From Eubacteriales bacterium (lineage in GTDB: Bacteria > Bacillota > Clostridia > Oscillospirales > CAG-272): a stretch of 36,534 nucleotides of DNA. The notes beneath the pieces are model-generated. The model was given only the letters and a program-made list of their open reading frames with translations, was not told where the DNA came from and ran no database searches. Positions within the stretch are counted from its first letter, which is position 1, and each line of letters opens with the position of its first letter. The position numbers and the translations under genes were made by a program. The stretch lies in assembly GCA_045593485.1 (NCBI GenBank), contig JAZNWS010000068.1:1-36534 (forward strand), in the 5' to 3' direction. Below, piece after piece: positions 1-36,534 of this stretch.

Positions 1-70
1 GTAAATTATTTTGAGCCCCGACATATATTTGTTATGAGCCCAAACCCATACAAGAAAGGAAACAGTTATC

Positions 71-1414
71 ATGTCCCAGTATGTAGAAAGAGTGTTGGCG
101 GACCTTATATCCAACAACCCAAATGAACTCGAATTTCATCAGGCGGCAACAGAGATCCTCAAATCCCTTGCCCCTGTATTTGATAAGCATCCCGAGTACG
201 AGAGAGAAGGACTTCTTGAAAGATTTGTTGAGCCCGAGAGAATCATTATGTTCCGAGTTCCGTGGGTGGACGATAACGGCAACGTACGCGTTAACCGCGG
301 ATACCGTGTACAGTTCAGCAGTGCGATTGGTCCTTACAAGGGAGGATTCCGTTTTCATCCTTCTGTAAACCTTTCTATACTTAAGTTCCTTGGCTTTGAG
401 CAGATACTCAAAAATAGCCTGACAGGTCTTCCCATCGGCGGCGGCAAGGGAGGCTCTGACTTTGACCCCCGCGGCAAGTCCGACGGAGAGATTATGAGAT
501 TCTGTCAGTCCTTTATGAGCGAGATTTTCCGCCACATTGGCCCTGACGTTGACGTTCCCGCAGGCGATATTGGTGTTGGTGCGAGAGAGATAGGCTATCT
601 CTTTGGTCAGTACAAGAGACTTCGCGGCGCGTTTGAAAATGGCGTGCTTACAGGCAAGGGCCTGTCATATGGCGGTTCTCTTATTCGCCCCGAGGCAACG
701 GGATACGGTGCGGTTTACTTCACACAGCGTATTCTTGAGCGCAAGGCTGATAGTATAGAGGGAAAGAGAGTAGCTATTTCTGGCTACGGCAATGCTGCAT
801 GGGGTGCGGCAAAGAAATTGACCGAGCTTGGCGCAAAGGTTATTACTGTTTCTGGCTCTAAGGGATACGTATATATAGAAAACGGCGCAGATAAAGAAAT
901 GATCGACTATATGCTCACGATTCGTTCATCTCGTGATCTGGGCATTGAGGACTTTGCGGAGAAGTTCGGGCTTCCTTTCTATGCGGATGAGAAGCCTTGG
1001 GGAGTTAAGGCAGACATATGTATGCCTTGCGCAACTCAGAATGAGGTCGGTATGAAGGAAGCGGAGCAGATTCTTGCTAACGGTGTAATGTACTACGTTG
1101 AGGTTGCAAATATGCCTACGTCCAACGAGGCAGTTAAGTTCCTTCAGGACAACGGCGTGATAGTTGCTCCGTCGAAGGCCGTTAACGCGGGCGGCGTTGC
1201 GGTTTCCGCGCTTGAAATGGCGCAGAACAGCCAGAGACTTGCTTGGTCTGCCGAGGAGGTTGACGCAAAGCTCAAGAATATTATGATAAACATTCACGAC
1301 TCGGCTGCAAAGACGGCAGAGGAGTATGGCTACGGCTACGATCTTGTTAAGGGCGCGAATATCGCGGGCTTTAAGAAGGTAGCGGAGGCTATGATGGCGC
1401 AAGGTATAGTGTGA
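71..1414 (+). CDS. gdhA: NADP-specific glutamate dehydrogenase
   Basis: 447-aa ORF. Glu/Leu/Phe/Val dehydrogenase motif PIGGGKGGSDFDP and dinucleotide fold ISGYGNAAWG. AAAGGAAA lies upstream of the ATG. Confidence 0.95.
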   Translation: MSQYVERVLADLISNNPNELEFHQAATEILKSLAPVFDKHPEYEREGLLERFVEPERIIMFRVPWVDDNGNVRVNRGYRVQFSSAIGPYKGGFRFHPSVNLSILKFLGFEQILKNSLTGLPIGGGKGGSDFDPRGKSDGEIMRFCQSFMSEIFRHIGPDVDVPAGDIGVGAREIGYLFGQYKRLRGAFENGVLTGKGLSYGGSLIRPEATGYGAVYFTQRILERKADSIEGKRVAISGYGNAAWGAAKKLTELGAKVITVSGSKGYVYIENGADKEMIDYMLTIRSSRDLGIEDFAEKFGLPFYADEKPWGVKADICMPCATQNEVGMKEAEQILANGVMYYVEVANMPTSNEAVKFLQDNGVIVAPSKAVNAGGVAVSALEMAQNSQRLAWSAEEVDAKLKNIMINIHDSAAKTAEEYGYGYDLVKGANIAGFKKVAEAMMAQGIV

Positions 1415-1428
1415 TTAAAAGTTTTTAA

Positions 1429-1456
1429 TACTTTCTGTCAATAGCGACAGAAAGTA
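1429..1456 (+). other. 11-bp stem-loop just after the gdhA stop, with no T-tract
   Basis: TACTTTCTGTC-AATAGC-GACAGAAAGTA read directly. It is followed by TCCAAAG, so it is not a canonical intrinsic terminator. Confidence 0.5.
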
Positions 1457-1850
1457 TCCAAAGAACGCCACAAAGGGCGGGAGGTTGCGATTCCTCCGTG
1501 ATATTTGCTTTGCAAATTCGCGCTGAAGCGAAGCGAAAGCAACCCTTATTGAAACCCACCCACACAAACGCTTGTTTATCGGTCGTTTGTTTTGGTTGAG
1601 CCATATGATATTTTTTGTTTGAGATATACCTAACTTTTTCGTCCTCTTCGGTGAGGTAATCGGAGATGATAAAAATAGCCTTCCCCAAGATAGGGGAAGG
1701 GGGACCACGCAGTGGTGGATGAGGATGTACCCGTTCTGATTATTTTGTGTCTGTCAGATTATTTTGTCGTAGGGGGAGTGCCTTGGTGCTCCCGAAACTG
1801 TCGGTTATTGATTACAAACTTGTGTTAATTATCAATATCAAAAAACAACA

Positions 1851-1879
1851 AAAAGTCCGCCGAGGTCGGCGGACTTTTT
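1851..1879. terminator. Bidirectional intrinsic terminator, serving the SDR gene on the minus strand
   Basis: AAAA-GTCCGCCG-AGGT-CGGCGGAC-TTTTT. The 8-bp GC stem is flanked by an A-run and a T-run and abuts the SDR stop at 1881. Confidence 0.85.
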
Positions 1880-1880
1880 G

Positions 1881-2645
1881 TTATATATCCTTTTGCTGCT
1901 GTATACACCAGATATTCATCACGAGCTTATGGGGCAAGAGCTTTGATGCGAGCATGTTTGCCTTGGTGACGAGTCCGTGGGCGGAGATGTCCTTTCCGCA
2001 CTTCATATCTCTGATTGCAGATTTTGCTACAGCGGCGGGAGTATAGAATTTATCGTAGTAAACGAGGGTGTCGTCGCTTACCGCACGGTCAAGGAAATTT
2101 GTTTTCGTCCAACCCGGGCAGACTGCTATAACCTTAATTCCCTTGCTTTTAAGCTCCTTGTTGAGCGCGCGTGAGAAGGAAAGCACGAACGCCTTGGATG
2201 CGCCGTATGTTGACATATACGGAACGGGCTGGAATGCCGCCTTTGATGCGAACTCATACACCTTACTGCCTTGCTTCATATAGGGAATACAGATATGGGT
2301 GACCGCCATAAGAGCCTTGCAGTTGAGGTCTATCATATTCATTTGCGCCTCAAGGGGAATGGAACGGAAGCTCCCCGCCTTGCCAAAGCCTGCGGCGTTG
2401 ACGAGGGAGACTATCTCGGGGTCTTGATTTTGCAGAAGTCTTTTAAGCTCATATATGCTTGAATTTTGCGAAAGATCGGATTCTATTATTCTTGCTTTTG
2501 TATGGAGCTGCTGAGCAGTTTCCTCAAGCTTATCTGCCTTTCGGGACACAAGCCATATCTCATCGCAAATTTCGGTTTTGTCCAGAAGGAGCGCCATTTG
2601 CTTGCCAATACCTGACGATGCGCCCGTGATTATAGATATTCTCAT
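1881..2645 (-). CDS. Short-chain dehydrogenase/reductase (SDR) family oxidoreductase
   Basis: 254 aa. TGASSGIG cofactor motif at the N-terminus and catalytic YGASK (STYGASKAF). GAGAGG SD upstream. Confidence 0.85.
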   Translation of the reverse strand: MRISIITGASSGIGKQMALLLDKTEICDEIWLVSRKADKLEETAQQLHTKARIIESDLSQNSSIYELKRLLQNQDPEIVSLVNAAGFGKAGSFRSIPLEAQMNMIDLNCKALMAVTHICIPYMKQGSKVYEFASKAAFQPVPYMSTYGASKAFVLSFSRALNKELKSKGIKVIAVCPGWTKTNFLDRAVSDDTLVYYDKFYTPAAVAKSAIRDMKCGKDISAHGLVTKANMLASKLLPHKLVMNIWCIQQQKDI

Positions 2646-2663
2646 ATATACCTCTCAAAATTA

Positions 2664-3806
2664 TTATTTTACAGCGTAAAGATTTATGTCCCACGCGGGA
2701 ATATACGTCATTCTTCTTAAATAGAGTTTGTAATTTGGATTAAGTTTATGCACGAGAAGGATAAGCTCGAACAGGTCCTCACTTCTGTGATAAAGCGAGA
2801 CGAGGAGTGCAGGAGAGAATTTTTCAATGGTTTTTTGCGAGCCTATGAGCGCCTCGCGCTCCGATCCCTCGACGTCGTATTTTATATAGTCAACACTTTT
2901 GCCGTTAAGGATATTATCAAGAGAGTTGACCTTTATTTCAGTGATTTTTTTGTTTCGTGAGTTTATCGCTTCCGAAAAGTCGGAAGAATTTTGCAAAAGC
3001 CCCGCGTTTCGGTTGCCGCTCTTGTCAAAATATAAGGTATCCTCGCCGCTCCACGCGCCGATATTGTATGTAATAAGCTCAAAGCTTGGGTTTTCAAGAG
3101 GGGCGTAGTATTCGTTGAGCTTGCGGTAATTTCGCGTGTCGGGCTCGAGAGCGTGTACTGTTTTGAGCTTTGGAGAATGGGGCAAAAGTGAGCGGATAGT
3201 GTCGCCGTTGTATGCTCCAAGGTCTGCATATACCTCAAAATTTTCCGCGTGCAAAATATCCTCAAACGCTTCAGCGGGGTCAGACTCACAACGGCGGAGA
3301 TGAGAAATATCCCCCGATAATTTATATGCTATAATTTCTCTGAATATTCGCGCTGATTCCTCATCGGCAAGCATAGACTCCGCTTCTATGAATTTTTCTT
3401 GGTTCTCAGTGAAAAACTCTTTTGTGAAAAGAGTATTTCCAAAAACTGGCACGTCGGGGGCGTAAAGCTCGCACTCGGAGGCTATTTTGTATATGTTTTC
3501 AAGTACGTTTGGCAGGGACGATGCGAACGAGAGCAGAACTATTATGTTTTCCGCGCCGTATTTTGCCTTGACGTCGCTATACGACAGCACGGTCTTGCCG
3601 TGAAAGCTGTGTCCGCGCACAAAGCCGTCGCTCGCAAAAAAGTCCTTTATCTCAATGCCGTAATTCTGGCAAACCGACAGTATCTTATCCGCGCCGTTGC
3701 CCATGCCGTACATAACTATATGCTTGGTCGTCTTGGATAAATAAGACCACAGATCGGTGAAATTTTTGTGAGAGGTGAATATGTTTTCTGTTGACAATTT
3801 GTTCAT
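2664..3806 (-). CDS. FkbM-family methyltransferase with an N-terminal Rossmann-like domain
   Basis: 380 aa. SAM-binding-like DLGAYNGDT and FkbM-type IKYDVEGSEREAL in the C-terminal half. The stop lies 18 nt before the SDR start. Confidence 0.8.
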   Translation of the reverse strand: MNKLSTENIFTSHKNFTDLWSYLSKTTKHIVMYGMGNGADKILSVCQNYGIEIKDFFASDGFVRGHSFHGKTVLSYSDVKAKYGAENIIVLLSFASSLPNVLENIYKIASECELYAPDVPVFGNTLFTKEFFTENQEKFIEAESMLADEESARIFREIIAYKLSGDISHLRRCESDPAEAFEDILHAENFEVYADLGAYNGDTIRSLLPHSPKLKTVHALEPDTRNYRKLNEYYAPLENPSFELITYNIGAWSGEDTLYFDKSGNRNAGLLQNSSDFSEAINSRNKKITEIKVNSLDNILNGKSVDYIKYDVEGSEREALIGSQKTIEKFSPALLVSLYHRSEDLFELILLVHKLNPNYKLYLRRMTYIPAWDINLYAVK

Positions 3807-3819
3807 TCTATGCTATACT
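3791..3819 (+). promoter_or_regulatory. Sigma-A type promoter for the HIT/nucleotidyltransferase genes
   Basis: TTGACA (3791-3796), 17-nt spacer ending in TGC, then TATACT (3814-3819). The ATG is at 3896. Confidence 0.55.
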
Positions 3820-3846
3820 CTCTTTGAAGTATTATAATTTATATTA

Positions 3847-3875
3847 ATTATAGCATTTGATTTATATTTTGTAAA
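3847..3875 (-). promoter_or_regulatory. Sigma-A type promoter for the FkbM/SDR genes
   Basis: The minus strand reads TTTACA-17 nt (ending TGC)-TATAAT. It is divergent from, and interleaved with, the HIT promoter. Confidence 0.5.
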
Positions 3876-3895
3876 GTATTACGGAGGAAAATAAA

Positions 3896-4234
3896 ATGAA
3901 TTGTCTGTTTTGTAAAATAATTGCGGGAGACATTCCCTCATCAAAGGTATACGAGGACGATAAGGTTTACGCGTTCAAGGACATAAACCCCCAGGCGCCC
4001 GTACACGTGCTTGTCGTGCCCAAGACTCATATTGAGTCGGCAGACTGTGTGAATTCGGACAACTCCGATGATATAAAGGCTGTGTTTGAGGCAATACCCA
4101 AGGTTGCTGCAGTTTGCGGACTTGAGACTGGATACAGAGTTATAACCAATATCGGTGAGGACGGATGTCAGACCGTAAAGCATATACATTTCCATGTTCT
4201 CGGCGGCAAGAAGCTCCCCGAAAATATGGGCTAA
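3896..4234 (+). CDS. HIT (histidine triad) family nucleotide hydrolase/transferase
   Basis: 112 aa. Histidine triad HIHFHVLGG. GGAGGAAA SD upstream. Confidence 0.9.
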   Translation: MNCLFCKIIAGDIPSSKVYEDDKVYAFKDINPQAPVHVLVVPKTHIESADCVNSDNSDDIKAVFEAIPKVAAVCGLETGYRVITNIGEDGCQTVKHIHFHVLGGKKLPENMG

Positions 4235-4259
4235 GAAATACGAAAGGAAGAATAAATAT

Positions 4260-5177
4260 ATGAAAACAACACTTATTATAATGGCTGCGGGTATTGGCTC
4301 GCGCTACGGTGGCGGTATAAAGCAGCTTGCAGAGGTTGGACCTTCGGGCGAGATAATTCTTGATTATTCAATACACGACGCGCTCGAGGCAGGCTTTAAC
4401 GACGTAATTTTCATCATAAGACGCGACATAGAGCAGGATTTCCGTGAGGTCATAGGCAACAGAATGGAGAAAATATGCCCCTGCGCGTACGTTTTCCAGG
4501 ATATACACGACCTGCCCAATCACATGGTTATGCCTGAGGGCAGAACAAAGCCTTGGGGTACGGGTCACGCGGTGCTTGCCTGCAAGGGTACACTTAAAAA
4601 TCCCGGATGTATTATTAACGCCGACGACTATTACGGCAAGGAAGCCTTTGTTAAGATGCACGACTTTATCGTGAATAAGATGGACGTGAACAACACCGAG
4701 TGTCTTGACATCGCCATGCCCGGATTTGTTCTTAAGAACACCCTGAGTGACAACGGAAGCGTGACTCGCGGTGTTTGCAGGGTTGACGGTAACGGACATC
4801 TTACAGACATTGACGAAACCAAGAATATATACAAGGACGGCGAGGGTGCGTACAAGCTTGTTGGCGAGGAGAAGATACCTCTCGATCCCGATTCCGCTGT
4901 TTCAATGAATATGTGGGCTATCACTCCCGAGTTTGTCAACAGACTTGAGGCGGGCTTTACAGAATTTCTTGAGGCGGGCAATCTTGGTGACAAGAAGGCG
5001 GAATATCTGCTTCCCACAACAATCGGAGATATGCTGAAGGCGGGAACTGCAAAGGTGACTGTGCTCAGCACAAACGACAAATGGTTCGGCGTGACCTATG
5101 CCGAGGACAGAGCAACCGTTGCGGCAGAGTTTGACAGACTTGTAAAAGAGGGCGTTTATAAGACTCCGTTGTTCTAA
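4260..5177 (+). CDS. Nucleotidyltransferase family protein (sugar-phosphate NTP-transferase-like)
   Basis: N-terminal glycine-rich NTP-transferase loop LIIMAAGIGSRYGGGIKQL. The start was moved from the track ORF (4194) to the ATG at 4260, which follows AGGAAG and avoids overlapping the HIT gene. Confidence 0.7.
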   Translation: MKTTLIIMAAGIGSRYGGGIKQLAEVGPSGEIILDYSIHDALEAGFNDVIFIIRRDIEQDFREVIGNRMEKICPCAYVFQDIHDLPNHMVMPEGRTKPWGTGHAVLACKGTLKNPGCIINADDYYGKEAFVKMHDFIVNKMDVNNTECLDIAMPGFVLKNTLSDNGSVTRGVCRVDGNGHLTDIDETKNIYKDGEGAYKLVGEEKIPLDPDSAVSMNMWAITPEFVNRLEAGFTEFLEAGNLGDKKAEYLLPTTIGDMLKAGTAKVTVLSTNDKWFGVTYAEDRATVAAEFDRLVKEGVYKTPLF

Positions 5178-5180
5178 TAC

Positions 5181-5209
5181 AAAAAGAGCGTGCTATGCAC
5201 GCTCTTTTT
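5181..5209. terminator. Bidirectional intrinsic terminator between convergent genes
   Basis: AAAA-AGAGCGTGC-TAT-GCACGCTCT-TTTT, between the nucleotidyltransferase stop and the ilvE stop. Confidence 0.85.
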
Positions 5210-5217
5210 GATTGTAA

Positions 5218-6240
5218 TTACATAATCTCGCAGATCCAGCCCTCAGGCGCGGGGATGCTACCCATCTGAATGCCTGTGAGGGTTTCGTAAAGCTTCTTTG
5301 TCTTTTCTCCCATATCGGTCATACCCGAGGGGAAGCGGATCTCTTTTCCGTGGTCAACTATCTTGCCGACAGGCGAGATAACTGCCGCCGTGCCGCAGAG
5401 TCCGCACTCCTCAAAGTCCGAAAGCTCGTTCAGGTATACCTCGCGCTCCTCAACCTCCATACCGAGATATTCCTTTGCAACGTAAAGGAGAGAACGGCGT
5501 GTTATAGAGGGAAGAATGCTTGATGATTTAGGCGTGACGAGGGTGTTGCCCTTGATAAGAATGATGTTCGCGCCACCCGTTTCCTCAAGCTTTGTGCGGG
5601 TCTGGGGGTCGAGGTAGATGTTCTCGTCGTAGCCCTGCTCGTGCGCGTCGACTATATTGTAAAGGCTCATAGCGTAGTTAAGTCCCGCCTTGATGTGACC
5701 CGTTCCGTGAGGCGCGGCTCTGTCAAGGTCGGAGATGCGAACAGTCAGGGGACGCACACCACCCTTGAAATAAGGACCTACGGGGGTTGTAAAGATTCTG
5801 AACTGATACTCTGTAGCGGGCTTTACACCGATAACGGAGTTCGTGCCCATCATAAAGGGGCGGAGATAAAGGGTTGCGCCCGAGCCGTAGGGAGGTACGT
5901 ACGCCGCGTTTGCTGCGACCACCTGCTTTACCGCGTCAATAAACTGCTCTGCGGAAATCGGAGGCATTTTGAGCTGCTTGCAGGATTCTATCATTCTCTC
6001 TGCGTTGAGGTCGGGACGGAAGGCAACTATCTTGCCGTCCTTTGTCGTATATGCCTTAAGTCCCTCAAAGCATGTCTGCGCGTACTGGAATACGCAAGCG
6101 CACTCGTTGAGGGTTATATTTGCCTCGTCGACAATCGCGCCGTTATCCCACTTGCCGTCGCGGTAGTATGAAACGTATCTTTTATCGGTTTGGATATATC
6201 CAAAGCCAATGCTGTCCCATTGAATGTTTTTCTTTTCCAT
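5218..6240 (-). CDS. ilvE: Branched-chain amino acid aminotransferase
   Basis: 340 aa. Class IV aminotransferase features (CFEGLKAY, GTAAVISPVG) and a length typical of BCAT. Confidence 0.9.
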   Translation of the reverse strand: MEKKNIQWDSIGFGYIQTDKRYVSYYRDGKWDNGAIVDEANITLNECACVFQYAQTCFEGLKAYTTKDGKIVAFRPDLNAERMIESCKQLKMPPISAEQFIDAVKQVVAANAAYVPPYGSGATLYLRPFMMGTNSVIGVKPATEYQFRIFTTPVGPYFKGGVRPLTVRISDLDRAAPHGTGHIKAGLNYAMSLYNIVDAHEQGYDENIYLDPQTRTKLEETGGANIILIKGNTLVTPKSSSILPSITRRSLLYVAKEYLGMEVEEREVYLNELSDFEECGLCGTAAVISPVGKIVDHGKEIRFPSGMTDMGEKTKKLYETLTGIQMGSIPAPEGWICEIM

Positions 6241-6303
6241 AATATGACTCCATAAAGATTGTAAATTCTGTCGCGTAAGGCAGTAATTTAATTGAATAAA
6301 GTA

Positions 6304-6332
6304 ATTATATCACAGAAATTTTTATCTTTCAA
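6304..6332 (-). promoter_or_regulatory. Sigma-A type promoter for ilvE
   Basis: The minus strand reads TTGAAA-17 nt-TATAAT (plus strand TTTCAA at 6327-6332, ATTATA at 6304-6309). Confidence 0.55.
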
Positions 6333-6352
6333 TACAAAATTTCAAATTTTTC

Positions 6353-6381
6353 TTGAAAGAAAAGAGGATTTGTATTATAAT
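6353..6381 (+). promoter_or_regulatory. Sigma-A type promoter for alaX-L
   Basis: TTGAAA (6353-6358)-17 nt-TATAAT (6376-6381). A GGCGGG/CCCGCC hairpin lies in the short leader. Confidence 0.55.
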
Positions 6382-6433
6382 TATAGCATAGTAGGCGGGG
6401 CTTGCTCCCGCCGAGAAATTGGAGTGACCTTTA

Positions 6434-7591
6434 ATGAATATTAAAAGAACGCAAAGATTATTTGACGAGGACTCAAAGGCATATAAATTTTCAGCGGTAG
6501 TGTTGTCCTGTGAGGAACAGGACGGCAAATACACCGTCGCGCTTGACGGCACGCTGTTCTTTCCCGAGGAGGGCGGACAGACGTCGGACACGGGTACACT
6601 TGACGGTGCCGCGGTGAGCTACGTATATGAAAAGCAGGGAATAATTTATCACGAATGCAACAAGCCGCTTGTTGCAGGCGACGAGGTTGAGGGCGAGATA
6701 GTCTACGGCGAAAGATTCCGCAAGATGCAGAACCACACGGGAGAGCATATAATCTCGGGCATAGTTCATAAGCTCTACGGCTACGACAACGTGGGATTTC
6801 ATCTCAACTCGGAGTATATGACAATAGATTTCAACGGCGAGCTGACACGCGAGCAGCTTGACGAGATTGAGCTTTTAGCTAACGGAATAGTTGTCAGCTG
6901 TCTGCCAATCAAGGCGTATTACCCCGAGCAGAGTGAGCTTGAGGGGCTTAATTATCGCTCAAAGCTTGAGCTGACCGAAAACGTGCGAATAGTACAGATA
7001 GGCGACGTTGATATGTGCGCGTGCTGCGCGCCGCACGTAGAAAACACGGGCGAGGTCGGAATTATAAAAATCCTTGATTTTATGCGCTATAAGGGCGGTG
7101 TGAGACTGAACGCGCTCTGCGGTCTTGACGCGCTTGAGGACTATGGAAAAAGATACAGTCAGATATACGCAATCTCAACTAAAATTTCCGCAAAGCAGGA
7201 CGAGGTCACACAGGGTGTTGACAGACTGATAGCGGAAATAGAAACACAAAAGGTCAAAATTTCCGCATTGAAGCGCGAGCTTCAGGCTTATAAGCTTGCG
7301 GAGCTTGCCGAGACCGACGGAAACCTTTGTATTTTCGATGACGGCGATGAAATGACGTCAATGCGGCATTTTGCCAACGAAGCAGTCAAAAAGTGTGGCG
7401 GAGTCTGCGGAGTCTTCTGCGGAAATGACGAGGACGGATACAAGTATATCATAATGAGCCGCAAAATTGACCTCAAGCCTCTCGCAAAAGAAATAAATAC
7501 CGCCCTCGACGGTCGCGGCGGCGGTTCGTCAGAAATGCTCACGGGCAGCTGCAAGGCAAAAAGGGAAAAAATAGAGGGGTATTTTCGATAA
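6434..7591 (+). CDS. Alanyl-tRNA editing protein AlaX-L (Thr/Ala-tRNA synthetase SAD domain plus a DHHA1-like C-terminus)
   Basis: 385 aa. Zinc motifs HTGEHI (HxxxH) and CCAPHV (CxxxH). C-terminal GRGGGSSEM is typical of DHHA1. Confidence 0.8.
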   Translation: MNIKRTQRLFDEDSKAYKFSAVVLSCEEQDGKYTVALDGTLFFPEEGGQTSDTGTLDGAAVSYVYEKQGIIYHECNKPLVAGDEVEGEIVYGERFRKMQNHTGEHIISGIVHKLYGYDNVGFHLNSEYMTIDFNGELTREQLDEIELLANGIVVSCLPIKAYYPEQSELEGLNYRSKLELTENVRIVQIGDVDMCACCAPHVENTGEVGIIKILDFMRYKGGVRLNALCGLDALEDYGKRYSQIYAISTKISAKQDEVTQGVDRLIAEIETQKVKISALKRELQAYKLAELAETDGNLCIFDDGDEMTSMRHFANEAVKKCGGVCGVFCGNDEDGYKYIIMSRKIDLKPLAKEINTALDGRGGGSSEMLTGSCKAKREKIEGYFR

Positions 7592-7734
7592 AAAACAGGC
7601 GCGCGTTGCGAGACGGAGGGAACCTTGGCACGCGCAACATTAGTGGTGTGGGCTTTGCCCGAAGCCTTTGTAATACAAAGGCGAAGCTGACGATAAACAG
7701 AACGACAAATAAGAATTTAGCGAGGTGCTAATTT

Positions 7735-8397
7735 ATGAATAAAGAATGGGCAGAAATGAATAAGACCTTACAGTTACAAATTAAGAGAAAAGACACTTTT
7801 GCAAAGGGTATAGATACATTATTAGAACTTCGCAGAAGCCTAATGGAACAAATTATGCAGTTTAGGAATGAACTGTCGGATGCTGATTTTTGTGCTATGC
7901 CTTATATGAACGTAAAAGGTTATCATAACAAAACGATTGCGTATTCCTTGTGGCATATTTTTCGTATAGAGGATATTGTAGCACATTCGCTTATTGCAAA
8001 TGATGAACAAATTTTGTTTAAGGGAGATTATCAAAGTCGCATAAAATCCCCGATTATAACAACTGCAAATGAACTTGTAAAAGAAGAAATTGGAGAGTTT
8101 TCTAAGAAACTGTCTATTGAAGAACTGTATAATTATATTGGTGATGTTGATAAATCAACAACACAGATTTTAAAGACACTTACATATAGTGATATGAAGG
8201 AAAGAATATCAGATGAAAGAAGAAAACAGTTGGAAAAATTAAATGTAGTAAGTGTAGATGAAAATGCCTATTGGTTAATTGATTATTGGTGTGGAAAAGA
8301 TGTAAAAGGATTGATTCAGATGCCATTTTCAAGACATTGGATTATGCATATTGAGGCATGTTTGAAGATAAGAGATAAACAGTTATCTATTAAGTAA
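7735..8397 (+). CDS. Hypothetical protein, possibly DinB-like helical bundle
   Basis: 220-aa ORF with GAGGTG SD and a strong downstream terminator. His-containing helices (SLWHIFRIED, SRHWIMHIE) suggest a DinB-type fold, but this is a weak call. The gene is markedly AT-rich compared with its neighbours. Confidence 0.6.
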   Translation: MNKEWAEMNKTLQLQIKRKDTFAKGIDTLLELRRSLMEQIMQFRNELSDADFCAMPYMNVKGYHNKTIAYSLWHIFRIEDIVAHSLIANDEQILFKGDYQSRIKSPIITTANELVKEEIGEFSKKLSIEELYNYIGDVDKSTTQILKTLTYSDMKERISDERRKQLEKLNVVSVDENAYWLIDYWCGKDVKGLIQMPFSRHWIMHIEACLKIRDKQLSIK

Positions 8398-8420
8398 ATT
8401 CCAATTTATCGAATAGAAAG

Positions 8421-8459
8421 CGCCGACAGATCGTAAAAATCTGTCGGCGTTAATTATTT
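8421..8459. terminator. Intrinsic terminator after the AT-rich gene, at the convergent end of potD
   Basis: CGCCGACAGAT-CGTAAAA-ATCTGTCGGCG, an 11-bp stem followed by TTAATTATTT. Confidence 0.75.
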
Positions 8460-8539
8460 GTTTACCATGGAGCATTTTGGCCATCCAATCAAGCTATCTA
8501 GTAATTTCTCCGCTAAGTTTACATATATTTATGCGTGCG

Positions 8540-9790
8540 TTAATAAATATCCCTCTTCTTTTTTCTTACCGCGAAGAATATGCCAAAGCCCGCAAGGGTT
8601 GCGACTATAACGCCGCAGATGACGTAAATTCCCGCGCTAACGCTTATGTCGGATTTGAGCTCCTCCCACAGCGTATTGATAAGAAGCAGCTTTTCGCCGC
8701 TGAGATTACGGTAGGACGAGGTGGGGATAGCGTCTGTGTCGTACATCAGATCATATCCGCCCTCTTTTATCTCGTTCATATACTCTATATATTCCTCGTT
8801 TTCGCGCACTACGCGGTTGGGAGAGGCGTAATAGGTATATTCCGCGTTTGCAACCGCGGGCTCCTCGGAGAGCATATAATTGATATATCTTTCCGCGATA
8901 AGCTTGTTCTGGCTGGACTTGGGGATACACATAGCGTCCACGTAGAGATTAGTTCCCTCCTCGGGGTAGAAGAAGTCGAGGTCGTTGTTATTCTCATACA
9001 TCGCCATAAAGTCGCCTGCGTAGTACGCGGCGATTGCGGCAGAGCCGTTCTCCATTTTGTTGTATATCTCGTCCATGACGTAGCCCTGAAGTATTGGCTT
9101 CTGCGCCTTGAGCTTTTCAAGCGCGGCTCTCCAATCTGCCTCGTTGTCCGAGTTTACAAGGTTAACGTCACCCATTGAATACTGCGCCGCGCCAAATGCG
9201 TCGCGCGAGTTGTTGAATTGCAAAATGTTGCCCGAATATTTGTCGTTCCACATCAGATCCCACGAGCCGATGTCCGCCTCGTCAACCATAGTGGTATTAT
9301 AGATAATACCTATCATACCGTAAAGGTAGGGAACGGAGTAATCGTTATATCCGTCCATGTCGGTATCGGGGTCGTAGTCGGAATTCTGGAATTCAGACAG
9401 AATGTTCTGCGCGTTGGGGATATTGCTGTAATCAAGAGGAGACAGAAGATCCTCCTTTATCATACGCTCGATCATATAGTCCGAGGGGACTATTACGTCG
9501 TAGCTTACCGAGCCCGACGAGATCTTTGCATACATTGATTCGTTGCTTGAATAGGTGGAATAATTGACCTTTACGCGCTGACCGTAGGTTTCAAAATACC
9601 AATCCTCGAACATGGAATTTACGTCGAGCGTGCCCTCTGAGCCGTCGGATATGTATTCGCCCCAGTTATAAACGTAAAGTGTAATCGTGCCGCTATCCCC
9701 CTTGGAGCCTTGTTTGTCGCACGAGGCAAGCGGTATGCAGAGAGTAAGCAGGAGCGTGATGGAAATGATAACAGAGATTATTCTTTTCAT
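8540..9790 (-). CDS. potD: Spermidine/putrescine ABC transporter substrate-binding lipoprotein with an extra C-terminal TM segment
   Basis: 416 aa. Lipobox LASC after an N-terminal signal peptide. PotD-type body, and the last gene of the potABCD order. GGGAGGTG SD. Its ATG overlaps the potC stop by 4 nt. Confidence 0.9.
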   Translation of the reverse strand: MKRIISVIISITLLLTLCIPLASCDKQGSKGDSGTITLYVYNWGEYISDGSEGTLDVNSMFEDWYFETYGQRVKVNYSTYSSNESMYAKISSGSVSYDVIVPSDYMIERMIKEDLLSPLDYSNIPNAQNILSEFQNSDYDPDTDMDGYNDYSVPYLYGMIGIIYNTTMVDEADIGSWDLMWNDKYSGNILQFNNSRDAFGAAQYSMGDVNLVNSDNEADWRAALEKLKAQKPILQGYVMDEIYNKMENGSAAIAAYYAGDFMAMYENNNDLDFFYPEEGTNLYVDAMCIPKSSQNKLIAERYINYMLSEEPAVANAEYTYYASPNRVVRENEEYIEYMNEIKEGGYDLMYDTDAIPTSSYRNLSGEKLLLINTLWEELKSDISVSAGIYVICGVIVATLAGFGIFFAVRKKKRDIY

Positions 9791-10590
9791 TTTTTCACCT
9801 CCCGTTTCTTTTTGCCGCCCGCAAAGTTGACTATTATAAGCACTGCGAGGATAACCACGACTATAAGAGATGAGAGCGCGTACATGCTGAATTTGACGTT
9901 GTGCGCGGTCTGGTTGTAAACGTAAAGGGGAAGGGTCTGGAAATCGGGTGAGCTTACGAAATGGCTTATTACGAAATCATCAAGCGACATAGTAAAGCCA
10001 AGCATAAGCCCCGAGACTATACCGGGAATTATCTGTGGAAGCTCGACCTTGAAGAATGCCTTGGCGGACGTGCAGCCAAGGTCCTGCGCCGCCTCGGAAA
10101 GCGACTTGTCAAGCTGCTTGAATCGGGGCATGACGGAGAGCATAACGTAGGGTATGCTGAACGTCACGTGCGCGACAAGCATAGTGCCAAAGCCGAAAAA
10201 GCTCTGCGAGTTTATGATGGTTGCCACCGCAACGAACAAAAGCATCATTGAAACACCCGTGACTATATCGGGGTTCATCATTGGAATGTTGGTGATAGTG
10301 TTCACCGCGCCCTTGACGTATCGTGAGCGCATACGGTGAAGTCCCAGCGCGCCGAACGTGCCGATTACAGTTGCTATTACCGCCGAGGATACCGCAAGAA
10401 TAAGCGAGTTCATAAGGGACGTGAAGGCTTCCTGATCCTCAAAAAGCTCCTTGTACCACATAAGTGAGAAGCCCGAGAATTCGGAAAGCGAGCCCGACTC
10501 GTTAAACGAGAAGATTATCAGCACCGCAATAGGTATGTAAAGAAGAATAAATACAATTCCAATATAGAATTTCGAGAGGAATTTCATCAT
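9787..10590 (-). CDS. potC: Spermidine/putrescine ABC transporter permease
   Basis: 267 aa, multi-TM, with a binding-protein-dependent transport inner-membrane (EAA-like) loop SLSEAAQDLG. 4-nt overlaps with both neighbours. Confidence 0.9.
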   Translation of the reverse strand: MMKFLSKFYIGIVFILLYIPIAVLIIFSFNESGSLSEFSGFSLMWYKELFEDQEAFTSLMNSLILAVSSAVIATVIGTFGALGLHRMRSRYVKGAVNTITNIPMMNPDIVTGVSMMLLFVAVATIINSQSFFGFGTMLVAHVTFSIPYVMLSVMPRFKQLDKSLSEAAQDLGCTSAKAFFKVELPQIIPGIVSGLMLGFTMSLDDFVISHFVSSPDFQTLPLYVYNQTAHNVKFSMYALSSLIVVVILAVLIIVNFAGGKKKREVKK

Positions 10591-11429
10591 TTGAAGATAC
10601 CTCCTCTCCTTGCCACCTTGTCGTCATCGTCGTCGGTGAATCGGTTCATTATGCCTATGGAAAGAATAATGAGGATCATCATTATCAGCGACATAGCCGC
10701 GCCGACACCGTAGGTCGAGGTGTTCTGGAAAAGTCGCTCGATGGTATCGCCGACAAGGTCGATCTTGCCCGCGCCGAGCTTCTGCGAGATATAGAACGTG
10801 CTTATTGAGGGAACGAATACCATAGTTATTCCCGACACGATTCCCGAAACGGTAAGCGGCATTATAACCTTGGTCATGGTTTGCCAGTTATTGCAGCCGA
10901 GATCGTGCGATGCCTCAATATAACGCTTGTCCAATTTAGTCATGGACGTAAATATCGGCAGTACCATATACGGCAAAAAGTCGTAGACCATGCCGAGAAT
11001 TACGCCGAAATTGGTGCCGACGATAGGCAGCTTTTCAAGTCCGATTTTTTCAAGCAGAGAATTGAGAAGTCCACCGTTATCGAGAAGCGCCATAAGCGCG
11101 TAAGTACGTATAAGAAGGTTGCACCACATAGGGAGCATTACCAGTACCATGAGTATCTTTTGCGCGCGCTCCGACTGCTTTGACATAAAATATGCGAGCG
11201 GATAGCCTATAAGAAGGCATACCACGGTGGCAATGAGAGCAAACGCTATCGAGAGGATAAATACGTTGCCGTACTTAGACAGCTCTGTTATGTTGGAAAG
11301 AGAAAATCTACCTTCTGCATCGGTCAGAGCAAAATAAAGCACGAACAGCATAGGAGCGGCGATAAACATTATCACCCAGACTATATGCGGTACTGCAACT
11401 AATTTTTGAAAGACCGAATTTTTTCTCAT
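10587..11429 (-). CDS. potB: Spermidine/putrescine ABC transporter permease
   Basis: 280 aa, multi-TM, with an EAA-like loop YIEASHDLG. Translationally coupled to potA and potC. Confidence 0.9.
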
Positions 11430-12550
11430 TCCTCGTCCTCCTCTTCGGGATCTCCGAGGTGCTCTATTTCGTCGCTGAAGGTGGAATAGTCACCAAACAT
11501 GCCCGAATACTCGGACTTTTTCATAACGTGTATTGCCTCGGGCTCGATATGGAGACCGATGACCTCGTCAACACCTACGAAGTCCGACGTTTCAAGCATC
11601 CACTTAAAGCCGCCCACGTCAACGATTATCTCGTAATAGTCGCCCTTGAATGTGACGGACGAGACTGTGCCCGTAAGCATGCCCTTATCCGTGGGGACTA
11701 CATCAACGTCCTCGGGACGAACCACTATATCGACAAGCTCGCGACGATCAAAGCCCGCGTCCACGCAATCAAATGTATGTCCTGAGAATTTGACCTTGTA
11801 GTCCGAGAGCATCATTCCGTCAAGAATGTTGGACTCGCCGATAAAGTCAGCGACAAACGCGTTTTCGGGCTCGTTATATATATCGACGGGAGAGCCTATC
11901 TGCTGTATCTTACCCTCAGCCATAACTACTATGACGTCGGACATAGAGAGAGCCTCCTCCTGATCGTGAGTGACGTAAATAAACGTGATACCCGTCTGGC
12001 GTTGAATACGCTTGAGCTCGTTCTGCATATCCTTGCGGAGCTTTAAGTCAAGCGCGCCGAGAGGCTCGTCGAGCAAAAGTACTTTGGGGTGATTTATAAG
12101 CGCGCGTGCAATAGCGACTCGTTGCTGCTGACCGCCCGAGAGGGTGGTGACGCGGCGGCGCTCAAAGCCCTTGAGGTTGACCATTGCGAGCATTTCCTGC
12201 ACCTTTTCTTTTATCTGCTCCTCGGGCGTCTTTTTCAGACGAAGGCCGAAGGCTACGTTTTCATATACGTTGAGGTGTGGAAACAGAGCGTATTTCTGGA
12301 ATACGGTGTTTACGTTGCGCTCGTAAGGGGGGATATCGTTTATACGCTTCCCGTCAAAAAACACGTCTCCTGTATCAGGGGTCTCAAATCCGCCGATTAT
12401 ACGGAGAGTTGTGGTTTTTCCGCAACCCGAGGGACCGAGAAAGGTCACGAATTCCTTGTCGTGAATTTCGAGATTGATGTGGTCGAGAACTGTTTCTCCA
12501 TCAAACGCTTTGGATATGTCTTTAAGACTGATTATGACGTCCTTTTCCAT
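11426..12550 (-). CDS. potA: Spermidine/putrescine ABC transporter ATP-binding protein
   Basis: Walker [10 protein letters not shown], signature [15 protein letters not shown], Walker B LLLDEP. The start was set at the internal ATG (12550, MEKDVI...), which is preceded by AAGGAG. The track ORF extends to 12649 without an SD. Confidence 0.9.
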
Positions 12551-12809
12551 TACACATAAAAACTCCTTTAAAATAATAATTAGCTTTGCCTGTGGCAGAA
12601 GCCGAAATTTTTGATGCATTTTTGGAGGGTCAAAAGATATGCTGGGCAAATCTTTCTTAGCAAACCATTATTGCAAAATTTTTTGCTAACATGGCTTGAA
12701 TATCAAGCTGTTTTGCGGGGATTTTTTGAATGTCGCCATTTGGGCAGCTACTTTATTATATCGACAAAATTCTCGGTTATTTGTCAAAAAAACATAGATA
12801 GCATTTTAC

Positions 12810-12838
12810 ATTCTAACATAAAATTTTACTAATTGCAA
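12810..12838 (-). promoter_or_regulatory. Candidate sigma-A promoter far upstream of potA
   Basis: The minus strand reads TTGCAA-17 nt (ending TGT)-TAGAAT. This implies a leader of about 250 nt before potA. Confidence 0.4.
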
Positions 12839-12984
12839 TAGGCTTTTGAAAATTTATTGCAAAAAACACGAAAAAATATTATTATTTGCGACCATTTGCA
12901 CCCTAATGTGAGTTTTTGGATTTATCTATATAAAATCTCGTTATTTCTCCCGAAATCTCTTAAATGCTCTCGTTTGCTCGTTTT

Positions 12985-14136
12985 TTATAAGTGTAATTTG
13001 CGGGTTGATATGTCCTCTGTGAGCGAGGCAAAAAATTCTATTTGCAGGAGGGTGTTGAATATGCCAAAGCTTACTCGTACACCTCCCGTGCTATACGTTC
13101 CAAGCGCCTTGTGCGCAAGAGGAGCGCAGTGGTAGCCCGTGCGGATACAGATATTGTTTTTTGAGAAAATCTCGCCCACCTCGTCGCAGGGGATATTGTT
13201 TATGTTGAAGAGCAATACCGAGCCCTCGGCAGAGTCGTGGATTTTCACATTTGGAATACCCCTAAGAAGCTTTTGGGCACAATTGAAAAGCCTCCTTTCG
13301 TGAGCCTGTATCTCACCCGCTTTTTTGGAGTTCAAAAATTTCAAGCCCTCGCCAAGACCTACTATTGCGGGGGTGGAAAGCGTTCCCGCCTCGTATTTTT
13401 CGGGCGAGTCGTCACCCATAAAATAATCCAGAGAATTTACGCCGTTTCCACCCTCGATTATTGTGGCGGGGGAGATTTTATCGCCAAGCAGCATAACTCC
13501 GCAACCCTGGATTCCGTAAAGTCCCTTGTGCGCGGGCAGGCAGAGAATATCAATATTGCATTTCTTCATATCTATGGGGATATGCCCACCCGATTGCGCG
13601 CCGTCACAGATAAATATAAGTCCCGCGTCGTGACAGTATCTGCCTATTTTCTCTATGGGAAGGGTGTAGGAGCAGATATTTGAGGTGTGCAGACAGCACA
13701 GGGCTCGTGTATCGGGGCGGATCTTTCTGTCAATGTCCTCTATTATCTCTGTGTCGGTCTTGCCGTAGGCGTCAAAGGTGTTGTATTCAATAAGTCCGTC
13801 GCGCTGAAGGCTTGCCACGGGGCGCAGGGTAGCGTTATGCTCCATATTGCTTATGAGAATATGTCCGCCACCCTTCATAACTCCCTTGATAGCCATATTC
13901 AGAGCGTAAGTTGTGTTGTAGGTAAAAATGACGTTCTCGGGCAGGCAGGAAAACATATCTCCAAGCAGACACCGACATTCAAATATTTTCTCCGCGCTTT
14001 TAAGCGCTAACGGATTTGAGCCGCGTGAGGAATTTCCGCAAAATGTGCGGATGCACTCGTCAACGGCATTGGCAACGCAAGCGGGCTTTGGGAATGTGGT
14101 CGCTGCATTGTCGAGATATATAAGCTTGTTTTTCAT
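12985..14136 (-). CDS. Cysteine desulfurase-like aminotransferase class V (PLP-dependent)
   Basis: 383 aa. N-terminal IYLDNAATT, PLP-lysine context LPAHKGLYG. AAGGAG SD. Confidence 0.85.
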   Translation of the reverse strand: MKNKLIYLDNAATTFPKPACVANAVDECIRTFCGNSSRGSNPLALKSAEKIFECRCLLGDMFSCLPENVIFTYNTTYALNMAIKGVMKGGGHILISNMEHNATLRPVASLQRDGLIEYNTFDAYGKTDTEIIEDIDRKIRPDTRALCCLHTSNICSYTLPIEKIGRYCHDAGLIFICDGAQSGGHIPIDMKKCNIDILCLPAHKGLYGIQGCGVMLLGDKISPATIIEGGNGVNSLDYFMGDDSPEKYEAGTLSTPAIVGLGEGLKFLNSKKAGEIQAHERRLFNCAQKLLRGIPNVKIHDSAEGSVLLFNINNIPCDEVGEIFSKNNICIRTGYHCAPLAHKALGTYSTGGVRVSFGIFNTLLQIEFFASLTEDISTRKLHL

Positions 14137-14188
14137 AAAAAGCTCCTTTACAGATATGCCCCGAGGCTGTTGCCCCGAGGCGTAAATT

Positions 14189-14431
14189 TTATAAAAACTC
14201 CTTTACGGGTATGTTTTCTCTTGTGAGAATTGCTTTGACGTTTGATTGCTGCGCGCAATCAAAGCTTACGCCGTACGCGCATCCGCGTCGCGTCTTAGAT
14301 GAGTTGACCTTAGTCACGGACGAGTATATCGCCTCGGCGGCAAGCACCCTCTGAGCTTTCATGGCAAGCGTCGTAGAGCCGATGTATGCCGTACAGCCTC
14401 CACCCGAAAGAGAGCCATGATGATCTGCCAT
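14189..14431 (-). CDS. DUF3343-like small protein (putative S/Se carrier family)
   Basis: 80 aa, directly upstream of and co-directional with the class V aminotransferase. The sequence pattern (GCAYGVSF...) matches my recollection of DUF3343. Confidence 0.65.
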   Translation of the reverse strand: MADHHGSLSGGGCTAYIGSTTLAMKAQRVLAAEAIYSSVTKVNSSKTRRGCAYGVSFDCAQQSNVKAILTRENIPVKEFL

Positions 14432-14459
14432 TTCTACCTCGCCTTTCGCTATAGCTGTA

Positions 14460-14493
14460 TTGAGAAATCTGTTTTTGAAAATAAATTTCTCAA
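14460..14493. promoter_or_regulatory. Perfect 9-bp inverted repeat TTGAGAAAT-N16-ATTTCTCAA upstream of the DUF3343 gene
   Basis: Read directly, 29-62 nt upstream of the DUF3343 ATG. It could be an operator or a 5'-UTR hairpin. Confidence 0.4.
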
Positions 14494-14563
14494 TAACAGT
14501 TTATGTGAGTGCGGGCGGAACGGTCACGGATTTCGACAAAATTTTATTGTTTAAATAAAATAC

Positions 14564-14592
14564 TTGATTTTTTTGTTTATATAATGTATAAT
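14564..14592 (+). promoter_or_regulatory. Sigma-A type promoter for the dCMP deaminase-rimI-tsaD genes
   Basis: TTGATT (14564-14569)-17 nt-TATAAT (14587-14592). The ATG is at 14637. Confidence 0.55.
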
Positions 14593-14636
14593 AAAATGAA
14601 TGACTATTTTTTATATCGAAAAGGCAGGTATTTTTT

Positions 14637-15131
14637 ATGTCTATTGAGAGAGTTTCAAAGGAAAATTATTATCTTGACATCGCGCGCACGGTTGCGGAGC
14701 GCGGCACTTGTATCCGCCGTAAATTCGGCGCGATAATAGTAAAGGACGACGTTATTATTTCCACAGGCTATAACGGAGCTCCCAGAGGCAGACAGAACTG
14801 CACGGATATGAATATGTGTATGAGAGACAAGCTTGGCATTCCGAGAGGGGAGAGATACGAGCTTTGCCGTTCGGTTCACGCAGAGGCAAACGCCATAATC
14901 GCCGCGCCCAGAGACAGAATGCTTGGCGCAACTCTTTATATGGTGTGCGTAAATCCCACAGATAACAGCCTTTATGACGGCACGAGCAGCTGTATGATGT
15001 GCAAGCGACTTATCATAAACGCGGGTATTGATACCGTAGTCGTAAGAGATACGGATACCGATTACAGAGTGATAAGAGTTGCGGATTGGATAGAGAACGA
15101 TGACTCACTCTCGGGAGTTTTCGGATATTGA
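14637..15131 (+). CDS. dCMP deaminase (ComEB-like cytidine/deoxycytidylate deaminase)
   Basis: 164 aa. Zinc motifs HAEANAI and SCMMCKRLI (CxxC). Confidence 0.85.
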   Translation: MSIERVSKENYYLDIARTVAERGTCIRRKFGAIIVKDDVIISTGYNGAPRGRQNCTDMNMCMRDKLGIPRGERYELCRSVHAEANAIIAAPRDRMLGATLYMVCVNPTDNSLYDGTSSCMMCKRLIINAGIDTVVVRDTDTDYRVIRVADWIENDDSLSGVFGY

Positions 15132-15147
15132 GAAAAGGTAGAAATAA

Positions 15148-15615
15148 ATGAGTACGGAGAATAAAAAAGCAAGAATATATCCCGAAAGACTGACAGCAGA
15201 CGACCTTGACGGCGCGGCAGAGATAGAAAAGCTCTGCTTTGGCGCGCAGGCGTGGTCAAAGAACAGCCTTGAGCTTCTCACAAAAGAGGGAATAGGAATG
15301 GGCATGGTCTGCCGTAAGGATGGCAAAACAGTCGCTTACGGCGGCATGCTTTGCGTGGTTGACGAGGGGCAGATAACCAATATCGCAACTCATCCCGACT
15401 ATCGCAGACAGGGCTATGGCGAGGCGGTCGTTGAAGCCCTGAAAAAGCACGCGAAAAACAACCGTCTTGACGTTATAACCCTTGAGGTCAGAGAGTCGAA
15501 CGCGGCGGCGATAAAGCTATATACGTCCTGCGGCTTTAAGGTGGACGGCAAGCGTAAGGACTTTTACACGAAGCCCACCGAGAGCGCGGTGCTTATGTCC
15601 TGCAAAATCAAATAA
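15148..15615 (+). CDS. rimI: Ribosomal-protein-alanine N-acetyltransferase
   Basis: 155 aa. GNAT acetyl-CoA motif RRQGYGEAVV. Sits immediately upstream of tsaD, as in the tsaEB-rimI-tsaD arrangement. Confidence 0.85.
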   Translation: MSTENKKARIYPERLTADDLDGAAEIEKLCFGAQAWSKNSLELLTKEGIGMGMVCRKDGKTVAYGGMLCVVDEGQITNIATHPDYRRQGYGEAVVEALKKHAKNNRLDVITLEVRESNAAAIKLYTSCGFKVDGKRKDFYTKPTESAVLMSCKIK

Positions 15616-15628
15616 GAGGGAAAATTTA

Positions 15629-16630
15629 ATGTATATACTTGGAATGGAGTCCTCGTGCGACGAGACAAGTGCGGCTATAATTGAAGCGCACGACGGAATT
15701 CTTGAGATTAGATCGAATATTATTGCCTCGCAGATCGAGACGCACCGACTTTACGGCGGTGTCGTTCCCGAGATAGCGAGCAGAGCACATATCGAGGCGG
15801 TGTCCTCTATAACAAAAGAGGCTCTTGAGACGGCGGGGATAACTCTTGCGGACGTGGGCTGCGTTGCAGTCACCACACACCCTGGGCTCATCGGCGCGCT
15901 GCTTGTGGGCGTCAATTTCGCAAAGTCTCTGGCTTTTGCAAATAATATTCCGCTTGTTTCGGTAAATCATATTCACGGACATATATCAGCGGCGTATCTG
16001 TCGCATACGGACCTCAAGCCCCCGTTTTTGTCGGTGGTGGTCTCAGGCGGTCATACCTGCCTTTACGTTTGCGAGGGATATAACGAATTTCGCGAGATAG
16101 GCGGCACGCGTGACGACGCGGCGGGCGAGGCGTTTGATAAGATCGGACGCGTGATAGGTATGCCTTACCCGGGCGGCGCGGCGCTTGACAGACTTGCGCA
16201 TACGGGAGATAAGACTGCTGTAAAGCTTCCGTCGCCCGCACTCCGCGACAGTCTTGATTTTTCGTTCAGCGGAATTAAGACGGCGGCGCTAAATTACATC
16301 AATTCAAGCAAGCAAAAGGGCGAGGAGATAAACACCGCCGACCTTGCTGCGTCCTATACCGACGCTATAGTTTCTGCTATCGTCAAACAAGCAGAGGGTG
16401 CGCTCAAGCAGACGGGACTTGATACTCTCGTGCTTTCGGGTGGAGTTGCGGCAAACTCTCATCTGCGCGCGGCTCTTGAAAAAATGTGCAATAAACACGG
16501 CGCAAGATTTGTAGTACCGCCCATCTCTCTTTGCGGAGATAACGGAGCGATGATCGCCGCGTCGGGATACTTTGAGTACCAAAATGGCAATTTTGCGGAT
16601 ACGTCAACAAACGCCTCTGCGTGCGATTAA
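15629..16630 (+). CDS. tsaD: tRNA N6-adenosine threonylcarbamoyltransferase
   Basis: 333 aa. Kae1/TsaD motifs GMESSCDETS, VNHIHGHI, SGGVAAN. Confidence 0.95.
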   Translation: MYILGMESSCDETSAAIIEAHDGILEIRSNIIASQIETHRLYGGVVPEIASRAHIEAVSSITKEALETAGITLADVGCVAVTTHPGLIGALLVGVNFAKSLAFANNIPLVSVNHIHGHISAAYLSHTDLKPPFLSVVVSGGHTCLYVCEGYNEFREIGGTRDDAAGEAFDKIGRVIGMPYPGGAALDRLAHTGDKTAVKLPSPALRDSLDFSFSGIKTAALNYINSSKQKGEEINTADLAASYTDAIVSAIVKQAEGALKQTGLDTLVLSGGVAANSHLRAALEKMCNKHGARFVVPPISLCGDNGAMIAASGYFEYQNGNFADTSTNASACD

Positions 16631-16708
16631 AATTATTCCGAAAATTTTGCATTTTCATTATTTTACACAAAAAAATTTACGCAGGGAGAAAAATTCATCG
16701 AACAAAGG

Positions 16709-16887
16709 TTTTCCACCGACTTTTCAACAAACTGTGGAAAACTCGGGAAAACACAAAGAAAATTCTCCGCAAAATGTCGAAAAAAACCGTATTAAGTCAA
16801 TTTTAGCCTTGATTGGCAAGGATTTCTGTGGATAAGGCTGTGGAAACTGTGGATAACTTATTGGCTGTGGAAAACTTTTTTTCCATA
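16709..16887. promoter_or_regulatory. DnaA-box cluster
   Basis: TGTGGATAA, the reverse complement of TTATCCACA, is perfect at 16827-16835 and 16848-16856. TGTGGAAAA (8/9) at 16733-16741 and 16866-16874. TGTGGAAAC (7/9) at 16839-16847. Opposite-orientation 7/9 boxes at 16709-16717 and 16879-16887. Confidence 0.7.
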
Positions 16888-17002
16888 AATTCAAAAGATT
16901 TACGAAAAGTTTATTTTTTGAAAAAACCGCTTTGTCAAGATGTAAAAATGCACAAATTTCTACTTTTGACAAAGAATTTACAAACGAAAAGGAGAGCTTA
17001 TT

Positions 17003-17710
17003 ATGAGCGATAATTTTGATAACAAGGAAATGCTCCAGAAAACTGACGACGGCTTCAAGCCCAATATCTCTCCCGCGGTAATTCGCCGTCTGCCGAGATA
17101 TTACAGATATCTGCGCGAGCTTATCACTCACGGCAGAATGAGAATAAGCTCGGGCGAGCTTGCGAGCATGATGGACGTGACCGCATCCCAGATAAGACAG
17201 GACCTCAACTGCTTTGGCGGCTTTGGTCAGCACGGATACGGATATAACGTAAACTACCTTTTCGCAAAAATAAGCGAGATACTCGGCGTTGGCGCAGGCT
17301 TTCACGCGGTCATTATGGGCGCGGGCGACCTCGGACGCGCGCTTGTAAACCTTTCTATGTTTGAAAAGCGCGGAGTTGACATTATAGGAATGTTCGACTC
17401 GGGCGAGGGACTTGTCGGCAAGAGCGTTGCGGGAGTTCGTGTTTATGATATTGACGAGCTTGAAAGATTCTGCGAGGAGAACATAGTGGATATAGCAGTG
17501 CTTACTCTCCCCAAGGAGCAGATAAAGCCCGTGTCAGACAGACTTGTCGCTTGCGGAGTTAAGGGGCTTTGGAACTATATGGGCGTTGAGCTTGATTATC
17601 CCGACAGCGATATAGTTATAGAGAACGTGCATCTGGGCGACTCATTGATGATCCTTAACTATGAAATATGTCGCAGACTTGAAAAGCGCGACGAGGAAAC
17701 AGAAGAATAA
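17003..17710 (+). CDS. rex: Redox-sensing transcriptional repressor Rex
   Basis: 235 aa. N-terminal wHTH motif RRLPRYYRYL and NADH-binding fold IMGAGDLGRAL. AAGGAGAG SD. Confidence 0.9.
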   Translation: MSDNFDNKEMLQKTDDGFKPNISPAVIRRLPRYYRYLRELITHGRMRISSGELASMMDVTASQIRQDLNCFGGFGQHGYGYNVNYLFAKISEILGVGAGFHAVIMGAGDLGRALVNLSMFEKRGVDIIGMFDSGEGLVGKSVAGVRVYDIDELERFCEENIVDIAVLTLPKEQIKPVSDRLVACGVKGLWNYMGVELDYPDSDIVIENVHLGDSLMILNYEICRRLEKRDEETEE

Positions 17711-17730
17711 AATTTTACATCGGAGAAAAT

Positions 17731-18819
17731 ATGCTTATTAAAATAAATTACGGAGTGGGAGCGGGTGTGTTTCCCACATCCTGCGCCGAGCAGATAAAAC
17801 GCGCGTCGCTTTGCGACCTCAAGGTTCTTTGGCTTATATGCGCAAAGGGCGGAGCCGTCGAGATAGACGAGCTTTGCGAATTTGCGGGAGCTTCGGAGAG
17901 CGAGGTCGTGTCCTCCTTGTCGTACTGGCGCGGGGCGGGCGTGATAGACGCCGACCTATCAAAATCCACGGACAAAACTCAAAGCAAGTCCGAGCCGCAG
18001 GTGCAAAAGCCTAAAAAGTTAGCCCGCGCGGAAACGCTTCCCGAATATACGTCGGACGAGATAGCGAATATACTTGAAAAGAACAGTCAGCTTTCGTCTC
18101 TTATTGACGAGTGCCAGAGGATAATGGGCAAGATGTTCAATATCCATGAGGTAAACGTGCTTATCGGACTTGTAGACTACCTTGACCTTGACTGCGATTA
18201 CATAATGCTGCTTCTGACTTATTGCGTATCCCACGGCAAAAAGACTCTGCACTATGCGGAAAAGACGGCGTTTGGTTTTTACGACAGCGGTATTACCACG
18301 GTTGATGCGCTCTCGGCAGAGCTTCAGCGCAGAGAGAACGTCGCGTCGGTAGAGGGCAAGATACGCACTCTGTTCGGCCTTGGCGGCAGAGCGCTCACAA
18401 CGAAGGAGAAAAAGGAAATATCCGCATGGATAAACGATTGGGGATTTTCCTTTGAGATAATAGAAAAGGCGTACGAGACGACGGTTGACGCCACGGGCGG
18501 CGCGTCGCTTCATTACGCAAACTCGGTGCTTGAGAGATGGAACGCCGAGGGAATACGTACAATAGAGCAGATAGATGCATCTGCCGAGAAATTCGAGGCG
18601 GAAAAGGCGCAGAAAAAGACAAAAAAATCACCCAAGTCCAAGGGCGAGAGTGAAAATCAGAATTCCAGCTTTGATACTGACGAATTTTTCGAGGCGGCAA
18701 TACGCCGTAGCCTCGGGGATGCCTTGAATGAGCAAATGGAAAAAACACATAACAACATTGACACGGATGAGCTTTTTGAAGATCTGGTACACCACAGGAT
18801 CGGGGGCAAGAAGAAATGA
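17731..18819 (+). CDS. DnaD-domain replication initiation/helicase-loading protein
   Basis: 362 aa. N-terminal wHTH-like region, central DnaD/DnaB_2-type repeat (LIDECQRIMGK..., YETTVDATGGASLHYANSVLERW), acidic C-terminal tail. Its stop overlaps the loader ATPase start by 4 nt. Confidence 0.75.
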   Translation: MLIKINYGVGAGVFPTSCAEQIKRASLCDLKVLWLICAKGGAVEIDELCEFAGASESEVVSSLSYWRGAGVIDADLSKSTDKTQSKSEPQVQKPKKLARAETLPEYTSDEIANILEKNSQLSSLIDECQRIMGKMFNIHEVNVLIGLVDYLDLDCDYIMLLLTYCVSHGKKTLHYAEKTAFGFYDSGITTVDALSAELQRRENVASVEGKIRTLFGLGGRALTTKEKKEISAWINDWGFSFEIIEKAYETTVDATGGASLHYANSVLERWNAEGIRTIEQIDASAEKFEAEKAQKKTKKSPKSKGESENQNSSFDTDEFFEAAIRRSLGDALNEQMEKTHNNIDTDELFEDLVHHRIGGKKK

Positions 18820-19784
18820 GCTTTAACAGAGAAAATTACAAGAGAATAAAAGAGGAATACGACGGCAAGTATCTCAAAGCAAGAGAAGCAGCAAATCTTC
18901 GCCGCGCGCAGATACACGCCGAGCTTCCCGAGATAGCCAAGATTGACCGCGAGCTTTCAAGTGTAGGTCTTGAGATTCTTCAGGCGGCTATAAGCGGACG
19001 CAGCTCCGAGATTGATAGTATTAAGCAAAAGAATATTGCGCTTCTCGAAAAGAGGGCACAGATACTTACTGAGGCTGGCTATCCTGCGGATTACACCGAA
19101 ATTAAATACGAGTGTCAGCTTTGCTCGGACACGGGCGCTGTGGATAATAAAATGTGCTCGTGTATGAGAAGAAAGCTCATTGAGGCGGGAATTGCGTCGT
19201 CGGGCATGGCAGACCTTATAGCGCGTCAGAGCTTTGAGAATTTCTCCCTTGACTATTACAAGCAGAGCGAAAAGACATATGCTACAATGAGTTCTATCTA
19301 TTCGCTTCTCACAAGGTATGCCGAGAAATTCACACCCGAGACATCAGGCAACATCGCTATGTTCGGCGGCACGGGACTAGGAAAGACACACCTTTCAAGC
19401 GCTGTCGCGGGTAAGGTGATAGAGAAGGGACACGACGTTTATTATGCAAGCGCGCTCTCGCTCTTTGCGGATTTTGAGATGCGTCGCTTTGGCAACAGCT
19501 CGTCAGTCTCTGCCGACGGTAATATAAACAGATATTTTGACTGTGACCTGCTTATAATCGACGATCTTGGCATTGAAGTGATAAATCAGTTTACATCGTC
19601 TTGCCTCTACGATATTATAAATTCAAGATTGAACGCGAAAAAACCCACGATAATCAGTACAAATCTCACGCAGGAAGAGTTCCGCAAGAAATATTGGGAC
19701 AGAATTACAAGCCGTGTGCTTGGCGAATACATAGTTCTCCCGTTCTGCGGCACGGATATAAGAACGCAGAAGTTGAGAAAATAA
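18816..19784 (+). CDS. DnaI/DnaC-like helicase loader AAA+ ATPase
   Basis: 322 aa. N-terminal Cys cluster CQLCSDTG..CSC, Walker A GGTGLGKTHL, Walker B LLIIDDLG. Coupled to the DnaD-domain gene. Confidence 0.8.
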   Translation: MSFNRENYKRIKEEYDGKYLKAREAANLRRAQIHAELPEIAKIDRELSSVGLEILQAAISGRSSEIDSIKQKNIALLEKRAQILTEAGYPADYTEIKYECQLCSDTGAVDNKMCSCMRRKLIEAGIASSGMADLIARQSFENFSLDYYKQSEKTYATMSSIYSLLTRYAEKFTPETSGNIAMFGGTGLGKTHLSSAVAGKVIEKGHDVYYASALSLFADFEMRRFGNSSSVSADGNINRYFDCDLLIIDDLGIEVINQFTSSCLYDIINSRLNAKKPTIISTNLTQEEFRKKYWDRITSRVLGEYIVLPFCGTDIRTQKLRK

Positions 19785-19812
19785 TTTTGAAAAATTTAAT
19801 AGAAACAAAAAA

Positions 19813-19839
19813 GGAGAACCGAGGAGGTTCTCCTTTTTT
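19813..19839 (+). terminator. Intrinsic terminator after the loader ATPase gene
   Basis: GGAGAACC-GAGGA-GGTTCTCC followed by TTTTTT. Confidence 0.85.
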
Positions 19840-19909
19840 GATTATTTCACGTATAATCTCCCTCAAACCGCAGAAAAATACTTATTGCAAAACAAAAACG
19901 GAGGTTATT

Positions 19910-20356
19910 ATGCAACAGACAAAAACCAGAGAAGCGGAAATGCTTGAAAAGATATACAAGAATATGAAAATGGGCTCGGACTCTATGGTAAACCTTATGC
20001 CCTCGGCAAAGGACGACGAGTTCAAGACCCTTATGACTGCGCAGCTTGACGGCTACGAAAGATTCGCCGCGCAGGCGCGCGACAGACTTCTGACCGTCGG
20101 CGGCGAGCCCAAGGAAGAAAATATGATGACGAAAATGTGGGCAAGCGTGGGAATGAAGATGAACACGATGATGGACTCCACCACCTCGCACCTCGCCGAG
20201 ATGATAGTTGAGGGCTCGACTATGGGTATGACGGACACAATTAAGGTGCTCCGCGATTATGAGAACACCGATGTGTCCGAGACCGCGATGAAGCTCGCCA
20301 AGGATATTATCAAGTTCGAGGAAAAGAACATTGAGATAATGAAGAAGCATCTTTAA
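19910..20356 (+). CDS. Hypothetical helical protein (148 aa)
   Basis: ATG at 19910 preceded by GGAGG. The track ORF from 19601 overlaps the upstream gene and the terminator, so the internal start was chosen. No family recognised with confidence. Confidence 0.6.
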   Translation: MQQTKTREAEMLEKIYKNMKMGSDSMVNLMPSAKDDEFKTLMTAQLDGYERFAAQARDRLLTVGGEPKEENMMTKMWASVGMKMNTMMDSTTSHLAEMIVEGSTMGMTDTIKVLRDYENTDVSETAMKLAKDIIKFEEKNIEIMKKHL

Positions 20357-20360
20357 CAGA

Positions 20361-20391
20361 AAAAACGAGAGGAAATCCTCTCGTTTTTTTA
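20361..20391. terminator. Bidirectional intrinsic terminator between convergent genes
   Basis: AAAA-ACGAGAGG-AAAT-CCTCTCGT-TTTTTT. Confidence 0.85.
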
Positions 20392-20784
20392 TTATTCATT
20401 ATCCGCAAAGGAATCAAGCACCTCGGTGTTTATCTCATCTTCGCCAAACTCGGTCTCTTTTGCCTTTTTGGCTTGCTTTTTTGCCTCGGCTTCCTGCTTT
20501 GTCTGCTCATATTCGGTATTCAACTTAGCTATTTTGTCCTCAAGCTCAGATATTTTATTTACTGTTTCGGATATTTTCTCGGTGAGCCTTGCGTTCTGCA
20601 CGTCATCCTCAAGCGTGAGCTTTTTATAGGTCAGCTTGCCAAGTCTTAAAAACTCGTTTTCCTTTTCTGAGGAAAGCTTTGCGATTTTTATTTTTATCTC
20701 AGCAAGACTTGCAAGCTCCTCGGTTTTTTGAACTGCCTTGCCTGTAAGCTCGCTTATATTCTTTTTTATATTATTCCAATTCAT
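20392..20784 (-). CDS. Hypothetical coiled-coil protein with an acidic C-terminus
   Basis: 130 aa with heptad-like K/E/L-rich sequence. No family recognised. Confidence 0.55.
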   Translation of the reverse strand: MNWNNIKKNISELTGKAVQKTEELASLAEIKIKIAKLSSEKENEFLRLGKLTYKKLTLEDDVQNARLTEKISETVNKISELEDKIAKLNTEYEQTKQEAEAKKQAKKAKETEFGEDEINTEVLDSFADNE

Positions 20785-20872
20785 AAAAGCTTAAACCTTT
20801 CAAAAATAGTATCTCTGTTTTCATTATATAACTCTTTTGAAAATTTGTCAAGTGTGGCAAAAATAACCGTCT

Positions 20873-20902
20873 GTATCACAAGTGGCTTTTTCGGGAAAAT
20901 TA
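20873..20902 (+). promoter_or_regulatory. Candidate forespore-type (sigma-F/G-like) promoter for spoVAC
   Basis: GTATC-15 nt-GGGAAAATT, 35 nt upstream of the ATG. It resembles the GHATR / GGHRARHTX patterns I recall for forespore sigma factors, with imperfect matches. Confidence 0.3.
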
Positions 20903-20936
20903 AATGTAGAAAACAGAACTTTGGGAGGGAATTTCT

Positions 20937-21380
20937 ATGAATATGGATAGAAAGACATATAAAAAATTTGCCGATGCGCACGCGCCAAAATCGCCAATAT
21001 TGAAAAACTGCATCTGGGCATTTTTATCGGGCGGACTTATCTGCGGCGTGGGACAGTGCCTCATATTTATTTATTCGTGTCTTGGCTTTGACAAAAAGCT
21101 ATCACTTACTATGACGTCGGTGACTATAGTTTTTGTGGCGGTGCTGCTGACAGCCCTTGGACTTTTCGAGAAGATAGCCAAGCGCACGGGTGCGGGAACG
21201 CTCGTGCCTATATCGGGATTTGCAAACGCCGTCGCATCAAGCGCCATTGACTCTCGCTCTGAGGGACTTGTGCTGGGTGTTGGCGCAAAGATATTTACAG
21301 TCGCGGGTCCTGTGCTGCTTTACGGTATTATTTCAGGCGTTATCTGGGGGATAATCTATTATATAATGAGTTTTTTCTGA
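20937..21380 (+). CDS. spoVAC: Stage V sporulation protein AC
   Basis: 147 aa, 4 TM segments. Characteristic N-terminus YKKFADAHAPKSPILKNCIWAFLSGGLICGVGQ. GGGAGGGA SD. Confidence 0.85.
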   Translation: MNMDRKTYKKFADAHAPKSPILKNCIWAFLSGGLICGVGQCLIFIYSCLGFDKKLSLTMTSVTIVFVAVLLTALGLFEKIAKRTGAGTLVPISGFANAVASSAIDSRSEGLVLGVGAKIFTVAGPVLLYGIISGVIWGIIYYIMSFF

Positions 21381-21881
21381 TTATATAATGGATTTAAGCA
21401 GCCTTTTGGCTGCGGTTGTGTCAGACGATACTATCAGGACACAAATGTTTCCCGATATTATTACCTCGGCATTGTCTGTATAAGACGAGTATTGACTGTC
21501 GCTCCAGAAATTTTTGAGGGAGGTCAGGCGCGAGCAGAGTGTTTTGGACGTATCAAGAGCTGACTGCGGACTGTCGCACATAAAGACTGCAAACTCGCAG
21601 GGGTGCGAGCTTGAGAGGAATATTGCAAACTCCACCCAGTCGTCGTACTCCTTGGGCATACTGCCACCGCCGTAGAGCGCGCAGAGCAGAGAGTCCGAGA
21701 CGTATGACTCCTCACCCTCGGGCGATCCTGACAGATAGACCTGCCCGCTCGGTAGGTCTATTTCTGTCTGGAGCAGATGCGAGAGGATACCTTCAGCAGA
21801 CGGCGGCTGTTGTGAGCAGGAGCAAACACACGCGCAGAGGATAGATATACAAAGAATCAAAATCAGGAAATTTCTTTTCAT
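21381..21881 (-). CDS. Lipoprotein, DUF4358-like
   Basis: 166 aa. Signal peptide with a Cys cluster (LCACVCSCSQ). The C-terminal pattern EFAVF...NAEVIISGNICVLIVS resembles DUF4358. The stop codon abuts the spoVAC stop with no spacer. Confidence 0.6.
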   Translation of the reverse strand: MKRNFLILILCISILCACVCSCSQQPPSAEGILSHLLQTEIDLPSGQVYLSGSPEGEESYVSDSLLCALYGGGSMPKEYDDWVEFAIFLSSSHPCEFAVFMCDSPQSALDTSKTLCSRLTSLKNFWSDSQYSSYTDNAEVIISGNICVLIVSSDTTAAKRLLKSII

Positions 21882-21911
21882 TTTTGCCTCCGTTTTTTGT
21901 AATTATATGAG

Positions 21912-21954
21912 GCAAAAAAACAAAAAATGAAAACGGCGCGATCAAGCGCCGTTT
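21912..21954 (-). terminator. Intrinsic terminator after rlmH
   Basis: The minus strand reads AAACGGCGC-TTGATC-GCGCCGTTT followed by TCATTTTTTGTTTTTTT. Confidence 0.8.
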
Positions 21955-21964
21955 TGCCGTGAAA

Positions 21965-22444
21965 TTATTTATGATACTTCGTTCCCTTGATTATGTTCAT
22001 AGCTCTATAAACGCTTTCCGAAAGGATTACGCGCATAAGCTGGTGGGGGAAGGTGAGCTTTGAGACCGAAAGCTTTAAGTCTGCGGCGTTCTTTACCGCG
22101 TCACTGAGTCCGTGCGACGAGCCGATGACAAAGCATATCTCGTTTGACACCGAAAACGCGCGGTCTATTTTCTCCGCAAGCTCCTCGGATGAGAACTGCT
22201 TGCCTTCTACGCAAAGCGCGACCTTATATGCGCGTTCGCTCATATGCGAGAGAATGACTTTGCCTTCTTCCTCAAGGGCTTTTTTTATGTCACCCTGCGA
22301 CGGCTCCTGCGGGAGCTTGGCTTCCTTGAGGTTGATATTCTCGACCTTGCAAAATCCCGAAAGTCTTTTTTCGTACTCGGCTACCGCATCAGAGAGGTAT
22401 TTCTCCTTGAGTGTGCCAATTGTTATAAATTTTATGGTTGCCAT
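21965..22444 (-). CDS. rlmH: 23S rRNA (pseudouridine1915-N3)-methyltransferase
   Basis: 159 aa from the internal ATG (MATIKFITIG...), a typical RlmH length and C-terminus (...GTKYHK). The start overlaps the upstream stop as TGATG. The track ORF extension to 22522 was rejected. Confidence 0.9.
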   Translation of the reverse strand: MATIKFITIGTLKEKYLSDAVAEYEKRLSGFCKVENINLKEAKLPQEPSQGDIKKALEEEGKVILSHMSERAYKVALCVEGKQFSSEELAEKIDRAFSVSNEICFVIGSSHGLSDAVKNAADLKLSVSKLTFPHQLMRVILSESVYRAMNIIKGTKYHK

Positions 22445-23286
22445 CAGTCGCTCTCCTTTTTGCACCAGAGATTGAAGAATTCGTCCTCGTATTCGACCGC
22501 CTCGCCGCCACCCACAAGCCACGTGGGACTGTACTGTGACGCCACGCGCAGATTTATACTTGAGTCGCCTATTGCGGAGACTGCCTCGTTATACGCGAGC
22601 GCGGGTGTGTTGTTTTCCTCGGATAGATGCGCGAGCAGAATGTTCTTCGTTCCGTTCTGGCACAGGAAGGCTGCGAGGGTTGCGCACTCGCGGTTTGAAA
22701 GGTGACCGTATCTTGACGCTATCCTTTCCTTAAGCTCAAACGGATACGGACCGAAAAGCAGCATTTCCGTGTCGTGATTTGATTCAAGGATCACCGAGCC
22801 ACAGCCCGTGAGCATTTTTTGTATCTCATCGCTGACGTATCCTATATCAGTCGCGTACCCAATGGACACGTCCTCAAATTCAAGACGGTATCCGACAGAC
22901 GCGCGGCTGTCGTGAGGAGTAGGAAATGCGGTGATCTTGACTCCGTCAAGCTCCACGGAAAAGTCACTCTTGTCGTGAATACACAGACATGCGCAGAGTT
23001 TTTCATCGCAAAGCCCTTGGAATTTTCTTGCCGAGTTCAGCATTATATGTATGGGTATGGAGTTTTTGTGTGAGAAGGTCTGTAGCGCGGAGATATGGTC
23101 GCTGTGCTCGTGTGTGACAAATATTGCGTCGAGGCTTTTGGGGTCAACATCTATTGACTTTAATGCCTCGCACAGAGCCTTCGCGCTCTTGCCCGCGTCT
23201 ATGAGTATTTTTTTGCCGCCGAGCTCAATATAGGTCGAGTTTCCCTTTGAACCCGAATACAGACAGCATATTTTATAATTGTTCAT
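22444..23286 (-). CDS. MBL-fold metallo-hydrolase (YycJ/WalJ-like)
   Basis: 280 aa with HEHSDH metal motif. Adjacency to rlmH recalls the Firmicute yycJ...rlmH neighbourhood. Confidence 0.85.
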   Translation of the reverse strand: MNNYKICCLYSGSKGNSTYIELGGKKILIDAGKSAKALCEALKSIDVDPKSLDAIFVTHEHSDHISALQTFSHKNSIPIHIMLNSARKFQGLCDEKLCACLCIHDKSDFSVELDGVKITAFPTPHDSRASVGYRLEFEDVSIGYATDIGYVSDEIQKMLTGCGSVILESNHDTEMLLFGPYPFELKERIASRYGHLSNRECATLAAFLCQNGTKNILLAHLSEENNTPALAYNEAVSAIGDSSINLRVASQYSPTWLVGGGEAVEYEDEFFNLWCKKESD

Positions 23287-23298
23287 TTTGTACTTTAT

Positions 23299-23736
23299 TT
23301 ATTTTGAAAACATTTGGTGTAGCCAGCCCTGCCATACGAAGAGGTATATCAGGTCTGCTATAAAGGTGACGATAAGAGGAAATATAACGAATATCATCCA
23401 GCGGGATTTTTTCGCTCTGTCCTGTCCTTTTTGGATGTATGCCGACTTTTTCTCGGCGCTCCAATCGTCAGGGAGCATTTCGGGGGTGACGTTCTTACGT
23501 GAAAAAGCATAGTTATAGACCACGTATACAATAACGAACACCGCAAGTCCAAGCATATAAAGCCCTGTGACTCCAAAGGATATTATCGGAACAGGGATAT
23601 TTACCGCTGCGAAATAAATAAGCATAAACAGAAAGCAGCAGCCGATAAGCATCCACAGCTCCTTTTTGCTCTTTTCGCTGAATGGCTTCTTGGGCTCTGA
23701 AAATAGGGAGTTTTTGTTTTTATTCATTTCAAACAC
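23299..23736 (-). CDS. Hypothetical integral membrane protein
   Basis: 145 aa with about 4 hydrophobic segments. Its start lies 3 nt after the galK stop. Confidence 0.6.
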   Translation of the reverse strand: MFEMNKNKNSLFSEPKKPFSEKSKKELWMLIGCCFLFMLIYFAAVNIPVPIISFGVTGLYMLGLAVFVIVYVVYNYAFSRKNVTPEMLPDDWSAEKKSAYIQKGQDRAKKSRWMIFVIFPLIVTFIADLIYLFVWQGWLHQMFSK

Positions 23737-23739
23737 CTA

Positions 23740-25023
23740 TCAGCAGACCTTTATTGCGCCAAGCGGACGTATTCTGAGAACAAGGCACGCGCCCTCTCCG
23801 AATGTAGAGTCCATTATTGATTTGAAATTTTCAACGTCCTCAGATCTAACGTAAGCCTGAATAGTTCCCGCAAATCCTCCGCCGTGTACGCGGAATGCCG
23901 CATCCTTGCCCGAGAGGGTTATGTCGGCAAGACAAAGCGCGAGAGAAAGACCTTGCTCCGTAAGATTTTTTGTTGTATAGACGTTCTGCAGATAGCAGAA
24001 CGAGGACCTGCCAGACTGATTGACTGCAGCGAAGAACTTCTGAACATCGCCGTCAAGAAGAGCCTGCTTTTGCACTGCCACACGCTTGTTCTCCTCAAAG
24101 AAGTGAAGCGCGCGCAAAATTCCTCTGTCACCAACGCTCTCGCGCAGGGAGGGGATGTTGTTTATAACCGTCTGCTCGTTAGTTTCTCGCAAAAAACAGC
24201 CGCCGCAATTTGCTGCAACTTCCTTCATTTCTGCGGGAATAGCGGCATAGTCGTCGGTAAGGTCGGCGTGGTTGCCGCCTGTGTTGACTATGCAGAGATT
24301 ATAGCCCTTGGCAGAGAGGTCGAAATCTATCGGCTCAATTATTGGCGCGGAGGGATCCTTAAAGTCGATAGCCACGATGCCGCCAACGGCGCAGGCTACC
24401 TGATCCATAAGACCGCAGGGCTTGCCGAAAAATTGATTTTCAGCGAACTGCGAGATCTTGGCTATCTCAACATTGTCTATTGTTCCGTCATTATAAAGAT
24501 GATTTATGATAGTTCCTATCATATTTTCGAACGCCGCCGACGAGGAAAGTCCCGATCCGCCGGGGACGTTTGAGGTCGTGTAGGCGATAAATCCGCCCGT
24601 TTTGTACCCCTTGTCAGACAGTCCGCGGCACATGCCCGCGATGATAGAGCCCGATCTGCCGTACATTTCGGGGCGGGGAGACGTGAAGTCCGAGATATCA
24701 ATACAGTCTGCATTGTGTCCCGAGCTTTTTACGCGAATAATGTTGCCTTCCGTTTTGGATACCACGGCGATGGTGTCAAGGTCTATTGACGCAGCAATAA
24801 CGCAGCCGCGATTATGGTCTGTGTGGTTGCCTGAAAGCTCGCTTCTGCCCGGAACCGAGAAAAGCTCAAGCTCGTTTTTCTCTCCGTAAAGCGAGACAAA
24901 CTCATTTATTGCAGCGATATATCGCTGTTTTTGACAAGGTATATTCTGCTTGCCATAAAGGGAGGTGAGAACACTGTCAAGCTCACCGTTCTGTATGCTT
25001 TGAATAAGTTGATCGTGCTTCAT
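23740..25023 (-). CDS. galK: Galactokinase
   Basis: 427 aa. Galactokinase signature GRSELSGNHTDHN and GHMP ATP loop PGGSGLSSSAA. Confidence 0.9.
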   Translation of the reverse strand: MKHDQLIQSIQNGELDSVLTSLYGKQNIPCQKQRYIAAINEFVSLYGEKNELELFSVPGRSELSGNHTDHNRGCVIAASIDLDTIAVVSKTEGNIIRVKSSGHNADCIDISDFTSPRPEMYGRSGSIIAGMCRGLSDKGYKTGGFIAYTTSNVPGGSGLSSSAAFENMIGTIINHLYNDGTIDNVEIAKISQFAENQFFGKPCGLMDQVACAVGGIVAIDFKDPSAPIIEPIDFDLSAKGYNLCIVNTGGNHADLTDDYAAIPAEMKEVAANCGGCFLRETNEQTVINNIPSLRESVGDRGILRALHFFEENKRVAVQKQALLDGDVQKFFAAVNQSGRSSFCYLQNVYTTKNLTEQGLSLALCLADITLSGKDAAFRVHGGGFAGTIQAYVRSEDVENFKSIMDSTFGEGACLVLRIRPLGAIKVC

Positions 25024-25044
25024 AATAACGTGTTTGTTTTGAAA

Positions 25045-25287
25045 TCAGAGAGTTTTGAGCTTGTTGAGGCAGTCCTCGCAAAGACGCTTGCCGCAGAAAT
25101 AAATTATATTGTCGGCATTGTTGCAGAACGTGCAGGAGGGCTGATATTTCTGGAGGATTATCTTGTTATCCTCAGTAAATATCTCGAGAGCGTCCTTTTC
25201 GCCGATGTCCATTGTTTGTCTGATGCTTATGGGAAGAACTATTCTTCCGAGCTCGTCCACTTTTCTTACTACGCCTGTTGATTTCAT
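25045..25287 (-). CDS. AbrB/SpoVT-family DNA-binding protein with a Cys-rich C-terminal tail
   Basis: 80 aa. N-terminal swapped-hairpin motif STGVVRKVDELGRIVLPISIR. The C-terminus carries CxxC-x10-C-x4-CxxC. Confidence 0.85.
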   Translation of the reverse strand: MKSTGVVRKVDELGRIVLPISIRQTMDIGEKDALEIFTEDNKIILQKYQPSCTFCNNADNIIYFCGKRLCEDCLNKLKTL

Positions 25288-25325
25288 TTGTTTTTCTCCT
25301 TTTGCGGATTATGTTTTATGATGTC

Positions 25326-25354
25326 ATTTTAACAAAGAAAATGTATATTGTCAA
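25326..25354 (-). promoter_or_regulatory. Sigma-A type promoter for the abrB-like gene
   Basis: The minus strand reads TTGACA-17 nt (ending TGT)-TAAAAT. Confidence 0.6.
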
Positions 25355-25497
25355 TAGTAAAAATTGGAAATTTATGTATTGTTTACATTTGAATTGTAAT
25401 TTTTTGGAAACGCTTGTCGATATATGTAAAATTCTGCGGAAGTCTATGAGACTAAAGGGCTTGCGGCGTGGTAAGAATGTTTGTGGTGACACAGCTA

Positions 25498-25526
25498 TTG
25501 ACAAAACGTCAAAGATGATGTATAAT
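25498..25526 (+). promoter_or_regulatory. Consensus sigma-A promoter for rnj
   Basis: TTGACA (25498-25503)-17 nt-TATAAT (25521-25526), both hexamers perfect. This implies a leader of about 195 nt. Confidence 0.65.
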
Positions 25527-25727
25527 AATACGGTGACTGATTGTAATTTGACGGGATACCTCCACTCATCCCGTTTGATATATTTATTTTATAAGTTTTG
25601 ATAGGCTGACTGGGGCTGCTTCTCATTTCCTCTTGCAGAACGAAGGCGAGAGGGGTGCGGAGCCTTATCTGTTTGCCTTTTGTCGCGTCTGTCAAATGTC
25701 TCCATACATAAGAAAGGAAGGTATTAG

Positions 25728-27902
25728 ATGGCAAAGAAAACAAGCAATAATAATCAGAAATTGCATCCCGACGCGTCTGCGGAAAAGCCTTTGGCAGGCG
25801 GGGAAAAAAAGCCTGTAGCGCCAACCCATAAGAGAAAGGGAGGCGGACATAAGAAGTCTGCGTCAAAGCCCGAATCGCAGGGGGCTACCGTAAAAAAATC
25901 ACAGCAAAAAGCAAAGGAAAAGGTTGAAGTAAGCAGCCGTCAGGAGCAGACCGATATTTCAGCCTTTTATAAATCATATCCCACACAGCCTCGCCGTATT
26001 ATGAGCGCGGATGAGTGGATGGATCAGTATTTTGCATCCGAGCAGGATCACGCGGCCGATAATATTCCTGCGCGCGAGGAAAAGTCTGAAAAAAAGCAGA
26101 GCCAGGCTCGGAGCAAGACAAATCACGAAAAGACAAGACAGGCACATACCGAGAGCGAGTCTGTTCAGACGAAGTCTGCTCAGGTGAAGTCTCCAAGGCC
26201 GAATAAGAGCGCAAAGCCCGCTCGCGCAAGCCAGCCTGCGCCCGAGGGCAAGCTCAAGATAATTCCTCTCGGTGGACTTAACGAGATAGGAAAGAATATG
26301 ACGGTCATTCAGTATGAGGACGATATTGTCGTTGTCGATTGCGGACTCGGCTTTCCCGAGGACGATATGCCCGGTATAGACCTTGTTATTCCCGACGTGA
26401 CCTATCTTGAGGAAAACAAGGACAAGATACGCGGACTTGTGCTGACCCACGGTCATGAGGACCATATCGGCGCAATACCTTACGTGCTCCGCAATATAAA
26501 TCCTCCTATTTACGGAACGAATCTGACGCTTGGAATAGTTAAAAACAAGCTCAAGGAGGTCACGCTTCCGTATCAGCCCAAGCTGAATTGCGTCAGCGCG
26601 GGAGACGTTATTAAGCTCGGCAGTCTTTCTGTGGAGTTTATACACGTAAACCACTCCATAGCGGACGCCTGCGCGCTTGCTATAAAGACACCTCACGGCA
26701 CGATAGTTCATTCGGGTGACTTCAAGCTGGACCTGTCTCCCATCGACGGCGAGATAATGGACCTCACCCGCTTTGGCGAGCTTGGCAAGGAGGGCGTGCT
26801 TGTGCTTATGTGCGAGTCCACAAACGCGGAGCGCCCCGGCACGACGCCGTCGGAGAAGAAGGTAGGCGCGTCGCTTGAATATATCTTTACCGTACAGAAG
26901 GAAAAGAGAATAGTTATCTCTACCTTCTCGTCCAACGTTCACCGCGTGCAGCAGATAATCGACGTTGCGGCAAGACACGGACGCAAGGTTGCTATCACGG
27001 GAAGAAGCATGCTTAATATTGTTGGCGCGGCAGTAGAGCTCGGGTATATGAACGTTCCCGAGGGAGTGCTTATAGACGTGACGGAAATCCGCAGATACAG
27101 TCCCCACGAGGTGACTCTTATCACCACGGGAAGCCAGGGCGAGCCGATGAGCGCGCTTTACCGTATGGCATTTGGCGAGCACAGAGAGGTTAAGCTCGGC
27201 GCGACGGACGTCGTAGTGCTTTCGTCCTCACCCATACCGGGAAATGAGAAGCTTATAAACCGTATAGTCAACGAGCTTTGCAAGCTCGGCGTTGAGGTAA
27301 TACGCGACGCAGCGGTTGAGGTTCACGTTTCGGGACATGCGTGTCAGGAGGAGATAAAGCTTTTGTATGCGCTGACAAAGCCCAAGTATTTTATGCCTAT
27401 TCACGGCGAGTACAAGCATATGTCCGCTAACAGAAATATTGCTCTCTATATGGGAATGGATCCTCGGAATATATTTATATCCGATATAGGTAAGGTTCTT
27501 GAGATAGACGGACACGGCGCAAAATGGGGCGGCACGGTCACCGCGGGCAAGGTGCTTATTGATGGCTACGGCGTTGGTGACGTCGGAAATATCGTTCTGC
27601 GTGACAGAATACTTCTGTCTCAGGACGGTGTGATAATTATAGTAGCAACGATAAGCTCGGACGGTGGATACGTTATGTCAGGCCCCGACATAGTGACACG
27701 AGGATTCGTATACGTGAGAGAGTCCGAGGATCTTATGGAGGAAATGAAGGCGGTCGCGCAGAAGTCCATAATGTCCTGTCTTGGCGGCAGATATACCGAT
27801 TGGTTCAGAATAAAGACCAAGATAAAGGACGATATGTCAAGGTATATATCCTCAAAGACAAAGCGCAAGCCTATGATCATTCCGATGATCATGAACGTGT
27901 GA
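25728..27902 (+). CDS. rnj: Ribonuclease J with a 174-aa basic N-terminal extension
   Basis: 724 aa. The beta-lactamase/beta-CASP core starts at about residue 175 (KLKIIPLGGLNEIGKNM) and has HGHEDHIG. AAGGAAGG SD before the ATG at 25728. Confidence 0.9.
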   Translation: MAKKTSNNNQKLHPDASAEKPLAGGEKKPVAPTHKRKGGGHKKSASKPESQGATVKKSQQKAKEKVEVSSRQEQTDISAFYKSYPTQPRRIMSADEWMDQYFASEQDHAADNIPAREEKSEKKQSQARSKTNHEKTRQAHTESESVQTKSAQVKSPRPNKSAKPARASQPAPEGKLKIIPLGGLNEIGKNMTVIQYEDDIVVVDCGLGFPEDDMPGIDLVIPDVTYLEENKDKIRGLVLTHGHEDHIGAIPYVLRNINPPIYGTNLTLGIVKNKLKEVTLPYQPKLNCVSAGDVIKLGSLSVEFIHVNHSIADACALAIKTPHGTIVHSGDFKLDLSPIDGEIMDLTRFGELGKEGVLVLMCESTNAERPGTTPSEKKVGASLEYIFTVQKEKRIVISTFSSNVHRVQQIIDVAARHGRKVAITGRSMLNIVGAAVELGYMNVPEGVLIDVTEIRRYSPHEVTLITTGSQGEPMSALYRMAFGEHREVKLGATDVVVLSSSPIPGNEKLINRIVNELCKLGVEVIRDAAVEVHVSGHACQEEIKLLYALTKPKYFMPIHGEYKHMSANRNIALYMGMDPRNIFISDIGKVLEIDGHGAKWGGTVTAGKVLIDGYGVGDVGNIVLRDRILLSQDGVIIIVATISSDGGYVMSGPDIVTRGFVYVRESEDLMEEMKAVAQKSIMSCLGGRYTDWFRIKTKIKDDMSRYISSKTKRKPMIIPMIMNV

Positions 27903-28042
27903 TTACACGTAATTATGTAAAAAAATTTTCGCAGTATTCATAAACTATTCAACCTTTTTTCACTATAAAAGAGTATAATATTTAGGAATTTGCAGAATTT
28001 ATAAATAATTCGATAAAAAATTGAAAAGGCGGAACCTAAAAA

Positions 28043-29866
28043 ATGGGAAAAGGCAACAGAAACAAGCTTCAGAGAGCTCAGCAGGTAAGTGAGACAGATA
28101 AGTATCTTACAAGCTCTCAAAAGAAAAAGAACAATAACGATACAAAGAAGGGTAAGATAATTGCGGCAGTCTGCATAGTTCTTGCAGTTGCTGTGGTACT
28201 CAGTATCGTTTGCACAGTGCTTGATCAGACAGGAGTATTTGGTCAGATCGAGGGCGCTATCAACAGAAACACTGAGATCATGTCTCTTCAGACGGGTCAC
28301 TTCACAGTCAATAAAATGACTATGAATATTTTCTTTAACGAGCAGATAATGACCTGGTACGGACAGTACGGCTCGTACGCGCAGTATTTCGGACTTGACT
28401 TCAGCAAGGACCTCAGAGATCAGGTATATTCCAAGGCAACGGCAGATAAGCCCGCTGTATCCTGGTACGACTACTTCCTTGATCAGGCAAAGTCTCAGGC
28501 TCAGATGTATCTCGTTTATGCAAACGCGGCTTACGATATGGGTCTTGAGCTTGACGATGAGGACAGAGAGAATATTGACGCGGCTATCGCATCCATCGAC
28601 GCATCCGCTGAGGCTTACGGACTTAAGTACAGCGATTTCTACGGCGAGGGTGTCAAGAAGGACGATATTCTTAAGTACTACGAGATAGTCTACTATGCAA
28701 ACAAGTACTCCGAGGTTATGACCGAGAAGTATAAGGAGGATCTTAAGAAGGATACCGAGAACAAGGCGATCATAGAATTCCGTGAGAACAACAAGGAAAG
28801 CTTCTATACCGCAGACGTTCTTAAGTATCAGATCAAGGTTGATTCCAAGGGAATGACCGACGTTGAATACGACAACGCTGTAAAGGATGCTAAGGCGAGA
28901 GCCGATAAGCTTGCGGGCGCAAGCAACGCGGACGAATTCTTCAAGCTTATTCTTGAGGACATTGAATCCCAGAAGACTGAGGATCAGGGACCCTCTGTAA
29001 ACGTTACGGAAAAGCCCAGCGAGGGCGCTACAGAAAAGCCCACGACAGCTCCTACCGAGCCCTCTATGGATGATTATAAGGATACTATTGAGTATACAAC
29101 AGGCGGCGGCAAGCTCGAGGATTGGCTTTTTGGTATAGAGGAGGAGACCTCCACGGTTGAGCGTGATCCCGCAGAGAACGGCGATACCTTCGTTGAGGAT
29201 AAGACAGAGACATATACCGAAAAGGCTACCGAGAATTCAACTGAGAAGCCCACATATAAGAAGTATACCGTGACAGCTTACTGTGTATATGAGTCTATGC
29301 ACTTCGACACAGACCTTACAAGAAACCTTGGCTACTTTATCTCCACAGATAAGGCAACCGCAGAGGCGATCCTTAAGAAGTTCAAGGAAGGCACAATGAG
29401 CGCAGAGACACTTGACAAGCTCGGCAAGGAAGCAGTAGACGCGCTCCCCGATGACAGCAAGATATCTATCGGTCACGCAGCTCCCAAGCAGGTTGCTCCG
29501 GGATATTTCAAGCAAAGTGACAGCGCGTTTGTGCTGATAGACAATTGGCTTGAGGATGAGGCTCGCAAGCCAGGAGACGTTTCTGACGTTATAACCCTGT
29601 TGAGTAAGCCTGCAGGCGCTAAGGAAACCACAAATTATTACGCAATATGCTTCTTTGAGGATTTCGACGAGGCTGTATGGCACGTACAGGCAACAAACGG
29701 AGTTGTAGGCGAAATGTTTGAGGAATGGTATCAGGGCGAGGACGGAAAGGGCGGTCAGCTCGCATCTAACCCCGTGACCTTCAACGATAAGAAGACGGAT
29801 GATCTCTACCAGACATACGTTCCTTATATGCTCAGCTATTTCTCGTCTCTCGGCGCACTTTCCTGA
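28043..29866 (+). CDS. Hypothetical N-terminally membrane-anchored extracytoplasmic protein
   Basis: 607 aa. Basic cytoplasmic tail, one TM segment (IIAAVCIVLAVAVVLSIVCTVL), a large acidic ectodomain, and TEKP-type low-complexity linkers. No family assigned with confidence. Confidence 0.7.
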   Translation: MGKGNRNKLQRAQQVSETDKYLTSSQKKKNNNDTKKGKIIAAVCIVLAVAVVLSIVCTVLDQTGVFGQIEGAINRNTEIMSLQTGHFTVNKMTMNIFFNEQIMTWYGQYGSYAQYFGLDFSKDLRDQVYSKATADKPAVSWYDYFLDQAKSQAQMYLVYANAAYDMGLELDDEDRENIDAAIASIDASAEAYGLKYSDFYGEGVKKDDILKYYEIVYYANKYSEVMTEKYKEDLKKDTENKAIIEFRENNKESFYTADVLKYQIKVDSKGMTDVEYDNAVKDAKARADKLAGASNADEFFKLILEDIESQKTEDQGPSVNVTEKPSEGATEKPTTAPTEPSMDDYKDTIEYTTGGGKLEDWLFGIEEETSTVERDPAENGDTFVEDKTETYTEKATENSTEKPTYKKYTVTAYCVYESMHFDTDLTRNLGYFISTDKATAEAILKKFKEGTMSAETLDKLGKEAVDALPDDSKISIGHAAPKQVAPGYFKQSDSAFVLIDNWLEDEARKPGDVSDVITLLSKPAGAKETTNYYAICFFEDFDEAVWHVQATNGVVGEMFEEWYQGEDGKGGQLASNPVTFNDKKTDDLYQTYVPYMLSYFSSLGALS

Positions 29867-29894
29867 TTTGAGCAAAGATAATTAACAAATAACG

Positions 29895-29929
29895 TATGGG
29901 GTTGTCACACAATGTGTTTCAACCCCATA
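29895..29929 (+). other. Extended stem-loop between the 607-aa gene and the Cys-rich gene
   Basis: TATGGGGTTG...CAACCCCATA (10 bp) with an inner ACAC/GTGT stem. No T-tract, so it is probably not a terminator. Confidence 0.45.
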
Positions 29930-29997
29930 AAATTCTATGTCACACAAAAGCACTGAAGCATAAAATCATAGTAAATTCAGACGATCGGAGAATAGAT

Positions 29998-30690
29998 ATG
30001 GTATTGAATGAAAAACAAACGACAGTTGCATACAGATGTCCCTCTTGCGGAGCGGGGGTTATGAGTCCCGTAGGCATTTTTGCGCTGTCCGGAGATATGG
30101 TGAAGCTCAAATGCAGCTGCAAAAACAGCGAAATGACGCTGGTTCATAGAAAAGACAATAACACCGTAAGAATTACCGTTCCTTGCATATTCTGCGAGAA
30201 GCCCCACACATTTACGGTAAATACCTCGTTGTTTTTTTCCAAGGAGCTTTTTGTTCTGCCTTGCCCTTATTCCGATATAAACGTTGGATTCGTCGGAGAG
30301 GAAAACGTGGTCAAAGCGGAGCTTGCGCGTACTGAGCTCGAGCTCCTCGATATGCTTGAGCAGAACGGTATAGAGGATTTTCACAGTCTGCACGGAGACG
30401 AAATGACCATTACAGACTCTCAGATCGTGGATATAGTGACGTTTGTGATACGCGACCTTGATGCAGAGGGAAAGATATTCTGCACCTGTCATCCAAACGG
30501 ACGCGAGCCTATTGCGGACGATATGCTCGAAAGGGAAGACTGCACGTATGACGTGGAATTCACAAATGACGGAATAAAAATAACCTGTACCGAATGTGGC
30601 GACAGCGCGATTATTCCCACTGATTCTCGACTTACGGCGCACGCGTTCCTTAACTGTGACAAGCTTGTGCTTGAGAAAAATGAAAAATAA
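29998..30690 (+). CDS. Hypothetical cysteine-rich (multi zinc-ribbon-like) protein
   Basis: 230 aa from the internal ATG at 29998 (GGAG 8 nt upstream). Motifs CPSCG, CSC, PCIFC, CTCH, CTECG. The track ORF start at 29896 lies inside the upstream hairpin. Confidence 0.65.
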   Translation: MVLNEKQTTVAYRCPSCGAGVMSPVGIFALSGDMVKLKCSCKNSEMTLVHRKDNNTVRITVPCIFCEKPHTFTVNTSLFFSKELFVLPCPYSDINVGFVGEENVVKAELARTELELLDMLEQNGIEDFHSLHGDEMTITDSQIVDIVTFVIRDLDAEGKIFCTCHPNGREPIADDMLEREDCTYDVEFTNDGIKITCTECGDSAIIPTDSRLTAHAFLNCDKLVLEKNEK

Positions 30691-30693
30691 TAT

Positions 30694-30719
30694 AAAGCAC
30701 CGCGGACGCGGTGCTTTTT
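30694..30719 (+). terminator. Intrinsic terminator after the Cys-rich gene
   Basis: AGCACCGC-GGAC-GCGGTGCT followed by TTTT. Confidence 0.85.
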
Positions 30720-30834
30720 GCTTTCTTTTTATCGACAAATTTTTTCACAAAGCGCCAACCCCCGCATAGTATAATAGTGAGAACGGTATTTGACACTGTT
30801 CGACATTATTTTATATTTTACAAGGAGGTTCTTT

Positions 30835-30927
30835 ATGAACAACTGTCTTTGCGGAATTTTCAACGATAACTGGGTTTGGCTTATTATCATCGCTCTTCTC
30901 ATACTTTGCTGCTGCTGCGGACACTGA
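30835..30927 (+). CDS. Small Cys-rich hydrophobic peptide (30 aa): MNNCLCGIFNDNWVWLIIIALLILCCCCGH
   Basis: Translated by hand and absent from the ORF track. AAGGAGG lies 6 nt upstream of the ATG. A dedicated terminator follows at 30951-30982. It has one TM-like core flanked by Cys residues. Confidence 0.45.
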   Translation: MNNCLCGIFNDNWVWLIIIALLILCCCCGH

Positions 30928-30950
30928 TAAATTCAGTCTTGGTTCAACAT

Positions 30951-30982
30951 AAAAACGCCCTCGCTCTGCGGGGGCGTTTTTA
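30951..30982. terminator. Bidirectional intrinsic terminator (small peptide gene / oxidoreductase gene)
   Basis: AAAACGCCC-(CGC-TCT-GCG)-GGGCGTTTTT, between convergent genes. Confidence 0.8.
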
Positions 30983-30991
30983 TGTTTGCAA

Positions 30992-32032
30992 TCAAAGCTT
31001 TACAGGGAGTCCCGTTCTGTCGGACTCGAATGCCGCTTCCATTATTTTCATTACCTGCATCATCTGTGTGTGTGTGACGATTTGCTCAGCCTCTCCATCG
31101 ATCGCAGCAACGAAGTTTCTGTAGAAATCGTGTACGTCAATAGTAGGCTGGGGAATGAAATGCTCCTCAATGGTGCTCTTGTCTCTGGGCGCCATAGTCT
31201 TTGTGATACCTGCCGCAGTCTTTACAGGAACAACGTCCTTCATCTCCCAATTCGTGCAATAAATCGCGCGACAATCCTGTCCCCAGTTGGGAATCTGCGC
31301 GCTTCCGTTGGTTCCGTACATTGAGAAACGGGGCATAGTGATAAAGTGAGACGTGCCAACCTCTATGTGAGCGGTGAGGTCATCCTCAAAATACAGATCA
31401 AGAGCGAATCCGTCGTCCACCTCGGGATTTGTGATGTGGTCGCAACGGCAATATACCGAGAGAGGCTTTTTGTCGGTGACTATCTGCATAACTTGGTCGA
31501 TCAAGTGAACGCCCCAGTCCAGCATCATACCGCCGCCATGCTCCTTTTCCTTACGCCAGTCACCGGGAATTCCGTGGCTGCCCTGAACGTAGGAGCTCAT
31601 GCTGAACACGTCGCCAAGCTTTCCGCTGTTATACATATCGCGCATAACGAGGAATTCGCCGTCCCAACGTCTGTTTTGATGAACGGTGAAGCGTCTGTCA
31701 TACTTTACCGATGCGTCTATCATTTCCTGAAGATCTGCGCTTGAGAGTGTGACGGGCTTTTCACAGATGACGTGCTTGCCTGCCGCCATAGCGCGAATAG
31801 CGATTTCCTTATGTACGTCGTTGGGAGTTGCTACGACAACGAAATCAACACTTTTATCGGCAAGAAGCGCTTCTTCTGATTCGTAAGATTTTATTCCGTT
31901 CTGTACGGCAAAGGCCTGCTTGTCGGGATTTATATCGTAAATACCTGCAAGATTTACAACCTTGTTATCTCTTGCGAAAACGGCGTGCCAGCCGCCCATT
32001 CCGCCAAAACCAATTATCGCAACGTTTTTCAT
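30992..32032 (-). CDS. Gfo/Idh/MocA family NAD(P)-dependent oxidoreductase
   Basis: N-terminal Rossmann motif VAIIGFGGMGGWH and EKP motif (ICEKPV). The start was set at the ATG at 32032 (AAGGAA upstream). The alternative ATG at 32050 lacks an SD. Confidence 0.85.
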   Translation of the reverse strand: MKNVAIIGFGGMGGWHAVFARDNKVVNLAGIYDINPDKQAFAVQNGIKSYESEEALLADKSVDFVVVATPNDVHKEIAIRAMAAGKHVICEKPVTLSSADLQEMIDASVKYDRRFTVHQNRRWDGEFLVMRDMYNSGKLGDVFSMSSYVQGSHGIPGDWRKEKEHGGGMMLDWGVHLIDQVMQIVTDKKPLSVYCRCDHITNPEVDDGFALDLYFEDDLTAHIEVGTSHFITMPRFSMYGTNGSAQIPNWGQDCRAIYCTNWEMKDVVPVKTAAGITKTMAPRDKSTIEEHFIPQPTIDVHDFYRNFVAAIDGEAEQIVTHTQMMQVMKIMEAAFESDRTGLPVKL

Positions 32033-32178
32033 AATAGGAATTCCTTTCATTTGTGGACATAATTTGTCTCTGTTAATTCAATTATAAGACAAAAAGTGCT
32101 AAAAATCAAGACGAAATAAGAGAAAACACGGACAAAAATTGCTATATTTATAAGAGTGAAAAAAATTTTTGAAACCTA

Positions 32179-32207
32179 TTGAGAAATTTATAAAAATATT
32201 ATATAAT
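32179..32207 (+). promoter_or_regulatory. Sigma-A type promoter for lepA-hemW
   Basis: TTGAGA (32179-32184)-17 nt-TATAAT (32202-32207). The ATG is at 32252. Confidence 0.55.
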
Positions 32208-32251
32208 ATTATGCGTATATGCTTTTGATTCAAACCGAAAGGAATTTTTAG

Positions 32252-34072
32252 ATGTCACAGTCAGACAGAATGAAAAAAATCAGGAATTTTTCCATAATAG
32301 CCCATATTGACCATGGCAAATCCACGCTTGCGGACAGAATACTCGAGGCGACCTCGGCGGTGTCAAAGCGCGAGATGGAGGAGCAGGTTCTTGATAACAT
32401 GGACCTTGAGCGCGAGAGAGGAATCACTATCAAGGCGAGAGCTGTAAAGCTTGACTATACCGCGCCCGACGGCGAGCAGTATGTTCTCAACCTCATTGAC
32501 ACTCCCGGCCACGTGGACTTTAACTACGAGGTGTCACGATCCCTCAATGCGTGTGATGGCGCTCTGCTTGTGGTTGACGCCACGCAGGGAATAGAGGCGC
32601 AGACGCTTGCAAATGCGTATCTTGCGGTTGACGCAAACCTTGAGATAATCCCCGTAATAAATAAGATAGACCTACCCTCCGCAGACATTGAGCGAGTAAG
32701 GGCGGCAGTTGAGGACGAGATTGGCATACCTGCCGAGGACTGTCCGGCGGTATCCGCTAAAACGGGTCTTAACATACAGCAGGTGCTTGACGCGATAGTC
32801 CGCGACATTCCCGCGCCCCGAGGTGACGAAAATGCGCCCCTCAAGGCACTTATTTTCGACTCATATTATGACAGCTATCTCGGTGTCGTTGTAAACATCA
32901 GAGTTATGGACGGCTCGGTCAAGGCGGGAGACAAAATACGCCTTATGAGTACGGGTAGGGAATTTGATATAGTAGAGGTCGGCACTATGGAGGCGTTTGG
33001 TCTTTGCAAGTGCGAGTCTCTCTCGGCAGGCGAGGTTGGATATATCACCGCTTCCATAAAGAGCGTAGGCGACACACGTGTTGGTGATACAGTCACTCTT
33101 GCAAGCAATCCCGCCGATGAGGCGCTTCCCGGATTCCAGGCGGTTCAGCCTATGGTTTTTGCGGGAATATATCCTGCGGACGGAGCAAAATATCCCGATC
33201 TTCGCGATGCGCTTGAAAAGCTGCAGCTCAACGACGCAGCGCTCGTGTTTGAGCCCGAAACGTCTGTTGCGCTTGGCTTTGGATTCCGTTGTGGCTTCCT
33301 CGGACTACTTCACATGGAGATCATTGAGGAGAGACTTGAGCGAGAATTCAATCTGGATCTTATCACCACCGCGCCGGGCGTTATTTACGAGATAAAATTG
33401 CGCACGGGCGAGGTTATAAATATCGAAAACCCCTCAAACTATCCCACAGCGGACGAGATTGAGGAGGCAAGAGAGCCCATAGTTAAGGCAAGCATAATTA
33501 CACCCACCGACTACGTTGGCGGTCTTATGGATCTTTGCCAGGACAGACGCGGAATATTTATTGATATGAAGTATATTGACGCCAACCGCGTTGAGCTTCA
33601 CTATGACCTGCCTCTCAACGAGATAATCTATGACTTTTTTGATGCGCTCAAGAGCCGCTCGCGCGGATATGCGTCGCTGGACTATGAGCTCAAGGGTTAT
33701 CAGCCGTCTAAGCTCGTAAAGCTTGACTTTATGCTTAACGGCGAGCAGGTTGACGCGCTTTCCTTTATCGTTCACGAGGAAAAGGCGTACACCAGAGCGC
33801 GCAAAATTGCCGAAAGACTTAAGGAAAACATACCGCGTCAGCTCTTTGAGGTGCCGATCCAGGCGGCTATCGGATCACGTATAATTGCGCGAGAGACTGT
33901 CAAGGCTATGCGCAAGGACGTGCTTGCAAAGTGCTATGGCGGTGACATAACGCGTAAGAAAAAGCTGCTTGAAAAGCAAAAAGAGGGTAAGAAAAAGATG
34001 CGCCAGCTGGGATCGGTGCAGGTCACTCCCGAGGCGTTTATGGCGGTGCTTAAGCTTGGCGATGACAACTGA
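32252..34072 (+). CDS. lepA: Translation elongation factor 4
   Basis: 606 aa. GTPase motifs [21 protein letters not shown]. Characteristic LepA C-terminal domain. Confidence 0.97.
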
Positions 34073-35201
34073 TACACTGGGAATTTATATCCACGTGCCG
34101 TTTTGCGCGTCAAAATGCTATTATTGCGACTTTTGCTCCACCTCCGCGGCAAAGCGTGAGAAAATTGATGCGTACGTCAGAGCTTTGATAAACGAGATAG
34201 GCGAGTTTGCAAATAGGCACAATCAGAAATTCAAGGTTGATACCCTGTATTTCGGCGGCGGCACTCCAACGCTTTTGTCGGTTGAGAATTTTGAGGATAT
34301 TTTGTCCTGCGTGCGAGAGCGCTTTGAGCTTTTGCCAAGCGCAGAGATAACTGCAGAGGCAAATCCCAAAACCGCCGATTTTGATAAGCTTTTCAGTATA
34401 CGACAGCTTGGTATAAACCGTTTGAGTATCGGTATGCAGTCGGTGCATGACAGCGAGCTGAAGGCGCTCGGTCGAATCCATAAATTCAAGGATTTTGAGG
34501 ACTTTTACCTCGACGCGCGGCGCGCAGGCTTTGATAATATCTCGGTTGACCTTATGTACGGTATTCCCGAGCAGACTATGGATAGCTTTGAGGAGTCCGT
34601 CGCAAAGCTTACCGAGCTTGCTCCCGATCATATTTCCTCGTACTGTCTCAAAATTGAGGAGGGAACGAGGTTTTATCAGAAGCGTGAGTCACTCGCGCTT
34701 CCCGACGAGGACACTGTCTGCGATATGTACGAGAGCATGGGTAATATTTTGCGGGGCGCGGGATATAATAAATATGAGATAAGCAATTTTTCAAGGACGG
34801 GGCGTGAGTCACGTCATAATCTGAAATATTGGCAATATGACGACTATATAGGCTTTGGGTCAGGCGCGCATTCATTTTTTGAGGGCAAAAGATTTGCAAA
34901 CTCACGGGATATTGACGGATATATTTTGTCTGATGGTCTTGGCGAGCGTGAAAGCGAGGAGATAATTTCAGACTCCGAGGCAGAGAACGAATACGTTATG
35001 CTTGGAATGAGGCTTTCGCGTGGCGTTGATATTTCAGAATACAGGTCGCGCTTTGGGAAAAAATTTAATGAGAGATTTGGAAAAAAATTTAAAAAATTCT
35101 CTCCCGAATTTGTTGTTTTGAGTGAAAATAATTGCAGATTTACCGAAAGAGGAATGTTTGTAAGCAATTATATTCTCTCGGAAACCCTTGATTTTTCTTG
35201 A
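34062..35201 (+). CDS. hemW: Radical SAM heme chaperone HemW (HemN-like, oxygen-independent coproporphyrinogen oxidase family)
   Basis: 379 aa from the ATG at 34062, overlapping the lepA end by 11 nt. Radical [13 protein letters not shown]. The lepA-hemW pairing is conserved synteny. Confidence 0.9.
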
Positions 35202-35269
35202 CTTTTGGAGCAAAGTGTCTATAAAACGATTTAGCAGACTAAAGTTTAAAGATATTTTGCACAAAGGTA

Positions 35270-35298
35270 TTGACAAGTCAGTAAAAATATGCTATAAT
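35270..35298 (+). promoter_or_regulatory. Consensus sigma-A promoter with extended -10
   Basis: TTGACA (35270-35275)-17 nt ending TGC-TATAAT (35293-35298). Confidence 0.65.
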
Positions 35299-35466
35299 AC
35301 AAGTGGATAAAGGGTGAGCCGAAAAAATTCACGGAGGAAGGCGTTAAGTGAGGTGACCGCGTCGGGTGTCGAGCGGTTTTCAAATGAGAAAAACGCTATG
35401 AATTTTTCGACGGCAAAGGAGGGAACTCCAAGCGACACCTAATAACCCGAAAGGAGATTTACACCA
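35299..35466 (+). other. Structured 5' leader of the DUF1292 gene, unclassified
   Basis: Nested helices: 35320-35331/35399-35409 (11 bp with one bulge), 35340-35345/35392-35397, and 35355-35360/35373-35378 followed by TTTT. There is also a GGAG-GGAA-CTCC hairpin at 35418-35429. Confidence 0.45.
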
Positions 35467-35760
35467 ATGAACGAACAAGAATTTGAAAGTGAATTTTATA
35501 CATTGACCGACGAGGATGGCAACGAAACTGAGTTCGAGGTTATCGGAAGCGCCGAGATAAACGGCATAGAGTATTTTGCAATGGTTCCGTCCGATGCGGC
35601 AGCGGGCAATGACGGTATGATAGAATATGTTCTTCTCAAGAAGGAGAAGGATGAAAGTGGAGAAGAAATGTTCGTCACTATCGATGACGATGACGAGTTT
35701 GACAGAGTTGCGGACTATTTTGACGATATGTTCGATTCTGAGGAAGACTACGATTCGTAA
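35467..35760 (+). CDS. DUF1292 family protein
   Basis: 97 aa, very acidic. The pattern TLTDEDGNETEFEVIG...GIEYFAMVP is typical of DUF1292. AAGGAGA SD. Confidence 0.8.
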   Translation: MNEQEFESEFYTLTDEDGNETEFEVIGSAEINGIEYFAMVPSDAAAGNDGMIEYVLLKKEKDESGEEMFVTIDDDDEFDRVADYFDDMFDSEEDYDS

Positions 35761-35878
35761 TTCTCGGTATAAGATTCACGGTAAACAAGGAATATGAGGC
35801 TGAAAGCCGAAAAAGAATAAGAACCAAGTGAACTTATTAAGGTCAAAGGAAAAAAGACCAATGGAAATCTAAACTTAA

Positions 35879-36122
35879 AAAAATCCTGCTTAGTTGGTGA
35901 TATCCGATTGATTGAGACCCACAACTGATTAAAGGAGCTCGAAATAAATTCGCGAAGTGGTTTGCAGACCTCCTCGCCCCGTGCGGTTGACTTGTCCCGA
36001 CGGGCCACGAGATGCTGGGAGCAGTGAAGCTTTGGATAGAGCACCGCCCTGAACAAACAGGGTTCCATTTCTACGGGTACACGGCTCGGTGGGGGTACAT
36101 ATCCTCGGATCGCAGGATTTTT
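35879..36122 (+). ncRNA. Candidate structured non-coding RNA (~245 nt, family unknown; 6S-like rod is one hypothesis)
   Basis: An 11-bp terminal helix AAAAATCCTGC/GCAGGATTTTT encloses stacked long-range helices and GC-rich hairpins, with AT-rich flanks. A plus-strand terminator lies downstream at 36193-36220. The strand assignment is tentative. Confidence 0.45.
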
Positions 36123-36192
36123 ATAAAAACTCAAATTTATTTTACATAAAAAACAAATTTAAGTTTTATACCTTACAATTGAATAGTAAATC

Positions 36193-36220
36193 AGGCTGTT
36201 GCGAATGCAACAGCCTTTTT
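36193..36220 (+). terminator. Intrinsic terminator
   Basis: AGGCTGTTGC-GAAT-GCAACAGCCT followed by TTTT. The T-tract is on the plus strand only. Confidence 0.85.
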
Positions 36221-36280
36221 ATGTCAAAATTTTTCGTGCTCTTGCATAAAATGGAACAGTAATTTGCGTTGAGGTCTGAG

Positions 36281-36534
36281 ATGAGGTTTTTTGCAAGGTG
36301 TTTTGCGCGGTTTTTTATATGTGCGGTATTTCTGTTTTTTTTGCTACTTAACTGTCTGTCACTCTGCACCTATGACGAAAGTGACACGGAAGGCGCACGG
36401 GAGTACATAATCACGTCGCTTTATGAGATGAGAGACAGTATAGATATTGAAGAATTTAATATACAAAAAACACAGCTTCTGCCTCTATTCACAGAGATCC
36501 TCAAAAATAACCCCTATCTGTTTTTTGTCGGTAC
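36281..36534 (+). CDS. Hypothetical secreted protein or lipoprotein, 3'-partial (runs off the window)
   Basis: ATG at 36281 with GAGG 6 nt upstream. Open to the window end (84 codons), starting MRFFARCFARFFICAVFLFFLLLNCLSLCTYDES... (signal peptide, lipobox-like LSLC). Not in the ORF track because no stop is reached. Confidence 0.5.
   Translation, partial: MRFFARCFARFFICAVFLFFLLLNCLSLCTYDESDTEGAREYIITSLYEMRDSIDIEEFNIQKTQLLPLFTEILKNNPYLFFVG

Follow-up and report, generated by a model that had tools for sequence, protein, structure and literature searches.

A DnaA-box cluster between tsaD and rex in a Eubacteriales bacterium as a probable counterpart of the gcp-ydiF cluster of Bacillus subtilis

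The spacer between tsaD and rex in a 36,534-nucleotide stretch of DNA from a Eubacteriales bacterium (hereafter the window) carries an array of DnaA boxes at 16709-16874. With a probability of about 0.72, we consider this array to be a high-affinity DnaA cluster outside the origin and the counterpart of the gcp(tsaD)-ydiF cluster of Bacillus subtilis, with a role in the cellular DnaA pool and with feedback on helicase-loader genes as an add-on. The existence of the cluster, far above chance, was confirmed; its occupancy by DnaA, titration and an effect on the neighbouring operon are what we infer. Non-origin DnaA-box clusters of Firmicutes are already known as a class, as is the one at tsaD (gcp) specifically, and the cluster in the window extends this class and overturns nothing. 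New is how widely it is conserved, that its tri-box and polarity are shared, and that it lies beside helicase-loader genes. The reading given in an earlier first-pass annotation of the window was largely right.

The tsaD-rex spacer contains a dense array of DnaA boxes

The gap between tsaD and rex measures 372 bp, as counted before (the tsaD stop codon ends at 16630 and the rex ATG lies at 17003). By reading the sequence and by an exhaustive scan, we found all seven boxes of the first-pass annotation at the positions it had given them. Its list was accurate in every entry and incomplete in one respect, the omission of a conserved 7/9 box at 16721-16729 (A2). The elements of the spacer are as follows.

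Box A1: 16709-16717, plus strand; TTTTCCACC, 7/9, in the TTATCCACA orientation, closest to tsaD; relatives have TTTTCCACA or TTTTCCCCA at the aligned position.
Box A2: 16721-16729, plus strand; TTTTCAACA, 7/9, conserved; aligns with TTTTCCACA (8/9) in relatives L202, L203, L205 and L003.
Box A3: 16733-16741, minus strand; TGTGGAAAA, 8/9, facing A1 and A2 and conserved in the alignment; the TGGAAA inside it is a weak -35-like hexamer.
Weak hairpin: 16807-16821, plus strand; CCTTGATTGGCAAGG, directly before the tri-box, with a 5-bp stem and a poor T tail, unconvincing as a terminator.
Tri-box core: 16827-16856, minus strand; TGTGGATAA (9/9), ggc, TGTGGAAAC (7/9, 16839-16847) and TGTGGATAA (9/9), all in the direction of tsaD transcription.
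Box B4: 16866-16874, minus strand; TGTGGAAAA, 8/9; all nine of its columns are identical across seven aligned sequences.
Additional 7/9 box: 16879-16887, plus strand; TTTTCCATA, not conserved in relatives.

The first box lies 79 bp and the tri-box 197 bp past the tsaD stop codon. Three perfect TGTGGATAA boxes occur in the 36.5-kb window, and two of them are inside the cluster (16827-16835 and 16848-16856); four of the window's 12 boxes that carry no more than one mismatch lie within 142 bp here. Each of the four boxes in 16827-16874 is preceded by a C, and the surroundings are A/T-rich (68.5% A+T in the spacer vs 53.6% in the window), both as described earlier. To each box we assigned a weight of 3, 2 or 1 for 0, 1 or 2 mismatches and took the maximum in 200 bp as the score. 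The cluster scored 16, while 300 first-order Markov simulations gave a mean of 4.4 and a maximum of 8, with none at 16, and the runner-up place in the window scored 6.

The genes around the cluster were identified with Pfam and NCBIfam, which backed the earlier assignments of tsaD, rex and the dnaD-like and dnaI-like genes.

tsaD: 15629-16630, plus strand; tRNA t6A37 threonylcarbamoyltransferase (Pfam TsaD, E = 5.6e-91; homologues at 73-97% identity in related MAGs).
rex: 17003-17710, plus strand; redox-sensing repressor (Pfam Put_DNA-bind_N and CoA_binding; NCBIfam Rex equivalog, 268 bits vs a cut-off of 233).
dnaD-like gene: 17731-18819, plus strand; DnaD-domain protein with two DnaB_2 stretches, beginning 21 bp after rex (Pfam DnaB_2, E = 2.2e-32; NCBIfam DnaD_dom).
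dnaI-like gene: 18816-19784, plus strand; DnaI/DnaC-like AAA+ helicase-loader candidate (Pfam IstB_IS21 and Bac_DnaA ATPase; NCBIfam PRK06835 equivalog, 285 bits vs a cut-off of 215).

Upstream of tsaD lie rimI and a gene for a ComEB-like deaminase, and rex is the first gene past the cluster. The DnaD-domain product was assigned to the family of helicase co-loaders that includes DnaD and B. subtilis DnaB, and its gene is overlapped by the DnaI/DnaC-like gene by 4 bp.

Conservation in the spacer falls on the boxes

An alignment of the spacers of related Clostridia had been proposed in the first-pass annotation as a check on its reading. Contigs with TsaD at 86, 80, 77 and 73% identity and two genome loci at 70-73% all had the order deaminase, rimI, tsaD, spacer, rex, DnaB_2 gene and AAA+ gene. 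When seven tsaD-rex spacers were aligned, mean column identity was 52% and the invariant columns fell on A1-A3, the tri-box and B4; the tri-box was nearly invariant in the seven relatives. The boxes are thus the conserved part, with the exception of 16879-16887. Of the two opposite-strand 7/9 boxes listed earlier (16709-16717 and 16879-16887), both are present and the second is not kept in relatives; judging from the alignment, it is probably not functional as a DnaA box. Downstream of the last box, the DNA leading up to the rex ATG varies among the relatives in sequence as well as in length. This pattern suggests that, within the spacer, purifying selection acts on the boxes only. The arrangement itself, with boxes 130-290 bp before the rex ATG, was found in all eight loci of the lineage.

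Several of the boxes are merely 7/9 matches in A+T-rich DNA, and one is unconserved, as would be expected if the array were a chance build-up of A/T-rich near-repeats, or if these DnaA-box-like sites served some other protein or an RNA-level factor. Such an origin of the array is extremely improbable: no simulation out of 300 reached the observed score, the conserved columns are the exact DnaA consensus, and purified DnaA binds the homologous Bacillus site. In addition, no Rfam family reached its gathering score anywhere in the window, which leaves no known RNA element in the spacer.

Comparison with replication origins

A dense cluster with perfect boxes, A+T-rich flanks and adjoining replication-initiation genes could also represent the origin of the chromosome, whole or as half of a split one. 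We regard this as very unlikely. Neither dnaA nor dnaN was present among the annotated ORFs of the 36.5-kb window (Pfam, NCBIfam), and its large ORFs belong to the usual chromosomal repertoire (gdh, a pot-type ABC transporter, cysteine desulfurase, spoVAC, rlmH, galK, RNase J and lepA). Across the window the GC skew stays above zero, with values of +0.09 to +0.12 on either side of the cluster, and the cumulative skew rises monotonically without a change of sign; a skew plot, which the first-pass annotation had proposed as a way to locate the true origin, therefore showed no minimum or switch at the cluster within the window. A simple scan of 16601-17010, rather than a trained model, detected no DnaA-trio run of at least six central-A triplets on either strand. 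Moreover, the homologous B. subtilis cluster lies approximately 0.63 Mb from oriC and is no origin. Given the missing dnaA and dnaN, skew switch and DnaA-trio run, the earlier view of a secondary cluster rather than oriC holds. Firmicute oriC arrays (in the dnaA upstream region and the dnaA-dnaN spacer) resemble the cluster in box consensus and in tightly packed same-direction boxes, whereas the cluster in the window is without dnaA/dnaN, a skew switch, and a DnaA-trio or unwinding element. One family of tri-boxes from the metagenome search presented below (L122) does lie just 3' of dnaA.

DnaA-box clusters recur after tsaD across Firmicutes

To sample tsaD loci, we took 80 genome loci from a scan with a TsaD alignment, which covered Clostridia, Negativicutes and several other phyla. 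The sample was set by two peptide patterns and contains no Bacilli, and Bacillus loci were fetched separately. Neighbouring genes were called with a greedy ORF picker, with a Pfam check on representatives only. In 13 of the 80 loci a score of 9-19 was found within 600 bp past tsaD, and in the roughly 800 kb of flanks around all 80 no other 200-bp window scored above 7. The positives include Alkaliphilus peptidifermentans (L049), a Syntrophomonas MAG, a Carboxydocellales MAG, several Clostridiaceae MAGs and the clade of the window. No cluster followed tsaD in any of the non-Firmicutes, Lachnospiraceae, Oscillospiraceae or Selenomonadaceae among these loci. Many Firmicutes are thus without it, Lachnospiraceae, Oscillospiraceae and Negativicutes among them, and in those the element is dispensable or has moved. 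In a TsaD tree the positives fell into at least eight separate groups interleaved with negatives, in a single-protein NJ tree whose deep branches are unreliable.

The gene past the cluster differs from group to group (a convergent ABC-F gene, a convergent SLT transglycosylase gene, or genes for a histidine kinase, a subtilase, Lgt, an amidase or a VanZ protein). The cluster tracks tsaD and not rex, dnaD or dnaI, the next gene being mostly unrelated or convergent, and a dnaD-like/dnaI-like pair at an unbiased locus (L029) has no cluster. The polarity of the boxes follows a common pattern as well: of the 86 boxes that deviate at no more than one position, 71 read TGTGGATAA along tsaD, and the boxes facing the other way are those closest to tsaD. 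The resulting layout, with TTATCCACA-type boxes nearest tsaD followed by a run of the TGTGGATAA type, is present in the window, in 17 other tsaD-anchored loci and in both Bacillus loci. A possible ancient conservation of the position downstream of tsaD, raised in the first-pass annotation, is borne out by equally strong clusters in at least eight Firmicute lineages, by the polarity shared with Bacillus and by the conservation of the boxes within the spacer. A literature search found no paper mentioning DnaA boxes together with tsaD.

Comparison with the gcp-ydiF cluster of B. subtilis

The mention in the first-pass annotation of a B. subtilis DnaA cluster at gcp(tsaD)-ydiF with rex nearby was correct (PMC2533591, PMC3245932), as also seen in the locus itself, which we fetched via database protein P0121 (99% identical to the probe). 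The gcp-ydiF region is a stable DnaA-binding cluster outside oriC in vivo (Ishikawa 2007, PMC2533591; Okumura 2012, PMC3245932). Species of the Bacillus group were noted to share a cluster downstream of gcp, one with no known role (Ishikawa 2007, PMC2533591). In vitro, DnaA binds the cluster at 10 sites with a Kd of 0.15 uM, and the ATP form is preferred 16-fold (Smith & Grossman 2015, PMC4447404). In the fetched locus, tsaE-tsaB-rimI-tsaD is followed by the cluster, a convergent ydiF, moaC and rex, and a second Bacillus has the identical order. On our metric the B. subtilis cluster scored 17, with the rest of the locus at 5 or less, and that of the second Bacillus scored 18. Its boxes lie 26-195 bp past tsaD, three of the TTATCCACA type nearest tsaD and then seven of the TGTGGATAA type, including a zero-gap pair; ten is thus both our count and the count in print.

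The two clusters are alike in lying directly 3' of tsaD, in strength (17 vs 16 in the window), in the order of box orientations, in box pairs with a zero or 3-bp gap, and in having rex nearby. They differ in their downstream context: in Bacillus the cluster sits between convergent tsaD and ydiF, and moaC precedes rex, whereas the window has neither ydiF nor moaC, and its cluster is followed directly, in the same direction, by rex and the dnaD-like and dnaI-like genes. They differ also in that the exact tri-box (perfect, N3, weak, perfect) is found in the window and in many Clostridia, whereas B. subtilis has a di-box variant only. DnaA binding is a demonstrated property of the Bacillus cluster and a predicted one of the cluster in the window. 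Two loci, L017 and L049, have tsaD, the cluster, a convergent ABC-F gene of the ydiF type and then rex 2.6-4.7 kb further on. Since their synteny is intermediate, the simplest derivation of the gene order of the window is that ydiF and moaC were lost. In these two loci, as in Bacillus, rex has no cluster of its own. From these comparisons, we read the cluster in the window as the same element as the gcp-ydiF cluster.

A probable role in the DnaA pool

In B. subtilis, deletion of all six clusters leads to early initiation (Okumura 2012, PMC3245932). Deletion of gcp-ydiF alone left the oriC/terC ratio unchanged, and gcp-ydiF alone, re-inserted near oriC, did not rescue the six-fold deletion (PMC3245932). 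Since the single deletion was without effect and the single re-insertion without rescue, the share of gcp-ydiF itself in titration is unproven. The region is not among the eight gene sets under direct DnaA regulation (PMC8203912), and the 2021 and 2026 reviews assign no function to it.

By homology with these systems, domain IV of DnaA would bind the two perfect boxes in the window, after which ATP-DnaA might fill the interleaved weaker boxes cooperatively and build an oligomer that runs in one direction along the tri-box and B4. Boxes A1-A3, which face the other way approximately 94 bp upstream, could then serve as a second DnaA patch. Because the element stands between convergent genes in many lineages, Bacillus included, control of a promoter is not its conserved role. 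If the B. subtilis clusters are a guide, that role would most likely be to hold a chromosomal pool of DnaA that helps to restrain or time initiation. In the lineage of the window, where ydiF and moaC are gone, the old cluster would have come to lie in the leader of rex and the dnaD-like and dnaI-like genes, and the DnaA-loaded array would probably also dampen transcription into the helicase-loading genes, which would amount to negative feedback. This add-on is favoured by the lack of a strict terminator between tsaD and rex in seven of the eight loci of the lineage, by tri-boxes ahead of other loader genes (both presented below) and by the ability of DnaA to block RNA polymerase in E. coli when bound at the 3' end of a gene (PMC10950094).

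A functional parallel exists in E. coli datA, likewise a non-origin DnaA-box cluster that lowers initiation potential, lies downstream of a transcription unit and is affected by read-through (PMC10950094). However, datA acts via IHF and DnaA-ATP hydrolysis, an IHF site is not expected in the window, and there is no sequence homology, so that the resemblance is at most functional.

The tri-box is a generic DnaA module

The tri-box, TGTGGATAA-N3-TGTGGAnnn-TGTGGATAA, is common to most tsaD-linked clusters. A metagenome search with the tri-box pattern, specified at 24 bases, returned at least 120 loci with gut species over-represented, and the matches listed represent 45 sequence families. Among these matches, tsaD ends just upstream, in constant orientation, in nine of the 45 families; a tenth tsaD family (L113) is the lineage of the window, with its upstream side cut off. 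The notion of a tri-box specific to tsaD was dropped, since only about 10 of the 45 families among the matches listed adjoin tsaD. The other matches listed include jag-mnmE, a known B. subtilis cluster site, the region upstream of mraZ-rsmH, and places 3' of dnaA, 3' of spo0A and 3' of an acyl-ACP thioesterase gene. At mraZ-rsmH, DnaA of B. subtilis binds the ftsL promoter region (PMC8203912). Where tsaD is replaced, the cluster can also keep the gene downstream of it: the amidase gene that follows the L067 cluster is, among the matches listed, the neighbour in the largest non-tsaD family. The tri-box is a generic DnaA module.

In three further families (L127, L191 and L084) the tri-box lies 75-280 bp before a dnaD-like/dnaI-like pair, between murC and the pair. 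By our estimate, which allows about two such neighbours in 2,500 genes per family, approximately 0.04 families of this context would be expected by chance among 45. Relative to dnaD, the polarity of the boxes in the window is opposite to that in the murC-context loci. Because three such families stand against 0.04 expected, DnaA input into the expression of loader genes in Clostridia is a reasonable idea. It cannot be the conserved function of the tsaD cluster, since this cluster goes with tsaD and predates the gene order of the window. A link to the initiation machinery, as suggested in the first-pass annotation, is hence plausible as a co-opted role and fails as the conserved one.

Regulatory alternatives

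The cluster might instead be mainly a DnaA-responsive operator that represses or activates rex and the dnaD-like and dnaI-like genes, with this function as the reason for its retention in the lineage. We consider this possible but doubtful. The constant placement of the boxes 130-290 bp upstream of the rex ATG in all eight lineage loci is consistent with an operator, as are the tri-boxes ahead of loader genes in the three murC-context families. However, an element of equal polarity lies between convergent genes, with no promoter to regulate, in B. subtilis, L017, L044, L048 and L070; the cluster follows tsaD whichever gene comes next, what separates the last box from rex differs among relatives in sequence and in length, and the pair at L029 does without a cluster. 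For B. subtilis, none of the region names in the supplementary tables of PMC4447404 points to DnaA binding around dnaB, dnaD or dnaI. DnaA-repressed or -activated Firmicute promoters (dnaA, sda, ywlC, yydA; PMC8203912) also have multiple boxes near the 5' end of an operon, as is the case for rex-dnaD-dnaI here. There, the boxes belong with the gene they regulate, whereas those of the window are associated, across lineages, with the gene upstream of them, and no promoter could be located.

A further point against an operator is that neither a promoter tool nor a scan of seven relatives gave a convincing sigma-70 promoter for rex whose position could be related to the boxes. The scan of the relatives gave matches at only 8-9 of 12 positions and one weakly recurrent position. 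The best prediction for rex, TTTACA-16-TATTAT (16977-17004), was rejected as implausible because it overlaps the ribosome binding site and the ATG. A weak, recurrent candidate, TGGAAA-17-GAAAAT at 16735-16763, has its -35 within box A3 and would, if used, put the tri-box in the 5' leader, in keeping with an operator.

Another possibility is an orientation-specific, DnaA-dependent transcription roadblock that ends the rimI-tsaD unit and limits read-through, into rex-dnaD-dnaI here and into convergent ydiF in Bacillus. E. coli provides a precedent, since DnaA bound to its boxes stops RNA polymerase at two places, the asnC terminator and box 2 of datA (PMC10950094). The conserved polarity of the boxes relative to tsaD transcription would fit such a role, although common descent alone predicts it, small intergenic inversions being rare. 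The block of RNA polymerase by DnaA at a DnaA box is said, in the title of Schaefer & Messer 1989 as cited in PMC13438810, to depend on orientation. Also in agreement with a roadblock, no strict intrinsic terminator was found between tsaD and the cluster in the lineage of the window or in most positive loci. A stricter terminator scan found none from tsaD to rex in the window, and none was present between these genes in seven of the eight loci of its lineage, the exception being L003 with a terminator-like hairpin after the cluster. However, three loci (L049, L056 and L207) have a good terminator hairpin ahead of the cluster, and there the cluster is not needed to end tsaD transcripts. These hairpins weaken the cluster as a tsaD terminator, and overall we find the roadblock rather unlikely. 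Independently of this, read-through over a DnaA-loaded array is possible in the window, where no strict terminator separates tsaD from rex.

Implications

The reading that we favour, a DnaA-pool cluster shared with B. subtilis, bears on a site that has been unexplained since 2007, gcp-ydiF being the sole high-affinity DnaA site of B. subtilis without a regulated gene or a single-deletion phenotype. One element of equal place and polarity in several Firmicute classes argues for selection and merits functional work, for which natural variants are at hand, with convergent or co-directional downstream genes and with or without a terminator before the cluster. In uncultured Clostridia, strong predicted DnaA sites can be recognized by the 30-bp tri-box. 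That DnaA might control helicase-loader genes is not described for Firmicutes in the 2021 and 2026 reviews. DnaD and DnaB themselves are reportedly recruited to secondary DnaA sites, going by the title of Smits 2011.

A bolder scenario, to which we give little credence, would place the tsaD 3' cluster among the oldest conserved non-coding protein-binding elements of Firmicutes, with an orientation-dependent cis function, rewired here as DnaA-gated feedback on rex and the dnaD-like and dnaI-like genes, and with DnaA control of loader genes being general in Clostridia. Position and polarity would then have been kept from Bacilli to Clostridia, Syntrophomonas and Carboxydocellales for a cis function beyond bulk titration. 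The level of active DnaA would gate transcription from rimI-tsaD into rex and the dnaD-like and dnaI-like genes, so that initiator activity, redox state and helicase-loader supply would be coupled. Judging from the murC-context tri-boxes, DnaA control of helicase-loader genes would be a general and undescribed feature of Clostridia.

Other candidate sites

Three further candidates in the window were set aside. Rex operator half-sites lie about 4 bp apart, and an inverted repeat upstream of rex, CTTTGTCAA...TTGACAAAG (16929-16973, found by eye), has its half-sites 27 bp apart. The third perfect DnaA box, at 19139 inside the dnaI-like gene, is not conserved in four relatives and is probably a chance match. 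Finally, TGTCGAA at 16774-16780, which matches the Spo0A-box consensus, is not conserved in the alignment, and the window should contain a 7-mer about 4-5 times by chance alone.

Tri-boxes at other loci

Among the metagenome loci that carry the tri-box (a perfect DnaA box, three nucleotides, a weak box and a second perfect box), we observed an arrangement in L127, L191 and L084 in which the murC stop codon is followed by the tri-box, a dnaD-like gene and a dnaI-like gene, in that order. The tri-box in these three loci reads TTATCCACA toward the following dnaD-like gene, and L191 and L084 have a second group of boxes approximately 100 bp upstream of the start codon. At the sequence level, these murC-context loci are an independent association of predicted DnaA boxes with helicase-loader genes.

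In three further loci, each from a different sequence family, the tri-box was found between a class II aminoacyl-tRNA synthetase gene (D/K/N type) and mraZ-rsmH, 40-120 bp upstream of mraZ:

L103, position 2944, motif-forward, tri-box
L150, position 4111, motif-forward, tri-box
L160, position 5661, motif-forward, tri-box

This recurrence upstream of mraZ in three families suggests that, in some Clostridia, the division/cell-wall cluster receives an input from DnaA.

The tri-box was also present at the jag-mnmE locus in L134 and L152, which corresponds to the thdF-jag cluster of B. subtilis; in L134 the motif (5529-5558) lies within the 457-aa mnmE reading frame and not upstream of mnmE. Moreover, it recurred directly 3' of spo0A in at least two families (L147, L187) and directly 3' of an acyl-ACP thioesterase gene in four (L128, L175, L184, L171). 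To our knowledge, no DnaA site has been described 3' of either gene.

DnaA sites and tRNA-modification genes

Genes for tRNA anticodon-loop modification were recurring neighbours of strong DnaA sites. These include tsaD (15629-16630 in the window, and also in Bacillus), and in L182 the adjoining gene encodes a MiaB/MtaB-type enzyme. Both t6A genes concerned, tsaD and ywlC (tsaC), had no assigned function at the time the B. subtilis DnaA sites were mapped. In that organism, strong DnaA sites lie alongside ywlC and trmE/mnmE (PMC2533591).

Other features of the window

A CTGTCAA(G/A)A block (window 16930-16939), located 60-95 bp 5' of the rex ATG, is common to the window and its relatives L201, L003 and L113, in a spacer that is otherwise not conserved among them. 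In the window, the block is contained in an inverted repeat, CTTTGTCAA...TTGACAAAG (16929-16973), whose spacing is unlike that of a Rex operator.

A third perfect DnaA box lies within the dnaI-like gene:

19139-19147, perfect DnaA box over A-V-D-N codons

Since the dnaI-like genes of the relatives L201, L202, L203 and L205 have no counterpart of this box, it is probably a chance occurrence.

Six window ORFs of 130-607 aa gave no Pfam match:

28043-29866
29896-30690
4194-5177
7735-8397
19847-20350, directly after the dnaI-like gene, opposite strand
20392-20784, likewise

The last two had no NCBIfam match either. Upstream of rimI-tsaD, Bacillus carries tsaE-tsaB, whereas the window's lineage has a ComEB-like dCMP/cytidine deaminase gene (in the interval 14637-15615 of the window); tsaE and tsaB (t6A genes) must be located elsewhere in the genome of the window's organism. 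The RNase J reading frame (25728-27902) comprises 724 aa with the earliest recognised domain from about residue 189; either the start codon has been called too early or the protein carries roughly 180 additional N-terminal residues.

Follow-up and report, generated by a model that had tools for sequence, protein, structure and literature searches.

The element at positions 35880..36095 of the plus strand is, with a probability of roughly 90%, the 6S RNA gene (ssrS) of this organism, of a divergent type marked by its long apical arm, as judged from comparison of sequences. The window, by which we mean the whole stretch of DNA analysed (36,534 nt of contig JAZNWS010000068.1, from an Eubacteriales bacterium), had been described in a first-pass annotation as carrying at 35879-36122 an unclassified structured RNA of 244 nt within a GC-rich block. 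The block itself is well marked, with a GC content of 0.50-0.63 over 35900-36099 as against 0.25-0.40 in the flanks, and it is an ordinary 6S gene lacking a label and not a novel RNA class. That a structured non-coding RNA is encoded here on the plus strand was rightly proposed, as a conserved and covarying fold is found on that strand, and the remark that a rod with large internal loops recalls 6S RNA has been borne out by an Rfam match, by homologues above the Rfam cut-off and by a reciprocal model search. The objection that the element is too long for 6S RNA is mistaken, since the 244 nt were reached because a clade-specific 3' trailer was counted in; the conserved element extends only from about 35880/35885 to 36095. 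Its paired core spans 35885-36093 (209 nt), the likely ends of 35880 and 36095 give ~216 nt, and the overall range of about 211-216 nt is a normal size for 6S RNA, which is ~200 nt in length (PMC10578484).

The family had been left to a comparison with Rfam, and this comparison gave a divided answer. A scan of the whole window with Rfam 15 at gathering thresholds returned no match, whereas a permissive scan of 35700-36300 (permissive filters, E up to 10) matched the 6S/SsrS model (RF00013) at 35880-36099 of the plus strand, over model positions 1-187 of 187, with 30.9 bits and an E-value of 1.7e-4. This score falls short of the curated gathering score for 6S of 46.4 bits, which is an operational threshold and not a biological property. 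In the Rfam alignment, 44 nt of the window stand at the place of the model's 10-nt apical loop. Besides 6S, no family overlapped the core in the permissive scan at E <0.1; the remaining matches had E of 0.1 or more and were located in the AT-rich trailer. No model match to the core at E <0.1 was seen for tmRNA, SRP, RNase P, Ms1, raiA, Gut-1 or the rest of Rfam 15. The hallmark of 6S RNA is a rod in which a largely single-stranded central bubble lies between two irregular helical arms, and candidates found through Rfam require binding and product-RNA assays for full confirmation (PMC10578484). The consensus fold of the element has this architecture: a closing arm of 23 pairs and an apical arm enclose a bubble whose 5' strand consists of 18 unpaired nucleotides and whose 3' strand carries a hairpin.

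Relatives were gathered via the adjacent HemW-like radical SAM protein (34062-35198), which yielded 80 loci from species-representative genomes. Clear DNA homologues of the element are present in 14 of the 80 (L001-L010, L012-L014 and L045), all of them in Clostridia, Oscillospiraceae or Eubacteriales genomes assembled from metagenomes, and all of them in the identical position 3' of hemW and of a gene for a DUF1292 protein. The regions downstream of DUF1292 in relatives, which the first pass had proposed to collect, thus hold conserved sequence and a covarying fold in these 14 syntenic homologues. Identity to the window element ranges from 74 to 96% and is confined to the core. In distant loci the similarity ends abruptly at window positions ~35879-35885 and ~36095, and in metatranscriptome contigs of other strains it is lost upstream of 35879-35883 and downstream of 36093. 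Position 36095 is supported as the 3' end of the 6S homologue, and the 5' end is uncertain to a few nucleotides. Three of the syntenic homologues pass the Rfam 6S cut-off by themselves (L010 with 53.9 bits, L013 with 53.4 and L045 with 59.4); the window aligns end to end with L010 and L013 at ~80% identity, and L045 is more distant.

Folding of the single sequence did not favour a structure. The 244-nt plus strand scored z = -1.32 against dinucleotide shuffles, 17 of 200 shuffles being as good, and the minus strand of the same 244-mer scored better (z = -2.64); the 215-nt core gave z = +0.27, and either strand of the core lies at z of ~0. The conserved fold, at -53.8 kcal/mol, is not the minimum-energy fold, which reaches -66.1 kcal/mol. 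As thermodynamics alone lends no support to the structure, the question of whether it is real was put to a comparison across genomes. In a MAFFT alignment of 15 sequences with 81% mean column identity (A1), the consensus obtained with RNAalifold is a 6S-type rod of 52 pairs (Table 1), in which 96.3% of cells are paired and compensatory changes occur at 19 of the 52 pairs. None of 500 shuffles equalled the observed values on any of five measures, and when partners were slid by 1-3 columns, pairing in A1 fell to 36-49%. An alignment of 27 sequences shows compensatory changes at 30 of the 52 pairs; it was fitted to the model and so leans towards the structure, and the unfitted A1 agrees with it in direction.

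Table 1. Features of the 6S element and of its surroundings in the window (positions are those of the window).
Feature	Position	Strand	Description
Sigma-A promoter	35270..35298	+	TTGACA (35270-35275), 17-nt spacer, TGc extended -10, TATAAT (35293-35298)
DUF1292 gene	35467..35760	+	97 aa; Pfam PF06949, 65.9 bits
5' strand of closing stem	35885..35915	+	Pairs with 36064-36093, small bulges; helices 1-2
5' strand of central bubble	35916..35933	+	18 nt, unpaired in consensus fold
Internal stem, apical side of bubble	35934..35940 with 36039-36045	+	Helix 3
Variable segment	35941-35953	+	Deleted in three relatives
Extended apical arm	35954..36033	+	Stacked helices 4-8
Helices of apical arm	35954-58/36029-33, 35962-65/36021-24, 35969-70/36017-18, 35973-76/36008-11, 35978-82/36000-04, 35984-86/35997-99		
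Apical loop	35987-35996	+	UUGACUUGUC, 10 nt
3' bubble strand hairpin	36046..36063	+	GCCCUG, 6-nt loop, CAGGGU; helix 9
AT-rich 3' trailer	36096..36192	+	Closest clade only; holds GCAGGATTTTT (36112-36122), complementary to 35879-35889
Intrinsic terminator	36193..36220	+	10-bp stem (36193-36216), 6 G-C pairs, then T-run

The support is spread over the whole rod. The 23 pairs of helices 1-2 are 96-97% paired, with compensatory changes at 7 pairs in A1 and at 13 of 23 among the 27 sequences, and in helix 3, where pairing reaches 100%, compensatory changes affect 2 pairs in A1 and 4 pairs among the 27 sequences. The 5' bubble strand holds an invariant A-C-C-N-A-C at 35917-35922 (columns A40, C41, C42, A44 and C45), which is ACCCAC in the window and is found in the version ACCAAC in canonical Clostridial 6S RNA. 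The apex folds in each sequence with its own pairs (CCCGU/ACGGG, CCUAU/AUAGG, CCUGU/ACAGG or CCCGC/GUGGG), and helix 9, which is 95.6% paired and has compensatory changes, is matched in the Rfam alignment with the corresponding hairpin of the 6S model. G-U pairs make up 9 of the 57 pairs of the conserved fold in the window, and the closing stem appears only when the plus strand is folded; together these fix the strand as plus. As a separate observation, the apical loop reads GACUUGUCCC without variation in 13 of 15 homologues (35987-35996 within 35984-35999), and in 10 homologues it contains UUGACU, which resembles a -35 hexamer and lies on the arm with which 6S RNA imitates upstream promoter DNA, although the resemblance may be fortuitous.

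A covariance model built from A1 alone (R1) was run over all 80 loci. It matches over their full length canonical 6S RNAs, scoring 97-109 Rfam bits, in 13 other Clostridia loci (L015, L017-L019, L021-L023, L025, L030, L032, L037, L040 and L043) with E-values of 1e-13 to 1e-16, and in the same range it matches one locus that lay outside the Rfam scan (L075). Beyond its training sequences, the full-length matches of R1 are exactly these canonical 6S RNAs and L075. The homology to Rfam-positive 6S RNAs and the reciprocal covariance-model search together place the element in the 6S family, and the label of an unclassified RNA can be withdrawn. Further members came from metagenome contigs scanned with a DNA pattern taken from the apical arm, from which 120 loci were fetched and all 120 searched with R1; the pattern was unspecific and gave mostly chance matches, 12 of the 120 loci holding real members. 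The Rfam 6S cut-off is passed by 7 of these 12 (46.4-57.4 bits), which brings the subgroup to 10 members above the cut-off and 17 not above it out of 27. The subgroup is divergent within 6S RNA, has a long apical arm and scores on both sides of the Rfam cut-off.

With this fold in hand, the pairing scheme of the first-pass annotation can be judged. All seven of its complementarities are present in the letters where it had placed them, but just one of the seven, the hairpin at 36047-36062, belongs to the conserved fold, where it is conserved and covarying in A1. The pairing of CCCAC with GTGGG is contradicted, as column pair 44-218 forms A-U in 7 sequences and no pair in the other 8. The 3' base of that column pair forms G-C or G-U pairs in the consensus closing stem, and in relatives with C at 36090 the CCCAC/GTGGG pair is broken and the consensus closing stem strengthened. 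The columns of GAGC/GCTC are invariant and GAGC covaries instead with 36039-36045, GAAGTGG/CCATTTC is paired in just 77% of cells in A1, and the hairpin at 35940-35952 is lineage-specific, being deleted in L008, L010 and L013. The two outermost helices (35879-89/36112-22 and 35902-07/36105-10) have 3' halves that are conserved solely in the five nearest relatives (L001-L005) and lie beyond the 3' boundary near 36095. By the A1 counts the columns of the scheme are mostly invariant or contradict it, and it was rejected for the 6S fold.

The outermost of these helices leads to the alternative that fares best, namely that the RNA is of 6S type and its mature form is the full 244 nt (35879-36122), closed by the 11-bp helix AAAAAUCCUGC/GCAGGAUUUUU, which together with its U-run would be the RNA's own terminator. 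The complementarity of 35879-35889 with 36112-36122 is real at 11 of 11 positions and is kept at 9-11 bp in L001-L005, despite a 10-nt insertion in L005; canonical Clostridial 6S RNAs do terminate in a closing stem followed by a U-run, and the minimum-energy fold of the 244-mer uses the 11-bp helix. The same helix competes with the conserved and covarying CCUGC/GYGGG pairing, shows no covariation but merely conservation among near-identical sequences, and is missing in 9 of the 14 syntenic homologues: neither L006-L014 nor L045 has it, and in these an ordinary terminator hairpin comes directly after the core. A mature RNA of 244 nt is accordingly unlikely. The complementarity is too long for chance and probably serves the precursor, whether as a helix for processing or, with its U-run, as a weak terminator.

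The probable 6S gene lies behind the DUF1292 gene, whose stop at 35760, as given in the first-pass annotation, was confirmed. A DUF1292 homologue is found directly 5' of the RNA in 15 of 15 syntenic loci and in 5 of 9 metagenome contigs checked, and the distance from the DUF1292 stop to the RNA is just 17-40 nt in five relatives. Between hemW and DUF1292 lies a sigma-A promoter with perfect consensus and an extended -10. When the 15 loci were scanned for matches of at least 10/12, beginning 450 nt 5' of DUF1292 and ending where the RNA starts, exactly one promoter per locus was found in 15 of 15, in the same place upstream of DUF1292 and with the 17-nt spacer and the TG. A simple scan of the window found no promoter just 5' of the RNA, and none of at least 10/12 lies between DUF1292 and the RNA in the 15 loci; weak -10-like hexamers upstream of the RNA, for example TAAACT at 35870-35875, may still play a part. 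On the 3' side, the plus-strand terminator already noted in the first pass was found again, and it is the probable end of the primary transcript.

Evidence from RNA consists of assembled metatranscriptome contigs, which are strandless, have flat depth and can contain DNA. At least 8 RNA runs have contigs that contain the element. These contigs start at 35322-35389, and none extends beyond 36186. One contig of 817 nt at depth 137 (X13) covers 35358-36095 and then continues as AGATCGGAAGAGCACACGTCTGA, which we take to be Illumina adapter; an adapter directly after 36095 implies that many sequenced fragments end exactly there, two bases past the last pair of the closing stem. Two others (X5 and X7) start at 35322/35389, cover both DUF1292 and the element and stop at 36169/36186, shortly before the terminator, so that the end at 36095 is not the sole form. 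These read through 36122 without stopping there, which again speaks against the 244-nt form. Because a single upstream promoter is found in 15 loci, the gaps between stop and RNA are short and contigs span both genes, DUF1292 and 6S appear to form one transcription unit, likely starting near 35305, from whose 3' part the 6S RNA would mainly be trimmed. The transcript would start at the promoter, run through DUF1292 to the terminator and then be trimmed to about 35880-36095. The possibility, raised in the first pass, that the RNA is processed from the DUF1292 3' UTR is in this way supported indirectly, by the contigs that span both and by the sole promoter lying upstream of DUF1292.

The same linkage could be read differently, the element being a cis-acting structured 3' UTR of the DUF1292 mRNA, such as a stabiliser or regulatory element, and not a trans-acting binder of RNA polymerase. 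It always follows DUF1292 in the syntenic loci and has no clear promoter of its own, and RNA contigs cover both, as such a reading would have it. Yet its sequence and fold are homologous to free-standing 6S RNAs of other Clostridia, which are placed upstream of lepA and have no DUF1292 in their vicinity, two metagenome members (L111 and L129) have no DUF1292 match upstream, and the RNA has a discrete end at the base of the closing stem, all of which makes a purely cis-acting element very unlikely. Weaker still, and hardly credible, is the reading of the minus-strand ORF at 35748-36134 as a real gene with an incidental structure, for although this frame is open in the window over 128 aa, it matches no Pfam family, the homologous frame in L002, L003, L006-L010 and L012-L014 contains stop codons or changes of frame, the boundaries of conservation are those of the RNA and not of the ORF, and substitutions compensate base pairs of the plus strand, G-U pairs included, so that the ORF was correctly dismissed in the first pass as an artefact.

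If the element is taken as 6S RNA within a DUF1292 unit, a broader reading may tentatively be put forward, which we regard as rather less than an even bet. In this Clostridial lineage, 6S RNA would lack a promoter of its own, and its source would be the 3' UTR of an mRNA that encodes a small acidic DUF1292 protein and is expressed from one consensus extended -10 promoter; DUF1292 and 6S would then share their regulation and might be linked in function, for instance via RNA polymerase or RNA maturation, and the enlarged apical arm with its invariant loop could add a contact on the side that mimics upstream promoter DNA. A search of a literature library found no paper mentioning 6S together with DUF1292.

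As summarised for the family, 6S RNAs bind the holoenzyme of the housekeeping sigma factor in a sigma-dependent manner, template product RNAs, and refold and are released once longer products are made (PMC10578484). Acting in this manner, the RNA would pose as an open promoter in the active site of the sigma-A RNA polymerase holoenzyme, and housekeeping transcription would thereby be damped at low nutrients. When NTPs return, the polymerase would copy the 5' bubble strand into a short product RNA reading 5'-GUGGGUCUCAAUC..., with a predicted start near C35922; this start is suggested because the ACCNAC motif is shared with canonical Clostridial 6S RNA and because the E. coli start position is adjacent in the Rfam alignment. 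The product RNA would then unzip the weak inner part of the closing stem (an A-U/G-U helix of 35910-35915 with 36064-36069), freeing the polymerase. Folding with the presumed footprint of the product RNA blocked gave no clear rearranged hairpin.

The closest known system is the canonical 6S RNA of Clostridia (RF00013), which shares with the window element the rod, the order of closing stem, 5' bubble strand, internal stem, apical arm and 3' bubble hairpin, and the motifs CCUGCNUAGUGCGUG, ACCNAC, ACC(G/C)(C/A)CCUG...CAGG and ACGGCU..GGYGGGG. The two are linked by the reciprocal full-length covariance-model match, and both reside in the lepA-hemW neighbourhood. They differ in that the apical arm of the window's group is ~35-40 nt longer and has its own conserved loop, which is the sole large difference in the model alignment; in that the group scores 31-59 Rfam bits as opposed to about 100 for canonical 6S; in that the window gene lies 3' of hemW-DUF1292, whereas the canonical gene lies upstream of the lepA position; and in that the window element has no U-run directly after its closing stem. 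The canonical 6S RNA was observed ~1.8 kb upstream of hemW (at ~950-1230 per locus, in the 13 canonical loci and L075), before the position of lepA in the window. With the canonical gene upstream and the window's gene downstream of hemW, 6S RNA is linked to the lepA-hemW neighbourhood on either side. In the window, lepA (stop at 34072) and hemW, with its likely start at the ATG at 34062, share 11 nt, an overlap that suggests coupled translation.

Two other 6S RNAs offer further points of comparison. In B. subtilis, 6S-1 (bsrA) is ~200 nt in length, binds the sigma-A holoenzyme and templates product RNAs of ~14 nt, and RNases shape both of its ends, RNase J1 the 5' end and 3' exonucleases the 3' end (PMC10578484). 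Like the window RNA it is a Firmicute 6S RNA of ~200 nt; unlike it, 6S-1 has a shorter apical arm and a function established by experiment, the window RNA being known from sequence. The motif ACC..AC that precedes the product-RNA start in the bubble of 6S-1 resembles that of the window, and bsrA is not known to lie behind a protein-coding gene in one transcript. In E. coli, 6S RNA is part of a longer transcript with a protein-coding gene and is cut out by RNases. This ssrS-ygfA linkage has been mentioned before (PMC10578484; PMC2848244), and the likeness lies in a 6S RNA that shares its transcript with a protein gene, as appears to be the case in the window. The order is reversed, as E. coli has 6S first and the ORF after it, whereas in the window DUF1292 comes first and 6S takes the position of a 3' UTR, and the family of the partner protein differs.

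In a whole lineage of gut and rumen Clostridia, the Rfam scores of 6S RNA thus lie around the cut-off or beneath it, and the chief value of the finding is in annotation. With 17 of 27 members below the cut-off, standard pipelines leave these genomes apparently without 6S RNA, which could be mended by adding sequences of the subgroup to the 6S seed alignment. In lactic acid bacteria, 6S genes missed at default Infernal thresholds have been recovered by a relaxed search in a conserved gene neighbourhood (PMC8414754); situation and method are the same as here, and the differences lie in the taxon (Lactobacillales) and in the neighbouring genes, which there are rarA and the gene of a universal stress protein. 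The rescue of sub-threshold 6S genes through synteny is established practice (PMC8414754), and 6S RNA itself is known. What is mildly new is the enlarged apical arm with its conserved loop, together with the conserved DUF1292-6S unit behind one consensus promoter, and the arrangement behind a single strong promoter gives a modest lead on the production of 6S RNA and on the function of the DUF1292 family.

Some minor observations concern the surroundings of the gene. The stretch from promoter to DUF1292 start codon is a GC-rich leader of ~160 nt (35305-35466) without an Rfam match; in relatives its length lies between 67 and 172 nt. Gut-1 RNA (RF01706), which has no match in the window, was found above its gathering score 16-20 nt 3' of the 6S homologue in two relatives (L008 at 4778-4852; L012 at 4783-4853 on the plus strand and at 4873-4958 on the minus strand). 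On the 3' side of the terminator in the window, an ORF runs from an ATG at 36281 off the window end (36281-36534) and has a hydrophobic, signal-peptide-like N-terminus (MRFFARCFARFFICAVFLFFLLLNCLSLC...).
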